Assembly (NCBI GenBank): GCA_018268135.1
Contig: JAFDXD010000121.1
Span: 14,953 to 78,952 of the forward strand
DNA from: Bacteroidota bacterium
GTDB lineage: Bacteria > Bacteroidota > Bacteroidia > Chitinophagales > Chitinophagaceae
DNA length: 64,000 nt
Direction of reading: 5' to 3'
How positions within the stretch are numbered: the stretch's first letter is position 1; each line of letters starts with the position of its first letter. The translations under genes and the position numbers were made by a program. Of the stretch, positions 1 through 64,000 are shown piece by piece. The notes under the pieces were generated by a model that was not told the DNA's origin, did no database searches, and was given only the letters and a program-made list of their open reading frames with translations.

Positions 1-2214
1 TACCCGGCCTAATAAAATTTTATTTCCTAATGTTTTCCCCATTGTTTTCCTGGAAGCAACAGTTTCTCCAAAGGTTAATCCCTGAGTTTTCTTCCCTGGT
101 TCCTTGGAAGTAGTTGGGTTGATTGAAGTGTCCCCGGATCCAATGGTTATCAGCGTTTCATCATCTATCAAATAATTTATACTATAATTTACGGTATATG
201 ATCCGGTTTTCAGGTTATTCACTTCAAATTCGCCATTATCATCCGAAGTAGTACGAGCTGCACATCCTCCTCCGGGAGTTTTTCCAAGGCTAACTCCAAT
301 GCCCTTGAGAGGGGCCCCTTGCACTAGTTCATATCCCCCCGAACTATTGCCTCCAACAACATTATCCGATAAACCGTCAGCATCAAAATCAGTAATTGTC
401 GTTCGATTTAACCATATTGTTGGGCTCCAAACCGTATAGTGGCCATCTCTTCCTTGTCTTTCATTTATCGGTTGCGATTTGGTTCTTGTTTTTAATGCAT
501 CTGCCGCCTGCTCTGCAGTGCCGGTAGCAGTTTGTAATTGTACAAAAAGCGCTTCCTCTCCCTCCAACAATTGACCGGCAATATCGGTTTTCTTTTTAAA
601 GGTTACTCCATATTTATATTCATTAAGCACAGAGCCATAAACTTTTACAATATAGTTTGCAGTAGGGAGGTTGGCAAAATAGAAACTGCCGTCTGGCTCG
701 GTTGTAGTAGTTGCTAAGGTGGCGCCGGTATTAGGATTCAAAAGAGAGACGGTTAGCTCAGGTGTACCATCAGCATCTAAATCACCCCCCGGTTTCATTT
801 TACTTGCTCTCTCAAATAAAGGGTTCATAACTGTACCTTCTACAGCATCGTCCATTTCCCATTGTTTCGATGTATCAGCAAGAGCTAAAGGGATAGGCTT
901 CCAATCAACAGCTTTACCGGCATCACGATAAGACATATTTATAATAACTCCATTTCCCGGCTGGCTATTACTCTTTCTTCCGGCTGCATAAGATGAAGAC
1001 GCTGCGCCACCTGGCTTTCCCATTCCGCCAATGGATGATTTGTTAGTAGCAATACCATTTGCTTCTGCCGCAGATGATGATGAATATACCCGGCCTAATA
1101 AAATTTTATTTCCTAGTGTTGTTCCTGATTGCAACCCTGAAGCTACTTTTTCACCAAAGTTTTGACCTTGGGTTTGCCGTGTAGTGGTAGGCGTCATGCT
1201 TAAACGCTCGGCATATTGAGCCGCATCTGCAGGGCATGCAAATGTGGTTTCAGTTACAGACCCGTCAGAGTTTGTGTTCTTTTGAGTTACAGGGCCACAA
1301 CTTCCTTGGGATAGCCGTGAAGTGTTTGGTGTCATACTTAAGCGACTGGGCATGCTTGATATGCTTGGTATACCCGCTGTACGAGCAAAATTAGTTTCAG
1401 AAACAGAGTTACCCGGGTTTGTATTTACCCTACCTATTTCTTTTGTTATTACAAAAGGCTTATGCATCCTCTTACTGCTTTCGTTGCCACTGCCAAATGT
1501 TTTTACAATACCCACAGATGCGGTAAAGAGTTTTATATTCCGGTTTTGTTCTGTTGGTATATCAATACCTCTTTGAATATCTAAAAGGCGTATGGAAGAT
1601 TGGGTTTGAAAATAATCTGAACTAATAGAGAAACTGGTAGATTGATTAATAGGGTAAGCTAAATGTATGCTCCCCGAAAAACCCGGAAATATAGCATTAG
1701 AGCCACTCGTAAATTGATACAATGGCCTGGGAGAACCCTGGTCGTTTATAGTAAGACCCCCTGCATTATTATTAAAAAACCCACCTGCCAGGCTTGCGCC
1801 CCATTGCACTTTACTTCCAAATCGTATAGATGGCCCAAATAATAAATAACTGTTTCCCGGGTTAGATTTTATGATGGCTGCATCAACAGGAAATTTTCTG
1901 TCAACCAAAAATTTATTGACAGCACTGTTACTGATAGTGCCTAACATGGTACCACCTGTAATTCCTATACCAAATTTGCCAAAGAAATACTGGCCACTCA
2001 ATTTAGAAGCAAAGCCATTACCTCTAAACAGGTTGCTTTCATTATTACTCAAGCCAAAAGAGGCTCCGGCATTTAGGTCAAAGCTCCAGGCATCGGAAGT
2101 GCTGCTTTGTAACAAGCCGGCATTATTGTAATTTAATAAGTTTTGTTGGGCCTGCATACCTGGTATAAGCATCAATTGCAGGCATAAAAAGGTTAAAAAA
2201 GGTTTTACTTTCAT
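1..2214 (-). CDS. Secreted repeat protein, C-terminus cut by the window edge. Signal peptide, then a Gly/Ser/Asn-rich beta-barrel-like region, then Cna-B/carboxypeptidase-regulatory-like beta-sandwich modules.
   Basis: Absent from the ORF track because no stop lies in the window. I translated the minus strand from the ATG at 2214-2212 (MKVKPFLTFLCLQLMLIPGMQAQQNLLNYNN...). The stretches I translated by hand are open, and no listed minus ORF ends at 2214, so the frame should stay open to base 1 (738 codons). Motifs read directly: TEPDGSFYFANLPTANYIVKVYGS (about 610-700) and DDNGEFEVNNLKTGSYTV (about 190-250). Confidence 0.6.
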   Translation of the reverse strand, partial: MKVKPFLTFLCLQLMLIPGMQAQQNLLNYNNAGLLQSSTSDAWSFDLNAGASFGLSNNESNLFRGNGFASKLSGQYFFGKFGIGITGGTMLGTISNSAVNKFLVDRKFPVDAAIIKSNPGNSYLLFGPSIRFGSKVQWGASLAGGFFNNNAGGLTINDQGSPRPLYQFTSGSNAIFPGFSGSIHLAYPINQSTSFSISSDYFQTQSSIRLLDIQRGIDIPTEQNRNIKLFTASVGIVKTFGSGNESSKRMHKPFVITKEIGRVNTNPGNSVSETNFARTAGIPSISSMPSRLSMTPNTSRLSQGSCGPVTQKNTNSDGSVTETTFACPADAAQYAERLSMTPTTTRQTQGQNFGEKVASGLQSGTTLGNKILLGRVYSSSSAAEANGIATNKSSIGGMGKPGGAASSSYAAGRKSNSQPGNGVIINMSYRDAGKAVDWKPIPLALADTSKQWEMDDAVEGTVMNPLFERASKMKPGGDLDADGTPELTVSLLNPNTGATLATTTTEPDGSFYFANLPTANYIVKVYGSVLNEYKYGVTFKKKTDIAGQLLEGEEALFVQLQTATGTAEQAADALKTRTKSQPINERQGRDGHYTVWSPTIWLNRTTITDFDADGLSDNVVGGNSSGGYELVQGAPLKGIGVSLGKTPGGGCAARTTSDDNGEFEVNNLKTGSYTVNYSINYLIDDETLITIGSGDTSINPTTSKEPGKKTQGLTFGETVASRKTMGKTLGNKILLGRV

Positions 2215-2414
2215 TGTTTAGGGATTTTTTACTTAAGTTATGAATACAAATTATTTTACTAACGACCACCTGTAAATGTTTTTGTTAATTCAAAGTTATT
2301 ATAACGAAAAATATTTTTTGGTAGTATGTACAATTTATACTGTGTTCTACTATTACTACCGCTAAATTTATTAAGTGCTACTGCTGTTTTTTTTGTTATA
2401 AAAAAGTATTTACC

Positions 2415-2906
2415 CTACAGTTTTGGATAATCAAAAAATAAGAAATTTTTTTCCGCCTGCCTTAAATTACTCCAGCCATCAGTATTGATATTTACGGCAA
2501 ATACCGCACAGGTAGGCATATTGTCAATATGCACCTCCTTGATAAGGGTGTTTACAAATGAAGTAATGCCGGGGTTATGAGAAAAAACAGCAACCCGGTT
2601 ATGAATTTTATTTAAAGAAGATAAAACAGAATAAAAATCTTCCACTGTTGCATGATAAAGCGAATCAAAAAAAATAATATTATCTGTATTGGTATGATAT
2701 GCTTTGCAAAATGCCTGGCAGGTATTTTTAGCCCTTATGGCGGGGCTGCTTACAAAAGTGTCAATCACAATTTTTTTTTCAATAAGGCGCTTTGCCATTT
2801 CGGGGGCATCTTTTTTACCTCTTTCGTTAAGTTCTCTTTCAAAATCTGTCTTGCCAAAATCGGCCCAATTACTTTTAGCATGGCGTATAATAAATAATGA
2901 TTTCAT
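2415..2906 (-). CDS. sixA: Histidine phosphatase superfamily protein, SixA-like phosphohistidine phosphatase
   Basis: 163 aa. N-terminal catalytic RHAKS motif (MKSLFIIRHAKSNW) and a downstream VFSHNPG His motif. Size is typical of SixA. Confidence 0.6.
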   Translation of the reverse strand: MKSLFIIRHAKSNWADFGKTDFERELNERGKKDAPEMAKRLIEKKIVIDTFVSSPAIRAKNTCQAFCKAYHTNTDNIIFFDSLYHATVEDFYSVLSSLNKIHNRVAVFSHNPGITSFVNTLIKEVHIDNMPTCAVFAVNINTDGWSNLRQAEKNFLFFDYPKL

Positions 2907-3164
2907 ACAATGCTTTTATTTTACAAAATAATACAATAATCAGGCAAGAAATAATGAACAGGCCGGATATTAAAATAAATGAAGAAAGCTAATATTTTAA
3001 AATATGACAAGAATTCAGACAGAGTGTGATACCTATTACCTTGAACCCACTCTTTAATAAAGCCTGTTCATAAACTATCATACCATTTGCACTTTCTTTG
3101 TCATAAATCACTATTATACATCGGGTTCATTACTTATATTTGTTTTATCATAATTATGTAATTA

Positions 3165-4709
3165 ATGCCTTATTTCGACATAAAGATTCCAAAATCTATT
3201 GCAAGGGCTTTAAAGCTGCCGGTGAGTGATGCCAGGAGGCAGCAATTGAAAGTATTAAAAAAATTATTGAAGAAAGCCCGGTTTACACAATTTGGGCAGC
3301 TATATAAATTTGATGAAATACTATTAAGCAGGCATCCTGGCAAGCGGTTTCAGCAAATAGTTCCTACCTACAATTATAGTAAAATATATCAGGAGTGGTG
3401 GTACAAAACACTGGAAGGCATACCCGATGTATGCTGGCCGGGAGTAATAAAATATTTTGCCTTAAGCAGTGGCACAAGTGAAGCAGCAAGCAAATATATT
3501 CCTATTACAAAAGAGTTGATAAGGGGCAATACTATAACCAGCTTTAAGCAACTACTTAGCCTTACCAGGTATGAAGATGTACCTAAACGAGCAATAGGTA
3601 AAGGCTGGCTAATGCTTGGCGGTAGTACCCAGTTGCAAAAAGGCCCTACCTACTATGCCGGCGACCTTAGCGGCATTCAACAAAAAAATATACCATTTTG
3701 GTTTTTAGGATTAGGGCTTTATAAACCTGGCAAAAAAATAGCAAAAGTAAAAGACTGGTCAACCAAGTTAGAAGAAGTTGTAGAAAATGCACCTAACTGG
3801 GATATTGGTTTTATAGTGGGTGTACCGGCTTGGTTACAGCTTTGTATTGAAAAAATAATAGAGCGATATAAATTAAACAATATACATGAACTGTGGCCCA
3901 ACCTTGCTTTTTATGTACATGGAGGTGTAGCCATGGAGCCCTATAAAAAAGGATTTGAAAAACTATTGGGCAAGCCCATTACTTACATAGAAACCTACCT
4001 GGCAAGCGAAGGCTTTTTGGCATATCAAAGCAGGCAGGATACCAGGGGGATGCAATTGTCGCTAAACAATAATATCTTTTTTGAATTTGTACCTTTTGAT
4101 GATGTAAACTTTGATGCAGAAGGTAATATGGTGGACAACCCACAGGCGTATATGATACATGAAATAGAGGAAAATAAAGATTATGCAATTTTAATAAGCA
4201 CCAATGCCGGCGCCTGGCGTTATGCCATAGGCGATACCGTTAGGCTTACAGATAAAGAAAAATGTGAGATCATCATTACCGGTAGAACCAAGCATTTTTT
4301 AAGCCTTGTAGGCGAGCATCTAAGTGTGGACAATATGACAAGGGCCATAGAAATGGCATCGGAAGAATTGAATATTTTTATTCCGGAATTTACAGTTGCC
4401 GGCGTACCCCATGGCAATTTTTTTGCACATGAATGGTATGTTGGCACTAATGATAAAGCAGATGAAAAAGCCCTGGCAAAAATTATTGATGATAAATTAA
4501 AAGTGCTAAATGATGATTATGAAGTAGAACGAAGACATGCCCTTAAAGCTGTTACTGTAAAAATATTGCCCGAGCAAATATTTATGGATTTTATGAATGC
4601 AAAAGGAAAGGTAGGAGGCCAGCATAAATTTCCAAGGGTTTTAAAAGGTAAAATGCAGGATGAATGGAAATCTTTTCTTGCTAAGCATTCATTGGATAAA
4701 AATATTTAA
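3165..4709 (+). CDS. GH3 (auxin-responsive promoter) family acyl-adenylate-forming enzyme
   Basis: 514 aa. LSSGTSEAASKYIP adenylation motif and overall layout typical of bacterial GH3-family proteins common in Bacteroidota. Confidence 0.7.
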   Translation: MPYFDIKIPKSIARALKLPVSDARRQQLKVLKKLLKKARFTQFGQLYKFDEILLSRHPGKRFQQIVPTYNYSKIYQEWWYKTLEGIPDVCWPGVIKYFALSSGTSEAASKYIPITKELIRGNTITSFKQLLSLTRYEDVPKRAIGKGWLMLGGSTQLQKGPTYYAGDLSGIQQKNIPFWFLGLGLYKPGKKIAKVKDWSTKLEEVVENAPNWDIGFIVGVPAWLQLCIEKIIERYKLNNIHELWPNLAFYVHGGVAMEPYKKGFEKLLGKPITYIETYLASEGFLAYQSRQDTRGMQLSLNNNIFFEFVPFDDVNFDAEGNMVDNPQAYMIHEIEENKDYAILISTNAGAWRYAIGDTVRLTDKEKCEIIITGRTKHFLSLVGEHLSVDNMTRAIEMASEELNIFIPEFTVAGVPHGNFFAHEWYVGTNDKADEKALAKIIDDKLKVLNDDYEVERRHALKAVTVKILPEQIFMDFMNAKGKVGGQHKFPRVLKGKMQDEWKSFLAKHSLDKNI

Positions 4710-4732
4710 ATAATTTAACTGAAAATTTTTTA

Positions 4733-5377
4733 ATGACCGAGGCCATCATATCCGGATTGTTATTAGGGTTGGCTTTAATTTTTTCTGTAGGGCCGGTTAT
4801 CTTTACTATTATTAAGCTTCGTATCAATTACGGTATTGCTAGCGCTTTCTATTTTATTTCGGGGGTATGGCTTAGCGATATTTTATGGGTAGTAATTGCC
4901 AATGCCTTTGGCCAAATGCTCGAAAGCTTAATTATATATAAAGTGCAAATTGGTATTTGCGGAGGTATATTTTTAACAAGCCTTGGAATCTATTATTTAT
5001 TCTTTAAAAAATACCATACCAAGCAGGAGCTTGACCAGGGCGTGAAAATAGGGAATGCTACTCATGCAAAATTATTTATTACAGGATTTTTACTCAATAC
5101 CCTTAACCCCGGAGTAATAGCCCTATGGCTGGCAGCAGCTACCAAATCTACCGGCGAGCCTATAGAAAATATTGTAGCAACTTTTTCTATCTGTTTGAGC
5201 ATTAATATTGCTGCCGATTTTTTAAAAATAAACCTTGCAGGCCGCCTTAGGAAAAATTTAACAGATAAAAATATCAGTATTATCAATAAAATTTCAGGAT
5301 TATTGTTTCTTGCATTTGGTGTAGCACTTATACTTGGTGCTGTATATACAAAAGTACATAAACACATAGCCGCATAA
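4733..5377 (+). CDS. LysE/RhtB family amino-acid efflux transporter
   Basis: 214 aa, about 6 hydrophobic segments, LNTLNPGVIALWL-type motif. Confidence 0.65.
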   Translation: MTEAIISGLLLGLALIFSVGPVIFTIIKLRINYGIASAFYFISGVWLSDILWVVIANAFGQMLESLIIYKVQIGICGGIFLTSLGIYYLFFKKYHTKQELDQGVKIGNATHAKLFITGFLLNTLNPGVIALWLAAATKSTGEPIENIVATFSICLSINIAADFLKINLAGRLRKNLTDKNISIINKISGLLFLAFGVALILGAVYTKVHKHIAA

Positions 5378-5917
5378 ATGTGGAAACTATACATTATATT
5401 TTTTTTGCTGCCGCTAAATACTAAAGCACAATCAGATTTTATTATTCTTAAAAAGAAAAATAAAACTATTCAATCTTTTTATGCCGGCACCCATATTGCA
5501 TTTACAAGTACTAATGGTGCATATAGAGATGCAGAGATTACTCAAATTAAAAACGACAGTATTTTTTTGAGAGAATACCTGGTGCAAATGGTGCCAAGTA
5601 CCATGGGGTTTTTAATTAGAGATACAGTGGGAAGTTTTAGATATGTGTACCATTATACCGATATTAAAAGGTTTGGAAAAGAAGACAAACATTTTAATAT
5701 CTCCGGAAGTGGCGCATCACTAATGGGGGGCGGCTTTTTACTGGCATTTGGTAGCGGAATAGTATATTTGGCCGACAGGAAAAAGTATAGCCCCACTTTA
5801 TTATATGCCGGCCTGGGTGGTATGGGGCTTGGGTATCTGTTAAATAAAGCCGGTAGTAAAGGTATAGTGATAGGAAAAAAACATTACCATTTGCAATATA
5901 TGAATATGAGTAAATAA
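5378..5917 (+). CDS. Hypothetical secreted/membrane protein
   Basis: 179 aa. N-terminal signal-like segment (LYIIFFLLPLNTKAQ) and C-terminal Gly-rich hydrophobic segments. The ATG abuts the LysE stop (TAAATG). No recognisable family. Confidence 0.4.
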   Translation: MWKLYIIFFLLPLNTKAQSDFIILKKKNKTIQSFYAGTHIAFTSTNGAYRDAEITQIKNDSIFLREYLVQMVPSTMGFLIRDTVGSFRYVYHYTDIKRFGKEDKHFNISGSGASLMGGGFLLAFGSGIVYLADRKKYSPTLLYAGLGGMGLGYLLNKAGSKGIVIGKKHYHLQYMNMSK

Positions 5918-5953
5918 ATATTTTAGCCAAAAACATCCTGCTATTTTTATTAC

Positions 5954-6853
5954 ATGGCCCCTACTACATTTACTAACCGGTGGAAATTAATTAAAAAAAT
6001 ATTCTTTGTAATATTTGTAGTTCATATATCCTGGTTCCTGATTTTTATTTTTCAAAAATTTTCTGAAGCAAACTTTGTGGTTCTTAACCTAAAAACCAAA
6101 GTGCTGCTACTATTGGCGTTTATATTAATGGCAGCATTGGTATATTATTTTTTTCTTCGCAAAATTGTAATTGTAAAGAAGATTGCCAAAATCTTTAATA
6201 AGGTTTTTTTTATTTGCTACATTTCTTCTTTTTCTTATCTACTGTTAGGCGTTTTATTTAATCCACCCATTACCATTACTCAGTTTGCAAATCTGCTGGG
6301 CGGCTACGGCCTGCATAGAGATTATGTATCTGATGCAAACCTGGGGCCCAATATTAAGCTTGCTGTTATTGCTTCAGAAGACCAATTGTTTCCAGACCAC
6401 GATGGCTTTGACCTGAAGGCAATAAAGAAAGCAATAAAGTACAATAAGCGGCATATTGAAACCCAAAGAGGCGCCAGCACTATAAGCCAGCAAACTGCAA
6501 AAAATATTTTTTTGTGGCAGGGAGGTGGCTTTTTTAGAAAAGGGTTGGAAGTGTTTTTTACTTTTAGTATTGAAAAATTTTGGAGCAAGAGAACAATACT
6601 ATGCCGGTATTTGAACATAGCAGAAATGGGCAAAGGCATATTTGGCGCACAGGCTGCGGCAAAGACCTATTTTAATAAAGATGCAAAAGACCTTAGCCGG
6701 CAGGAAGCAGCCATGATAGCCGCCTGCCTGCCTAATCCTAAAAAATTTACAGTAGTACCTTTAAGCAGGTATGTACAACTAAGGACAGTAAATATATTGC
6801 GGCAAATGAATAATCTTGCTACCGACCCGGATATTCAGGAGCTGATAAAATAA
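5954..6853 (+). CDS. mtgA: Monofunctional biosynthetic peptidoglycan transglycosylase (GT51)
   Basis: GT51 motifs EDQLFPDHDGFD and RGASTISQQTAKN. N-terminal TM segments. No transpeptidase domain. Confidence 0.8.
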   Translation: MAPTTFTNRWKLIKKIFFVIFVVHISWFLIFIFQKFSEANFVVLNLKTKVLLLLAFILMAALVYYFFLRKIVIVKKIAKIFNKVFFICYISSFSYLLLGVLFNPPITITQFANLLGGYGLHRDYVSDANLGPNIKLAVIASEDQLFPDHDGFDLKAIKKAIKYNKRHIETQRGASTISQQTAKNIFLWQGGGFFRKGLEVFFTFSIEKFWSKRTILCRYLNIAEMGKGIFGAQAAAKTYFNKDAKDLSRQEAAMIAACLPNPKKFTVVPLSRYVQLRTVNILRQMNNLATDPDIQELIK

Positions 6854-6859
6854 CATTAG

Positions 6860-7405
6860 TTATAAAATATTGTTTACACATTCAATGGCGTATTGTAACC
6901 TCTCTTCATAATTGCCACTTATGATATGCCAGGGTGTATGTTGGTTTACCATTATTTCTTTATAATAATAAAAAAGTTTTTCTCTTGTTTTAAGGTCGGG
7001 GTATTCTCTTAAGTTGTCTTTAACCCAGGGGGCATCTGTATTGCAAAGCAGGTATAAATCATATTTCCGGTTGGCAATAGCGGTAAGAATACGGTTGTCG
7101 CATTGATTAAATACATATTCGCTCCATACCTGCATTACTACCATATCGGTATCTATCAATACCAACTGTTGATGTGGAGATAAACTTTGTACCGCTTTTT
7201 CTTCATTTGCTATCTGGCCCAGGGCTATTTGGTAAAGGCTATCTATCGTATAGTCTGTACCGTTAGTATCAAGGTATTCACGGGCATACTCCGGAGCCCA
7301 TTGGGTATTAAAATGTGCTGCCAACTTTTGGCAAAGGGTAGTTTTGCCAGTACTTTCGGGCCCTATTACTACTACCCGTTTTACTTTTTTGTCTTTTGAT
7401 TCCAT
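6860..7405 (-). CDS. NadR-type nicotinamide riboside kinase-like AAA ATPase
   Basis: 181 aa. Walker A GPESTGKTTL followed by the WAPEYAREYL motif typical of the NadR kinase domain. Lies in the same strand block as pnuC. Confidence 0.65.
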   Translation of the reverse strand: MESKDKKVKRVVVIGPESTGKTTLCQKLAAHFNTQWAPEYAREYLDTNGTDYTIDSLYQIALGQIANEEKAVQSLSPHQQLVLIDTDMVVMQVWSEYVFNQCDNRILTAIANRKYDLYLLCNTDAPWVKDNLREYPDLKTREKLFYYYKEIMVNQHTPWHIISGNYEERLQYAIECVNNIL

Positions 7406-7938
7406 GCCGGGTTAGTTTTTAAAACATTGTTGTATATGGTGCAATCTTTATCGTGTGCCCCGGGAAGGTAGCCTGTACTCATTAAAAATTCATTTACAAT
7501 TTCGCCGCCGGTAAACTTAAATGTTTTTTTAAAAACCTTTGACCACTCGGCTTTGCTTAGGGGATGTTGCTCATCAAGCCATTTTTTAAATGACCCAAAT
7601 TGTTTTTGTAAACAAAGAATAGCTTTTGCATTTTCTATAGCAGCATTTATTTTTAATCTATTGCGGATAATGCCTGTATCTTGTAAAAGGCGCTCCCTGT
7701 CTTTATCATGGTATGCAGCTACTTTTTTTATATTAAAATGGCTATACGCTTTTCTAAATGCTGTTTCTTTTTTTAAAATAGTGGACCAGCTAAGCCCCGC
7801 CTGATTTATTTCAAGTATGAACCTGCAAAATAATTCATCATCACTTTCTATCGGAAACCCATATAGTTTATCGTGATATTTTTTATGAAGGGCTTTATCG
7901 GCCTCTTTCATTTGTAAGATAGCTTTGCAGTAAGACAT
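7381..7938 (-). CDS. tag: DNA-3-methyladenine glycosylase I
   Basis: 185 aa. YHDKLYGFPIESDDELFCRFILEINQAGLSWSTIL is characteristic of Tag. The 3' end overlaps the downstream kinase start by 25 nt. Confidence 0.8.
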   Translation of the reverse strand: MSYCKAILQMKEADKALHKKYHDKLYGFPIESDDELFCRFILEINQAGLSWSTILKKETAFRKAYSHFNIKKVAAYHDKDRERLLQDTGIIRNRLKINAAIENAKAILCLQKQFGSFKKWLDEQHPLSKAEWSKVFKKTFKFTGGEIVNEFLMSTGYLPGAHDKDCTIYNNVLKTNPAWNQKTKK

Positions 7939-7994
7939 TCGTTGCTTTAGTTTCGGGCTGTTGTAAAAATTGTAAAGTTAAATACTACTAACTG

Positions 7995-8125
7995 ATTATT
8001 GTTGATTATTAATTAAATGCCGGGCGGCTGCCGGATGGGAGTGGCAGCCTGAGGAACGAAGGCTATAATGTACAGCCGGTGCTACTGTTGATTGTTGTAG
8101 GAGGCCGACAGCCCCACAGGCAACT
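7995..8125. repeat. GC-rich element at the pnuC 3' end; related to the element at 53205-53345
   Basis: A locally GC-rich block (gccggatgggagtggcagcctgaggaacgaagg...ggtgctactgttgattgttgtagg...) in AT-rich surroundings. By-eye alignment to 53205-53345 shows collinear similar blocks. Boundaries are approximate. Confidence 0.3.
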
Positions 8126-8768
8126 CCGGCTCTTCTGAATTATCCTTCTCCTCTTTGTATTTTTGTAACCAGGCTATTAGGCCAAATACAGCCATTATTA
8201 AAAGGATGACATAATAAACGCTTGTAAAAACATAATGTTTTACAAAATACAATGGGATAGATGCAATGTTGGTAGCAATCCACCAGTACCAGCTTTCTAT
8301 TTTCTTTTTGGCCATTAGCCACATGCCGGTAAATGCTGTAGCGCTTGCAAAAGCATCTGCCCAGGGAATGGCGTTTTGAGCAAAACTCTTTTTTAGTGCG
8401 GTGAGCGCAAAAAAGATTACAACGTAAAATACAGCAAAGAACAATACATGTTGCGTCCACTCTTTACCGTTAGCTTTTGTGATTTTTAAAATAGAATGAT
8501 GGGCCGCATCTTTTTTTGACCACAATATCCAGCCATAAATACTCATTACGGTATAATAAAAATTTACACTGGCTTCGCCAAACAAGCCGCCTTTGAAGCT
8601 TAAATAAATATAAAAAATGGTGTTTAATAACCCTGTGGGATACACTAAAATATTTTCTTTGCGGCTATACCATACACTGGCAATACCCGAAAACACTGCG
8701 ATATACTCCATCCAACCAGTACTTTTAATATCGGTTACAAACTGTGATACCAATTCGGCAATGCCCAT
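8082..8768 (-). CDS. pnuC: Nicotinamide riboside transporter PnuC
   Basis: 228 aa, multi-TM. WYSRKENILVYPTGLLNTIFYIYL and SIYGW motifs are typical of PnuC. The last ~20 codons read into the GC-rich element. Confidence 0.8.
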   Translation of the reverse strand: MGIAELVSQFVTDIKSTGWMEYIAVFSGIASVWYSRKENILVYPTGLLNTIFYIYLSFKGGLFGEASVNFYYTVMSIYGWILWSKKDAAHHSILKITKANGKEWTQHVLFFAVFYVVIFFALTALKKSFAQNAIPWADAFASATAFTGMWLMAKKKIESWYWWIATNIASIPLYFVKHYVFTSVYYVILLIMAVFGLIAWLQKYKEEKDNSEEPELPVGLSASYNNQQ

Positions 8769-8811
8769 ATCTTTTTAATTTAAAAATTGAAATTAAGTGA
8801 TTATTACAAAT

Positions 8812-8843
8812 AAAAAACCCCGGCAACCATTGCCGGGGTTTTT
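8812..8843 (-). terminator. Rho-independent terminator downstream of the M4 peptidase gene (bidirectional shape)
   Basis: 8-bp GC stem ccccggca/tgccgggg (8818-8825 with 8831-8838), 5-nt loop, with an A-run on one side and a T-run on the other. Confidence 0.7.
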
Positions 8844-8858
8844 GGGTATTTTTTACAC

Positions 8859-11800
8859 TTACTGTTTTATTATTTTTTGAGTAGTATGATTGTTTTCTGC
8901 ATCGGTGATGTTAATAAAATATATACCCTTAGCAAAAGCAGTAGCATCTACTGATACATTGCCATTACTTCCGGATGGGTTTATTTCTTTTATTATTTTT
9001 CCGGCAGCATCTGTAATGTTAATTTGTTTTATAGTGGTAGTGTTGGTAAAATGAATGGTAAAAATTCCATTTACCGGGTTGGGCACTACCCACAATTTTG
9101 TTTTTGTAAGCAGGTTTACATTGGCAATTTTTGAATAGCTGAAACTACCGTTGTCATTGATAAAACGCAGCCTGTAATAAGTGATACCTGCTCCGGGTTT
9201 TGTATCTATAAAATGATAAGATGCACTGCTGAGTGTGTTGGCAGCTACAGTACCGATTGCTGAAAATGTAACCTGGTCTGTTGATCGCTCTACAATATAA
9301 TTTTTAATATTTTGCTGCTGCTCTACCTCCCATGTAATGTTTACATTATCATCAGCGTTTTTGGTAGCAGTAAAATTGGTTAATGTTACCGGCAACACTA
9401 CCTGGTTTACCAGGAAGAAGGTAGAAAATCCTGTAAAGTTTGCGGAGAAAGAGTACCAGCTTCCATCAGAATTTGTAACCAGGGTTGGTGTAACTATTAC
9501 AGAGTTAGAGCTGGTGGCGCCTGCAATGGTACTGGCTGTGGTTTTACACAGGTTTACAGTAGATGGGTTTTTGCCCCCCATTTCGGCCACGGAGTAGTAA
9601 AGAGTTACATTGTAAGAGGTGCTTGCAATATTAGTAGATGGTGTAATTTTTATTGCTTTTTGCGAACGGGTACCACCCAAAAATGATGGCCAGGTATTAC
9701 CGGCATCTACTAACTGTGCATTTACGCATCCTAATGATGCACTGTTGTTTTTTAATTTAGCTATGAGCTTACCATCAGATGTTGCATAAAAATTTACCGT
9801 GGAGTTGGTTTCATTTACACTCCAGTCTCTTGTAGAAGACAGAGTGCTTTCAATAGCTGTTGGAGTAACATTTTGGGTAAAGGTAAACAAGGGGCGTGTT
9901 AAAGTATTTAATGCTACAAAAGCCTTGGTGCATCCGGTAGAAGCAGCGCCGGTTTTAGAGTAACTGGGTGCTGTAGGTGCGCCAGAGTATTGCCAGGAGT
10001 AACCTTGCACCTGATCATTTGCGGAGCCTGCAGCGCTATTGCCAAAGCAGGTTTGAATAACAATATTGCTTGTGCCATCCCAGGTAAATGTGGGTGAAAG
10101 TGCAAAATTATTTACACCGGTAACGGTAGAATAATTACCGTTATATACCTGAGTTAACGCTTCAGGTACAAAAGCTGTGCTTACATCTGCCGATGCAGTA
10201 TTGGCCATAGATATGGTAAATCCGGTAAATGGTATGGTTGAATTCTTTGTAGTTACATTCACAGAAAGATTGCTGATGGGTACATTGGGCCTTACTCCAA
10301 AAGCGGTAAGCTCTGCTGCTGTAATGATAAATTGCGAACGGCCTCTTTTGCTATCGCTTCTAAATGGAGAGGTAAGGTTGCTAACTACATAAGGCGCAAC
10401 ACCTAAGGCATGTGTTTCTGTACCACCTACTTCTTCAGGTTTATCATCATCAGTAATGTTTACCGTATAATCCAGAAAAACATTTGCTTTGGTAGCATTG
10501 CTGCCATTAGCTGCTACAGATGCAAGGTGCAATACAATATTTTCTGTAGGCTCAATATTACCATCATCATTAATAGTAAGAACAATATTTTGATTGCTGG
10601 CATCATTTGCTGCAAATGTAACGGTGGAATTATTGACCGTATAATCTACCCCGTTAGTAGCAGTGCCACCGGTAATACTAATTGTAGCTGTTGCATTGCC
10701 ACCTGTAGCGGCAGAGCTGATTTTTAAAGGTATGTTGATGGTTTTACTTGCGTTACAACCCGGCGCTGCTGCGGTTTCAGACACTACTGTTGCGGTACCT
10801 GCAAAACTAATTTGAGGTGTGCAGGGTACAAAATCTGCTCCAACACCTACTGCATACCAGGCCCTGGTAACAGCCTCTGTTTCGAGGCTGCAAGCGCCAT
10901 ACAAGGTTGTAGCCTGTGAAATGGTAGCCGATCTGCAGGCTGAATAGTCTGCAGAGCTTGTTAAAGATTGTTCTGCTGCAAATGTAATTAGCTCTGCTTT
11001 TACCCAATCTATGCCGGGTACAGAATAACTATTTCCTAAATCATTAGTGCCGGAGCCTCCGGATACTAATAAATAAAACCAATGGTTAAGTACTCCACTG
11101 TTGGTATGTACCCCACACTCATCATTACTATTGTTGGGGGTAGGGCAGCCTGTAGTGGTGGTTACCTGCCAGTTAGTACCAAGATAAGTATCTGGCTGAC
11201 CATAGGTTTTGGGGCTACTCATACTTCTTAAAGCGCCGCCGCCAATAGTAATTTCTTCGCCTAACAAGAAATATGATTTTGCTACTGCATCTACCTCGTG
11301 TGGGTCTCCAAAATGCTCTATAGATGCTCCCCAAATATCACTAAAGCCTTCATTCATGGCACCACTCTCTCTATTATAAGTAAGATTTGCTGTTGACTGG
11401 CATACACCATGCCCTATTTCGTGGCCGGTAACATCCAGGCTGGTTAAAGAAGAAAAACCTCCGGCAACATTGCTTCCATCACCATAAAACATGCTGTTTA
11501 TGCCTCCTCCGCCTTGCCAAAATGCATTGTCCCAATTTACATCGCCATGTACAAAAAGATTTAAAACACCATTGGCATTATCCCAGCTTAACCTTCCATG
11601 TCTTGTTTTCCAATAATCATATACTCTTTGTGCGCCCCATTGTGCATCAAATGCAGTATTATCAAAGTTAGAGTTTGCATATTCGGCAGCCGTCCAGCTA
11701 TTGTCTGCATCGGTAATTTCTGTAGAGGTGGCAATGGCATTATTAAATTGTGAAACGGTATTAAAAGTAGAAACCGCCTGATGATTGAGATTTCTGGTAT

Positions 11801-12671
11801 GAGTTGGGTATAGCTCTGTTGCAAGAGTAGCCTCTAACTGGTACTGACCTGCTACCTGCCGGGTAACCATATTGGTAACTATTCCACTGTAAATAGTTGC
11901 TGCAAGTGGTGATATGGACTGAGGAGAAAAAAATGATACCGTTTTAGCCGGCTCCACTTTTGTCTGTGGTAACAGGTTGTTATTAATTTTTTTATTATCA
12001 AAACAACCGGTATTGGTAGTTAAATTTTCAAACAATAAATCACCTGTAGCGGCATCAATGTACACTTCTTTAATGCTTAGCGCTTTTGTTCTCGAATCTA
12101 TTATAAATTTATAAGCAAGATGTACTTTGCCATCCAGCTCTTTTTGAAAATCATTTTCTACAAACACAAGCTCAGCTTTTGCTTTTACAGCATCAGAGGG
12201 TTCTGCACCATCTTCATAAATCCATGCTTTTGTTCTGGCAGCATCTTCTGAAAGTGTAGGCGTAATAGAAGTGTTGGCATCAATGGTATAAAAATCTCCC
12301 ATCATAAACGATACCCTGCCTTTTTTAGAAGTAATAACATAAGTACCATGCTCTACTTTTATACCTTTATAATATTGTTGATATTTTGAAATGGTAATAT
12401 CATTCACCTTATCATTGTCATCTTTTAAAAACCGCAACTCATCTGTACCATTTTTTAAGTTTAGATATTTTACAAACAACTGTTGTGCATCTGTTTTTTT
12501 AAAACTATTGGTTTCTTTAAACATTACTGAATAAGGAGCATCTGTCTTTCTATTATTTTCAATAGACTGTACTGCCAAATCATTTACCTGGCGAAATGTA
12601 CCCTGAGAAAATACGGAATTAGTTAGAATGCAACTAACAGTAAATAACATTATGGGTAATATTTTTTTCAT
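8859..12671 (-). CDS. Secreted multidomain M4 (thermolysin-family) zinc metallopeptidase with a Calx-beta-like domain and a T9SS C-terminal sorting domain
   Basis: HEIGH followed about 20 residues later by NEGFSDIWG (M4 signature). N-terminal propeptide-like region. Calx-beta-like GGTATNGVDYTV...TINDDGNIEPTE. C-terminal VVPNPVNGIFTIHF...GIYFINITD...KIIKQ sorting domain. Start moved to ATG 12671 (MKKILPIMLFTVSCILTNSVFSQ signal peptide) rather than the track start at 12776. Confidence 0.8.
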   Translation of the reverse strand: MKKILPIMLFTVSCILTNSVFSQGTFRQVNDLAVQSIENNRKTDAPYSVMFKETNSFKKTDAQQLFVKYLNLKNGTDELRFLKDDNDKVNDITISKYQQYYKGIKVEHGTYVITSKKGRVSFMMGDFYTIDANTSITPTLSEDAARTKAWIYEDGAEPSDAVKAKAELVFVENDFQKELDGKVHLAYKFIIDSRTKALSIKEVYIDAATGDLLFENLTTNTGCFDNKKINNNLLPQTKVEPAKTVSFFSPQSISPLAATIYSGIVTNMVTRQVAGQYQLEATLATELYPTHTRNLNHQAVSTFNTVSQFNNAIATSTEITDADNSWTAAEYANSNFDNTAFDAQWGAQRVYDYWKTRHGRLSWDNANGVLNLFVHGDVNWDNAFWQGGGGINSMFYGDGSNVAGGFSSLTSLDVTGHEIGHGVCQSTANLTYNRESGAMNEGFSDIWGASIEHFGDPHEVDAVAKSYFLLGEEITIGGGALRSMSSPKTYGQPDTYLGTNWQVTTTTGCPTPNNSNDECGVHTNSGVLNHWFYLLVSGGSGTNDLGNSYSVPGIDWVKAELITFAAEQSLTSSADYSACRSATISQATTLYGACSLETEAVTRAWYAVGVGADFVPCTPQISFAGTATVVSETAAAPGCNASKTINIPLKISSAATGGNATATISITGGTATNGVDYTVNNSTVTFAANDASNQNIVLTINDDGNIEPTENIVLHLASVAANGSNATKANVFLDYTVNITDDDKPEEVGGTETHALGVAPYVVSNLTSPFRSDSKRGRSQFIITAAELTAFGVRPNVPISNLSVNVTTKNSTIPFTGFTISMANTASADVSTAFVPEALTQVYNGNYSTVTGVNNFALSPTFTWDGTSNIVIQTCFGNSAAGSANDQVQGYSWQYSGAPTAPSYSKTGAASTGCTKAFVALNTLTRPLFTFTQNVTPTAIESTLSSTRDWSVNETNSTVNFYATSDGKLIAKLKNNSASLGCVNAQLVDAGNTWPSFLGGTRSQKAIKITPSTNIASTSYNVTLYYSVAEMGGKNPSTVNLCKTTASTIAGATSSNSVIVTPTLVTNSDGSWYSFSANFTGFSTFFLVNQVVLPVTLTNFTATKNADDNVNITWEVEQQQNIKNYIVERSTDQVTFSAIGTVAANTLSSASYHFIDTKPGAGITYYRLRFINDNGSFSYSKIANVNLLTKTKLWVVPNPVNGIFTIHFTNTTTIKQINITDAAGKIIKEINPSGSNGNVSVDATAFAKGIYFINITDAENNHTTQKIIKQ

Positions 12672-12780
12672 AAAAAGAAGTTTTGGAAAATTGATATATT
12701 GAAAATAAATATAAGAAAAATAGGCAATAAAATATTTTATTTTAAGCACTGCCATTAATTTTTCAAGTATTAGCATGAAT

Positions 12781-12810
12781 AAAAAAAGCTACCTCTTTTG
12801 GGAGATAGCT
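12781..12810 (-). terminator. Rho-independent terminator after the NifU-family gene
   Basis: On the minus strand: agctatctc...gaggtagct stem (one mismatch) followed by TTTTTTTATT. Confidence 0.55.
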
Positions 12811-12833
12811 TGTATAAATATTTGATAAATAAA

Positions 12834-13433
12834 TTATTCCGACTCAGCTACAACTTCTTTTACTTCTGGTATCATGCGTTTCATCATTCCTTCAATACCT
12901 GCTTTTAAGGTAATAGTGCTTGAGGGGCAACCGCTGCAACTTCCCTGCATGGTAAGATTTACGGTACCGTTTTCATAGCTTTTAAATTGAATAGCTCCTC
13001 CATCCATTTCTACAGCCGGTTTTACATAGTTTTCTAAAAGCTCTTTTATGCGTTTTACTACATCATCATCATCAGCGCTTACAGTATTGCTGCTTTCAGT
13101 TTTCATAGTGGCTACTTCATCATCATTCACTACCACTTTGCCATCTTCTAAATATTCTTTTAAAAACTGCTTTACCGCTGGTATTACATCCTGCCAGTCA
13201 TCAGTTTCACTGGTTTTGGTAAGGGTAATAAAATTACTGGCAATAAATACCGATTTTATAAATGGGAAACTAAAAAGCTCCTGAGCCAGTGGCGATGGTT
13301 TGGCGCTTGCCTCATCGGCAAAATCAATGCTCTTGCCGGGGTACAATAATTTGTTTGCCACAAACTTCATCGTTTCAGGGTTGGGAGTCATTTCGGTATA
13401 GATACTAATTACCGGGTTGCCTGTTTTAATCAT
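12834..13433 (-). CDS. NifU/Nfu-family Fe-S cluster assembly protein
   Basis: 199 aa. Nfu N-terminal-like region plus a C-terminal NifU domain with the CSGCPSS motif. Confidence 0.75.
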   Translation of the reverse strand: MIKTGNPVISIYTEMTPNPETMKFVANKLLYPGKSIDFADEASAKPSPLAQELFSFPFIKSVFIASNFITLTKTSETDDWQDVIPAVKQFLKEYLEDGKVVVNDDEVATMKTESSNTVSADDDDVVKRIKELLENYVKPAVEMDGGAIQFKSYENGTVNLTMQGSCSGCPSSTITLKAGIEGMMKRMIPEVKEVVAESE

Positions 13434-13637
13434 CTTTAATACATTTAATATAATTGCAAATTTAACTTAAGTTATGTTTAATTTTACTAACTTTAGAGTC
13501 AAATCAGCCGTTTTTAACGCATTATTTCTAATTTCGGAAATAATAAAACCAAGTAGCTTCAATATTTGCTACACCTCTGTCTACTTATCCTTTCGATAAT
13601 CGCCCCCCTTTGATGTAATGAATTAAAATTTCAGGTT

Positions 13638-14432
13638 ATGAAAGCTAAACAGTTGTTTATTGTAATGGCAGCTTTATTTTTTGCAAATCAATTATTTGCC
13701 CAAAGGGTAAAGCGAAAAGGTACTATGCCCATTGATGTTACTAAAAATGTAGCAAAATCTTCGCCTACTTTTATGCTTACCCAGGTGCAGGGCAAATGGC
13801 AGGAATACAGCCGTACGGATATTTTAAATAATCAAAAAACCAATTTTGCAGACACCCTCATGCTTACTATCAATAACAATAATGCCGAAGTAAAAGAAGG
13901 GATGAGTATGACTATGAAAGGCGAAGCGGCCATTGAAAGCAGAAACGAATTGTATGTAGCCGGCGATAGTTATTCAATTGTGTCAATATCAGACTCGCAA
14001 CTGGTACTAAATGATGGCGAATATTTTAAAACTTTAAAACAGGTGCCTTTCTTTTATCTTGAAACCGTAGGAAAAGATTCTGTAAAACAAGTGGCATATT
14101 CTTTTCCAAAAAATGTTTTAATGTCAGATATTTTAGGCACATGGCAGGTATATAAAAAAGAAGCCAAACCCGGTATCATAAATAAAAACACTTGCCTGGT
14201 AAATACTATTTCTATAATAAAAAATTCCAATCAGAATATAGCCACAGGCGAAATAACTATGAGTATTGATAATGTGTCGCAAAAATATCCCTGTACTTTT
14301 ATTTTAAAAGACAGTACACTGCAAATACTTGCCAATAATCAAACACTAAATTTTAATACCTACCAGGCAGCAAATGGTGAGTTTATTTTTGGCGATAAAA
14401 ACCAGGTGTTGAATTTTGCAAAAAAGAATTAA
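13638..14432 (+). CDS. Hypothetical secreted protein
   Basis: 264 aa. Signal peptide MKAKQLFIVMAALFFANQLFAQ. No recognisable catalytic motif. Confidence 0.45.
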   Translation: MKAKQLFIVMAALFFANQLFAQRVKRKGTMPIDVTKNVAKSSPTFMLTQVQGKWQEYSRTDILNNQKTNFADTLMLTINNNNAEVKEGMSMTMKGEAAIESRNELYVAGDSYSIVSISDSQLVLNDGEYFKTLKQVPFFYLETVGKDSVKQVAYSFPKNVLMSDILGTWQVYKKEAKPGIINKNTCLVNTISIIKNSNQNIATGEITMSIDNVSQKYPCTFILKDSTLQILANNQTLNFNTYQAANGEFIFGDKNQVLNFAKKN

Positions 14433-14434
14433 GC

Positions 14435-16780
14435 TTATTCCACTATTCGCAATTTTGCATAATTAAGCATTATTTTTTTTTCACCATTGTTATCAAATAC
14501 AATTGTTGCTACGGGGTTGTGTGCAGAGCCATCTATTTTTGATACCAGGCCATAGCCAAATTTTTGATGTTCTACCTTTTGGCCCTGTTGCAATTTGCTT
14601 GTATCGCTGGCTACAAAATTTTCAGAAGGGGTATGCTCTTTTACCTGTGGCCTGGCTGCAATAGAACTTAAAATTGATTTTTTATTTTCGGTATGTGTGG
14701 TACTATGTACTGGAGGTTCTGCTGATCTTCCAAACCCACGATGCATTCTTTCGTAAGCGCTGCCTGCAGCCCACCCGGTACTAGCATTATTTTTTGCTGC
14801 CACACCTGCATAGCTCCGGTCTAAATATTGCTCAGGCATTTCATCTATAAACCTGCTGGGCTCATTTTGTTGCAATTGTCCAAAGCGATAGCGGGCATTG
14901 CTAAAGCTTAAAAATAATTTTTGCTTAGCCCTTGTAATGGCTACATAAAATAACCTGCGCTCTTCTTCCAGCTCTTCTCTGGTATTAATGCTCATGGCAT
15001 TCGGAAACAAGGTCTCTTCTAACCCTCCTACAAATATTACCGGAAATTCTAACCCCTTTGCGGCATGTATGGTCATTAGCTTTACCACATCCTGGTTTTC
15101 TTTATCTTCATTATCGGCATCTGTAAGCAATACTATTTGTTGTAAATAAGCGCCAAGCCCCTTATCGCCCACTTCTCCATCTTCTTCATTCAGGGGGGTT
15201 TCTGTAAACTCTTTAATACTGTTCAGCAATTCCTGAACATTCTCATACCGGGCAAGCCCTTCAGTTGTTTTATCATTAAACAACTCTTTTACTATGCCGG
15301 TGCTTTTGCCCACTATTACCGCTAAGTCGTAAGCATTTTTTTTATTTAATTCGCTTTGAAACATTTTAATACTGGTTACAAAGCCATCTATACTCTCAAG
15401 CGTGCCACTCCTAAAACCATAAAGCGCTGCATTGCTGATAACTTCCCATAAGGTTAAGTTATTTTCATTGGCATATAACACAGCCTTGTCAATGCTGGTT
15501 TTTCCAATACCCCTTGCCGGGTAGTTGATAATTCGCTTTAGGGCTTCTTCGTCTTTTGTGTTTACTATCAACCTTAGGTAAGCAATAAAATCTTTTACTT
15601 CCTTACGTTGGTAAAAACTCATACCACCATATATGCGATAGGCAATCCCCAGGCGGCGCAGCGCTTCTTCAAAGCTGCGGCTTTGAGCATTGGTACGGTA
15701 TAAAATGGCAAAATCTTTATTAAAAAAATGATTGCGAAGTTTATTTTCTTTAATGGTATCTGCCACCATTTTTCCTTCGTCATTATCCGTCATGGTGCGG
15801 ATGAGTTTTATCTTTTCTCCTTCTTCATTGGTGGTAAACAAGGTCTTTTCTATCTGCCCTTTATTATTGCTGATAATTTCGTTGGCTACCTTTAAAATAT
15901 TTTGAGTGCTTCTATAATTCTGTTCCAGCTTTACCACTTTTACATCGTCATAGTCTTTTTGAAATTGTAATATATTTTCGATAGTTGCTCCCCTGAAACT
16001 ATAAATGCTTTGTGCATCATCGCCTACCACACACACGTTTTCATGCATGGCTCCCAGCAGTTTTATTATTTCATATTGGGCAGGGTTGGTATCCTGGTAC
16101 TCATCTATTAAAATGTATTTAAATTTTCGCTGGTACTTACTCAGCGCCTCTGGGTGGTTTTTTAAAAGAAGATAAAATTTGTACAGTAAATCATCAAAAT
16201 CCATTGCGCCGTTTTTAAAACAACGCCTGGCATACGCTTCGTAAATCTGTGCCAGCATTGGCCTGTTAGCTCGGGCATCTTCTTGTTGCAATATGCCGTC
16301 ATTCGCATATTCTGCCGAGCCAATCAATGCATTTTTTGCCGCCGAAATGCGGTTGTACACAGTATTTGGCTTGTACTGCTTATCATCCAGGCTCATTTCA
16401 TTTACCACTGTTTTTACTACACTTTTTGCATCATCAGTATCATATATGGTAAAATTATTGGGATAACCAATTTTGCCTGCTTCGGCTCTTAATATCCTGG
16501 CAAACACACTGTGAAAAGTACCAACGTATAAATTCCTGGCTTCGCTATTGCCCAGTATCCGCTCTATTCTTTCTTTCATTTCGGCGGCAGCCTTGTTGGT
16601 AAATGTGAGCGCAAGAATGTTGAATGCATCAATATTATGAGCGCTCATTAAGTGGGTAATACGGGTAGTAAGCACTTTTGTTTTACCACTACCTGCTCCG
16701 GCAATTATCATGATAGGACCATCCTTATGTAGTACGGCTTCTTTTTGCGGTTCATTTAATTCATCTAAATACTTTGGCAT
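14435..16780 (-). CDS. UvrD/PcrA/Rep-family ATP-dependent DNA helicase
   Basis: 781 aa. Walker A AGAGSGKTKVLT, plus DEYQDTN and YRS/QNYRST helicase motifs. Confidence 0.85.
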   Translation of the reverse strand: MPKYLDELNEPQKEAVLHKDGPIMIIAGAGSGKTKVLTTRITHLMSAHNIDAFNILALTFTNKAAAEMKERIERILGNSEARNLYVGTFHSVFARILRAEAGKIGYPNNFTIYDTDDAKSVVKTVVNEMSLDDKQYKPNTVYNRISAAKNALIGSAEYANDGILQQEDARANRPMLAQIYEAYARRCFKNGAMDFDDLLYKFYLLLKNHPEALSKYQRKFKYILIDEYQDTNPAQYEIIKLLGAMHENVCVVGDDAQSIYSFRGATIENILQFQKDYDDVKVVKLEQNYRSTQNILKVANEIISNNKGQIEKTLFTTNEEGEKIKLIRTMTDNDEGKMVADTIKENKLRNHFFNKDFAILYRTNAQSRSFEEALRRLGIAYRIYGGMSFYQRKEVKDFIAYLRLIVNTKDEEALKRIINYPARGIGKTSIDKAVLYANENNLTLWEVISNAALYGFRSGTLESIDGFVTSIKMFQSELNKKNAYDLAVIVGKSTGIVKELFNDKTTEGLARYENVQELLNSIKEFTETPLNEEDGEVGDKGLGAYLQQIVLLTDADNEDKENQDVVKLMTIHAAKGLEFPVIFVGGLEETLFPNAMSINTREELEEERRLFYVAITRAKQKLFLSFSNARYRFGQLQQNEPSRFIDEMPEQYLDRSYAGVAAKNNASTGWAAGSAYERMHRGFGRSAEPPVHSTTHTENKKSILSSIAARPQVKEHTPSENFVASDTSKLQQGQKVEHQKFGYGLVSKIDGSAHNPVATIVFDNNGEKKIMLNYAKLRIVE

Positions 16781-16927
16781 GTTGCAAAGGTAATTTTTAT
16801 GCAGGTCTTTATTTCAGCAATAATATTTTCTTTTAATAATGTGGGAAAACTTATTCGGGCTTTAACTTCTTTTTTTTAAAGGTTGGTAACCATTTTAAAT
16901 GCAATTTTGCAGGATTGAACTTTGCAA

Positions 16928-18151
16928 ATGAGTACAAATAAAAAAGCAGCCATAGGGTTTATTTTTATTACATTAATGATTGATGTAACAGGGCTTGGTA
17001 TTATCATTCCGGTATTACCACAATTGATTGAGCAATTAATTCATGGCACAGTAAGTGAAGCATCTAAGTATGGCGGCTGGCTTACCGGAATGTATGCCAT
17101 TATGCAGTTTTTGTTTTCTCCAATTATCGGCGGCCTTAGCGATCAGTATGGCCGCAGGCCGATACTGCTTATCTCTTTGCTGGGGTTTGCACTCGATTAT
17201 TTATTTCTTTCATTTGCGCCAACTATTGGATGGCTGTTTGTAGGCAGGGCAATAGCCGGAATAACCGGCGCAAGCTTTACTACAGCTACTGCGTATATTG
17301 CCGATATTAGCAATAACGATAACCGGGCACAAAATTTTGGAATGGTAGGCGCCGCTTTTGGAGTAGGGTTTATCATTGGCCCGGTAATAGGCGGGCTACT
17401 TGGTACCCTGGGCGCAAGAGTGCCCTTTATGTTTGCCGCAGGGCTCACCTTTCTAAATTTTTTATATGGCTATTTTCTTTTGCCCGAATCATTAAGTATG
17501 CAAAACCGTAGGGCGTTTAACAAGAGTACAGCAGTGCCGGGCCTCTCCTTACTGAAATTAAAAAAATACCCGGCGCTTGGAGGCCTTATTATTTCTTATT
17601 TTTTAATTTATGTAGCCTCTCACGCAGTACAAAGCAACTGGAGTTTTTTTGGGATAGAAAAATTTGGCTGGAGCACTAAAACCATTGGTATTTCACTGGG
17701 TGTAGTAGGCTTATTGGTAGGCCTGGTACAAGGAGGCTTAATAAGGTATGTAAACCCCAGGCTGGGAAATGAAAAAAGTATCTATACAGGATTATTTCTT
17801 TATTCATTGGGCTTGTTATTATTTGCTTTTGCCACCCAAAGCTGGATGATGTTTGTATTTTTAATTCCTTATTGCCTTGGTGGTATTGCAGGCCCTGCTT
17901 TACAGTCTATAATTTCAGTAAGCGTACCTGCAAATGAACAAGGAGAGTTGCAGGGTGCCCTTACAAGCCTGGTAAGTGTTTCGGCAATGATTGGCCCCCC
18001 ATTAATGACCGGCTTGTTTTCTTATTTTACGGGGCCAAAAGCGCCTACCCATTTTGCCGGAATTTCTTTTTTTGCAGGGGGTATTTTAATGCTGATGAGC
18101 GCAGTAATTGCTTTTAGAGCATTGCATCCGGCAAGGCTTAAGCATGTTTAG
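16928..18151 (+). CDS. MFS transporter, TetA/TCR-like drug:H+ antiporter family
   Basis: About 12 TM segments. [17 protein letters not shown] motif. ATG at 16928 preferred over the TTG at 16922 used in the track. Confidence 0.7.
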
Positions 18152-18215
18152 AAAAATTAAGCTTCTAATAAAAAAAATTCTGCATTGTTTAAAGGATTAA
18201 ATAGAAATTCGCAGT

Positions 18216-20249
18216 ATGCAATTCTTACAACGTGATATTCCTACAGTAAAATTAATAGAGCTATACAAAAATATTTTACTTCCCCGGATGATTGAAGAAA
18301 AAATGCTGCTGTTGCTGAGGCAGGGGAAAATATCAAAATGGTTTAGCGGTATTGGCCAGGAGGCTATTTCAGTAGGAGCTACGGCTGCCATGCAACAAGA
18401 TGAGTGGATGATGCCTTTGCACAGAAATCTGGGCGTATTTACCGGCAGAAAAATGCCGCTCCATAAATTATTTATGCAATGGCAGGGAAATAAAGAGGGA
18501 TATAGTAATGGGCGGGAAAGAAGTTTTCACTTTGGAAGTAAAGAACATTATGTATGTGGTATGATATCGCACCTGGGTCCGCAACTTGCCCTTGCCGATG
18601 GTGTAGCCCTTGCTTATAAATTAAAAGATCAGCAAAAAGCATCACTGGCATTTACCGGCGATGGCGGCACCAGCGAAGGAGATTTTCATGAAGCGCTTAA
18701 TACTGCCGCAGTGTGGAACCTGCCGGTTATTTTTATTATTGAAAACAATGGGTATGGCCTTAGTACTCCGGTAAATGAGCAATACCGATGCAAAAACCTG
18801 GTAGATAAGGCCATTGGATATGGTATGGAAGGCGTGCAAATTGATGGCAATAATATACTTACTGTGTACGACACCATTAAAGGAGTAAGAGAGTATTGCA
18901 TCAAGCATCAAAAACCTTATTTAATAGAATGCATGACTTTTAGAATGCGTGGGCACGAAGAAGCAAGCGGTACTAAATATGTGCCGCCACACTTGTTTGA
19001 ACAATGGGAGAAAAAAGACCCTGTACACAATTTTGAAGCCTGGCTTTTAAGTGAAAACTTTCTTACACAGGATGAAATAAATACCATTAAATCTGGTATT
19101 AAAATTTACATTGATTCAGAATTAGAATTAGCTTCTAAAGCAGCAGCATTGGTACCCGATGCTAAAGAAGAAATGAATGATGTATATGCCCAAAGGCATA
19201 CGCCATTAGTTGTATTACCTGGTAATGATTCCAAAATTCAAAAAGGAAGATTTGCATCGAGAATTGAAAATTCTGCAACTCATACTACAGAAAAAAAATT
19301 CATCAATGCCATTAGCGATGCTCTGAAGCAATCCATGCAAGCGCATCCCAATTTAATTTTAATGGGGCAGGATATTGCTGAATATGGAGGTGCTTTTAAA
19401 GTAACTGAAGGTTTTGTAGAGTTGTTTGGAAAAGACAGGGTACGCAATACCCCCCTTTGCGAAAGTGCTATTGTGGGCACTGCACTTGGGTTAAGCTTAG
19501 AAGGCTACAAAGCAGTGATGGAAATGCAATTTGCAGATTTTGTAACCGTTGGATTTAATCAAATAATAAATAACCTGGCAAAAATTCACTACCGGTGGGG
19601 GCAAAACGCAGATGTGGTAATTAGGATGCCTGCCGGCGGAGGAGTAGGTGCAGGCCCCTTTCATAGCCAAACCAACGAAGCATGGTTTACACATACTCCG
19701 GGGTTAAAAGTGGTATATCCTTCTTCGCCGGAAGATGCAAAAGGTTTGTTGATAGCCGCTATAAATGACCCCAACCCGGTAATGTTTTTTGAACATAAAG
19801 CTTTGTACAGGAGTATTAGCAGCCCTGTGCCGGATGCGTATTTTGAAATAGAAATTGGCAAAGCAAAACATATTCAACAAGGGCAGGATATTTCCATTAT
19901 TACTTATGGTGCAGGCGTACATTGGGCTTTAGATTATGCCAAAAATCACCCGGAGGTTTCTATTGATTTACTCGACCTTCGTACATTGCTCCCTTTAGAT
20001 TATGATGCAATAAAAGCGACTGTGAGCCGTACCGGAAAAATAATAGTACTGCATGAAGATTCTTTAACAGGTGGTATAGGTGGCGAAATTGCAGCCTGGA
20101 TTGGAGAAAATTGTTTTGATTTACTGGATGCCCCGGTATTGCGCTGTGCCAGCATGGATACTCCCATCCCCTTTAATGTAGCGCTCGAAAAAAATTACAT
20201 GGCTTACAGCAGGCTACATGCAGTAATTAGCAAACTGATGCAATACTAA
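18216..20249 (+). CDS. 2-oxoacid dehydrogenase E1 component, fused alpha/beta subunits (TPP-dependent)
   Basis: 677 aa. The N-terminal half has the E1-alpha TPP motif (GDGGTSEGDFHEALN...NNGYG). The C-terminal half is E1-beta/transketolase-like (MGQDIAEYGGAFKVT). Confidence 0.8.
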   Translation: MQFLQRDIPTVKLIELYKNILLPRMIEEKMLLLLRQGKISKWFSGIGQEAISVGATAAMQQDEWMMPLHRNLGVFTGRKMPLHKLFMQWQGNKEGYSNGRERSFHFGSKEHYVCGMISHLGPQLALADGVALAYKLKDQQKASLAFTGDGGTSEGDFHEALNTAAVWNLPVIFIIENNGYGLSTPVNEQYRCKNLVDKAIGYGMEGVQIDGNNILTVYDTIKGVREYCIKHQKPYLIECMTFRMRGHEEASGTKYVPPHLFEQWEKKDPVHNFEAWLLSENFLTQDEINTIKSGIKIYIDSELELASKAAALVPDAKEEMNDVYAQRHTPLVVLPGNDSKIQKGRFASRIENSATHTTEKKFINAISDALKQSMQAHPNLILMGQDIAEYGGAFKVTEGFVELFGKDRVRNTPLCESAIVGTALGLSLEGYKAVMEMQFADFVTVGFNQIINNLAKIHYRWGQNADVVIRMPAGGGVGAGPFHSQTNEAWFTHTPGLKVVYPSSPEDAKGLLIAAINDPNPVMFFEHKALYRSISSPVPDAYFEIEIGKAKHIQQGQDISIITYGAGVHWALDYAKNHPEVSIDLLDLRTLLPLDYDAIKATVSRTGKIIVLHEDSLTGGIGGEIAAWIGENCFDLLDAPVLRCASMDTPIPFNVALEKNYMAYSRLHAVISKLMQY

Positions 20250-20274
20250 CATTAATGCCTATGCGATATTTTTT

Positions 20275-21024
20275 TTATTCCTCTTCTTTTTTTGCCGGGG
20301 ATGGCAACAACCCTCTTTTAAACCGGTAAGATGCATTTAAAATATACTGATCAAAAGTTACCTCATTGCTGGTAATGGTAAATTCGTAACTGGGCCTGTA
20401 CCATACCATAAAACTGTCTAAAGAATTTCCTGATAAACCGGTGATCCTTTTTACAAGGGTTTTATTAAACCGGTAATCAATGTACTTATCCTGTTCCTCT
20501 ACTAGCAGCCTTTTCTGAAAAGACTTAAGCCTTTTATTCCTGCCAAATCTAAATACATTTATCAACTGGTCTAAATCAGCGCCGGCAACACCTCCCGGCG
20601 AAATGCTGGTACTAAATCCCGGTTTTGAATAATTGAATGCTTTGCGATAAGTTTCTCTGTTTTCAATAGAATCCTTTGCATAAGGCGTACTATACACCGT
20701 TACCTCTTTTAGCAAATTATACTTACTTGGTATCTGCATGTGGATAGAAATATCAAATTCCAAAAGGTTAGGAATATCCCTTACGGGAAATTTTTGTGTA
20801 GGCCTGTTGTTGTAAAAAAAATAAATAGAATCATCATTATTAACAGAGATAGAATAGCGGCCCAAAGAATCAGTTAGGGCAAGCTTACCACCGGTACTAA
20901 TTACATGCACTTTTTCTACAAAATTTAATTTACTATTGTCCAGCACTGTACCACTTACCAGCAACTGTGCATGTAAGGGCTGAATGTTGCTAACAATAAA
21001 AAGTAAAATAATAATTTGGCGCAA
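20275..21024 (-). CDS. Hypothetical secreted protein with an N-terminal carboxypeptidase-regulatory-like domain
   Basis: 249 aa. TTG start with signal-like MRQIIILLFIVSNIQPLHAQ, then the VSGTVLD...TDSLGRYSISV motif. Confidence 0.45.
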   Translation of the reverse strand: MRQIIILLFIVSNIQPLHAQLLVSGTVLDNSKLNFVEKVHVISTGGKLALTDSLGRYSISVNNDDSIYFFYNNRPTQKFPVRDIPNLLEFDISIHMQIPSKYNLLKEVTVYSTPYAKDSIENRETYRKAFNYSKPGFSTSISPGGVAGADLDQLINVFRFGRNKRLKSFQKRLLVEEQDKYIDYRFNKTLVKRITGLSGNSLDSFMVWYRPSYEFTITSNEVTFDQYILNASYRFKRGLLPSPAKKEEE

Positions 21025-21093
21025 AGGCAGTTTGTTTTTTTGGTAATATTAATTAAGAAAATGCAATCAGGTTTACCGGATAGTTTTATTTAA

Positions 21094-21690
21094 CTATGCT
21101 TTTGCTTTTAAGATAATTTCTTCAATTGTTTTTGCATACCACTCATGCTCCAGCTTATGTATTTTATTAGCCAGCGAATCTGCATTATCCGTATCAGAAA
21201 CACTGCATTTTTTTTGTAAAATGATGCTACCATGGTCATATATTTCATCTACATAATGAATGGTAATGCCGCTTTCCTTTTCTTTGTTCAAAATAACCGC
21301 TTCATGTACATGATGGCCGTACATGCCCTTGCCGCCATACTTTGGCAATAAAGCCGGGTGAATATTTACCATTTTACCTGCAAAAGCCTGAGTTAATGCC
21401 GTCGGAATTTTCCATAAAAACCCAGCCAGAATTATCCAGCTTATCTCTTGTTGCTTTAATTCGTTCAGGCAGCTTTTATCAGAAAAAAAGTCAACTTTAT
21501 TAATCAATAAAACCGGCACATAATTTTTTTGTGCAATTTCCAACACTCCTGCCTGTGGCTTATTGCAAATCACCAGGCACACTTCGATGTACGCATGATT
21601 TTTAAAAGTTGCCATAATCTTTTCTGCATTACTGCCAGCACCCGAAGCAAAAATAGCCACCCTGATTTTTTTGTTTTTAAGCCCTTCCAT
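21094..21690 (-). CDS. purN: Phosphoribosylglycinamide formyltransferase
   Basis: IRVAIFASGAGSNAEKI and NIHPALLPKYGGKGMYG motifs. Start moved to ATG 21690 (MEGLKNKK...). Confidence 0.85.
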   Translation of the reverse strand: MEGLKNKKIRVAIFASGAGSNAEKIMATFKNHAYIEVCLVICNKPQAGVLEIAQKNYVPVLLINKVDFFSDKSCLNELKQQEISWIILAGFLWKIPTALTQAFAGKMVNIHPALLPKYGGKGMYGHHVHEAVILNKEKESGITIHYVDEIYDHGSIILQKKCSVSDTDNADSLANKIHKLEHEWYAKTIEEIILKAKA

Positions 21691-22009
21691 TTTATTGTTA
21701 ATTATTAAATCATTATCTGAAACAAAACCGGTACACTGTTTAAAGCACACTGTAACTAATTATAATAAACGCTGTAATATTTATATTATGGCAAAATTGG
21801 CATCTAAAAAAACAGATCGGCTACAAGGGCTTTCCATTTTTATGCAAATAATTTTGATAAATATGCTGCAAAAGTGCATTAAAAAATTATTAAAACATCC
21901 TGCGATTTACATCAACAGTTTTAGCTCATACCATAAAGAAATATAATGTTTAATTATTCACAATAGGCTGAAAGCCACGTCAGATATAGTAAAAAAAAAT
22001 TAACATTTC

Positions 22010-22052
22010 TTGTTTAAATGTCATATTCGTGTCTTATTTTTGCACACGAATA
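22010..22052 (+). promoter_or_regulatory. Candidate act-cox promoter (TTG ... TATTTTTG) nested in a 9-bp inverted repeat
   Basis: TATTTTTG at 22035-22042 matches the Bacteroidota -7 consensus TAnnTTTG. A TTG lies at 22010-22012. The perfect inverted repeat tattcgtgt (22024-22032) / acacgaata (22044-22052) brackets the -7 box, 32 nt before the actA ATG. Confidence 0.35.
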
Positions 22053-22083
22053 AGGATATTTTCCACATTAGCCCCGAAACTGT

Positions 22084-23370
22084 ATGAGTCGCTATAGAAA
22101 AATCATTTACCAAGCTATCGCTTGCTTTATTTTATTTGTATTTCTCTTTTCTGCTAATAATGTAATGGCACAAGATGGTGCAGCATTGTTTAAAGCAAAT
22201 TGTGCCAATTGCCATAAACCCGATAAAGATTATACCGGTCCTGCATTAAAAGGCGTAAGAGCGGGGGAACCAAGCCCTGATTGGGTTTACAAGTGGATTG
22301 AAAACCCTGCAGGGATGATTAGTACTGACCCACATGCAAAAACTTTGTTTGCAAAATTTGGGCCTACAGTAATGACTGCATTTCCTCAATTAAAAAAAGA
22401 AGAAATAGATGCCATCTTAAAATATGCTGATGATTATGTACCCGAAGGAGCAGGCGGAGCAAAAGCGCCGGGAGCAGCAACAGAAGAAGCAGGTGGCGAC
22501 AACTCATTATTATTTGGAATTCTTACTTTAGTATTAGCAGTAATTGCTTTTGTACTGTTACAGGTAAATAGTAACCTTCGCAAATTAACAGATGAAAAAG
22601 ATGGTATTCTGCGTGGCGAGCCCGTTCCATTCTATAGAAACAAAACCTATTTAATGTTAGCGGTACTTGTATTATTTACTTTGGCAGGATATTTTTTGGT
22701 AAATAGTGCTATTGGGCTTGGCCGCCAAAAAGGTTATCAGCCGGAGCAACCCATTTATTATTCTCACAAAGTACATGCAGGGGTTAATCAAATAAGTTGC
22801 TTATACTGCCATGGTGGGGCACAAGATAGTAAGCAAGCCAGCATACCTTCTGTAAACCAGTGTATGAACTGCCACATGGCCATAAAAGAATATACCGGAG
22901 AGCCAATTATAAAAGAAGATGGAAAAGAAGTAAATGGTACTGCCGAAATACAAAAACTTTACTCCTATGCCGGATGGAACCCCGATAAAAAACAATACAA
23001 TCCGGATAATAACCATGATGGCATACCTGATGGTGCAAGGCCAATTGAATGGGTAAAAATTCACAACCTCCCCGACCATGTTTATTTTAACCATAGCCAA
23101 CACGTAAAAGTAGGAAAACAACAATGTCAAACCTGTCATGGCAACATACAGGAAATGCCCGAAGTACACCAATTTGCTGAGCTAAGCATGGGATGGTGTA
23201 TCAATTGCCACAGAGAAACCAAAGTAGATTTCTATAATAAAGAAACCGGCGAAGGCAATAAATTTTATAGCATTTACGAGAAATTCCATAATGACCTTAA
23301 AAATCATAAAATGGACAGCGTAACGGTAGAAAGCATTGGTGGTACAGAGTGCCAGAAATGTCACTATTAA
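22084..23370 (+). CDS. actA: Alternative complex III subunit ActA, multihaem cytochrome c with an extra N-terminal monohaem domain
   Basis: Six CXXCH motifs (CANCH, CLYCH, CMNCH, CQTCH, CINCH, CQKCH). Signal peptide and TM segments. First gene of the act cluster. Confidence 0.8.
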   Translation: MSRYRKIIYQAIACFILFVFLFSANNVMAQDGAALFKANCANCHKPDKDYTGPALKGVRAGEPSPDWVYKWIENPAGMISTDPHAKTLFAKFGPTVMTAFPQLKKEEIDAILKYADDYVPEGAGGAKAPGAATEEAGGDNSLLFGILTLVLAVIAFVLLQVNSNLRKLTDEKDGILRGEPVPFYRNKTYLMLAVLVLFTLAGYFLVNSAIGLGRQKGYQPEQPIYYSHKVHAGVNQISCLYCHGGAQDSKQASIPSVNQCMNCHMAIKEYTGEPIIKEDGKEVNGTAEIQKLYSYAGWNPDKKQYNPDNNHDGIPDGARPIEWVKIHNLPDHVYFNHSQHVKVGKQQCQTCHGNIQEMPEVHQFAELSMGWCINCHRETKVDFYNKETGEGNKFYSIYEKFHNDLKNHKMDSVTVESIGGTECQKCHY

Positions 23371-23449
23371 AATAGGCAAAAAACTATATGGCTCATAAAG
23401 CTTTATGGTGAGTAACATTTTTTAATTTTCGAATTTTTCAAATTGTAAT

Positions 23450-26400
23450 ATGAACAATAAAAAGTACTGGCAAAATTTTGGAGACCTCACCCAGTCTGAA
23501 CGTTTTCAGGAAGACTCTAAAAAAGAGTTTAAAGAAGAATTACTTCCACTGGAAGATCTTGACAGCAAGGGATTATTAGATGCTAAAACACCCCGGAGAG
23601 ATTTTCTAAAATATTTGGGCTTTAGTACGGCTGCTGCTGCATTGGCAGCAAGTTGCGAAATGCCCGTACGCAAAGCGGTACCTTACCTTCACCGCCCCGA
23701 CGACCTCATACCGGGCGTGCCTAATTACTATGCTTCTACTTATGTAAATGCCGGCGATGCTATTAGTGTAGTAGTAAAGCAAAGAGATGGAAGGCCTATA
23801 AAAATAGAAGGGAACGAATTGTCTACAATTACAAAAGGAGGAACCAGCGCACAGGCCCAGGCCTCAGTACTGGATTTATATGACCCAACCCGTTTAAGGC
23901 ATCCACTTCAAAAATCTGGAAGCGATTTTAAAGAAGTTACAAGTTTTGACGCATTTGATAAAATGGTTGGCGATGCCATTGCCTCTGTTGCCGGTAAGCC
24001 ACTTGTATTACTTACTTCTACTATTAATTCTCCCTCAACCCTTGATATTATTACAGCTTTTTTAGCAAAATATCCCGGCAGCAGGCATGTACAATACGAT
24101 GCTGTAAGCTATAGCGGTATGCTGCTTGCAAATGAAGCCTGTTACGGCAAAAGAAGCTTACCCGTTTACCAGTTTGATAAAGCAAAAACTATTGTAAGCC
24201 TTGGCGCAGACTTTTTAGGTACCTGGTTAAATCCTGTAGAATTTAGCAGGCAATATGCTGATACCAAAAGAATAATTGGAGAGAAACCTGAGCTTAGCAG
24301 GCACATTCAGTTTGAAAGCATGATCAGTATGACCGGAAGTAATGCTGACGACCGTTTTGTACATAAACCATCAGATACTGGCGCTATTGCACTGGCCTTG
24401 CTTGCAAAAGTAGGCGGTGCCGTTACTGCCCCGGCTATTGCTGATGCTAAACTAAGCAAGGGTATTGACCTGGCAGCTTCTGCCCTCAATGCAAGCAAAG
24501 GAAGCGGACTTGTAGTATGTTCCAGCAATGATGTAAATATCCAGATTATTGTAAATGCCATCAACGAAGCAATCGGCGCTGGCGGTAACACCATCAATTG
24601 GGCCGCTACTACCAACTCACGCAAAGGGATAGACGCAGATATGGTAAAACTTGTGGCAGATATAAACAACGGAAGTATTGGCGGTTTACTGGTATATGAT
24701 TGCAACCCGGTTTTCACTTATACCGACGGTAAAAAATTGGGCGAAGCCATTGCTAAATTGCCATTGAGCGTTTCATTTAACCTGACAATGGACGAAACCA
24801 CTGAGCAATGTAAATATATTTTACCCTCTAACCACTGGCTCGAAAGTTGGGGAGATGCTGAACCAAGATCTGGTTATATTAGCGTCATTCAACCACTCAT
24901 CAATCCATTATTTAAAACAAGGCCGTTTCAAACGTCTTTATTAAAATGGAGCACTTCTGCAACTGCTACAGTAGCAGCCAAAGACTCTACCGGAAAAGCT
25001 GTAGCAGTAGTAGCACCCGGTGTACCTCATGATGTGTATGAAACTTATCATAAAAATTACTGGCTTTCTAAATTAGGAAGTACAGATAGTTGGGATAAAG
25101 CATTGCAAGATGGTGTGGTAGAACCTTCAACACCTGCGGTGTCAGCAGCAAGTTATAATGCATCAAATGTATCGGCAGCAGCCTCAAAAATAGTTTCTAA
25201 AGCAGGCGCCATAGAAGTTGTATTGTATCAAAAAGTATCTATTGGTACAGGAGCTCAGGCAAACAACCCCTGGTTGCAGGAGCTGCCCGATCCCGTTACA
25301 AAAGTAACCTGGGACAACTATGCTATGCTTAGCCCGGATCTTGCAAAAAAATTAATAGGTATTGATGTAGCTCACAATCAACGTGAGGCAGATGCTTATG
25401 AAGTGCATCCCGAAAAACCTGTTTTAAAAATTACATTAAACAATAAAACAATAGAATTACCTGCACTAATAATGCCGGGTATGCAAAATGCTACCATTGC
25501 TATAGCCGTAGGTTATGGAAGGGCAAGTATTAGTAATACTGACAGGGAGGCTAATCTCGATAGAATTGGAAGAGCCGCTTATGGAGCAGGAAAAAATGCC
25601 TACCCATTAGTAAGCTTTGATGGCAGCACATTTATTTACAATGCTGTTGCTACAGTTGAAAAAACCGGCGATACCTATCCATTGGCACAAACTCAGGTAC
25701 ATGGCTTTACAGAAGGCAGGCCCATAGTGTACGAAACTAATCTGGCAAGCTTTATTGCCAACCCCGAAGCGCTATTGGAAGAGCCAAATGAAGAAAGAAA
25801 AAAATTAGTACCAACGGGCAAAACAGATTATATTAGAGATGCCACCATCTATCCAAATTATGCTAAACCAGGCATAAAATGGGGCATGAGCATTGACTTA
25901 AATACTTGTACCGGATGTAGTGCCTGCGTAGTAGCCTGCACTGCCGAAAACAATGTAAGCGTAGTAGGAAAAACCCAGGTACAAAGAGCACATGAAATGC
26001 ACTGGCTAAGAATAGACAGGTATTTTGTAGGCGATCTTGAAAATCCGGATGTTTTATTTCAACCCATGCTTTGCCAGCATTGCGATAATGCACCCTGCGA
26101 AAATGTATGCCCCGTAGCTGCAACCAACCATAGCAGCGAAGGACTCAACCAAATGATTTATAACCGCTGTATCGGTACCAGGTATTGCGCCAATAACTGC
26201 CCGTACAAAGTACGTCGCTTCAACTGGCTCGATTTTACCGGCTCTGACAGCTTCCCTAATAACCAGGAGCCTATCAGAAATGTGGATTTAGATGAAGCCG
26301 TATTTCAAATGAATGATGACCTGGCAAGAATGGTATTGAACCCGGATGTAACTGTTCGTAGCCGTGGTGTAATGGAAAAATGTTCATTCTGCGTACAACG

Positions 26401-26707
26401 CCTGCAAGACAGTAAGCTGGAAGCAAAAAAACAACAAGACCCAACTCTTGTTAGAAATGTAAAAACAGCTTGTATGCAAGCTTGCCCTACCAATGCTATT
26501 TCATTCGGTAATGTAAATGATAAAGACAGTGATGTATATAAAATTAGAAATGTAGAGCAAACAAACCGCAATTTTTATGTAATAGAACAGCTACATACCT
26601 TACCTAACGTAAGCTATTTGGCTAAAATAAGAAATACAGACAGGAAAGTAGAAACAGATGAAGAAACTCAGGAAGAAAAACTGCAGCATCAAAAATCTGA
26701 ATCATAA
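23450..26707 (+). CDS. actB: Alternative complex III subunit ActB (fused molybdopterin-oxidoreductase-like and 4Fe-4S domains)
   Basis: 1085 aa. Twin-arginine signal PRRDFLKYLGFSTAAAALAAS. C-terminal Cys clusters CTGCSACVVAC, CQHCDNAPCENVCP, CIGTRYCANNCP. Confidence 0.85.
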   Translation: MNNKKYWQNFGDLTQSERFQEDSKKEFKEELLPLEDLDSKGLLDAKTPRRDFLKYLGFSTAAAALAASCEMPVRKAVPYLHRPDDLIPGVPNYYASTYVNAGDAISVVVKQRDGRPIKIEGNELSTITKGGTSAQAQASVLDLYDPTRLRHPLQKSGSDFKEVTSFDAFDKMVGDAIASVAGKPLVLLTSTINSPSTLDIITAFLAKYPGSRHVQYDAVSYSGMLLANEACYGKRSLPVYQFDKAKTIVSLGADFLGTWLNPVEFSRQYADTKRIIGEKPELSRHIQFESMISMTGSNADDRFVHKPSDTGAIALALLAKVGGAVTAPAIADAKLSKGIDLAASALNASKGSGLVVCSSNDVNIQIIVNAINEAIGAGGNTINWAATTNSRKGIDADMVKLVADINNGSIGGLLVYDCNPVFTYTDGKKLGEAIAKLPLSVSFNLTMDETTEQCKYILPSNHWLESWGDAEPRSGYISVIQPLINPLFKTRPFQTSLLKWSTSATATVAAKDSTGKAVAVVAPGVPHDVYETYHKNYWLSKLGSTDSWDKALQDGVVEPSTPAVSAASYNASNVSAAASKIVSKAGAIEVVLYQKVSIGTGAQANNPWLQELPDPVTKVTWDNYAMLSPDLAKKLIGIDVAHNQREADAYEVHPEKPVLKITLNNKTIELPALIMPGMQNATIAIAVGYGRASISNTDREANLDRIGRAAYGAGKNAYPLVSFDGSTFIYNAVATVEKTGDTYPLAQTQVHGFTEGRPIVYETNLASFIANPEALLEEPNEERKKLVPTGKTDYIRDATIYPNYAKPGIKWGMSIDLNTCTGCSACVVACTAENNVSVVGKTQVQRAHEMHWLRIDRYFVGDLENPDVLFQPMLCQHCDNAPCENVCPVAATNHSSEGLNQMIYNRCIGTRYCANNCPYKVRRFNWLDFTGSDSFPNNQEPIRNVDLDEAVFQMNDDLARMVLNPDVTVRSRGVMEKCSFCVQRLQDSKLEAKKQQDPTLVRNVKTACMQACPTNAISFGNVNDKDSDVYKIRNVEQTNRNFYVIEQLHTLPNVSYLAKIRNTDRKVETDEETQEEKLQHQKSES

Positions 26708-26793
26708 AAATTGTACCACAAACTATATTATTTTAAAGAACAGTTTTTATTAAATAAAGCTAATTGCTAAAGGCTAAAAAAGCTAAATAAAAT

Positions 26794-28245
26794 ATGTCAT
26801 TACTTAAATACGAATCGCAACAAAGGGAACCGCTGGTAGATGGCGATAAAGATTATCACCAGGTATCAGAAGATATTATTGGCCCCATAGAGATGAAGCC
26901 TGGAAAGCTTTGGTATATCGGCTTTTTTATAGCCCAGGCTTTGTTAATTATTGGTATTTACAGTGTGTACCGTGAGGTAGCTTATGGTATAGGACAGTGG
27001 AACCTAAATAAAACCATCGGATGGGGTTGGGATATTACCAACTTTGTGTGGTGGGTAGGTATTGGTCATGCCGGTACGCTTATTTCAGCAATCTTGTTGC
27101 TTTTCCGCCAGGGATGGAGAACAGGTGTAAACCGTGCCGCAGAAGCGATGACAATCTTTGCCGTAATGTGTGCAGGGCAGTTTCCAATATGGCATATGGG
27201 TCGTGTGTGGATGGCCTTCTTTGTAATGCCTTATCCAAATACCCGCGGGCCTTTATGGGTAAACTTTAACTCTCCACTACTTTGGGATGTATTTGCAATC
27301 TCTACTTACTTTACTGTATCATTATTATTCTGGTATTCGGGCCTTATACCTGACTTAGCATTGGTAAGAGACAGGGCAAAAACAAAGCTTCGCAAAATGT
27401 TATATGGCATAGCTTCTTTTGGCTGGACGGGAAGTACCAAGCACTGGCAGCGCCATGAATCTCTTTCATTGGTATTGGCTGGGTTAAGTACTCCATTGGT
27501 ACTTTCAGTACACACCATCGTATCTTTTGACTTTGCCACTTCAGTAATTCCGGGCTGGCATACCACTATATTTCCACCTTACTTTGTGGCCGGGGCCATT
27601 TTCTCAGGCTTTGCAATGGTACAAACCCTGTTAATAGTAGTAAGAAAAGTAATGAATTTAAAAGACTACATTACACTGGGGCATATTGAGGCCATGAATA
27701 AAGTGATTGTGCTTACAGGTAGTATAGTAGGTTGCGCTTATCTTACAGAATTATTTATAGCCTGGTATAGCGGAAACCCTTACGAACAATGGGCTTTTTT
27801 CCAAAGCAGGGCAAACCTTTTCTCTCCTTACGGATGGAGCTACTGGTTGATGATGTTCTGTAATGTGGTATCACCTCAGCTATTCTGGAGCAGAAAATTA
27901 AGAAGAAATATTACGGTTACATTTTTCATGAGTATCATCGTAAATATAGGAATGTGGTACGAGCGTTTTGTAATTATCGTTACTTCCATTTACAGGGATT
28001 TTTTACCAAGTAGCTGGAGCACCTACTATAGCCCAAGTATTTACGAAATAGGATTTTACCTCGGTACATTCGGATTATTCTTTACCTGCTTCTTCTTATT
28101 TGCCAAATTCTTCCCGGTAATTGCTGTAGCAGAAATTAAAGCAATCTTAAAAACGAGTGGCGAAAACTATAAAGTGAAAATGACACAGATGGAAAAAGAG
28201 GATGCAGAGAAATTTTATTTAGACGAAGTGGAGCATGCTCACTAG
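26794..28245 (+). CDS. actC: Alternative complex III subunit ActC (NrfD/PsrC-like quinol-binding membrane subunit)
   Basis: 483 aa polytopic membrane protein directly after actB. NrfD-like hydrophobic pattern. Confidence 0.8.
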   Translation: MSLLKYESQQREPLVDGDKDYHQVSEDIIGPIEMKPGKLWYIGFFIAQALLIIGIYSVYREVAYGIGQWNLNKTIGWGWDITNFVWWVGIGHAGTLISAILLLFRQGWRTGVNRAAEAMTIFAVMCAGQFPIWHMGRVWMAFFVMPYPNTRGPLWVNFNSPLLWDVFAISTYFTVSLLFWYSGLIPDLALVRDRAKTKLRKMLYGIASFGWTGSTKHWQRHESLSLVLAGLSTPLVLSVHTIVSFDFATSVIPGWHTTIFPPYFVAGAIFSGFAMVQTLLIVVRKVMNLKDYITLGHIEAMNKVIVLTGSIVGCAYLTELFIAWYSGNPYEQWAFFQSRANLFSPYGWSYWLMMFCNVVSPQLFWSRKLRRNITVTFFMSIIVNIGMWYERFVIIVTSIYRDFLPSSWSTYYSPSIYEIGFYLGTFGLFFTCFFLFAKFFPVIAVAEIKAILKTSGENYKVKMTQMEKEDAEKFYLDEVEHAH

Positions 28246-28283
28246 AATGGTACTTTATTTTGAATTTTAAATTTTGAACATAT

Positions 28284-28874
28284 ATGGCTGGAGGAATTAA
28301 AAAATTTGTAGTTGGCTCTTTTACTGATGAAGCAGTATTGTTTCCGGCAGTAAAAAATGTACGCAAAGCAGGCTATAAAATTCACGATGTTTATACCCCT
28401 TTTCCTGTACATGGGTTAGACCATGCATTGGGAATAAGAGAAACAAGCTTGCATACAGCAGGTTTCATTTATGGTATTACCGGTACTACCACTGCCCTGG
28501 GTTTCATTACCTGGATATTGGTAAAAGACTGGCCATTGAACTTTGGCGGCAAACCGCATTTTTCATTACCTGCGTGGATACCCATTACATTTGAGCTTAC
28601 CGTTTTATTTTCTGCCATTGGGATGGTACTTACATTCTGTTACCTGTGTACACTGGCACCGTTTGTAAAAAAACACCATTTTCATCAAAGGGCCACCGAC
28701 GATAGGTTTGTAATGGCCATTGAATGTACAGATAAAACCAATGATGCAGAAGTACAAAGCTTTTTACAAAGTACCGGTGCTCAGGAAATAAATGTACAGG
28801 TAGCAGAAACAGGATGGTGGATAGGAACCTATGACAGGGAACAAAAACTTTACAAAGAAGAAAAGGGATACTAG
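28284..28874 (+). CDS. actD: Alternative complex III subunit ActD (DUF3341)
   Basis: 196 aa. Soluble N-terminal part, two TM segments, and the expected position in the cluster. Confidence 0.7.
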   Translation: MAGGIKKFVVGSFTDEAVLFPAVKNVRKAGYKIHDVYTPFPVHGLDHALGIRETSLHTAGFIYGITGTTTALGFITWILVKDWPLNFGGKPHFSLPAWIPITFELTVLFSAIGMVLTFCYLCTLAPFVKKHHFHQRATDDRFVMAIECTDKTNDAEVQSFLQSTGAQEINVQVAETGWWIGTYDREQKLYKEEKGY

Positions 28875-28907
28875 TTTTTTGATAATTGTTTAATTGATAA
28901 AGAATAA

Positions 28908-29537
28908 ATGAAACATAAAATATCCATAGCAGCAATTATACTTGTAGCAGCAATATTTACAACAAGCTCTTGCGATAGTAAGCGTGAGCCCGGAAAAGTG
29001 TATATGCCTGATATGGCATATAGCAGGGCATACGAGTCTTATGCAGAGCATGACTCTATCTTTACAAGAGAAGTAAATGATAAAGGCGGTAAGCTTATTT
29101 TTTATAATGAAATGGCTCCCGATGGAACAATAAAAAGAGGAGAGCTTTTTCCGGACAACCTTACCAATGACAGTACAGGTTATAATATGAGCGCCCTTGT
29201 AAAAAACCCTTTAGGCAACCTCAGCAAAGAAGATATGGAAGAAGCCGCAAGGTTATTTAACATCAACTGTGCTATTTGCCATGGCGAAAAAGGTACTGCA
29301 AGCGGGCCACTTTCAAGTAAAATAGGTGGTATTGCCAACCTAACCCTGCCCAACTATGTAGAAATGGCCGACGGTACAATGTTTCATAGCATTACCTATG
29401 GTAAAAACAATATGGGAAGCTATGCATCTCAGGTTTCAAGAAAACAAAGATGGATGATAATAAAATATATAAGAACGTTACAACCAAAAACAGGAGCCGC
29501 TACAAAAACAGACAGTGCTATTGTAGCAAAAAAATAA
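28908..29537 (+). CDS. actE: Alternative complex III subunit ActE, monohaem cytochrome c lipoprotein
   Basis: Single CAICH haem motif. Lipobox-like TTSSC after the signal peptide. Confidence 0.75.
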   Translation: MKHKISIAAIILVAAIFTTSSCDSKREPGKVYMPDMAYSRAYESYAEHDSIFTREVNDKGGKLIFYNEMAPDGTIKRGELFPDNLTNDSTGYNMSALVKNPLGNLSKEDMEEAARLFNINCAICHGEKGTASGPLSSKIGGIANLTLPNYVEMADGTMFHSITYGKNNMGSYASQVSRKQRWMIIKYIRTLQPKTGAATKTDSAIVAKK

Positions 29538-29567
29538 TTTAAGCAATTAACACAAATAAAATATTAG

Positions 29568-30821
29568 ATGAATCATCATTTTGAAATACCTGGAAGTTAC
29601 AAAAAATGGACAATGGGCCTCATTATTGTAGGCGTTATTGCATTGCTATATGGCTTTATTGCTTTTCATCCCTTTGAACATGCAGGGCATGGAGCCAATA
29701 CAAACAGCACCCGCTTTTGGGCTTCACTTTTACAAAACAGTGTATATTGGCTGCTTACTGTAAATGCAGCAATGTTTTTTATTTGCGTTACTACCATGGC
29801 AATGGGCGGATGGCAGGTGTCTATGCGCAGAGTGCCCGAAGCTATTGCAAGCCTGGTACCGGTTCTTGGTATAATATGTTTTATCATATTAATGATTATT
29901 GTGTGGGGAGGCCGTACAGATATTTATCACTGGCTTGATAAAGATGCTGTAGCTGCCGATAAAGCACTTAGTGGTAAAAGCGGCTTTTTAAGCCCTTGGT
30001 TTTTTACTATCTGGTCTGCCATCACTATTGGATTATGGTCTTTACTTGGCCGTAAAATAAGAACCATGAGCCTTGAAACCGACAAACACGGTACCATGGA
30101 TTTTGAAACAGGAAAAAAATGGGTTTGGAAAAATACCATCTGGGCATCTTTGTTTACTGTATTTTTTGGCCTCACAGTTGCTTCTACTATTCCCTGGTTA
30201 TGGCTTATGAGTATTGACCCCCATTGGTACAGTACAATGTATAGCTGGTACACATTTGCAAGCACATTTGTATCTGGCCTGGCGCTGATAGCAGTATTTG
30301 TAATCTATCTAAAAAATAGAGGCCAGCTTGAATATGTTACAGACGAACATCTGCATGATTTGGGTAAATTTATATTTGCATTCTCTATATTTTGGGCCTA
30401 TGTTTGGTTTGCCCAATACATGCTAATATGGTATAGTAACCAACCGGAAGAAACCAGGTATTTTGTTGACAGAATTGGTACTGCACAACAAAGAGGAGCC
30501 TACTACGGTATCTTCATGTTTAACCTGATAGTAAATTTCATATTCCCATTATTGATATTGATGAAAAAAGGAACCAAAAGAAACTGGACGATTATGACAT
30601 TTACTGCTGTACTCATCGTATTTGGCCACTGGTTAGATTTTTATCAAATGGTAATGCCCGGTACGGTAGGCGATAAAGGAGAATTAATGCCTTTTGAATT
30701 TGGAATTGCCTGCTTATTTGTAGGAATCATTATGTGGGGTGTGGGTAAAACTTTATCAAAGCATTCAATGCTATCAAAGAACCATCCTTTCTTAAAAGAA
30801 AGTATGATACACCACACGTAG
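29568..30821 (+). CDS. actF: Alternative complex III subunit ActF (second NrfD-like membrane subunit)
   Basis: 417 aa polytopic membrane protein closing the act cluster. Confidence 0.7.
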   Translation: MNHHFEIPGSYKKWTMGLIIVGVIALLYGFIAFHPFEHAGHGANTNSTRFWASLLQNSVYWLLTVNAAMFFICVTTMAMGGWQVSMRRVPEAIASLVPVLGIICFIILMIIVWGGRTDIYHWLDKDAVAADKALSGKSGFLSPWFFTIWSAITIGLWSLLGRKIRTMSLETDKHGTMDFETGKKWVWKNTIWASLFTVFFGLTVASTIPWLWLMSIDPHWYSTMYSWYTFASTFVSGLALIAVFVIYLKNRGQLEYVTDEHLHDLGKFIFAFSIFWAYVWFAQYMLIWYSNQPEETRYFVDRIGTAQQRGAYYGIFMFNLIVNFIFPLLILMKKGTKRNWTIMTFTAVLIVFGHWLDFYQMVMPGTVGDKGELMPFEFGIACLFVGIIMWGVGKTLSKHSMLSKNHPFLKESMIHHT

Positions 30822-30905
30822 TATTTTTTTGAAAATAATTGTAGAAAAAAAATAAGGTATATAATCTTTTAAAACAAAGATTGAGCAGACTTAAAAATTT
30901 ATAAA

Positions 30906-32003
30906 ATGAAGGAGTTTTTTGTAATAGCCATTGCGGTAATGATTTTCGTAGTCATTTTCCAGATCTCCAAAGCAAGTGAGTATGTAAGTGTATTAAAAGG
31001 AGAAGAAACTACCCGTAAGCAAAACAATAAAATCAATGGATTTTTAATGATTAGTTTCCTCATTTTGGGGCTAATTGGCGTATGGATTTGTAATGAATGG
31101 TACTATCCTAAAACGCTTACTCCTCAGGGCGCCGCATCTTTAGAAGGCGAAAAAATTGACCTGATGCTCAATATCACCATCGGTATCACCGGCGTGGTAT
31201 TTATTATTACTCAAGTGTTATTATTTTGGTTTTCTTACAAATACCAGGAAAAAGATGGCAGAAAAGCATTTTATTTTCCACATAATAATAAGCTGGAACT
31301 TCTTTGGACAACCATACCAGCTCTTGCATTAACAGTATTGGTGGTATTTGGTTTGAAATATTGGTTTAAAATGACAAGCGAACCACCTTTAACAACAATA
31401 GTAAATGGTGTAGAAAAGAAAACCACGTTGGTAGAAATTACCGGCCACCAGTTTGGTTGGGAAATGCGATATCCCGGCAAAGACGGAGTATTGGGTAAAA
31501 AGAATTTCAAACTTTATAATACTCCATCAGGCAATACCCTCGGAGTAGATTTTAACGACCCTGCCAGCCTTGATGACATTCATGTATCTTCAGATATGCA
31601 CATACCGGTGGGGATACCTGTAAAATTGGTAATAAATTCAATGGATGTGATACATGATGTAGGCCTGGTACACTTCAGAATGAAAATGGATGCTGTGCCC
31701 GGCATACCTACTACACTTTGGTTTACACCAAAATACACAACAGAAGAAATGAAGAAAAGAACCGGTAACCCCGATTTTGTGTATGAAATTAGTTGCGACC
31801 AAATGTGTGGAAAAGGGCACTTTTCAATGAGAGGTACCATTGTAGTAGAAAGCGAAGCAGACTATAATAAATGGCTTGCTTCACAAAAACCTGAATACTA
31901 CACCCTGTTTCCAGACAAAGACCCTTCTAAAATGAATCAGGCAAAAGACTCTGCCAGTGCAAACAAACAATTAGCACAAGTTAGCATTGCAGAAAAAAAA
32001 TAA
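30906..32003 (+). CDS. coxB: Cytochrome c oxidase subunit II (CuA; no fused cytochrome c domain)
   Basis: CuA motif HDVGL...CDQMCGKGHFSM. Two N-terminal TM helices. No CXXCH. Confidence 0.85.
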   Translation: MKEFFVIAIAVMIFVVIFQISKASEYVSVLKGEETTRKQNNKINGFLMISFLILGLIGVWICNEWYYPKTLTPQGAASLEGEKIDLMLNITIGITGVVFIITQVLLFWFSYKYQEKDGRKAFYFPHNNKLELLWTTIPALALTVLVVFGLKYWFKMTSEPPLTTIVNGVEKKTTLVEITGHQFGWEMRYPGKDGVLGKKNFKLYNTPSGNTLGVDFNDPASLDDIHVSSDMHIPVGIPVKLVINSMDVIHDVGLVHFRMKMDAVPGIPTTLWFTPKYTTEEMKKRTGNPDFVYEISCDQMCGKGHFSMRGTIVVESEADYNKWLASQKPEYYTLFPDKDPSKMNQAKDSASANKQLAQVSIAEKK

Positions 32004-32039
32004 TATTAAAGAAATTAGGACAAGAAAAAAATTACGATT

Positions 32040-33839
32040 ATGAGCAGCGCAGTTTCACTACAGCAAGCCAGCCACACCGGACACGATGTAGATCATGGGC
32101 ATGAGCACCATCAAAGTTTTATTAGCAAATACATCTTTAGCCAGGATCATAAAACTATTGCAAAACAGTTTTTGATTACCGGAATTATATGGGCTATAAT
32201 TGGCGGATTGTTTTCGGTATTATTTCGTTTGCAATTAGGTTTTCCGGATACTACCTTTCCCTTTTTAGAAGATTTACTGGGCCATTGGGCCAAAGGGGGC
32301 AAAATTTCACCTGAGTTTTATTATGCATTAGTAACTATGCATGGTACCATTCTGGTATTTTTTGTATTAACAGCAGGGCTAAGCGGAACTTTTGCCAACT
32401 TTTTAATTCCATTGCAAATTGGTGCAAGGGATATGGCATCTCCATTATTAAATATGCTGAGCTATTGGTTCTTCTTTCTTGCATCTGTAATAATGATGTC
32501 TTCATTATTTACACAAACCGGCCCTGCAAGTGGCGGATGGACTATTTACCCACCACTAAGCGCCCTGGGTGATGCATCGATGGGTAGTAAAATTGGTATG
32601 GACCTTTGGCTGATGGCTATGGCAATGTTTATCATCTCCTCATTGTTAGGCGGCCTAAATTATATTACTACCATACTAAACATGCGCACAAAAGGCATGA
32701 GTATGACAAGGTTGCCCCTTACCATTTGGGCATTATTCTTTACAGCAGTATTAGGGGTATTATCATTCCCTGTACTTTTCTCTGGTGTAATATTATTATT
32801 GTTCGACAGACACCTCGGTACCAGCTTCTTTTTGAGCGATATAGTAGTAGCTGGTAAAATTTTGCCAAACGAAGGTGGTAGCGCTATTCTGTTTCAACAC
32901 TTATTTTGGTTTCTTGGCCATCCTGAAGTGTATATTATCATTTTGCCTACCATGGGAATAGCTTCAGAAGTAATGTCAATTAATGCCCGTAAACCAATAT
33001 TTGGTTATATGGCTATGGTGGCTTCCTTATTTGCTATTTGTATTTTGGCATTTTTAGTATGGGCACACCACATGTTTGTTACCGGTATGAACCCGTTTGT
33101 AGGTTCAGTATTTGTATTGCTTACTTTATTAATTGCAGTACCGTCGGCCATTAAAGTGTTCAACTGGCTTACCACCCTGTGGAGAGGCAATATTCGCTTT
33201 ACACCGGGAATGTTGTTTTCAATTGGTTTTGTAAGCATGTTTATCTCTGGTGGTTTAACAGGTATCTTCCTCGGAAACTCTGCTTTAGATATTCATTTGC
33301 ATGATACCTATTTTAATATTGCACATTTCCATATAGTGATGGGCGTGGCCGGTATGTTTGGAATGTTTGCCGGCATTTATCACTGGTTTCCAAAAATGTT
33401 TGGCCGCTACCTCAATAATACCCTGGCTTACATACACTTTTGGGTTACCATGGTGGGCGCTTATTTTATTTTTTGGCCCATGTATTACGAAGGATTAGCG
33501 GGTATGCCTCGCCGTTATTACGATTATGCTAACTGGGAATCATTTAAAATGTTTGGCGGCCTTAATGAATTTATTAGTGTTGTAGCTATTATAGTTTTTG
33601 CTACTCAGTTATTATTTGTTGTTAACTTTTTTTACAGCATTTGGAAAGGTAGAAAAGTTACAACTCTTAACCCTTGGAATGCAAATACCCTGGAGTGGAC
33701 AACACCAATTAAACCGGGCCATGGCAACTGGGTTGGAGAAATTCCGGAAGTACACCGCTGGCCTTATGATTATTCAAAAGACGGGCAGGATTTTATACCA
33801 CAGGATGTACCCGTGGGAGAAAATGAAACCCGCCATTAA
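32040..33839 (+). CDS. ctaD: Cytochrome c oxidase subunit I
   Basis: 599 aa. WFLGHPEVYI, WAHHMF and HFHIVM haem-copper oxidase motifs. Confidence 0.9.
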   Translation: MSSAVSLQQASHTGHDVDHGHEHHQSFISKYIFSQDHKTIAKQFLITGIIWAIIGGLFSVLFRLQLGFPDTTFPFLEDLLGHWAKGGKISPEFYYALVTMHGTILVFFVLTAGLSGTFANFLIPLQIGARDMASPLLNMLSYWFFFLASVIMMSSLFTQTGPASGGWTIYPPLSALGDASMGSKIGMDLWLMAMAMFIISSLLGGLNYITTILNMRTKGMSMTRLPLTIWALFFTAVLGVLSFPVLFSGVILLLFDRHLGTSFFLSDIVVAGKILPNEGGSAILFQHLFWFLGHPEVYIIILPTMGIASEVMSINARKPIFGYMAMVASLFAICILAFLVWAHHMFVTGMNPFVGSVFVLLTLLIAVPSAIKVFNWLTTLWRGNIRFTPGMLFSIGFVSMFISGGLTGIFLGNSALDIHLHDTYFNIAHFHIVMGVAGMFGMFAGIYHWFPKMFGRYLNNTLAYIHFWVTMVGAYFIFWPMYYEGLAGMPRRYYDYANWESFKMFGGLNEFISVVAIIVFATQLLFVVNFFYSIWKGRKVTTLNPWNANTLEWTTPIKPGHGNWVGEIPEVHRWPYDYSKDGQDFIPQDVPVGENETRH

Positions 33840-33927
33840 TATTGATAATTGATAATTTTTAGTGTCAATTGTTATGTGGGTTTGTTGCAAAACTGTGTAT
33901 AGGGAGTTTTAACTATTGACTAATAAA

Positions 33928-34839
33928 ATGCAAGAAAAGAAAACCATATCCAATTCAACTTCGTTTGCATTGGCCAGTAAAGTGAAGGATTATTTTTTAT
34001 TAATAAAGTTCACGCTGAGTTTTATGGTGGTGTTCAGTTCGGTAATTAGTTACCTGCTGGTACCCAATGTGCAGTTTGATTTAATACGAGTTCTTTTACT
34101 TTTTGTAGGTGGAATGCTGGTAACCGGTTCTGCAAATGCAATAAACCAGGTACTTGAAAAAGATACCGATGCCTTGATGAAAAGAACTGCTAAAAGGCCA
34201 ATTGCCAGTGGCAGAATGAGTATGGCGGAAGGTTGGACATTTGCAGCCATATCTGCCATTGCAGGTTGTAGTATCATGTACAGCTTTAGCATGGAGGCAG
34301 CATTGCTTAGTTTATTGAGTTTAATTTTATATGGTTTTGTATATACTCCATTAAAAAAAGTAAACTCAATTGCAGTATTGGTAGGCGCTTTTCCGGGTGC
34401 TTTGCCCTGCCTGATAGGCTGGACGGCAGGTTTTGAACCGGGGCTGCATCACAACTGGACGGGCGGCTGGATACTATTTGCAATACAGTTTCTATGGCAG
34501 TTCCCACATTTTTGGGCTATTGCCTGGGTGGCGCACAAGGATTATAGTACGGCAGGATTTAAATTATTGCCAAGCGATAAAGGCCCTACAAAGTTTACAG
34601 CATTGCAGGCAATAATATACAGTGCAATGATGATACCCGTTGGGCTTTTGCCTTATACGTATCATATAAGTGGCATTACCAGTATGTGGATATTGCTTGC
34701 CTGTAATTTGTTTATGGTATTTGTAAGTGTAATGCTTTTTATTAAAATGGATATAGCCTCAGCAAGAAAGGTAATGTTCAGTTCTTATTTTTATTTGATG
34801 ATTGTATTTTTAAGTTTATATGCCGATAAATTACAGTGA
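33928..34839 (+). CDS. cyoE: Protohaem IX farnesyltransferase (haem O synthase)
   Basis: UbiA-family polytopic protein with NQVLEKDTDALMKRTAKRP. ATG at 33928 preferred over the TTG at 33916. Confidence 0.85.
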   Translation: MQEKKTISNSTSFALASKVKDYFLLIKFTLSFMVVFSSVISYLLVPNVQFDLIRVLLLFVGGMLVTGSANAINQVLEKDTDALMKRTAKRPIASGRMSMAEGWTFAAISAIAGCSIMYSFSMEAALLSLLSLILYGFVYTPLKKVNSIAVLVGAFPGALPCLIGWTAGFEPGLHHNWTGGWILFAIQFLWQFPHFWAIAWVAHKDYSTAGFKLLPSDKGPTKFTALQAIIYSAMMIPVGLLPYTYHISGITSMWILLACNLFMVFVSVMLFIKMDIASARKVMFSSYFYLMIVFLSLYADKLQ

Positions 34840-34898
34840 CAAGTAAAAATTAAATTTTTTAGAATAATTATTAAATACATAAAAGCCAATATTTAAGA

Positions 34899-35468
34899 AT
34901 GAATACGGTGATGATGGAAAACAGAAAAAATAGAATACACCCACATAAATTTACATTGTGGGTTGGTATTGGCAGCATCCTAATGATGTTTGCAGGGCTT
35001 ACAAGTGCTTTTATTGTAAAAAGAAATCAGGCAAATTGGTTAAGCTTTGATATTCCTGTGGCATTTTGGTACAGCACAGTAGTTATCATAGCAAGCAGTT
35101 TTACATTGTTGTCTGCTCTTAAAGCTTTTAAAGAGCGGCAAATGAAAAAATATAAAGGGCTACTATTGGTAACTTTAATATTAGGAGTATTATTTGTAAC
35201 TATACAAACCCTGGGTTTTTTGAAATTGTGGCAGCAGGGTATTACCCTTCAGGCAAATGTTGCCTATTCTTTTTTATATGTAATAGTAGGCATACATGCA
35301 GTACATGTGGTGGGCGGCATAGTAGCACTGGTTATCATGCTGGCAAAATCATTTAGTACTAAAATCAGGACTTACAACCTGGTACCGGTAGAGTTGTTAA
35401 ATACATACTGGCACTTTGTAGACATACTTTGGTTATATTTATTATTATTTTTAATAATGATTAAATAG
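34899..35468 (+). CDS. Haem-copper oxidase subunit III family protein (first of two)
   Basis: 189 aa, about 5 TM segments, YWHFVDILW motif. Confidence 0.75.
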   Translation: MNTVMMENRKNRIHPHKFTLWVGIGSILMMFAGLTSAFIVKRNQANWLSFDIPVAFWYSTVVIIASSFTLLSALKAFKERQMKKYKGLLLVTLILGVLFVTIQTLGFLKLWQQGITLQANVAYSFLYVIVGIHAVHVVGGIVALVIMLAKSFSTKIRTYNLVPVELLNTYWHFVDILWLYLLLFLIMIK

Positions 35469-35523
35469 CGAGAAGTAAAGTAATAAAGACGTTTAATTTT
35501 TTAGATATTAGAATTTAACTTTT

Positions 35524-36279
35524 ATGTCAACAACAGCAATTCCGACAGGAACAAAATGGTGGAACGGTGGCCGAAGCCCGTTTAATGCCAGCTATGGTAA
35601 AGTGATGATGTGGTACTTTTTAATGAGTGACGCATTTACTTTTGGTGCATTTCTTATTAGCTATGGTACACTCCGCTTTAGTGAAAATTATTGGGTAGAT
35701 CCCAATCATGTATTTAGTGCATTTCCATTTGCAGAAGGAATGAACTTACCCTTATCATTTGTGAGCTTGATGACGTTTATTTTGATCTTCAGCTCGGTAA
35801 CAATGGTATTGGCTGTACATGAAGGGCATAAAATGAACAGGAAGGCAGTAGAAAAATACATCTTTTGGACCATCATAGGTGGTTTGGCTTTCTTAAGCTG
35901 CCAGGCTTGGGAATGGACTCACTTACTAACCCATCAGCATGAAGTATGGATAAATGGTATTAATGGAGCTGCAGGCCATGTAGAACTTTGGAATACTACC
36001 GTATCACATAATCCATTTGGGCCCGAAGTTACCATTAACGGGCATCAATATGCAACTCCCGGCCCAGTAGCTTTTGGTAGCTATTTCTTTGAAATTACAG
36101 GCTTTCACGGTTTTCACGTATTTAGCGGAGTAATTATTAATTTAATCATGTACATCAAAACAAAAATGGGCCATTTTGACCAGCGTGGACATTACGAAAT
36201 GGTTGAAAAAGCAGGGCTATACTGGCACTTTGTAGATTTGGTGTGGGTATTTGTATTCCTTTGTTTTTATCTAATCTAA
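35524..36279 (+). CDS. Cytochrome c oxidase subunit III (second paralogue)
   Basis: 251 aa, LYWHFVDLVWVFVF motif. Confidence 0.75.
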   Translation: MSTTAIPTGTKWWNGGRSPFNASYGKVMMWYFLMSDAFTFGAFLISYGTLRFSENYWVDPNHVFSAFPFAEGMNLPLSFVSLMTFILIFSSVTMVLAVHEGHKMNRKAVEKYIFWTIIGGLAFLSCQAWEWTHLLTHQHEVWINGINGAAGHVELWNTTVSHNPFGPEVTINGHQYATPGPVAFGSYFFEITGFHGFHVFSGVIINLIMYIKTKMGHFDQRGHYEMVEKAGLYWHFVDLVWVFVFLCFYLI

Positions 36280-36320
36280 TTTTTTAAAACAGACTTTAAT
36301 AATTTTTAAGAAAATAATTT

Positions 36321-36752
36321 ATGAGCCAACATACAATATCTCCCGAAATTACTTTTGCTCCCGACCATTTAGGTGGAACAAAACGAATTTGGAAAACATT
36401 TTACCTGTTGTCAATCTTAACCATTTTTGAACTGGCCATTGGTCTTACAATTTATAATATTCATAAGGGGGCGCATCCCAATGCCAGCCTGGTACTTGCG
36501 TTTAAAGGCCTTGTTTGTATTTTAACCCTTGCAAAAGCATTTTATATTGTATCAGTATTTATGCACCTGGGCGATGAAATAAGAAATATGATTATGACAA
36601 TAGTAGTGCCTCTTGCATTGTTTATTTGGTTTGTCATTGCATTTTTATCCGACGGTAATAGTTGGAAAAACCTGCGCAATACAGATGCAGGTAGCAAGCC
36701 TGACACGCATTTGGTAGCTCCTGCTGCTAAAGAACCGGGTCAAAAAGATTAA
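36321..36752 (+). CDS. Prokaryotic cytochrome c oxidase subunit IV family protein
   Basis: 143 aa, 3 TM segments, position directly after the subunit III genes. Confidence 0.6.
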   Translation: MSQHTISPEITFAPDHLGGTKRIWKTFYLLSILTIFELAIGLTIYNIHKGAHPNASLVLAFKGLVCILTLAKAFYIVSVFMHLGDEIRNMIMTIVVPLALFIWFVIAFLSDGNSWKNLRNTDAGSKPDTHLVAPAAKEPGQKD

Positions 36753-36780
36753 TAATATTATTAATATAGATTTTTTAAAA

Positions 36781-36813
36781 AGCCATCGAGTTAATATTTC
36801 GATGGCTTTTTTG
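36781..36813 (+). terminator. Rho-independent terminator ending the act-cox transcription unit
   Basis: Perfect 9-bp stem agccatcga/tcgatggct (36781-36789 with 36799-36807) followed by tttttt. Confidence 0.8.
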
Positions 36814-36873
36814 TAATATTTTTTTAATTAGCTTTTGTATTTGTACGAACTTGCGCATTAAATATTTATACTG

Positions 36874-37644
36874 TTGAACAAACGATCATTATTTGCTTTA
36901 TTACTCGCAATTTTATTACCATTGGCCGGGTATATTTTGGTGAAACAATATAGCAAAACGGCCATTTACATGCCACAGCGCTATTTTTATGATAGCATCA
37001 TTTCTAAGCCCGGCTCTCAGGTACAGGATACTATATGGCATAAAGTAAAAAACCTTTCATTTACAAACCAACTTGGCGAAAAAGTATCTTTAGACGATTT
37101 GAATGGTAAGATATTGGTAATTGATTTTTTCTTTACTCATTGCCCAAGTGTTTGCCCCGGCCTTGCCAGAAATATGAAAAGGCTGCAAGATTCTTTTAAA
37201 CAAAATGATACCATTGTACAATTCATTTCAATAAGCATTGACCCCGAGCACGATAGTGTAGCAAACCTTAGAAAATTTGCAGACAGATTTAAGGCCAATC
37301 CCGACACCTGGTGGTTTGTAACTGCTGATAAAAAAGAAACTTATGACTTTGCCTTGAACGAAATAAAGGCAAGTGTAGCAGACAGTGGTATTGATACAGC
37401 ATTTATCCATACAGAAAACTTTTTTTTGCTTGACAAAAACAGGGTGGTACGTGGATGGTACAATGGATTTGATACAGCAAAGCAGGCCGAACTTGTAAAA
37501 GCCATACCAACTTTAATGCTCGAAAGAGATAGAAACGCTCCATCAGTTTTTAGAGACTTAATTCCCATACTCCCTATTATTTTTATAGCAATAGGGCTTA
37601 TTATAGTGGTGCTGGCATTTATTAAAAGAATGAACAAGAGATGA
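36874..37644 (+). CDS. SCO1/SenC family copper chaperone (CuA assembly)
   Basis: Thioredoxin-fold CPSVCP motif in FFFTHCPSVCP. TTG start (no upstream in-frame ATG). C-terminal TM segment. Confidence 0.75.
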   Translation: MNKRSLFALLLAILLPLAGYILVKQYSKTAIYMPQRYFYDSIISKPGSQVQDTIWHKVKNLSFTNQLGEKVSLDDLNGKILVIDFFFTHCPSVCPGLARNMKRLQDSFKQNDTIVQFISISIDPEHDSVANLRKFADRFKANPDTWWFVTADKKETYDFALNEIKASVADSGIDTAFIHTENFFLLDKNRVVRGWYNGFDTAKQAELVKAIPTLMLERDRNAPSVFRDLIPILPIIFIAIGLIIVVLAFIKRMNKR

Positions 37645-38243
37645 TCAATCAAAATTTATTTCCTAAACCGGTAATAACAAAAAGTGATAGAGCAGCAAAG
37701 GCTTTCATCATTATTATTTCAATTATTGTATTTGCTGCCATTGCACTATTAAGCAGAGTGCAATTAAAAATACAGTTGCCATTTAATCCGCATGTATTTG
37801 CAGGGTTTAATGCAATGGTTAATTCTATAGTAGCGTTATTGTTGCTAGCTGCACTTTGGTCAATAAGGCAAAAAAATTACCAAAGACACAAGCGCATTAT
37901 GCTGATAGCAATCTTGCTTTCAATATTATTTTTACTTAGCTATATAGCACACCATCTGCTGGCCGGTGAAACAAAATTTGGCGACCTGGATCATAATGGC
38001 ATTGTGAGCGATGCAGAGAAGGGCCTGGTAGGAAATGTAAGAATTATATATTTTATTTTGCTGCTTACACATATTCCTTTGGCAGCTATCATTCTACCTT
38101 TTATATTGTTTACAGCATACCGGGCGCTTAGCGGCGATTATGAGAGGCATAAAAAACTGGCACGTATTACCTGGCCAATATGGTTTTATGTAGCTGTAAG
38201 CGGGGTAGTTATTTATTTGATGATACAACCTTATTACACTTAA
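37641..38243 (+). CDS. DUF420 membrane protein (associated with cytochrome oxidase clusters)
   Basis: 200 aa, 4 TM segments, ATGA overlap with the SCO stop. DUF420 genes typically follow SCO in oxidase clusters. Confidence 0.6.
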   Translation: MINQNLFPKPVITKSDRAAKAFIIIISIIVFAAIALLSRVQLKIQLPFNPHVFAGFNAMVNSIVALLLLAALWSIRQKNYQRHKRIMLIAILLSILFLLSYIAHHLLAGETKFGDLDHNGIVSDAEKGLVGNVRIIYFILLLTHIPLAAIILPFILFTAYRALSGDYERHKKLARITWPIWFYVAVSGVVIYLMIQPYYT

Positions 38244-38267
38244 TATTTCCACCTATTGAATGGATAA

Positions 38268-38990
38268 TTAAAGTACCGGTTTTACAACAATTTTATTTTT
38301 ATCGAGGTAAGTAATTTTTATTGGTACACTATCTCCAATGGCAAGATTTTCAAATTTAATATCAATAGGAATTTTGGCTTTTATAGCTTCGCCAATTACC
38401 AGTAAGTAGATGCCGTGTGGTTTTTTATCGTACACAATAGCAGGGATGGTAGCGTCGGCTTTATACAATTTTACTGCTGTATAAAATTCAGGGATATAAT
38501 TATTGTTTAACAGGGAGGCCACAATTTTTTCTTTCTTCTCAATATTCTCCAATGAAAAAACCACTTGTTCATTTAATTCATTTTCGCCCGGCGCTATTTG
38601 CCACTTAGCTATGGGGAGTTCAAAAAACAGATAACTGTCTATTTCTTTTATAAAATAGGTATCATCTACTTGTTTGATATAGCCGGTAAACCGGTTGTTT
38701 GTTTTGGCTTTATTGATTAAAACATCCAATGCATTATTGTATAAAAAATTGATATTGCTTGCAATCATTTTATCGCCCCTGGAAGAAATTTCTACTTTAA
38801 AATTTACAATATCACCAATTAAAAAATGGTGTGTTTTCTTTATAAGATTTTTTTCTTTCCAGGTGTGTTGTGCCTGGATGCTGATATTGCCATTCACAGT
38901 TTTCTTTTTACCTGCTTGCAGGTATTCAATAATGGCATACTTTTTTTCATGATTAATAAATGTAACCTTGCCTTGTAAAAGATTGTTCAT
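38268..38990 (-). CDS. Hypothetical protein with repeated OB/cold-shock-like segments
   Basis: 240 aa. GKVTFINHEKKYAIIEY and FTGYIKQVDDTYFIKEI resemble cold-shock-domain openings. The C-terminal part is S1-like. No database check was possible. Confidence 0.4.
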   Translation of the reverse strand: MNNLLQGKVTFINHEKKYAIIEYLQAGKKKTVNGNISIQAQHTWKEKNLIKKTHHFLIGDIVNFKVEISSRGDKMIASNINFLYNNALDVLINKAKTNNRFTGYIKQVDDTYFIKEIDSYLFFELPIAKWQIAPGENELNEQVVFSLENIEKKEKIVASLLNNNYIPEFYTAVKLYKADATIPAIVYDKKPHGIYLLVIGEAIKAKIPIDIKFENLAIGDSVPIKITYLDKNKIVVKPVL

Positions 38991-38996
38991 AATATT

Positions 38997-39398
38997 TTAT
39001 AGGGATAGCTCTGAAGCCGGATCCCAAAATTTTTCTTTAAAATTTACTATCGTATCCTCTTTTACCACTATGCCATCTTTGAGTAATAACTCTTCCATTA
39101 AAGTAGGGCTGCCAAAGTGATGTTTGCCACTAAGCATACCATTTCGGTTTACTACACGCTGGGCAGGCACTTTTGGTTTTGCTTTGTTGGCGGCATTCAT
39201 TGCCCAACCTACCATTCGTGCCGATAATTTAGTACCAAGATAATTTGCAATGGCGCCATAAGAAGTTACTCTCCCTTTTGGTATTTGCCTTACTACTGCA
39301 TACACATCCTCAAAAAAACTATATTCTTTTGCTCCGCTTATTTTTGAAGAAGCTTCTTTATTATTTTTTTTAACTGGTAGAATCTTTTTTGCTTTCAT
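38997..39398 (-). CDS. MGMT-family DNA-binding protein lacking the acceptor cysteine (alkyltransferase-like, ATL)
   Basis: VRQIPKGRVTSYGAIANYLG...ARMVGWAM...VPAQRVVNRNG. The canonical PCHRV site reads PAQRV here. Confidence 0.7.
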   Translation of the reverse strand: MKAKKILPVKKNNKEASSKISGAKEYSFFEDVYAVVRQIPKGRVTSYGAIANYLGTKLSARMVGWAMNAANKAKPKVPAQRVVNRNGMLSGKHHFGSPTLMEELLLKDGIVVKEDTIVNFKEKFWDPASELSL

Positions 39399-39576
39399 TC
39401 TTTGATAAAGTTAGCAATTCGCTGCGTTTTGGCTCCGGAACATTTTGATAATGGTAGGGGCAATGCTTGCAGCCATTGCCGCAACAATACCCTTTCTTTA
39501 AATGAAAAACTTCTGTCAGCACCATAAGGCCTTCATCATTGTAATAAAAATCTTTGCCTTCTATAAGCTCAGACAT
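39370..39576 (-). CDS. DUF5522-like small Cys-rich protein
   Basis: 68 aa. The GYCCGNGCKHCPY motif and size match the small conserved family found next to trmB-type genes in Bacteroidota. Overlaps the ATL start by 29 nt. Confidence 0.55.
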   Translation of the reverse strand: MSELIEGKDFYYNDEGLMVLTEVFHLKKGYCCGNGCKHCPYHYQNVPEPKRSELLTLSKNESKKDSTS

Positions 39577-39579
39577 GTG

Positions 39580-40284
39580 TTACTCCTGGTTTTCAGTTTG
39601 TTTTAAAAATTGTTGTAAGGCCTCATCCAAATCCGGTAGGGGAGTAATTGGCAGGCTGAATTTTAAATAATATATTTTATTGCTTTGGGCAATATCGAGG
39701 CCCTCGTAATGTGTACGAATTTTTAATTCGGGAGAGGGAGCTTTTGCATATACATCATCGCAGTCTGCCTCAAGTGAAAGAGAGTAAAGCTCAATCACTT
39801 TTTTGGTAAAAAGATAGAGAGCTGTAGAGTCTGTTTTTAAATGAATACATCCATTGGGTTTAAGTACTTGCTGGTAAAGCCTTAAAAATCGTGGATGGGT
39901 TAATCTTTTTTTTGCTTTAGATGTTCGTAATTGTGGGTCGGGAAAGGTGATCCAAATTTCATCTACTTCTTTTGGTGAAAAGTAAGCCGGCAGCATTTCG
40001 ATTTGAGATCTTAAAAATGCAACATTGGTTAAATGGTTATCCAGCGCTTTTTTGGCGCCAAGGTACATTCTGTTGCCTTTGATATCTACACCAATATAAT
40101 TATTGTGAGGGTGCAATTGAGAAAGCCCAATACTGTATTCGCCTCTGCCACAAGCCAATTCTAAAATAACAGGGTTTTGATTGTTAAAAAAAATATGCCA
40201 ACGCCCCTGCATATTTTGAGGGTATTCCAATACGTTGCTAAACTGCTTTATTTGGGCAAAACGAAATAATTTTTTTTGAGCCAT
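39580..40284 (-). CDS. trmB: tRNA (guanine46-N7)-methyltransferase
   Basis: LELACGRGEYSIGL SAM-binding motif, NYIGVDIKGNR and IWITFPDPQ motifs. ATG at 40284 preferred over the TTG at 40302. Confidence 0.85.
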   Translation of the reverse strand: MAQKKLFRFAQIKQFSNVLEYPQNMQGRWHIFFNNQNPVILELACGRGEYSIGLSQLHPHNNYIGVDIKGNRMYLGAKKALDNHLTNVAFLRSQIEMLPAYFSPKEVDEIWITFPDPQLRTSKAKKRLTHPRFLRLYQQVLKPNGCIHLKTDSTALYLFTKKVIELYSLSLEADCDDVYAKAPSPELKIRTHYEGLDIAQSNKIYYLKFSLPITPLPDLDEALQQFLKQTENQE

Positions 40285-40310
40285 GAGGCTGCAAAGATAC
40301 AAAGGGAGAA

Positions 40311-40340
40311 AAATAAGAAACCCACTCTTGTAAGAATGGG
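40311..40340 (-). terminator. Intrinsic terminator closing the tRNA-like RNA, 26 nt upstream of the trmB ATG
   Basis: Minus strand: CCCAUUC-UUACAA-GAGUGGG (7 bp, one G-U) followed by UUUCUUAUUUUU. Confidence 0.6.
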
Positions 40341-40346
40341 TTTTTT

Positions 40347-40543
40347 AAAGCTGCTGTAGGGGAAGGGTTCGAACCTTCACGAGGCAGTTAGCTAAAGTAC
40401 AAAGTTCGGTGGTCGACCCCGGTCGCATTGCTGCGGCTCTATACTCCGTTTATCCTGTTACCCTCACCCCCGAGACAAGGGGGCATGTCTGCCAAAAATT
40501 TCATCACCCCACAGTATAACCAATCTTTATTGGTTTGGTTTGA
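40347..40543 (-). ncRNA. Unclassified tRNA-derived/tRNA-like RNA: cloverleaf-type helices with an ~88-nt insertion at the variable-arm position
   Basis: Canonical T-arm GAAGG-UUCGAAC-CCUUC (40378-40362). 7-bp acceptor-like stem UGUGGGG/CCCUACA (40513-40507 with 40361-40355). 5-bp/7-nt anticodon-like hairpin with loop UUGUCUC (40483-40467). Junction spacing is tRNA-exact. The block is GC-richer than the flanks, followed by a terminator, with an upstream TATTTTTG box. The 5' end is uncertain. Confidence 0.45.
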
Positions 40544-40548
40544 TAACA

Positions 40549-40556
40549 CAAAAATA
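40549..40556 (-). promoter_or_regulatory. Candidate -7 promoter box (TATTTTTG) for the tRNA-like RNA
   Basis: Matches the Bacteroidota TAnnTTTG consensus on the minus strand, about 35 nt upstream of the acceptor-like stem. No clear -33 TTG. Confidence 0.25.
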
Positions 40557-40665
40557 AAGTAATTTCCCTGAATTTTAAAAATATTTCAATAAAAATTTTG
40601 AAATTATAGAAATTATTCAAATATTTGTAAAATATATTAAATACTAACTAAAAAAGATTGCGAAA

Positions 40666-41142
40666 ATGGGAGCTAAATTAAATCTTGACAAACTTGATTT
40701 GCAGATCATCAATGCCATGATGGATAATGCTGAAATTTCTTACGCCGAATTGGGCAAAAAATTATTTGTAAGCGGTGGTACCATTCATGTACGTATAAAA
40801 AAATTGCAAGAACTAAATATCGTCAAAGGTACGAGATTAACTGTAGATTTAAAACTATTGGGCTACGATATCACTGCATTTGTAGGGATATATTTAGAAA
40901 AAAGCTCATTATACGATTCAGTTGCAAAAGATCTGATGAAGATACCCGAGATTATTCGCCTGAATTATATTACAGGTAACTATAGTATGTTTATAGAAAT
41001 AGTTTGTAAAGACATTTCACAATTACGAAATGTATTGCATGACGAACTTCAGAAAATAAAAGGGATTGAAAGGACAGAAACTTTTATTTCTTTAGATGAA
41101 GGTTTTGTAAGAAATGTACCCGTAGCGCCTGTAGAAGAATAA
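40666..41142 (+). CDS. Lrp/AsnC family transcriptional regulator
   Basis: 158 aa. N-terminal HTH (LDLQIINAMMDNAEISYAELGKKLFVSGGTIHVRIKKL) plus a C-terminal RAM-like domain. Confidence 0.8.
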   Translation: MGAKLNLDKLDLQIINAMMDNAEISYAELGKKLFVSGGTIHVRIKKLQELNIVKGTRLTVDLKLLGYDITAFVGIYLEKSSLYDSVAKDLMKIPEIIRLNYITGNYSMFIEIVCKDISQLRNVLHDELQKIKGIERTETFISLDEGFVRNVPVAPVEE

Positions 41143-41183
41143 GCAGGCCGCTCTTACGTCTAAAAAAAGAGAGGGGTTTTGTA

Positions 41184-42284
41184 TCAATCGGTTTTTACAT
41201 CTACGGCATCTCTTAGTCCATTGCCCAGTAAATTAAAAGCCAATACTAATATCATAATGGCAATACCGGGTATTAATGCCAGCATAGGATTGTGTGTAAT
41301 AATGAAATTATAATTTTCCTTAATCATTAATCCCCAGCTTGGCTGCGGTGGCTGTACGCCAATACCCAAAAAACTCAGTCCGGCTTCTATAATGATGGCA
41401 GTGGCAAAATTACCGGCTGCTATCACCATTAATGGCCCCAATATATTTGGTAAAATGTGTTTCAATATTATTCTGGCATCTCTATAGCCTAAAGCCTTTG
41501 CAGCCTGTACATATTCCATTTGGGTTAATGCCAATACCTGCCCTCTTACCAACCTGGCTACGCTAACCCAAAGTGTAATGCCTACTGCTATAAATATTTG
41601 CCAAAATCCTTTGCCCAAAGCAAGCGTAATGGCAAATACCAATAATAATGTAGGGATACTCCAGGTAACATTTACCAGCCACATTATCGTTTCGTCTATC
41701 CAGCCCCGGTAGTAGCCTGCCAGGGCACCCAATAAAATGCCAAGTGTAAGCGAAATAAGCACGGCAATTAAGCCCACAGCAAGGCTTACCCTTGTGCCGA
41801 TAATCAGACGGCTTAAAATATCCCTGCCAAAAGTATCTGTGCCAAGCCAATATTTTTTGGTAATAATATTTTGCTGTATGAGCCCGGGTTGATGATGTGT
41901 AAGATAATTGATATTATAGCGTTGTAAAATACTGGTATCTTCATCTACATATTTGTTTATAAAAATATTATCGCCTCCAATTTTATACCCGCTTATGGGC
42001 AGGTATTGGTAGCGGGGCGTACTGCCATATAGTAGTTTGTGAAAAAAACTTTCTTTTACAGTTTTGTCAATGGGCAGTTTTAAAAAAAGCTGTGAGTATC
42101 CGGGTTTTTTTGCCTGTATTTCTACAGTTTGCAAATCTGCATTTGAAGAATTATCCGGCGCTAAATAATATCCAAATATGGCTACAAAAAAAGCCAGTGC
42201 TATTACACATAGCCCTGCAAATGCAAGCTTATTTTTTTTTAGCCTTTGCCATATTTGTTTTTTATAAGAATAATTTTCAGTCAT
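41184..42284 (-). CDS. ABC transporter permease, DppC/OppC-like
   Basis: 366 aa. N-terminal anchor TM helix, a long periplasmic loop and the EAA-type region (YVQAAKALGYRDARIILKHILPN). Confidence 0.7.
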   Translation of the reverse strand: MTENYSYKKQIWQRLKKNKLAFAGLCVIALAFFVAIFGYYLAPDNSSNADLQTVEIQAKKPGYSQLFLKLPIDKTVKESFFHKLLYGSTPRYQYLPISGYKIGGDNIFINKYVDEDTSILQRYNINYLTHHQPGLIQQNIITKKYWLGTDTFGRDILSRLIIGTRVSLAVGLIAVLISLTLGILLGALAGYYRGWIDETIMWLVNVTWSIPTLLLVFAITLALGKGFWQIFIAVGITLWVSVARLVRGQVLALTQMEYVQAAKALGYRDARIILKHILPNILGPLMVIAAGNFATAIIIEAGLSFLGIGVQPPQPSWGLMIKENYNFIITHNPMLALIPGIAIMILVLAFNLLGNGLRDAVDVKTD

Positions 42285-42300
42285 TCAAATCATTGTATCA

Positions 42301-43791
42301 TTAATATTTTATACCTAATATTTCTCCACTTTTCTTTCTCACAGCTTTACAAAGCGCTTCATCATTTGCCAGCGATTTACCAAAGGAGGGTATCAAATTA
42401 CTAATCCTGCTTTGCCACTCGGCCGACTGCATTTTTTCACTAAAACATTTTGATAATACATCTATCATTGCTGATACAGCAGTAGATGCCCCAGGAGATG
42501 CCCCAAGCAAAGCTGCAATTGTGCCATCTTTGGAGCATACTATTTCTGTTCCAAACTCAAGCGTACCTCCTTCTTCCTCATCTTTTTTAATTACCTGCAC
42601 TCTTTGCCCTGCAATAGCAAGCTCCCAATCTTCGGCTACTGCCTGCGGAAAATATTCTTTTAGTGCATTGATGCGGTCAGACATGCTTTGGCTTACCTGT
42701 TGTATTAAATATTTAGTAAGCGCCATATTGTGCCAGCCTGCAGATAACATCGGAAAAATATTGTCCCATTCAATAGATTTTGGCAAATCTAAATAAGAAC
42801 CATTTTTTAAAAATTTAGTAGAGAAGCCGGCATAAGGGCCAAACAATAATTCTTTTTTATGATCAATTATCCGGGTATCAAGATGCGGAACACTCATAGG
42901 GGGTGCACCAACAGAAGCCTTGCCATATACTTTTGCATCATGCTTTGCTATTACTGTTTCATTTGTACATCGCAGCCATTGCCCACTTATGGGAAAGCCT
43001 CCATAACCTGCTGCTTCAGGTATGTCTGATTTTTCGAGCAATGGCAGGGAGCCACCGCCTGCTCCTATAAAAACAAATTTTGAAAAAACGGTATGCTTCT
43101 TTTTTCTGATGAGATCCTTTACACTTATTTCCCAAGAGCCATCCTCCGCTTTTTCAATATCCCTTATTTCGTGGCCCAGGTATATTTTTACTCCCTGCAA
43201 TTTTTCAAGGTGGTCAAACATGGCACGGGTAAGTGCGCCAAAGTTTACATCACAGCCAAGCTCCATTTTAGTGGCTGCTATTTTTTCGCCGGCTTGCCTG
43301 CCCTGCATCACCAGCGGCATCCAGTTAGTTAATGTGGCTGCATCTTCAGCATACTGCATATCCATAAACAATGCCTGGTTCTTTAAAGCATCATACCTTT
43401 TTTTCAAAAAAGTTACGTTGCTCTCGCCCCATACAAAACTCAAGTGGGGAATATTATTGATAAATGATTGTGTGTTTGCAATGGCGCCCTGCTCTACAAG
43501 GCTTGCCCAAAATTGTTTACTCTCCTCAAACTGGGTGGCAATTTTTATAGCCTTCTTTATATCAATACTGCCATCCTCTTTTTCCGGAGTATAATTTAAT
43601 TCGCAAAAAGCCGAGTGGCCGGTGCCGGCATTGTTCCAGCCGTCTGTACTCTCTGCAGCTAATTCTGCCAGGCGCTCATAAATATGTATGGTAATATCAG
43701 GCTCTACATTTTTTAGCATAATGGCAAGGGTTGCACTCATAATGCCTCCACCAATCAGTATTGCCTCCGGCGAATTATTTAATTTCTTCAT
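42301..43791 (-). CDS. mqo: Malate:quinone oxidoreductase
   Basis: 496 aa. FAD motif ILIGGGIMSATLA and ESTDGWNNAGTGHSAFCELNYTP, typical of Mqo. Confidence 0.85.
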   Translation of the reverse strand: MKKLNNSPEAILIGGGIMSATLAIMLKNVEPDITIHIYERLAELAAESTDGWNNAGTGHSAFCELNYTPEKEDGSIDIKKAIKIATQFEESKQFWASLVEQGAIANTQSFINNIPHLSFVWGESNVTFLKKRYDALKNQALFMDMQYAEDAATLTNWMPLVMQGRQAGEKIAATKMELGCDVNFGALTRAMFDHLEKLQGVKIYLGHEIRDIEKAEDGSWEISVKDLIRKKKHTVFSKFVFIGAGGGSLPLLEKSDIPEAAGYGGFPISGQWLRCTNETVIAKHDAKVYGKASVGAPPMSVPHLDTRIIDHKKELLFGPYAGFSTKFLKNGSYLDLPKSIEWDNIFPMLSAGWHNMALTKYLIQQVSQSMSDRINALKEYFPQAVAEDWELAIAGQRVQVIKKDEEEGGTLEFGTEIVCSKDGTIAALLGASPGASTAVSAMIDVLSKCFSEKMQSAEWQSRISNLIPSFGKSLANDEALCKAVRKKSGEILGIKY

Positions 43792-43800
43792 CTTTTACTT

Positions 43801-43897
43801 TCAGTATTAAGTATTTTAATATCAAATTTTTTTAACGCTTTTTTTATGAGGCCCAAGCCTCGCAAATTTGTTTTGTGTTGATTCTACCCAATCCTAT
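43801..43897. repeat. MITE-like dispersed repeat, copy A (degenerate left end)
   Basis: Shares ttaacgcttttt..atgaggcccaagcctcg.aaatttgttttgtg...attct.cc.aatcctat with the copies at 56221-56350 and 59944-60056. Confidence 0.6.
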
Positions 43898-44525
43898 TTT
43901 CTTTTAATATTTTTAAAAACTCTTTTTGAGAAATCATCTCTGCGCCCATACTTTTTAAATGGGAGCTGTACACCTGGCAATCAATCAGCGAAAATAATTT
44001 GCTCTGGCAAAGCCATACCAACGCTGCTTTTGAAGCATTGCTAACCTTGCTAAACATACTTTCACCGCAAAATACTTTATTAATTTTTAAGCCATATAAG
44101 CCGCCAACAAGCTTTTGCTGTGCCCACACTTCTACACTCTGCGCCACACCAATGTTATGCAAAATTAAGTAAGCTTTTTTCATTTCATTTGTAATCCATG
44201 TGCCGCCCTGCCCTTTTCTAAAAACCGTACTGCAGTTTTCAATCACTTCTTCAAAAGCAGTATTCATTTTTATTTCAAAAGTTTGCATACTAATTATTTT
44301 TTGCATGCTCTTGCTTACTTTAATTTTTTCAGGAAAAAGCACAAACCTCTCATGCGGCGCATACCAGCACACAGGCTCTCCATCGCTATACCATGGAAAA
44401 ATACCATTGTTGTATGCCAGTAATAACCTTTCCTTGCTCAGGTCGCCACCAATGGCCAACAATCCATCTTCTTCTGCCAGCGAAGGCTCAGGAAAAATTA
44501 TTCGTTCATCTAATTGAAAAATCAT
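43884..44525 (-). CDS. aat: Leucyl/phenylalanyl-tRNA--protein transferase
   Basis: 213 aa. GLLAIGGDLSKERLLLAYNNGIFPWY and the GESMFS motif. Confidence 0.85.
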   Translation of the reverse strand: MIFQLDERIIFPEPSLAEEDGLLAIGGDLSKERLLLAYNNGIFPWYSDGEPVCWYAPHERFVLFPEKIKVSKSMQKIISMQTFEIKMNTAFEEVIENCSTVFRKGQGGTWITNEMKKAYLILHNIGVAQSVEVWAQQKLVGGLYGLKINKVFCGESMFSKVSNASKAALVWLCQSKLFSLIDCQVYSSHLKSMGAEMISQKEFLKILKENRIG

Positions 44526-44674
44526 GTTTATTTTTTTGTGCCGGGCCCTAAATCTTTACTCAGCTTCATTGGCGTCGCACTCTTTTACCATATACCCTTA
44601 TGCAGCTTTTACCTAAGCGTATAAAACCGGTTTTACAGTTAGCACTCATCTGTTTTTTGTGCCAACAAATTTTT

Positions 44675-45847
44675 TTAATTCAGCTTTCTCCCCTTCCATT
44701 GGTAACTACCAAACTTGCCAAGCCATCCTGCAATAATGCAGTATATAATATGAAAGGGTTGCATTAATGGGAACAGGATAAGCAACCAAATTTTTTTAAA
44801 AAATATGGCGACAGGTATTAAAAATATTAATTCAACTAATGTTTTTAAGCCAAGCAACAAAAGCCAATATTGAAAAGAAGAAAATGTAACTGAAAAAACA
44901 TTAAAATGCGAAGGATAAAAAATAGATGCTACCGGGATAATAAATAGCAGCAGGTTAAATACATATACCAATATCAGTATGGGTAATATTCTTTTATCAT
45001 CATACTTATCTGCCTTACTTGCCCAGCGTATACGCTGATTAAAAAATTGTGCAATAGACTTTACCGGTTGGGTATCTGCCATGGCATTGGCAGATTTTAA
45101 ATACAGTACTTTATTGGGATAACGTTTATAAATTTTATGCATCAGCAGCATATCATCGCCGCTTGCAATACTGTCAATATTTTTAAAACCATCCACTTCA
45201 TAAAATACATTTTTTTCATAAGCCATATTAGCGCCATTGCACATACTGCTCATTTTTTTGTAAACAGCAGCTCCGGTAATGCCTTGCAGTGTCATAAAAT
45301 CAAGCGCCTGAAAAATTTCTATAAACGAAACTGCATTATTGATAACTACGGGTGCAGCAATAAAAACAGGTTGCTCTTTTTCATAAAAAGCAGCAATGGT
45401 AGCCAGCCAGTTTTGCGGCAGGTAGCAATCCGCATCGGTAGTTACCATCAGCGTGCCTTTGCTTTCTTTTATTGCTATTTCAATTGCCTTTTTTTTATAA
45501 GAATTTATTTTTTCTAAACCATCATACTCTGCCAGAGAAATTTTTCGAATATTAAACCTGGTATAGTTATGTAAGATTGCAGAAGTGCTGTCAGTAGAGT
45601 GGTCGTCCACCACCATTACTTCAAATAAATGGACCGGGTAAGTTTGAGCCAGTAAAGATTGCAGTAACACCGGGAGGTTTTGAGCTTCATTTCTTGCCGG
45701 TATGATTACTGAAATATGAGTAGAAAATATTTGCTCTTTTAAATTGGGATTAAATAAAGGAATAGTAACCCAGCCTATTGTGTAATAAATAATAAGGCAA
45801 CTGTAAAGCAGAAATAAAATAAAAGAAATGGAGAGAAGTATGGCCAT
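44675..45847 (-). CDS. Processive family-2 glycosyltransferase (integral membrane)
   Basis: VIIPARNEAQNL, TDADC, GDDMLL and QRIRW (QxxRW) motifs. TM helices at both ends. Confidence 0.7.
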   Translation of the reverse strand: MAILLSISFILFLLYSCLIIYYTIGWVTIPLFNPNLKEQIFSTHISVIIPARNEAQNLPVLLQSLLAQTYPVHLFEVMVVDDHSTDSTSAILHNYTRFNIRKISLAEYDGLEKINSYKKKAIEIAIKESKGTLMVTTDADCYLPQNWLATIAAFYEKEQPVFIAAPVVINNAVSFIEIFQALDFMTLQGITGAAVYKKMSSMCNGANMAYEKNVFYEVDGFKNIDSIASGDDMLLMHKIYKRYPNKVLYLKSANAMADTQPVKSIAQFFNQRIRWASKADKYDDKRILPILILVYVFNLLLFIIPVASIFYPSHFNVFSVTFSSFQYWLLLLGLKTLVELIFLIPVAIFFKKIWLLILFPLMQPFHIIYCIIAGWLGKFGSYQWKGRKLN

Positions 45848-46116
45848 TTAATAAAAATGATTACCTGATTTTAGAGACAATCAAAGTTATAAAAATTTGA
45901 TTTGGATAGGTTTGGTATAGAAAAGCAGCCTACAGAATTAAAAGTGTAACATGTAAAAAAGCTGTATGGGCTTTCTTCCCATCAATATACCGGCAAAATA
46001 TTATTTGTAAACAATAAAGCAGAAGCAAGGCAAAATGATGTAGCCCAATGAGTTGCCGTACAAGAGTGCGATGCAAGGATGCTGCTATGAAAAACGGGAG
46101 CCGGTAACCCAAAAAA

Positions 46117-46124
46117 TAATTTTG
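46117..46124 (+). promoter_or_regulatory. Candidate -7 box (TAATTTTG) for the MarR-acyl-CoA dehydrogenase unit
   Basis: Matches TAnnTTTG, 48 nt upstream of the MarR ATG. Confidence 0.3.
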
Positions 46125-46150
46125 TAATCTGAAAGGAATGATTATCTTTA

Positions 46151-46172
46151 TATAGTTGTTTAAACAACTATA
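46151..46172. promoter_or_regulatory. Perfect 22-bp palindrome, candidate MarR operator (or start-codon-occluding hairpin)
   Basis: tatagttgtttaaacaactata equals its own reverse complement. Its last base is the A of the MarR ATG (46172-46174). Confidence 0.5.
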
Positions 46173-46612
46173 TGCCAAACAACCAATTTAAAAAAAGCGA
46201 GCTATACAGTTTCATTACAGGCAAAGCCAGTACGGCTATTGCACGCCGCCTGCAAAAAAATTTTAAGCAGGCAGGTGTAGATATTACCATTGAGCAGTGG
46301 AGTGTGCTGTATCATTTATGGAAACAAGACGGGCAGAGCCAGCAACAATTGTGCGATGCAACTTTTAGGGACAAGCCGAGTATAACAAGGCTGGTAGATA
46401 ACCTTGAAAAATTGAAGCTTGTAAAAAGAGTGGCCAGTAAGGAAGACAGGCGGAGCAATTTGATTTTTTTAACGGCAGAAGCACAGCAATTGCAAAATCA
46501 AACAATGGACCTTGCCAACCAAACTCTGAACGAAGCTTTGGAGGGCGTTACTAACGGCCAGGTAGAAATTGCAAAAGAAGTATTGCACCTGGTGTACGAA
46601 AATTTAAAGTAA
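46172..46612 (+). CDS. MarR family transcriptional regulator
   Basis: 146 aa. Winged-helix region (QQLCDATFRDKPSITRLVDNLEKLKLVKRVASKEDRRSNLIFLT). Confidence 0.8.
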   Translation: MPNNQFKKSELYSFITGKASTAIARRLQKNFKQAGVDITIEQWSVLYHLWKQDGQSQQQLCDATFRDKPSITRLVDNLEKLKLVKRVASKEDRRSNLIFLTAEAQQLQNQTMDLANQTLNEALEGVTNGQVEIAKEVLHLVYENLK

Positions 46613-46646
46613 ACGATCATTCATCAAAATTTTAAAATAATAAAAA

Positions 46647-48443
46647 ATGAGCGCAACAACTTCTGCAACTGCAAACCCATTAAAAGGGGGCGAATGGCTG
46701 ATAAAAGAAAGCAATGCTTTTGAAACATTTACTCCCGAAGAGTTTAACGAAGAGCAGCTAATGGTAAAAGACATGTGCCTGCAATTTTTAAACACGGAGG
46801 TATTACCCATTGTAGATCGTATAGACAAAATGGAGCCGGGCCTTATGCCATCATTAATGGATAAAGCAGGCGAGCAGGGGCTTTTAGGAGCCTCCATACC
46901 CGAAGATCTGGGCGGCCTGGGAAAAGATTTTATTACCTCTACATTGGTAAACGAAGGCCTTGGCGCAGGCTTTTCATTTAGCGTAGCCGTAGCCGCCCAT
47001 ACGGGTATTGGCACATTGCCTATTTTGTATTTTGGTACAGAAGAGCAAAAGAAAAAATATATTCCCAAACTGGCCAGTGGAGAGTGGAAAGGCTCTTACG
47101 GACTTACGGAGCCGAATAGTGGCAGCGATGCCCTGGGAGCTAAGAGTACGGCTGTACTTTCGGCAGATGGTAAAAACTATATACTGAATGGGCAAAAATG
47201 CTGGATAACCAATGGAGGTTTTGCAGATGTATATACTGTATTTGCAAAAATAGACGGAGATAAATTTTCAGCATTTATTGTAGAGCGTGGCTTTGAAGGA
47301 TTTACACAAGGCCCCGAAGAACATAAAATGGGTATCAAAGGATCTTCTACCGTACAACTATATTTTCAGGATTGTAAAGTGCCGGTAGAAAACCTGTTGG
47401 GCGAAGTAGGCAAAGGGCATATCATTGCTTTCAACATTTTAAATATTGGCCGCTTAAAATTATGTGCCGCTGCTATTGGCGGTTCTAAAATGGCCTTTTC
47501 TGATACGGTGCAGTATGCTACTACAAGGGAGCAGTTTAAAACTGCAATTGCAAACTTTGGCGCCATCAAACATAAAATTGCAGAGATGGCTATACGTATA
47601 TGGGTAGGCGAGTCTGCATTATACCGTACTGCCAACTGGATAGATGAAAAAGAATCGGAGCTGCTGGCTGGGGGTATACCCTTTAACCAGGCATTGCTCG
47701 GTGCGGCCGAAGAGTATGCCATAGAATGTGCAATGCTTAAGGTAGATGGTAGCGAAGTATTAGATTTTGTAGTAGATGAGGGTGTGCAGGTACATGGAGG
47801 CAATGGTTTTAGTGATGAGTACAGCATTAGCCGTGCTTATCGTGATAGCCGCATCAACCGTATTTACGAAGGCACCAACGAAATTAACCGGTTACTTACA
47901 GTAGATATGATGCTTAAAAGAGCAATGAAAGGCAAGCTTGATTTAATGACTCCCGCTATGAAGGTTTCAAAAGAGCTGATGAGTATTCCTGATTTTGGTA
48001 GTGAAGATGAAGTCGCTTTTGCAGCAGAGCAAAAGCAAATAATGAATATGAAAAAAGCAATTTTAATGACTGCAGGAGCTGCCGTACAAAAATTGATGAT
48101 GAACCTTAGTAATGAGCAGGAAATACTGATGAATATTGCAGATATGGCCATACAGGCTTTTCATGCCGAAAGCGCCTTGCTGCGTGTAATGAAAATTACC
48201 GAAAAACAGGGAGCAGAGGCAGTATCAGTACAAACAGATATCATGCATTGCTACTTAAATGATGCATTAGATGCAATAAATAAAGCCGGCAAAGAAGCCA
48301 TCAATGCATTTGCTGATGGAGATGAGCAACGGATGATGCTGCTTGGCCTAAAACGATTTACCAAATCAGCGCCATTCAACAGCAAAGATGCAAGAAGAAG
48401 AATTGCTGATAAATTTATTGCCGAAGGCAAATATTATTTATAA
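46647..48443 (+). CDS. Long-form acyl-CoA dehydrogenase family protein
   Basis: 598 aa. GLTEPNSGSDA and YEGTNEINR motifs, plus a C-terminal extension typical of the ~600-aa ACAD class. Confidence 0.8.
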   Translation: MSATTSATANPLKGGEWLIKESNAFETFTPEEFNEEQLMVKDMCLQFLNTEVLPIVDRIDKMEPGLMPSLMDKAGEQGLLGASIPEDLGGLGKDFITSTLVNEGLGAGFSFSVAVAAHTGIGTLPILYFGTEEQKKKYIPKLASGEWKGSYGLTEPNSGSDALGAKSTAVLSADGKNYILNGQKCWITNGGFADVYTVFAKIDGDKFSAFIVERGFEGFTQGPEEHKMGIKGSSTVQLYFQDCKVPVENLLGEVGKGHIIAFNILNIGRLKLCAAAIGGSKMAFSDTVQYATTREQFKTAIANFGAIKHKIAEMAIRIWVGESALYRTANWIDEKESELLAGGIPFNQALLGAAEEYAIECAMLKVDGSEVLDFVVDEGVQVHGGNGFSDEYSISRAYRDSRINRIYEGTNEINRLLTVDMMLKRAMKGKLDLMTPAMKVSKELMSIPDFGSEDEVAFAAEQKQIMNMKKAILMTAGAAVQKLMMNLSNEQEILMNIADMAIQAFHAESALLRVMKITEKQGAEAVSVQTDIMHCYLNDALDAINKAGKEAINAFADGDEQRMMLLGLKRFTKSAPFNSKDARRRIADKFIAEGKYYL

Positions 48444-48471
48444 AAATAGATAAGTGTAAAAAATAATTGAG

Positions 48472-48499
48472 CGATACAGAAATGTATCGTTTTTTTTTT
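48472..48499 (+). terminator. Rho-independent terminator after the acyl-CoA dehydrogenase gene
   Basis: cgataca-gaaa-tgtatcg (7-bp stem, GAAA loop) followed by a T10 run. Confidence 0.8.
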
Positions 48500-48573
48500 G
48501 CTTTGCAAAGCTTGTAGTTTCGGGTTGATTATTCTTACTTTTGAAAAAGATAACTATCTTAAAAATCTACCAC

Positions 48574-49866
48574 ATGAATAAAATAATTTTTTGTTTATTG
48601 TTTTGCACCTGCACTATAAAATCATTTGCGCAAAAAAATGATTTTGTAACCACCAGGGGACACCATTTTTTTGTAAACGGGCAACCTTATCACTACATAG
48701 GAGCCAATTACTGGTATGGGGCTTTGTTAGGCTTAACGCCAAATGGAAGAGAAAGATTAAAAAAAGAATTGGATTTTTTAAAGCAAAAGGGCGTTATCAA
48801 CTTAAGGGTATTGGCTGCTGCCGAAGGCGAAGGCCTGATAAGTGGCGTATTGAGAGTAGAGCCTGCCTTTCAGCCGGAAAAAGGTATGTATAAAAAAGAA
48901 GTACTAGCCGGGCTTGATTTTTTACTATCGGAGATGGGTAAACGAAATATGAAAGCAGTGCTATACCTTACCAATAACTGGGAATGGAGCGGTGGCTTTT
49001 TACAATATCTCAACTGGAATGGATTGTTGCCAGATAGTACAATGCGGCATAAGCTTACCTGGGAAGACCAATCGGCATATACCAGTAAATTTTATACCTG
49101 TACCCCCTGCATACAGCAAGAGGCTGAAGTAATTAAAAAAATTGTAGGCCGTACCAATACCATTACGCATAAAAAATATGCTGATGATGCGGCAATAATG
49201 AGTTGGGAGCTTGCCAATGAGCCAAGGCCAATGGAGCCGGAGGCGCTAAATGCATACAATACCTGGATATCGGGCACGGCTGCATCTATTAAAAAACTTG
49301 ATAAAAATCACATGGTAACAGCAGGTATAGAGGGAGATATTGGCACCGGCGGCATGGATAATTTTATTGCTATGCAGCAAAATAAAAATATTGATTATGC
49401 CACTATCCATATTTGGCCAAAAAACTGGGGATGGTTTTCAGATACGTCTATTGCTAAAGGCATGGATACCATTATAAAAAATACACAGGATTATATTAGC
49501 CGTCATGTACTTGCCATGCAAAAAGTAAATAAGCCCCTGGTAATTGAAGAGTTTGGTTTACCAAGAGACGAGCATTTATTTACGTTGAAGGCTACCACCC
49601 ATAGCAGGGATGAGTATTATTCTTTTATGTTTAATCAATTACTATCAAGCGTAAAAGAAGGGGGTGTAATAAATGGTGCAAACTTTTGGGCCTTTGGAGG
49701 GATGGGCCGCCCTACTTACAAACAAAAACTTTGGCAAAAAGGCGAGGATATGCTTGGCGACCCGCCTTTTGAAGAGCAGGGGTTAAATACTGTATTTGAT
49801 GCAGATATAAGTACCTGGAAGCTGATTACCAATTTTATAAAAAAACTGAATAAAATAGGTAAGTAG
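48574..49866 (+). CDS. Glycoside hydrolase family 5 (mannanase-like), secreted
   Basis: WELANEPR (acid/base NEP) and VIEEFGLPRD (nucleophile) motifs. Signal peptide MNKIIFCLLFCTCTIKSFAQ from ATG 48574 (track start 48541 is a TTG). Confidence 0.7.
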   Translation: MNKIIFCLLFCTCTIKSFAQKNDFVTTRGHHFFVNGQPYHYIGANYWYGALLGLTPNGRERLKKELDFLKQKGVINLRVLAAAEGEGLISGVLRVEPAFQPEKGMYKKEVLAGLDFLLSEMGKRNMKAVLYLTNNWEWSGGFLQYLNWNGLLPDSTMRHKLTWEDQSAYTSKFYTCTPCIQQEAEVIKKIVGRTNTITHKKYADDAAIMSWELANEPRPMEPEALNAYNTWISGTAASIKKLDKNHMVTAGIEGDIGTGGMDNFIAMQQNKNIDYATIHIWPKNWGWFSDTSIAKGMDTIIKNTQDYISRHVLAMQKVNKPLVIEEFGLPRDEHLFTLKATTHSRDEYYSFMFNQLLSSVKEGGVINGANFWAFGGMGRPTYKQKLWQKGEDMLGDPPFEEQGLNTVFDADISTWKLITNFIKKLNKIGK

Positions 49867-49960
49867 TTAAGTGAATGCAGTAGATTTTTTGTAGAAAAAA
49901 TATTGTTTTTGCAAAGGCTTCTTACATGCCGGGAAGATTATTGATGAAATAATGCACATA

Positions 49961-49997
49961 AAAAAGCCACCGGTTTTATATTAACCGGTGGCTTTTA
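49961..49997. terminator. Bidirectional terminator between the convergent GH5 and dnaN genes
   Basis: Perfect 10-bp stem gccaccggtt/aaccggtggc (49966-49975 with 49983-49992), flanked by an A-run and a T-run. Confidence 0.8.
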
Positions 49998-50015
49998 TTT
50001 ATACATTCGGCTCCA

Positions 50016-51131
50016 TTAATTATTGAGCATTAAAGGCATTACAAGCATTAATAATTCTTCGCCATCGCCCATTTCGGTAGGTTTAATAATACCTGCTTTG
50101 GTAGAGGTACTTAGCTCCATATTTATTTCATCTGTATCGGCGCCATTAAGCATTTCTATTAAAAATTTTGCATTGAAGGCTATTTGTAAATCTTCGCCAT
50201 CGTACTGGCAGGCCATGCGCTCATTACCTTCAAAACTAAAATCAACATCCTGCGATGCAAGCTGCAACTCACTTCCGCTAATGGATAGCGCCACCTGGTA
50301 AGTACTTTTATTACTAAATACACTTACCCTTCTTAAAGCATTTTGAAAATCGCCCCTGCCCACAGTCATTTTGTAAGGGTTATCCACCGGTATTACTACT
50401 TTATAATCCGGAAAACGGGCATCAATCAGGCGGCACACCAACTCGGTGCCTCCATGTGTAATAAATAAATGATTGCTGTTATAAGAGATGGTTAGCTCAT
50501 CTTCATTATCGGGCAAAGCGCCTTTTAAAAGGTTTAATGGTTTTTTGGGAACAATAAAAGAATCTTTTTTAGGGCAGCTAACATCTGTACGAGTATATTT
50601 TACAAGCCTGTGAGCATCGGTAGCTACAAAGCTGATACTTTTTTTATCTAACTCAAAAAACACACCTGTCATAGCAGGGCGGAGATCATCATTGCTTACC
50701 GCAAAAATGGTTTTATGAATGGCTGTAACCAATGCTGTTGAAGTCATGGTGAAGCTATTGGCTTCATCAGCAGCAGGCTCTTTGGGAAAATTATCCGGGT
50801 TTTCGCCCATCACTTTGTACTTGCCATTGTCGCTGGTAATTTCTACGCCAAAGTTTTTATCAATATTAAAAGTAAGCGGCTGCTCTGCAATGTTTTTTAA
50901 AGAGTCTAACAATATTTTGGCGGGGATACAAACTTTGCCACTGTCTTTTGCCTCAATTTCCAGATGCACTTTCATCACGGTTTCAAGGTCGGTAGCTACT
51001 ACGGTTAGTTTGTTTTTTTCTATTTCAAATAAAAAATCTTCCAGTATGGGCAAAACAGTATTGGCATTGATAACACCACTAATTTGTTGCAATTGTTTCA
51101 GCAGCGCTGAAGAAGAAACGATAAACTTCAT
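50016..51131 (-). CDS. dnaN: DNA polymerase III beta sliding clamp
   Basis: 371 aa. MKFIVSSSALLKQLQQISGVINANTVLPILEDFLFE and three-domain clamp length. Confidence 0.9.
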   Translation of the reverse strand: MKFIVSSSALLKQLQQISGVINANTVLPILEDFLFEIEKNKLTVVATDLETVMKVHLEIEAKDSGKVCIPAKILLDSLKNIAEQPLTFNIDKNFGVEITSDNGKYKVMGENPDNFPKEPAADEANSFTMTSTALVTAIHKTIFAVSNDDLRPAMTGVFFELDKKSISFVATDAHRLVKYTRTDVSCPKKDSFIVPKKPLNLLKGALPDNEDELTISYNSNHLFITHGGTELVCRLIDARFPDYKVVIPVDNPYKMTVGRGDFQNALRRVSVFSNKSTYQVALSISGSELQLASQDVDFSFEGNERMACQYDGEDLQIAFNAKFLIEMLNGADTDEINMELSTSTKAGIIKPTEMGDGEELLMLVMPLMLNN

Positions 51132-51164
51132 ATTGTTTGTTTAATTAGCATCAAAGATAAAATA

Positions 51165-51722
51165 ATGAAAGTATCTGCCCAAGATATAAATTTTAATGCT
51201 AAAAGAGGCAGGGTGCTAATAAAAATGATGCTTGCTACCGCCTATTTTTGCAACATGCAAAAGCTGAACATTGGCATGGAGGAAGCCTGGCGAAAGATAA
51301 AGCATTACTGTGCTTACCAGGAGCGAAACCATAGAGAAACAAAGGAAAAGCTGTATAGCTTTGGCTTGTACAAGGCCGAAGTAGAGCAATTGCTGTCGCA
51401 ATTAGTGGAAGAAAACTACCTGAATGAAGAGCGGTTTGTAATTGCCTATGCCGGTGGGCATTTTAGGATGAAACAATGGGGGAAATCTAAGATTAAATAC
51501 GAGTTAAGGCAAAAAGGGATTGGGGAATATTTAATTAAAAAAGCCCTTAATTCTATTGATGATAAAGAATATTCTGCAACTTTTCAAAAGTTGGCAATTG
51601 CCAAACTGGCTTTGCTGAAAGGAGAAAAAAATATTTTTATAAAGAAGAAAAAAGTGCAGCAATACCTTTTTCAAAAAGGATTTGAGCATGATATGATTGC
51701 AGGCTTTGTAAATAATATCTAA
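51165..51722 (+). CDS. recX: RecX family regulatory protein (start uncertain)
   Basis: KIKHYCAYQERNHRETKEKL...EENYLNEERF repeats typical of RecX. The true start may be an internal Met (for example 51255). Confidence 0.65.
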   Translation: MKVSAQDINFNAKRGRVLIKMMLATAYFCNMQKLNIGMEEAWRKIKHYCAYQERNHRETKEKLYSFGLYKAEVEQLLSQLVEENYLNEERFVIAYAGGHFRMKQWGKSKIKYELRQKGIGEYLIKKALNSIDDKEYSATFQKLAIAKLALLKGEKNIFIKKKKVQQYLFQKGFEHDMIAGFVNNI

Positions 51723-51728
51723 AACATT

Positions 51729-51999
51729 TTACATTATCTCACACTCATCCGCACAGTAGCTGCATGCTTCCGCACACTCCCGGCAATGTTCATGCTCGTG
51801 ATTCTTGCATTCATCCGCACAGGCGTCGCACATTTTTGCACACAAGCTGCATATCTTTTAAGTTGAATACAGTTTGCCATCATTTTTACATCTTCTTCTT
51901 TTGTACAGCATGAAGCACAATGGTTGCAAATAGCTGCACATTTAAGACAGGCTTCTATACATAATTTTTAATAAGAGTCCCAAAATTCATTCCAACCAT
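51729..51999 (-). pseudogene. DUF326-type Cys-rich four-helix-bundle (copper-binding) protein gene interrupted by two -1 frameshifts
   Basis: Minus-strand translation needs three frames: MVGMNFGTLIKNYV*, then ..KLCIEACLKCAAICNHCASCCTKEEDVKMMANCIQL.., then ..KICSLCAKMCDACADECKNHEHEHCRECAEACSYCADECEIM*. Both frame changes lie in A-runs (plus-strand T-runs at 51965-51969 and 51856-51859). Confidence 0.6.
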
Positions 52000-52034
52000 C
52001 TAAAATCAAAATTTAACAGCAGTATCTTTGCTGC

Positions 52035-52511
52035 ATGGCAGAAGATTTGGAAATTTTTAGCGGTACAAAACAGGAACAGTATGAGCATTTAATACCACAG
52101 CTAAAAGCATTGCTTGATGGCGAGCCAGACCTTATTGCAAACATGGCAAATACAGCCGCTGCTTTAAAAGAGCAATTCAACTGGCTTTGGATTGGTTTTT
52201 ACCTGGTAAAAAATGAAGAGCTTGTTTTGGGGCCTTTTCAGGGGCCGGTAGCATGTACCAGAATAAAAAAAGGCAGAGGTGTGTGCGGCACAGCATGGGC
52301 AAATAAAAAAACTTTGTTGGTGGATGATGTAACAAAATTTCCGGGGCACATTTCCTGCAACAGCACATCAAGATCTGAAATTGTAATTCCGATTTATAAA
52401 AATGAGGAAGTATTTGCAGTGTTTGATGCTGATAGTACCGAGATAAAAGAATTTGATGAAACGGATAAAAAGTATCTGGAAGAAATTGTATGGATGGTAA
52501 AAGGAGAGTGA
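52035..52511 (+). CDS. msrC: GAF-domain free methionine-(R)-sulfoxide reductase
   Basis: 158 aa. WIGFYLV...LVLGPFQGPVACTRIKKGRGVCGTAW...HISCNSTSRSEIVIPI matches the YebR/fRMsr pattern. Confidence 0.7.
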   Translation: MAEDLEIFSGTKQEQYEHLIPQLKALLDGEPDLIANMANTAAALKEQFNWLWIGFYLVKNEELVLGPFQGPVACTRIKKGRGVCGTAWANKKTLLVDDVTKFPGHISCNSTSRSEIVIPIYKNEEVFAVFDADSTEIKEFDETDKKYLEEIVWMVKGE

Positions 52512-52515
52512 TGGT

Positions 52516-53115
52516 TTATTTGGCATCTTTCCATTTCCAAAGATACCTGCAGGCGTAAGTACGGTAGGGACGCCATTTTTCAGAGATGCTAATCATTTTT
52601 TGTTTCATTATTTTTTTATCGGAAGCCGGGAGCTTGTAAATGTTTGCCATGGCTTGTTGTATGCCCAGATCGTCCACAGCAAATACATCTTCCCGACCAA
52701 GCGTAAACATTAAAATCATCTCTACCGTCCACCTGCCAATACCTTTTATCTGCGTTAAAAATGTTATCAGTTCTTCATCTTCCATTTTATGAAGGTGGGC
52801 ATCTGTAACTTTATTTTCTATAAAAAAATTGCAAACGTTTATTACATAATTGGCTTTTGCATTAGACAGGCCAATGCTGCGAAGGGTTTCAAACTCCAGG
52901 GCAAGTATATCTTTTGGCGAAGGAATTTTCTTTTTAAATAGTTGTAAAAACCGGCCATAAATAACATCGGCCACTTTGGTACTTAATTGCTGGCTGATGA
53001 TGGATGAGCAAAGATGCAGGTGTACATTGTTTTTTTTGGTTAATTCTATTTCGCTTTGCAGGGCTAATACTTTTTGCAGTTTTTTGTCTTTGCTGAGGTG
53101 TGGACGATGGCTCAT
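52516..53115 (-). CDS. HhH-GPD DNA glycosylase, AlkA-like (3-methyladenine glycosylase II family)
   Basis: IKGIGRWTVEMILMFTLGREDVFAVDDLGIQ helix-hairpin-helix/GPD motif with the catalytic Asp. ATG at 53115 preferred over the track start at 53178. Confidence 0.7.
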   Translation of the reverse strand: MSHRPHLSKDKKLQKVLALQSEIELTKKNNVHLHLCSSIISQQLSTKVADVIYGRFLQLFKKKIPSPKDILALEFETLRSIGLSNAKANYVINVCNFFIENKVTDAHLHKMEDEELITFLTQIKGIGRWTVEMILMFTLGREDVFAVDDLGIQQAMANIYKLPASDKKIMKQKMISISEKWRPYRTYACRYLWKWKDAK

Positions 53116-53204
53116 ACTAACAAAAGTAAAAAATGAAAATGGGCATTGACAGGTTGCTGCAAAAAAATATTTTACCAATGCTGAAATACTTTCTACAATC
53201 TGCT

Positions 53205-53345
53205 GCTGTAAGCTGTATGGCCGATGAGCGGCGGGATAGAAGCGAAAAGCGAAGAAGCTTAGCGTAGGCTTAGCGGGGCTGGCGCTGATGATGCTTGTAG
53301 CGGATAGCCCGAACTATGGCTGCACAAGTAACTGCTGTACACCGC
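53205..53345. repeat. GC-rich element between the purF 3' end and the AlkA-like gene start; related to 7995-8125
   Basis: gccgatgagcggcgggatagaagcgaaaagcgaagaagcttagcgtaggcttagcggggctggcgctgatgatgcttgtagcggatagcccgaac. It has internal imperfect agcgg(a/g)ata(g)-type repeats, and its composition is very different from the flanks. Confidence 0.3.
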
Positions 53346-53358
53346 ACCAAAAATATTT

Positions 53359-55206
53359 TTAATATCCTCTTACATTTTTTCCTTCCATAAAATTGATGAA
53401 AGCTTTATTGCAAACCCTGTTGCCGCCGGGTGTGGGATAATTACCGGTAAAGTACCAATCGCCTTTGTTGTTGGGGCAAGCTTCGTGAAGGGTTTCGATG
53501 GTTTGATAAATAACTTCTACCGGTATATTTATTTCGGGAGGAGTGATGAGTTCTGCAATTTTTTTAGATATTTCTTCTAAAGTAAATGGTTTGTACACCT
53601 GCCTTACCAGGTTCTCGGTATGCAATTGATTGTTGCGTTGCAATTCTTTGCACTTTTCAAGTATTGTAGTAAGTACCGATTCTTGTTTTCTTTCGTAAAG
53701 CAGCGCTACTGCGGCTTTAAAGGCAATGAAGTCGCCCATTTTGCTCATGTCAATTCCGTAGCAATCGGGGTAGCGGATTTGTGGCGCTGAAGACACGATG
53801 ATAATTTTTTTGGGGTGAAGCCTGCTGAGCATTCTGATAATACTTTCTTTAAGCGTGGTGCCCCGTACAATGCTATCATCAATAACTATAAGGGTGTCTT
53901 CATTTTTTTTAACGGTGCCATAGGTAATATCATACACATGCTGTACCATTTCATTGCGGCTGCTGTCTTCTGTAATAAAAGTGCGAAGCTTTACATCTTT
54001 GATTGCAATTTTTTCCATCCTCACTTTTCGGTTAATCATTTCTGATAGTTTGGCAGGGTCTATATCTTTTCCCCAGCTAAGTATGCGTTCTAATTTTATT
54101 TTATCGAGGTAATCCTGTGCCCCTTTTATTAATCCGTAAAATGCTATTTCTGCGGTATTGGGGATAAAAGAAAAGATGGTGTTTTTTAAATCGTACTCTA
54201 CAGCTTTGAGTACTATTGGGCTTAGATTGTAGCCGAGGGCTATTCTTTCCCTGTAAATTTTTTCATCGCTGCCTCTGCTGAAATAGATGCGTTCGAAACT
54301 GCAGGCTTTTCTTTCTTTTGCCGGAATGATTTGTTCAATGCTGTAACTGCCATTTGCCTTTGCAATAAGAGCCATGCCGGGCATTAATTCTTTTACTTCG
54401 CCTTCGCCCAGGTTAAAAGCAGTGCGTATAGCAGCTCTTTCGCTTGCTGCTACTATTACATCATCATTTATATAATAGTATGATGGGCGAATGCCATTGG
54501 CATCTCTCATTACAAAGCCATCGCCATTGCCCACTATGCCTGCAAAATGAAAGCCGCCATCAAAAAGCGGAACTGCTTTTTTTAATACTCCGCTTATATC
54601 TAAATGGCCCGGTGCATTTTCATCTGCTTGTACTAAAAAACGGTGCACTACTTCCATCATGGCTGCAAGGTCGCTCTGGCATTGAAACTCGCCGGGGGTC
54701 ATATTAATGAGGTCGAATAATTCTTCCGTATTTACCAGGTTAAAATTGCCTGCGAGGGCAAGGTTACGGCTGGGGATGGTATTTCTTTTTATAAATGGAT
54801 GGCAAAAATTTACATCGTTTTTACCCTGAGTGCCATACCTTAAATGCCCTAGCAATACTTCACCCATTACATTAATATGGCCTTTCATTAGGCCGGGATG
54901 ATTTTTAATGTCGGGTTGAAATTTTTCTACTTCATCAATTTCTTTGCCTATTTGAGCAAATACATCGGATATAGGCTGTGGGGCATTGCTGCGAAGACGA
55001 TACATGAATGGATACCCCGGTTCGGTATTTAACTTTACAGCGGCAATACCAGCACCATCCTGCCCACGATTGTGCTGTTTTTCCATCAGCAGGTATAGCT
55101 TATTGATGCCATACAAAACTGAGCCATATTTTTGTTGAAAATAACTGAAAGGTTTGCGTAACCTGATGAATGCCAGACCACATTCGTGTTTTATTGCATC
55201 GCTCAT
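53359..55206 (-). CDS. purF: Amidophosphoribosyltransferase (long Bacteroidota form)
   Basis: 615 aa. N-terminal nucleophile Cys after a short propeptide (MSDAIKHECGLAFIRL). PRTase motif LIVIDDSIVRGTT. Confidence 0.8.
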   Translation of the reverse strand: MSDAIKHECGLAFIRLRKPFSYFQQKYGSVLYGINKLYLLMEKQHNRGQDGAGIAAVKLNTEPGYPFMYRLRSNAPQPISDVFAQIGKEIDEVEKFQPDIKNHPGLMKGHINVMGEVLLGHLRYGTQGKNDVNFCHPFIKRNTIPSRNLALAGNFNLVNTEELFDLINMTPGEFQCQSDLAAMMEVVHRFLVQADENAPGHLDISGVLKKAVPLFDGGFHFAGIVGNGDGFVMRDANGIRPSYYYINDDVIVAASERAAIRTAFNLGEGEVKELMPGMALIAKANGSYSIEQIIPAKERKACSFERIYFSRGSDEKIYRERIALGYNLSPIVLKAVEYDLKNTIFSFIPNTAEIAFYGLIKGAQDYLDKIKLERILSWGKDIDPAKLSEMINRKVRMEKIAIKDVKLRTFITEDSSRNEMVQHVYDITYGTVKKNEDTLIVIDDSIVRGTTLKESIIRMLSRLHPKKIIIVSSAPQIRYPDCYGIDMSKMGDFIAFKAAVALLYERKQESVLTTILEKCKELQRNNQLHTENLVRQVYKPFTLEEISKKIAELITPPEINIPVEVIYQTIETLHEACPNNKGDWYFTGNYPTPGGNRVCNKAFINFMEGKNVRGY

Positions 55207-55330
55207 TTTATAAGAGTTCCGGAGTTTCCGGTGATGTGAGCCGCAAAATTAGTTTATTAATGCAAAGCAAACAAGATTGACAGAGGTTTTTACTAACATT
55301 ACCCCATTTTTAAGATGCTGTGGTTACAGC

Positions 55331-56191
55331 TTAATCAGTTTGCTGTAAAGTAGCGGCTGTATTCATTTGCTGAGGGGTATAGTTTACTAAAACAGGCTTA
55401 AAGCAGAGATTGTTTTTTGAAAAATTATCAAAGTTTTTAAAAATTACGTTTAGAGCAATAAAGTTCATTACGTATGCTCTTGTTTCGGCAGGCAGGTAAT
55501 CTTTAATGTCCCAAAAATCCGGGTTGGATTTGCCACATTTTTCCATTGCATCCCATACATTACCTACCCCACAGTTGTAGCTTGCTGCTATGAGTAGCCA
55601 GTTGCCATTGAGGTTTCGGCTGCGGTCTTTTAAATATCTTGCAGCAGCATGGGTAGAGCGTACAAAATTTTTTCGTTCATCTGTTATTGCTTTTTGTTTG
55701 TTGGTATGTGGTTTTACTTTTTCAACTTCTTTGGTTTTTTCTTTAGCTGCAATTTTTAATCCATATTCTTTTGCTACATCATCCATTATTTGCCAATAAC
55801 CCACAGCGCCTGCGCTTGATACAGCATTGGAGTTAAAGCCACTTTCTAATGCCATCAATACGGCAAACTCTGCCGGTATATTTTGTTTTTTTAAAATAGG
55901 TGCTACTTTAGGAAAATACTTTTTGCTGAGTTTATAAATTCGGGTAAGATATGCTTTCCTGTTTTCAGAAAGTTTTTCAATATACTCCATTGATTCATTT
56001 TCTGCACCGGCAAATATAGATGGGTACAGCACATTGGCTTCTTTAATCACAATTTCTTTTTTGGGAATATTATCTATGCAGGCCAATAAATTATTATTAG
56101 TGGTATCGGCAGGCGAATAAGCTTTTGCCGTACCGGCAATTACAATTGTACATACACTCAGCAATAGTGAATTTAAAAAAGTGTTTTTCAA
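55331..56191 (-). CDS. Lytic transglycosylase (SLT domain), secreted
   Basis: MALESGFNSNAVSSAGAVGYWQIM catalytic region. Likely TTG start at 56191, giving the signal peptide MKNTFLNSLLLSVCTIVIAGTAKA. The track start at 56245 reads into the upstream repeat. Confidence 0.7.
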   Translation of the reverse strand: MKNTFLNSLLLSVCTIVIAGTAKAYSPADTTNNNLLACIDNIPKKEIVIKEANVLYPSIFAGAENESMEYIEKLSENRKAYLTRIYKLSKKYFPKVAPILKKQNIPAEFAVLMALESGFNSNAVSSAGAVGYWQIMDDVAKEYGLKIAAKEKTKEVEKVKPHTNKQKAITDERKNFVRSTHAAARYLKDRSRNLNGNWLLIAASYNCGVGNVWDAMEKCGKSNPDFWDIKDYLPAETRAYVMNFIALNVIFKNFDNFSKNNLCFKPVLVNYTPQQMNTAATLQQTD

Positions 56192-56220
56192 AGTAGTGCA
56201 ATTATTATTAATATAAAATA

Positions 56221-56350
56221 ACAGGATTAGGGGTTTTAATATCAAACCTTTATTCCTATTAGGGTTTTCATTATTTACTTAACGCTTTTTAATGAGGCCC
56301 AAGCCCAAGCCTCGAAAATTTGTTTTGTGCTCATTCTGCCTAATCCTATA
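56221..56350. repeat. MITE-like dispersed repeat, copy B
   Basis: Terminal inverted repeats acaggattagggg (56221-56233) and gcctaatcctata (56338-56350). Internal core shared with copies A and C. Confidence 0.6.
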
Positions 56351-56471
56351 AAATAATATACCTTTTACTTCGTTTTTGGTAAAAAGTATAGTGTATAACG
56401 CAAACTAATTGTTGATATTGCCTTGTATTTTTCCAAAAAAAATATTATAGAATTCATAAATAAAAATTCAA

Positions 56472-58409
56472 ATGCGCTATTTCTGTTTAATACTTTGCCT
56501 GGTAGCGGTAAAAGCAATGGGCCAGCAGTATCCTTTTTGTAAAAATGTGCTTGCAATAGCGGCAGCCGAAAGAGATGCGCATATTGGCATGACTAATGGG
56601 GTGCAAGGCAGCCTTTCGTCTGATAATTATGATATAAAATATTTCAGATGCGAATGGGAGGTAGATCCGGCAGTGAGGTATATAAATGGAAAGGTTACCA
56701 TGTATTTTTATGTTCCGGCTTCTACGAGCTCTATTACATTAGATTTGTCGAGCCACCTGATTACAGACAGTGTTACATGTCATGGGCAATCAGTAGGTTT
56801 TTTACATCCTGCAGAAGCGCTTGCCATAAATTTTGCAAATGCAATTGCGGCAAATACACTCGACTCGGTAAGTATTTATTATCATGGAGTACCCGGCAAT
56901 ACAGGCTTTGGCTCATTTATACAAGATAGCCACTTAGGCACGCCTGTAATATGGACGCTAAGTGAGCCTTATGGCGCCAAAGACTGGTGGCCCTGCAAAA
57001 CAAACCTGGGCGATAAAGCAGATTCAATAGATGTATATATTACTCACCCTTCTAATTATAAAGCCGCAAGCAATGGGCTTTTGCAGTCAGAAACTTTGAT
57101 AAATGGTGGTACTAAAATGATTACACATTGGAAACACCGCTACCCCATTGCCAGTTATCTGGTATGCTTTGCAGTTACCAATTATTCTGTTTTTAATAAT
57201 ACCGTACAGTTAGGGAATATTACGTTGCCAATGCTAACTTACTGCTATCCCGAAAACCTTGCGCTTTTTCAGGCAAATACTCCAATGGTATTATCTGCTT
57301 TGCAACTTTATCATAATACATTTGGCGATTATCCATTTATAAAAGAAAAATATGGCCATGTACAATTTGGCTGGGGAGGCGGTATGGAGCATCAAACTTC
57401 TACCTTTATTATTACACCCGAGGAAGGCCTGATGGCTCACGAACTGGGGCACCAATGGTTTGGCGATAAAATTACTACAGGCAGCTGGGAAGATATTTGG
57501 CTTAATGAGGGCTTTGCCACATTTTGTGCAGCATTTTATATGGAAACGGCTCATCCGCAAAATAAACTTGGCAACAGAAAAGCAGTGTTAGACAATATTA
57601 CATCTTTACCAAACGGCTCGGTAAAAGTAGATGACACTACCAATGTAGGCCGCATATTTGATGGCAGGCTTACTTATAATAAAGGTTCTTACCTGTTAAA
57701 TATGCTTCGATTTAAATTAGGAGATAGTGTTTTTTTTAGCGGCTTAAGAAAATATCAAAAAGACCCTGCCGTCATTTATGGCTATGCCCGCACAGCTGAC
57801 CTGCAGCGAAACCTGGAGCAGGTAAGCGGGATAGACCTCAGCAATTTTTTTAAAGAATGGTATGCCGGCCAGGGCTACCCATCTTACCATGTAAGCTGGA
57901 GCCAGCTTGGTACGCAAAGTGTACAGATAAAAATGAATCAAACCACATCGGATGCTTCTGTTCCTTTTTTTGAACTGCCTGTAGCGCTTACATTTAAAAA
58001 TGCAACTCAGCAAAAAACGGTGATAGTAGATAATAAAATAAATAATGAAATTTTTGTAAAAAATATTGGCTTTGCTGCCGATACAGTATTGGTAGATCCC
58101 GAGTATTGGCTGATAACAAAAAACAATACTACCGAAAAACTGGCATTGCCCAACAGTGGTAAAGGGGCGGTAGAGATATATCCCAACCCCGCTACAGGCC
58201 CATTAACAGTGTATCTTCACGACTTTGCAGCCAGCAATGCAAGCCTGCAAATTTATAATGCATTAGGCCAAATGGTTCTTTCAAAAAATATTCAATTAAT
58301 CAATGGCGCCGAACTGATACAGTTACCAATGAGTAATTTTTCTCATGGAATTTATATGGTAAAAGTGATAGCCGATAATAAAAAATTTGTTCAGCCGATA
58401 ATAAAATAG
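56472..58409 (+). CDS. M1 family metallopeptidase (aminopeptidase N-like) with a T9SS C-terminal sorting domain
   Basis: HELGHQWFG plus WLNEGFATF (gluzincin M1 signature). C-terminal VEIYPNPATGPLTVYL...GIYMVKVIADNKKFVQPIIK. Confidence 0.8.
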   Translation: MRYFCLILCLVAVKAMGQQYPFCKNVLAIAAAERDAHIGMTNGVQGSLSSDNYDIKYFRCEWEVDPAVRYINGKVTMYFYVPASTSSITLDLSSHLITDSVTCHGQSVGFLHPAEALAINFANAIAANTLDSVSIYYHGVPGNTGFGSFIQDSHLGTPVIWTLSEPYGAKDWWPCKTNLGDKADSIDVYITHPSNYKAASNGLLQSETLINGGTKMITHWKHRYPIASYLVCFAVTNYSVFNNTVQLGNITLPMLTYCYPENLALFQANTPMVLSALQLYHNTFGDYPFIKEKYGHVQFGWGGGMEHQTSTFIITPEEGLMAHELGHQWFGDKITTGSWEDIWLNEGFATFCAAFYMETAHPQNKLGNRKAVLDNITSLPNGSVKVDDTTNVGRIFDGRLTYNKGSYLLNMLRFKLGDSVFFSGLRKYQKDPAVIYGYARTADLQRNLEQVSGIDLSNFFKEWYAGQGYPSYHVSWSQLGTQSVQIKMNQTTSDASVPFFELPVALTFKNATQQKTVIVDNKINNEIFVKNIGFAADTVLVDPEYWLITKNNTTEKLALPNSGKGAVEIYPNPATGPLTVYLHDFAASNASLQIYNALGQMVLSKNIQLINGAELIQLPMSNFSHGIYMVKVIADNKKFVQPIIK

Positions 58410-58438
58410 CACTTTACAAATAATTTGTAAATGTGCAG

Positions 58439-59206
58439 ATGGCAAAACGAAAAAAAAAGAAACGGGCATACACATACATAAAGTTATTTTTTGCGCTGAC
58501 CATTGTAGCTGCTTTGGCATGGTATTTTACTTCCCTTATTTTTAAACCCAATTTTGTACACTACCCTGCTTTTGGAATAGATATTCCTGTAAATTATAAA
58601 GTGCATGGCATTGATGTAAGCAAGCATCAAAAAAATATATCGTGGGAAGATGTAAAGCAAATGAATGTAAATAATATAAAAATATCATTTGCATTTATTA
58701 AGGCTACGGAGGGTTATGGAAATGTAGATGAACAATTTAGACGCAACTGGCTCTTTGCCAAAAAGCAGGCCATTGCAAGAGGCGCTTATCATTTTTTTAT
58801 AGCCCCCAAAAGCGGGAAACTGCAAGCACAAAATTTTATAGAAACAGTGCAGTTGCAAAAAGGCGACCTGCCCCCCGTGTTGGATATAGAGCAGGCTTAT
58901 GGCGCACCGATAGCCGTATTGCAGCAGCATGTAGCCGATTGGCTAAATGCTGTAGAAAAAGAATATGGCATAAAACCAATTATTTACACCAATGTAGATT
59001 TTTATAACCGGTATTTATCCGGCAAATTTGATGATTACCCCTTGTGGGTAGCACATTATTTGGTAAAAGATAAACCCCGAATACAAAGAAGCTGGATATT
59101 TTGGCAACACAATGAAAGCGGCCATGTAAATGGCATTGGGCCTTATGTTGACTTCAATGTTTTTAAAGGAGATAGTGCAGCATTTGAATTGCTTAAAATA
59201 AAATAA
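58439..59206 (+). CDS. GH25 family lysozyme (muramidase) with an N-terminal membrane anchor
   Basis: GIDVSKHQKNISWEDV and FAFIKATEG motifs. N-terminal KRKKKKRAY followed by a TM helix. ATG at 58439 preferred over the GTG at 58433. Confidence 0.75.
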   Translation: MAKRKKKKRAYTYIKLFFALTIVAALAWYFTSLIFKPNFVHYPAFGIDIPVNYKVHGIDVSKHQKNISWEDVKQMNVNNIKISFAFIKATEGYGNVDEQFRRNWLFAKKQAIARGAYHFFIAPKSGKLQAQNFIETVQLQKGDLPPVLDIEQAYGAPIAVLQQHVADWLNAVEKEYGIKPIIYTNVDFYNRYLSGKFDDYPLWVAHYLVKDKPRIQRSWIFWQHNESGHVNGIGPYVDFNVFKGDSAAFELLKIK

Positions 59207-59214
59207 CTTGCTGT

Positions 59215-59430
59215 ATGCGTGCAGAAGATGATATTAGAAAATTTCTTGTTTTAATTGTAAATACAATTGCTATTATCCTTATCTGGATGATTGCGAATGT
59301 ATTGGTAGGCATATACCTGGGGTATGGTTTTTTTGAAAATAAAATTAGCTGGAAAAATATAGTGTATTACATTTTATTTACGGTGAGCTTATTTTTTTTG
59401 ATCCGTTACATCAGACGCAAATGGAAATAA
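59215..59430 (+). CDS. Small two-TM membrane protein with a basic C-terminus
   Basis: 71 aa, two hydrophobic segments, ends RYIRRKWK. Starts 8 nt after the GH25 stop. Confidence 0.45.
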   Translation: MRAEDDIRKFLVLIVNTIAIILIWMIANVLVGIYLGYGFFENKISWKNIVYYILFTVSLFFLIRYIRRKWK

Positions 59431-59435
59431 TTTTT

Positions 59436-59861
59436 TTAGCTGGAATGATCTGCCACAATGAGCCATTTGTTTTTTACTTTTCTAAAAAGCAAGGTGAAGC
59501 TACCTCCTATGTTGCCGATGCTTCTGGTGAGATGCCATTTGCCTACTACAAAATAATATAAAGCTGATAATCTTTTTGTTTCAATAATAGTGAAATCGAG
59601 CTTGCCCATTGCAGCCGTATCAGGGTATCCTTTTTTATAATTGTTCAATGTATTTTGCCAGCCATAGGTAACACCGCTTTTGCCAATAAACATAAGAGAG
59701 TCGCTTTGCCAGTAAGTCTGCATAAAAGCATTAATATCTCCCGTGTTCCATGCCTGCAATTGCTGTTGCAAGGCGGCGTTTATTTGTAAGGCTGCATTTG
59801 ATTGAGCTTTAGCCATAGTAAATAAAAATGCAAAAGCCATAAGTGCAAATAGTTTTTTCAT
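59436..59861 (-). CDS. SnoaL/DUF4440-like (NTF2-fold) secreted protein
   Basis: 141 aa, signal peptide MKKLFALMAFAFLFTMAKAQ. The W/Y-rich pattern and size are typical of the DUF4440 family. Assigned by eye only. Confidence 0.45.
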   Translation of the reverse strand: MKKLFALMAFAFLFTMAKAQSNAALQINAALQQQLQAWNTGDINAFMQTYWQSDSLMFIGKSGVTYGWQNTLNNYKKGYPDTAAMGKLDFTIIETKRLSALYYFVVGKWHLTRSIGNIGGSFTLLFRKVKNKWLIVADHSS

Positions 59862-59943
59862 TGCAGATAATTTGTTACAAGTTAATAAAATTTTAAAAAG
59901 AAGCGTTGTGTAATAAGGTTCAATATTTCTAAGGAATTATAAG

Positions 59944-60056
59944 TATAGGATTAGGTTTTCTTTATTTACTTTTTGAATCAAGACAAAAAGTAAATAAAGA
60001 ATCAAAGCCTCAAGCCTTGCAAATCTGTTTTGCACTCATTCTACCTAATCTTTTAT
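59944..60056. repeat. MITE-like dispersed repeat, copy C (best-defined ends)
   Basis: Left end tataggattagg (59944-59955), right end acctaatc (60043-60050). Internal perfect 15-bp inverted repeat ctttatttacttttt/aaaaagtaaataaag (59960-59974 with 59985-59999). Confidence 0.6.
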
Positions 60057-60103
60057 AAGTAATAAACAAACAATAATGAATATCTTTAAATCTAATATTT
60101 TAG

Positions 60104-61204
60104 ATGATGCGATATTGTTTTATTGCTATTGCTTGTATTGTTGTAAGCACAGCTGCGTACTGTCAAAAAAAATCGAATAAAAATTTTGCAGTAATAGCTT
60201 ACTATACCGGTAATAATACCATGATAGATAGTTTTCCGGTAGAAAAACTAACCCATATTATTTACAGCTTTGCACATTTAAGTGGCGATAGCATCAGCTT
60301 AAGAAATAATAAAGACAGCATCACACTGCAACACCTGGTAGCATTAAAAGAGAGAAATCCAAAGTTAAAAATAATGATTTCATTAGGCGGCTGGGGAGGC
60401 TGTGCTACCTGCTCAGATGTATTTGCAGATGAAGAACAGCGAAAAACATTTGCACAAACAGTAAAACAACTACTTGATTATTTTCATTTAGATGGAATTG
60501 ACCTGGATTGGGAATACCCTGCTACAGAAGGGTATCCCGGGCATAAATATATGCCGGAAGATAAAAATAATTTTACAGCCCTGGTAAAACAATTGAGGCA
60601 TGTATTGGGAAAAAAATCTGAAATAAGCTTTGCTGTAGGTGGCTCAAAATATCAAATAGATTATTCATACGATTGGAGAAAAGTAATGCCATTGGTAAAC
60701 AGGGTAAACCTAATGAGTTACGACCTTGCTCCAACAAATTTTTCCAGCCATCATACTGCCCTGTTTTCTTCAGCAAAGCAAATGTTATCTGCCGATAATG
60801 GCATACAAGAATTAAAAAGGCTTGGTGTAGCTGCAGGTAAAATTGTAATTGGCGCAGCTTTTTATGCAAGGGTATTTGCAAGCGATACTACATTAAATAA
60901 TGGATTGTACCAGCCTGCAAAGTTTGAGTACGGAGTGTCTTTTAAAAATTTTGATAGCAGTTTTTCACAATCAAAAGGGTATAAGTATTATTGGGATACT
61001 GTAGCACAGGCTCCCTTTTTTTTTAATGAAGGGCAGCGTTTATTTGCCAGTTTTGATGATAAAACTTCTGTGAAATTAAAAACAAAATATGCCATTCAAA
61101 ATAATCTAAATGGAATCATGTTTTGGGAACTGAGAGATGATTCATTTACCAATGGTTTGCTGGATGCAATTAATGAGGAAAAACAAAAACTAATAAAGCA
61201 GTAA
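60104..61204 (+). CDS. Glycoside hydrolase family 18 (chitinase-like), secreted
   Basis: Catalytic DGIDLDWEYP (DxxDxDxE) motif. Signal peptide. Confidence 0.8.
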   Translation: MMRYCFIAIACIVVSTAAYCQKKSNKNFAVIAYYTGNNTMIDSFPVEKLTHIIYSFAHLSGDSISLRNNKDSITLQHLVALKERNPKLKIMISLGGWGGCATCSDVFADEEQRKTFAQTVKQLLDYFHLDGIDLDWEYPATEGYPGHKYMPEDKNNFTALVKQLRHVLGKKSEISFAVGGSKYQIDYSYDWRKVMPLVNRVNLMSYDLAPTNFSSHHTALFSSAKQMLSADNGIQELKRLGVAAGKIVIGAAFYARVFASDTTLNNGLYQPAKFEYGVSFKNFDSSFSQSKGYKYYWDTVAQAPFFFNEGQRLFASFDDKTSVKLKTKYAIQNNLNGIMFWELRDDSFTNGLLDAINEEKQKLIKQ

Positions 61205-61224
61205 TAATTTTTACCAATAAACAA

Positions 61225-61614
61225 TCAATGTTGATGATGGGCAGAGCTGCATTTGCTTTTTTGGCAAAGCCGGTAATTGATATAATGTGCACTTACAATT
61301 AGTATTACTGCGGGTATTAAAAATACAATTTCTATTGAGTGAAAAAATTGTTTGGTTATCAAAAAAATAAAACCAATGGTAAATACAAAAAGGGGTAAAA
61401 AAGAGCGATGATGCCTGATGTATCCATGAAATAAGGCATAGGAGCCAACCACAAACGCAATCAATATCATACTCCACTCAAATACACTATTGTGAATAAT
61501 ATTAATACCTAAAACCGGTAAGCTACTGGCAATTAATGGCAGCAGGGCACAGTGTATGGCACATGCCAAAGATGTGAAAATTCCCAAGCCATCCCAGTTT
61601 ATTTTAAAATTCAT
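61225..61614 (-). CDS. MerC-domain membrane protein
   Basis: LACAIHCALLPLIAS Cys motif, 4 TM segments. ATG at 61614 preferred over the TTG at 61644. Confidence 0.6.
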   Translation of the reverse strand: MNFKINWDGLGIFTSLACAIHCALLPLIASSLPVLGINIIHNSVFEWSMILIAFVVGSYALFHGYIRHHRSFLPLFVFTIGFIFLITKQFFHSIEIVFLIPAVILIVSAHYINYRLCQKSKCSSAHHQH

Positions 61615-61633
61615 AGAAAAGCAAAGATAGTAA

Positions 61634-61656
61634 TAAATTTGCAATATTGTTGCAAA
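61634..61656 (+). promoter_or_regulatory. Candidate -7 box (TAAATTTG) overlapped by a TTGCAA-N5-TTGCAA repeat in the MerC/SCO-Fur divergent spacer
   Basis: TAAATTTG at 61634-61641 matches TAnnTTTG. ttgcaatattgttgcaa lies at 61639-61655. Confidence 0.25.
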
Positions 61657-61728
61657 ACTTACAAGGGGTAAGCTTATTTTTTAAGGTGCAAATTGGGGTG
61701 TAACTTTGTGCGGAATAAATGTACATAC

Positions 61729-62457
61729 ATGAAAAAGAAGGGATTGATTTACCTGGTATTTTTTGTCTTATTACTGGCCGGGTTTTATGCTTTTGTATTT
61801 AAAGATTATGATTTTTCGGCTTCAAACTTACCGGTGATAAATGCCAATGTGCCTGATTTTAGTTTTGTAAACCAGGATGGAAAAAAAATTACAAAGCAAA
61901 CTACAGAAGGCAAAGTGTATGTAACAGAATATTTTTTTACAACCTGCAAAGGGATATGCCCCAGGTTAAATGCCAATATGCGTCGAGTGTTTGATGCCTA
62001 TAAAAATGATGAAAATTTTCTCATCATATCGCATACCTGTATGCCCGAGGTGGACAGTGTACCTGTACTGAAAGCGTATGAACAAAAAATGATTAATGGC
62101 AAACTTTTAAAAGGAGATGATGGCTCTTATACCATTTCGTACCTGTATCCGGCTGGGGAAGAGGTTGCTAATACTAACTGGAATTTTGTAACCGGCGACA
62201 AAGCCTCTCTGTATAAACTTGCACGTGAGGGCTATATGATTGATAATGGTAAACCCGATAGTACGCAGTTGATTAAAGACCAGTTTATTCATACCCAATT
62301 TTTTGCATTGGTAGATAAGTCTGGAAGGGTAAGAGGTATTTATGATGGATTAAAAGAAGATGAAGTTCAAAAATTATTAGTGGATATAAAAAGTTTGCTC
62401 AAAGAAAAAATAGATCATAAAAGATTTATGGGAGGGTTTAGCAACAACCCGGGTTAA
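61729..62457 (+). CDS. SCO/thioredoxin-fold family protein (second SCO paralogue)
   Basis: YFFTTCKGICP CxxxC motif and an N-terminal TM anchor. ATG at 61729 preferred over the track start at 61693. Confidence 0.65.
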   Translation: MKKKGLIYLVFFVLLLAGFYAFVFKDYDFSASNLPVINANVPDFSFVNQDGKKITKQTTEGKVYVTEYFFTTCKGICPRLNANMRRVFDAYKNDENFLIISHTCMPEVDSVPVLKAYEQKMINGKLLKGDDGSYTISYLYPAGEEVANTNWNFVTGDKASLYKLAREGYMIDNGKPDSTQLIKDQFIHTQFFALVDKSGRVRGIYDGLKEDEVQKLLVDIKSLLKEKIDHKRFMGGFSNNPG

Positions 62458-62466
62458 ACTATTATA

Positions 62467-62895
62467 ATGGATACATCATTAGAAATATTAAAACGCAACA
62501 GGCTAAGTATAACCGAAGGCAGAAAAAAGATTCTGGAACTTTTTTTGGAAACCGATGGGGCTTTAGCACATGCTGATATTGAAAAAAATACTGATGCCGC
62601 ATTTGACAGGGTAACTGTTTACCGCACTTTGCAAACATTTGTAGAAAAAGGAATTGTGCATCAAATACCTACTACAGATAATGCAGTATTATATGCTTTG
62701 TGTAAGCATGATTGTGCCCAGGGGCATCATCATGATAACCATGTACACTTTATTTGCAGCCATTGCCAAAAAACAATTTGCCTGGATGATGTAACAGTGC
62801 CGATAGTAAAACTGCCCACAGGGTTTACTCCTACCCAATCAGCCATGATTGTATCAGGAATTTGTAACGATTGTAAAAAAAAGGCTACTCCATAA
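62467..62895 (+). CDS. Fur family metalloregulator
   Basis: 142 aa. Winged helix (RITEGRKKILELF...DRVTVYRTLQTFVEKGIVHQI), His-rich HHHDNHVH, and paired CxxC motifs (CSHC, CNDC). Confidence 0.8.
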   Translation: MDTSLEILKRNRLSITEGRKKILELFLETDGALAHADIEKNTDAAFDRVTVYRTLQTFVEKGIVHQIPTTDNAVLYALCKHDCAQGHHHDNHVHFICSHCQKTICLDDVTVPIVKLPTGFTPTQSAMIVSGICNDCKKKATP

Positions 62896-64000
62896 TTTGC
62901 TCTATATGAGCAAGCCTTCCATCTTTTGTCATACCTTCTATAACTACCCTAAATGATTTGGTAACATCATTATTAAAAAAGCTCACAATGGCACTAGGTG
63001 ATTGTGGAGTTAATGAAAGGCCAGGGTTCCAATATAGTGTAGTTCTAATATCGGTATTAGCATCTTCGGGCCTAAACTTATCATAATCGGGCGAGTAAAA
63101 TTGGCGAATAGGTGTGTAACCATATACTTTATTATTGGCTAACCCTTTGCCTGGTACAGATTTTACATCACCACCTCTGCGTGAGTAAATGGAAATAGCA
63201 CCATTGCCTCCGTTGCCACTGCCTCCAAAAAATGGTGGCCTGATTACTTTTAAATAAGCAATATCATTTACGTTAATGGTAGATACAAAGTCAGCATCTA
63301 TTGGCATTTCATCTAAATAAATTTGGGGTGCGCCACCTCTCCATGATAAAGTGGGTGCGCTGCCTGCATTGCCTGTATTGGTTATTTGCAGCCCGGCTAC
63401 TTTGCCTTGTAAATAACTAAATATATCCGGAGCCGATGAGGCAAAGGGGTCATTCATCACATCAAACTGGTAGCTATCGCCACCGCTAAACATACCACTT
63501 GTATATTTTTCATCTAATAGTTGTACGGGCGATTTTCCTTTACTTTTTATAATTATAGCATCTAAAGTTTTTACTTTTTCTTTAAAGGCAAGATCGTTAG
63601 CAGCATTTGAAAGATACCATTGGCGATAGTTTCCCGAGGTATCAGACCAAAAGCCAATACCATTTTTTAGCCCCTTTATTGGATACATGGCAAGCCTGTT
63701 TGTCATAAATTGGGCTGAGGCATTTTTCATTTCTTTTTTCTGAAACTGGTAATATACAGTTGCAGTATCAAATAGTAAGGTAGTAGCATCATTAAAATTG
63801 CCGTTGGGTTGAATTGGCACCATCGATATTTGACCTGCTTTATCTTTTTGTTTTATTAATAATATAATGTTGGCATCGGGGGCTATAAGCCCTGCACCTG
63901 CCACGGTACCGGATAGGGTCATGTAAGAGGTATCTTTTGCATATAAAAACTTTACGGGTTTGTTTTTTAATACTTCTTCCCAATTAAATCTTCTCCATCC
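62885..64000 (-). CDS. Large secreted protein with a TonB-receptor plug-like C-terminal region; N-terminus beyond the window edge
   Basis: YLQGKVAGLQIT...LSWRGGAPQIYLDEMPID...INVNDIAYLKVI is plug-like. I checked that the frame stays open from 63922 to base 64000 (...GWRRFNWEEVLKNKPVKFLYAKDTSYM...), so the track start is internal. Confidence 0.55.
   Translation of the reverse strand, partial: GWRRFNWEEVLKNKPVKFLYAKDTSYMTLSGTVAGAGLIAPDANIILLIKQKDKAGQISMVPIQPNGNFNDATTLLFDTATVYYQFQKKEMKNASAQFMTNRLAMYPIKGLKNGIGFWSDTSGNYRQWYLSNAANDLAFKEKVKTLDAIIIKSKGKSPVQLLDEKYTSGMFSGGDSYQFDVMNDPFASSAPDIFSYLQGKVAGLQITNTGNAGSAPTLSWRGGAPQIYLDEMPIDADFVSTINVNDIAYLKVIRPPFFGGSGNGGNGAISIYSRRGGDVKSVPGKGLANNKVYGYTPIRQFYSPDYDKFRPEDANTDIRTTLYWNPGLSLTPQSPSAIVSFFNNDVTKSFRVVIEGMTKDGRLAHIEQIME

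Follow-up and report, generated by a model that had tools for sequence, protein, structure and literature searches.

What is encoded in the A/T-rich spacer between trmB and a divergent gene for an AsnC-type regulator in a member of the Chitinophagaceae? In the window (the whole 64-kb stretch of DNA that was analysed), a sequence-only reading had recognized the helices of a cloverleaf in this spacer and proposed three interpretations: a stand-alone tRNA-derived small RNA, a tRNA-Asp gene disrupted by an insertion, or a tRNA-mimic leader or attenuator of trmB. The question has a wider bearing, as tRNA-shaped RNAs outside decoding are few, namely tmRNA, the bacterial Y RNAs and viral tRNA-like ends.

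The spacer contains a cloverleaf with an expanded variable-region domain

Sequence reading and folding revealed, on the minus strand from 40513 to 40355, a cloverleaf whose variable region holds a structured insertion of 85 nt. The gene would give an RNA of about 160 nt, or roughly 160–175 nt. Its parts, all on the minus strand, are as follows.

40355–40513: tRNA-like RNA, mature form, with position 1 at 40513 and the position 72-equivalent at 40355 (sequence, model match and covariation)
40513–40507 (5′ strand, UGUGGGG) with 40361–40355: acceptor stem, 7 bp
Between the acceptor and D stems: U8 G9
40485–40504: D arm, with a 3-bp AUG/CAU stem (40504–40502 with 40487–40485) and a 14-nt loop containing G18 G19
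40467–40483: anticodon-like arm, CCCCC-UUGUCUC-GGGGG, with a 5-bp stem and a 7-nt loop; GUC at 40476–40474
40381–40465: expanded variable-region domain, 85 nt, four helices and an internal loop
40465–40462 with 40384–40381: helix Pa, GAGG/CCUC, closing the insertion
40457–40455 with 40387–40385: helix Pb, CAG/CUG
Within the variable domain: internal loop GAUAAAC/GCUAA, with four invariant A residues
40447–40437 with 40404–40394: helix Pc, 11 bp
40435–40424: GNRA-capped variable hairpin (GCAA)
40421–40407: Pd hairpin with the loop GGUCGACCA
40362–40378: T arm, GAAGG-UUCGAAC-CCUUC
40353–40354: G73 (discriminator) and C74; CCA is not encoded

When checked against the sequence, the cloverleaf elements, the GCAA hairpin, the T arm, the terminator and the promoter box described in the sequence-only reading were all present, as were the GUC triplet in the 7-nt loop, the lack of an encoded CCA and the GC-richer character of the block (0.47–0.57, versus 0.10–0.28 in the spacer on the Lrp/AsnC side). 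The RNA thus displays the canonical tRNA architecture, with a 7-bp acceptor stem, a D arm with GG, a 5-bp anticodon stem with a 7-nt loop and a T arm of the UUCRANY type. The single-sequence folding energy was not significant (z = -0.72 for the RNA alone and z = -2.0 with flanks); it is the comparative evidence described below, not this energy, that argues for a fold beyond chance.

Covariation supports the helices across the family

A covariance model built from homologues matched the window copy with 189.8 bits (E = 6e-52), the sole match in the 64-kb window. Among 104 distinct, diverse homologues, 97.0% of the cells were paired and 32 of the 43 pairs changed on both sides, and every helix listed above is backed by the alignment. 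None of 500 shuffles reached the observed pairing values, and slid controls were 45–56% paired.

In the acceptor stem, U1-A72 and G2-C71 were invariant in the alignment used (A3; G2-C71 in 104/104 distinct rows), and pairs 3 to 7 changed on both sides, pair 3 (3-70, U-A in this RNA) in a single sequence only. Phage copies include A1-U72 variants. The D stem occurred as AUG/CAU, GUG/CAC or ACG/CGU, with pair 11-24 being U-A in 97/104 rows and C-G in 5/104, and a U run in the D loop served as an insertion site, with extra hairpins in three loci (L037, L101 and L116). Both-side changes were found in three of the five pairs of the anticodon-like stem and in most pairs of the variable domain (Pa 3/4, Pb 3/3, Pc 10/11, Pd 3/3), and the column pairs with the highest mutual information all belonged to variable-domain helices. 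Short natural variants retained the base of the variable arm. In the T stem, pair 50-64 was G-C, A-U or G-U and the remaining pairs were invariant; the GGUUCGA here had been fixed in the patterns used to scan for the metagenome and phage sets, and independent evidence for it comes only from the species-genome set. G18 G19, U8, A14 and A15 and the T loop UUCGAAC were also invariant, and G73 and C74 were present in 105/105 aligned homologues. Part of this invariance reflects the scan patterns, the first of which fixed GGCAGACATG, TTGTCTC and TGAGG and the second TGACCAC, GTGRAGGTTCGA and CAGC; GUC was not imposed in the scans that gave the metagenome and phage contigs.

The same alignment disposed of several other structures. 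The GGCAG/CUGCC pairing, which the earlier reading had put forward as a route to a tmRNA-like topology, showed no compensatory change and was broken in 14, 10 and 2 sequences with a varying 3′ side; the same 3′ bases covary instead with the CAG at 40457–40455. A D-region hairpin, GGCA/UGCC, suggested by RNAalifold cannot form in phage homologues with GGCAGACACACC and similar sequences, and we preferred the AUG/CAU D stem because it covaries with GUG/CAC and ACG/CGU. A box C/D-type kink-turn formed from GUGAUGA was ruled out, since the RYG within it covaries as D stem, and so was a mini tag reading frame, whose candidate codons fall inside helix Pc. A loop–loop pairing between the GUC triplet and the GAC of the GGGUYGACCAC loop would leave no covariation signal, as both are invariant; the mutual-information scan gave no extra covarying column pairs, and natural short variants do not have the GGGUYGACCAC loop.

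The RNA belongs to a large family of Bacteroidota and their phages

Homologues were found in at least 120 species genomes, mostly of Chitinophagaceae; Niabella defluvii, Hanamia caeni and Segetibacter koreensis are among the cultured carriers. At least 120 metagenome contigs also have the RNA, as do about 50 phage contigs (41 and then another 9). One or two copies were present per genome where the RNA was found. A blastn search of cultured phages (INPHARED) returned no match. Degenerate partial copies adjoin intact ones at some loci (L055:2800-2982, L076:7226-7385).

The idea that the block might prove to be a known RNA found no support: ARAGORN called 0 genes in the window, Rfam 15 at the gathering threshold gave no match to the RNA, tRNA included, and a permissive Rfam search (E up to 10) of 40200–40700 gave only chance-level, terminator-driven matches and no tRNA. 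Deleting or shortening the arm in silico did not lead ARAGORN at default settings to call a tRNA either; at a relaxed threshold, the arm-deleted construct was called as tRNA-Asp(gtc) in a shifted register. The covariance model itself also matched true class-II tRNA-Leu genes, weakly. A full-text literature search found no description of such an RNA. This large RNA family of Bacteroidota and their phages is thus absent from Rfam 15 and from the literature searched.

The RNA has its own transcription unit and probably matures like a tRNA

Two signals on the minus strand delimit the gene.

40549–40556: Bacteroidota-type -7 promoter box TATTTTTG of the RNA gene (sequence; family enrichment)
40309–40343: intrinsic terminator of the RNA gene, an 11-bp hairpin (40343–40318) followed by a U tract

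Of 211 bacterial loci, 110 had an exact TAnnTTTG no more than 90 nt upstream, compared with 7% of shuffles, the box being mostly 20–40 nt from the 5′ end, and a terminator-like hairpin with a T run followed 133 of 208 bacterial family members. Of the three interpretations proposed at the outset, the stand-alone tRNA-derived small RNA is supported and much extended: the gene has a promoter and a terminator to itself, the family is large and conserved, and phage copies have a place in tRNA arrays. Transcription of the minus strand would start from this Bacteroidota promoter and stop at this terminator, and from where the promoter lies, a 5′ leader of about 30 nt would need to be cut away.

Phage copies sit inside tRNA arrays together with tmRNA and GOLLD. 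Of 36 phage loci, 14 have a tRNA in the same orientation no more than 150 nt away, and in 7 of these the distance is 15 nt or less. The G73/C74 gene ending appears to be shared with real tRNAs: 149 genuine tRNA genes were called at these loci, and for 144 of them the ARAGORN span ends in C, which we read as position 74, taking the span to extend by one base beyond the discriminator. Because the gene follows tRNA-gene grammar and keeps tRNA spacing inside phage tRNA arrays, the RNA most likely follows the tRNA maturation path, in which case RNase P would cut at U1 and 3′ trimming after G73 would be followed by CCA completion.

The anticodon-like loop keeps bases of the aspartate identity set

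The GUC triplet was present in 105/105 sequences, also where the scan pattern had left it free, and C38 in 103/105. Positions 33 and 37 behaved differently: the U33 and purine 37 of canonical tRNAs are not kept across the family, position 33 being U in 75, C in 27 and A in 3 of 105 copies, and position 37 being U in 102 and A in 3 (C in L293 and L301). Aspartate identity rests strongly on G73, G34, U35, C36 and C38 and, in bacteria, more weakly on G10 and G2-C71 (PMC9976931). The strong set is thus found throughout the family (G73 and GUC in 105/105, C38 in 103/105), along with G2-C71. Like tRNA-Asp(GUC), the RNA therefore has G73, G34 U35 C36, C38 and G2-C71, and it differs in having a pyrimidine at 37, a giant arm, mostly A10 in bacteria (G10 in only 23/105 copies) and U1-A72 or A1-U72 instead of the G1-C72 of bacterial tRNA-Asp, a replacement that might weaken AspRS catalysis. 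With its large arm, G73 and G2-C71, the RNA is also like part of the bacterial serine set (G73, C72, G2-C71, C11-G24 and a large arm); it has A72 or U72 in place of C72, and its pair 11-24 is mostly U-A.

Since the aspartate identity bases are invariant while the U33 and purine 37 needed on the ribosome are not kept, engagement by AspRS and use outside decoding are most likely. AspRS would bind, and probably charge, the RNA through G73, G34, U35, C36 and C38 together with G2-C71, and the RNA would probably work outside normal decoding.

The RNA gene faces an AsnC-type regulator

40666–41142, plus strand: divergent AsnC-type transcription regulator, 158 aa (Pfam AsnC_trans_reg and HTH_AsnC-type)
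40579–40627, minus strand: A/T-rich operator-like block beginning CAAATATTTGAATAATTTCTATAATTTCAAAAT, with the inverted repeat TTTGAA...TTCAAA, between the AsnC-like and RNA genes

The best NCBIfam model for the regulator was AsnC (156 bits, under the cutoff of 227), and its nearest solved structure was E. coli AsnC (2CG4, E = 6e-32). A divergent AsnC-like gene lay within 700 nt in 104/112 and 63/100 loci of two family locus sets. By eye, the operator-like block recurs in most of 45 intergenic regions, making it a candidate protein-binding site; the divergent order in 104/112 loci and the block with its inverted repeat would fit the layout of Lrp/AsnC-regulated divergent pairs such as asnC–asnA of E. 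coli, in which the regulator faces its target across a common operator region. The promoter of the RNA would lie within a control region shared with the regulator, and this arrangement suggests that the level of the RNA may be set by the AsnC-type, amino-acid-sensing protein. Phage copies have no AsnC neighbor, so the link to AsnC does not explain the phage role.

Together, these observations favor, with a probability that we put at roughly 55%, a gene in its own right whose product, a tRNA-shaped RNA of the class-II kind, would mature like a tRNA, be bound and probably charged by AspRS, stay out of decoding, have its level set by the AsnC-type regulator and exert no control over trmB in cis. 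The existence of the gene, the structure, family and neighbors of the RNA and its separateness from trmB are shown here, and the processing, the engagement of AspRS, the use outside decoding and the control by the AsnC-like protein are inferred from them. Several observations stand against this reading: ARAGORN does not call a tRNA even with the insertion deleted in silico, G10 is replaced by A in most bacterial copies and G1-C72 by U1-A72, part of the invariance was set by the scan patterns, the RNA is partly serine-like, and the phage copies lack the AsnC neighbor.

A more specific and rather speculative proposal, to which we assign a low likelihood, is that the RNA is a non-decoding aminoacyl carrier. 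AspRS would load aspartate by way of GUC, C38 and G73, the weak U1-A72 first pair would make the product a GatCAB substrate, asparagine would be made or gauged on the RNA, and the AsnC-type regulator would turn the gene on under asparagine shortage; this asparagine scaffold would be kept off the ribosome by its giant arm and by positions 33 and 37, which are unlike those of tRNAs. The RNA has in common with the tRNA-Asn and tRNA-Gln amidation scaffolds (AspRS or GluRS with GatCAB) the U1-A72 and G73 amidotransferase determinant, apparent recognition by an AspRS-type anticodon reader, a likeness read from sequence, and the tie to an AsnC-type regulator. It differs from tRNA-Asn in its triplet, GUC not GUU, and two tRNA-Asn genes in family loci start with G1. 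If the proposal were true, the RNA would take the place that asnA has beside asnC in E. coli.

An uncharged mimic or a decoding tRNA explains less of the evidence

Among the alternatives to the AspRS-engaged, non-decoding RNA, an uncharged tRNA mimic deserves the most serious consideration, though we think it unlikely. Such an RNA would be folded and processed like a tRNA, and its role would be that of a decoy, a sponge or a sensor directed at some factor that binds tRNAs: an anticodon nuclease or other tRNA-targeting defence, AspRS itself or the stringent-response machinery, with phages carrying it as a counter-measure or supplement. The loop that retains GUC and neither U33 nor R37 is consistent with this, the first three acceptor pairs, invariant but for the one exception at pair 3, suggest recognition by a specific protein, and the phage copies lie in arrays with tmRNA and GOLLD, such arrays having been proposed as anti-defence cargo (PMC12803027). 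On the other hand, charging is the simplest explanation for an aspartate identity set that is complete and for the conserved G73 C74 end, and one highly conserved bacterial copy beside an amino-acid-type regulator points to metabolism more than to defence.

Less probable still is a decoding tRNA, either an Asp isoacceptor or a recoding tRNA (for instance, one inserting serine by virtue of the long arm), that reads GAC/GAU and whose arm is tolerated as in class II. The likeness to class-II tRNAs (tRNA-Leu, tRNA-Tyr and tRNA-Ser) is extensive: 7/5 acceptor and T stems, a 3-bp D stem, the T loop UUCGAAC, G18 G19, the U8-A14 and A15-U48 equivalents (the latter a Levitt-type pair), an extra arm growing from the variable region and a position in tRNA arrays. 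Its D arm, GGUGRUGAAA...GGCAGACAY, is close to the GGUGGUGGAAU.GGUAGACAC of tRNA-Leu, and the covariance model matches class-II tRNAs weakly. However, the arm is oversize, with 85 nt, four helices and conserved internal loops compared with 10–20 nt in class-II tRNAs, which to our knowledge is far beyond any known decoding tRNA; the triplet is GUC, and the family is missed by ARAGORN and the Rfam tRNA model. Moreover, C or A replaces U33 in 30/105 copies, a pyrimidine occupies position 37 in 102/105, of the bacterial serine determinants, C72 is missing and C11-G24 occurs in only 5/104, and a normal tRNA-Asp(GUC) lies alongside the RNA in the phage contig L149. Allo-tRNAs are likewise unusual, long-armed tRNA-like genes of metagenomes and phages with 8/4 or 9/3 cloverleafs (PMC5389517). 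The present RNA differs from them in its 7/5 architecture, single invariant triplet, far larger arm, wide conservation and fixed neighbor gene.

The RNA is not a leader of trmB

The adjacency that had made a trmB leader or attenuator attractive is real: in the window, the terminator ends 26 nt before the trmB ATG, trmB is a recurrent neighbor (29/212 loci), and TrmB methylates the variable region of tRNAs. According to this reading, transcripts starting from the 40556 box would stop at 40343–40311 or read into trmB. We regard it as very improbable, its first setback being that three close TrmB relatives have no such RNA directly upstream of trmB. The gene has a promoter of its own:

40292–40299, minus strand: -7 promoter box of trmB, TATCTTTG, separated by 7 nt from its ATG (40284) and downstream of the RNA terminator

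By eye, nearly all of the 29 trmB-linked loci have a TAnnTTTG-type box 6–9 nt before the ATG, past the RNA terminator. In the close relative L003, RNA copies do occur, 2.2 kb upstream of trmB and beyond an opposite-strand gene for a 576-aa protein (1.7 kb) that separates the two; L001 and L002 keep the trmB promoter box and have no RNA in the upstream DNA examined (for L001, 296 nt up to the contig end). Across the family, trmB lies downstream within 900 nt in only 10/112 and 19/100 loci, which leaves 80–90% of loci without it in that position, and the phage copies have no trmB. Synteny thus contradicts the leader reading and indicates that the RNA does not regulate trmB in cis.

Neither an interrupted tRNA-Asp nor a tmRNA- or Y-RNA-like molecule accounts for the family

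The GUC triplet and the tRNA-like arms also suggested a functionless tRNA-Asp gene or remnant, split by an intron or a mobile insertion, and the degenerate partial copies beside intact ones (L055 and L076) would suit it. This interpretation, too, can be given hardly any weight: the insertion is conserved and covaries in bacterial and phage copies alike, the base of the arm persists in the short natural variants, tRNA rules are broken at positions 33 and 37 throughout the family, and the intact tRNA-Asp(GUC) coexists in L149. In tRNAs with a group I intron the intron lies in the anticodon loop, whereas the insertion here is in the variable region, and Rfam gave no group I or group II intron match.

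A reduced tmRNA-like or Y-RNA-like (YrlA) molecule, equally improbable, would share the acceptor stem and T arm without an encoded CCA, a tRNA-like elbow (T arm and D-loop contacts) outside ordinary decoding and occurrence in phages, some contigs of which have tmRNA genes nearby, but the RNA keeps all four tRNA arms with a complete anticodon-like arm and its extra domain in the variable region, lacks G3-U70, a tag reading frame, pseudoknots and a Ro-binding helix, and has no ARAGORN or Rfam match to tmRNA or Y RNA, though both programs find real tmRNAs in neighboring phage DNA. In YrlA the ends form the Ro60/Rsr-binding helix, the tRNA-like module is distal and the gene lies by rsr; in the present RNA the 5′ and 3′ ends form the acceptor stem, and in a general survey of bacterial neighbors no single recurrent protein gene stood out besides the AsnC-like one.

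Significance

Earlier non-decoding tRNA-shaped RNAs each opened a field. The RNA described here unites an 85-nt folded arm with the whole aspartate identity set and with an anticodon loop seemingly ill suited to the ribosome. Its hosts, the Chitinophagaceae and relatives, are a major soil and freshwater group, and large phages carry copies near tRNAs and tmRNA. ARAGORN and Rfam, the standard tools applied here, miss the family, which would otherwise pass as blank intergenic DNA or be misread as a leader, and it merits a covariance model even if its function turns out to be more modest. The link to an AsnC-type regulator makes it directly testable whether bacteria employ dedicated tRNA mimics to carry aminoacyl groups or to sense their amino-acid status.

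Elements of the RNA gene

The tRNA-shaped RNA upstream of trmB, proposed in a sequence-only reading, was confirmed element by element when the window sequence was checked.

Features of the RNA gene and of the trmB promoter in the window
40556-40549, minus: TAnnTTTG box
40513-40355, minus: the RNA (position 1 = 40513), with the elements
acceptor stem, 7 bp, UGUGGGG/CCCUACA
U8 G9, between the acceptor and D stems
D stem, 3 bp, AUG/CAU, with GG in its loop
anticodon-like arm, 5-bp stem and 7-nt loop UUGUCUC
insertion in the variable region, closed by GAGG/CCUC
T arm, canonical, GAAGG-UUCGAAC-CCUUC
40354-40353, minus: 3' end, G73 C74, CCA not encoded
40343-40318, minus: terminator, then a U tract
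40299-40292, minus: trmB promoter box TATCTTTG, ending 7 nt before the ATG (40282-40284)

The block is also GC-richer as described (GC 0.47-0.57 vs 0.10-0.28 in the spacer on the Lrp/AsnC side). ARAGORN, a check proposed in that reading, called neither a tRNA nor a tmRNA in the window, and Rfam 15 gave no match at gathering score and, at E up to 10, only chance-level terminator matches. The single-sequence folding energy of the RNA was not unusual, so the case for the RNA depends on comparison.

A family in Chitinophagaceae and phages

Comparison points to a stand-alone structured RNA gene family (probability about 0.9). We searched for homologues with three pattern scans, each of which imposed certain bases, and put weight on elements that were invariant in scans that left them free. 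Scan 1, whose pattern was taken from the D-loop/anticodon-arm region, was run on one genome for each species and found at least 120 loci, nearly all in Chitinophagaceae (genera Hanamia, Ferruginibacter, Sediminibacterium, Segetibacter, Niabella, Ginsengibacter, Flavisolibacter, Terrimonas, and Lacibacter), plus one Saprospiraceae genome. Cultured carriers included Niabella defluvii I65, Hanamia caeni BO-59, Segetibacter koreensis DSM 18137, and S. aerophilus, and some genomes held two copies in tandem. Scan 2, with a pattern from the 3' half only, yielded 41 viral contigs and at least 120 metagenome matches; scan 3, unconstrained at the anticodon loop and acceptor end, added nine viral contigs. 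The INPHARED cultured phages contained no match to the RNA. Independently assembled metagenome contigs with an identical TrmB (L004-L011) break exactly at RNA positions 1, 4, 23, and 132 (window 40513-40382), which looks like an assembly-graph signature, the pattern expected if the RNA sequence is common to co-occurring genomes of the same samples. Full-text literature searches returned no description of such an RNA; papers outside the searchable library could hold one.

Structure and conserved bases

In a plain MAFFT alignment of 108 Chitinophagaceae-type sequences, the structure model was 98.1% paired, and 17 pairs changed on both sides. A covariance model built from these sequences was then used to align 105 diverse bacterial and phage members. 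In this alignment, which is biased toward the structure because it was fitted to the model, 97.0% of cells pair and both-side changes occur in 32/43 pairs; 500 shuffles never reached these values, and sliding the partners left 45-56% paired. The MAFFT alignment and a mutual-information ranking were both consistent with the model-fitted structure. Among the 105 members, both-side changes were found in 5/7 acceptor pairs, 2/3 D-stem pairs (AUG/CAU, GUG/CAC, ACG/CGU), 3/5 pairs of the anticodon-like stem, and 1/5 T-stem pairs, the other four being invariant. The helices of the insertion showed them in 3/4 (Pa), 3/3 (Pb), 10/11 (Pc), and 3/3 (Pd) pairs. The alternative GGCAG/CUGCC pairing raised in the sequence-only reading had no compensatory change and was broken whenever its 3' side varied, and an RNAalifold alternative hairpin, GGCA/UGCC, is unable to form in phage members. 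Judged by the covariation of its helices and the failure of the alternative pairings, the insertion is a folded domain.

Starting at the tRNA core and going outward, the insertion is predicted to comprise Pa, a 4-nt bulge, Pb, an internal loop (GAUAAAC/GCUAA, with four invariant adenines), the 11-bp Pc, and a three-way junction carrying a GNRA-capped hairpin of variable length and a second, small hairpin whose loop, GGGUYGACCAC, is near-invariant. Natural short variants of 110-118 nt, in tandem with full-length copies (L256:2041-2158, minus; L036:41-150 and 357-466, minus), retain GUC and the tRNA body together with Pa, Pb, and the internal loop; the inner junction and the GGGUYGACCAC hairpin are missing, and a tetraloop hairpin substitutes for everything beyond the internal loop. 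Degenerate or partial copies, with the 5' half absent or the T arm replaced, lie just 3' of intact ones (L055:2800-2982, plus; L076:7226-7385, plus; L015, downstream of 405). Decay of duplicates could explain these copies; alternatively, they could be attachment-site remnants left by elements integrating here as into tRNA genes.

U1, G2, U8, G9, G12, A14, A15, G34 U35 C36, G73, and C74 were present in 105/105 sequences and C38 in 103/105. GUC was invariant in scans 2 and 3, whose patterns left it free, as were GGGUYGACCAC and ACAGC in scan 1, whose pattern left both free; the T-loop UUCGA was also invariant, though imposed by two of the three patterns. U-A forms the first pair, with A-U in its place in a few phage copies. 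Family-wide, U, C, or A occupies position 33, and U, A, or C occupies position 37.

Relation to trmB

The sequence-only reading had also considered a trmB leader or attenuator, which the RNA very probably is not. trmB lies co-oriented within 900 nt downstream in only 10/112 instances of the genome set and 19/100 of the metagenome set. The TAnnTTTG promoter consensus is established for Bacteroidota, and in nearly all of the 29 trmB-linked loci a box of this type, identified by eye, ends 6-9 nt 5' of the trmB ATG, downstream of the RNA's terminator. Since this spacing implies a leaderless or nearly leaderless mRNA, trmB appears to be transcribed in this form in the window and the inspected trmB loci, from a predicted start. 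The same box precedes trmB in the relatives L001 and L002, for which the available upstream DNA (296 nt only in L001) lacks the RNA. In L003, a complete Ferruginibacter contig with a TrmB 72% identical to the window's, tandem RNA copies (1-35 and 91-260, plus) lie 2.2 kb upstream of trmB, with a 576-aa opposite-strand PLD-family gene between. Thus, the sequence-only reading is supported in part: its stand-alone interpretation stands, with a promoter box and terminator of the RNA's own enriched across the family, and the leader interpretation falls, as trmB is rarely downstream and has its own box.

Transcription, maturation, and phage tRNA arrays

An exact TAnnTTTG was found within 90 nt upstream of 110/211 bacterial copies (7% of shuffles), mostly 20-40 nt from position 1, and a hairpin plus T run 3' of 133/208 copies. 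This box position means that a 5' leader of ~15-30 nt would have to come off. A conserved AGTTCTTA motif occurs in the predicted leader of many Chitinophagaceae copies, 3-10 nt 5' of position 1, and may serve as a regulator site or as context for RNase P; the window copy (leader 40514-40548) has a small hairpin, AACCAAUAAAGAUUGGUU, in its place.

On phage contigs, the RNA lies within tRNA arrays, with a co-oriented tRNA within 150 nt in 14/36 loci (4-15 nt in seven); tmRNA also lies nearby, joined in one case by GOLLD. For 144 of the 149 genuine tRNA genes of family loci, the ARAGORN span ends in C; assuming that the span extends one base past the discriminator, this would be the base corresponding to C74. 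True tRNA-Leu genes of class II, which have a D arm of almost the same sequence, are weakly matched by the covariance model. The RNA would work like a class-II tRNA and probably descends from one. It is likely matured like a tRNA: RNase P and the tRNA 3'-end pathway would process it, and CCA would then be completed.

Phage contigs of 97-171 kb (L141, 962-1384 and 3391-3776; L139; L160) carry tRNA arrays, tmRNA, GOLLD, and the RNA within a few kb, and the tmRNA of large phage contigs has an unusually long tag, e.g. DVELSTMTFEDAMAFVGADYAVAA. Phage tRNA arrays also hold a second tRNA-like element of ~122-125 nt (L166:5999-6120, minus; L136:1224-1348, plus), to which the model gives only 22-37 bits. 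This element has an acceptor stem AGUCAGG/CCUGACU, a T arm, and a D arm resembling that of tRNA-Leu; its middle part is long and unrelated, and its anticodon arm is not obvious.

The AsnC-like neighbor

In bacteria, a divergent AsnC-family regulator of 157-158 aa (40666-41142, plus, in the window) accompanies 104/112 instances in the genome set and 63/100 in the metagenome set, where many contigs without it are phage-like or truncated. Its best NCBIfam model is AsnC (156 bits, cutoff 227), and among solved structures E. coli AsnC (2CG4) is nearest. The top 120 database matches of the regulator are all 86-100% identical, in contrast to 70-79% for the TrmB relatives among the matches listed, the window's own protein aside. 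The intergenic region contains a conserved A/T-rich block (window 40627-40579) with an inverted repeat, TTTGAA...TTCAAA. From this gene arrangement, we infer that the AsnC-like protein may regulate the RNA. The gene aat (leucyl/phenylalanyl-tRNA-protein transferase; 43884-44525, minus) is located 3.4 kb from the RNA and encodes another enzyme with a use for aminoacyl-tRNA apart from translation; it was not among the recurrent neighbor clusters, and its proximity is probably a coincidence.

Possible function

The strong aspartate identity determinants are G73, G34, U35, C36, and C38 (PMC9976931), and these five coincide exactly with bases of the RNA that never or almost never vary. The minor determinant G2-C71 is invariant, and the bacterial determinant G10 occurs in only 23/105 copies. 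The two loop positions that ribosomal decoding requires (33 and 37) are not kept, and one phage carries a normal tRNA-Asp alongside the RNA. Because the aspartate set is kept, the decoding positions are lost, and a normal tRNA-Asp coexists, we favor an RNA in which AspRS would bind, and probably charge, a molecule acting outside decoding. A role apart from decoding is somewhat probable on these sequence features; engagement by AspRS is more tentative, at a little under even odds. The boldest reading, that the RNA is connected with the supply or sensing of asparagine, is improbable; it draws on the AsnC-like neighbor and on the weak U1-A72 first pair, the determinant of the tRNA-dependent amidotransferase (PMC9976931). 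Two tRNA-Asn genes were seen in loci of the family, and both start with G1, which argues that those organisms do not form Asn-tRNA by amidation but is compatible with an off-ribosome scaffold.

The defining features place the RNA outside the tRNA, tmRNA, Y RNA, allo-tRNA, and intron-containing tRNA families. Among tRNA-like non-coding RNAs it forms a new and widespread variant, and its function is accessible to experiment.
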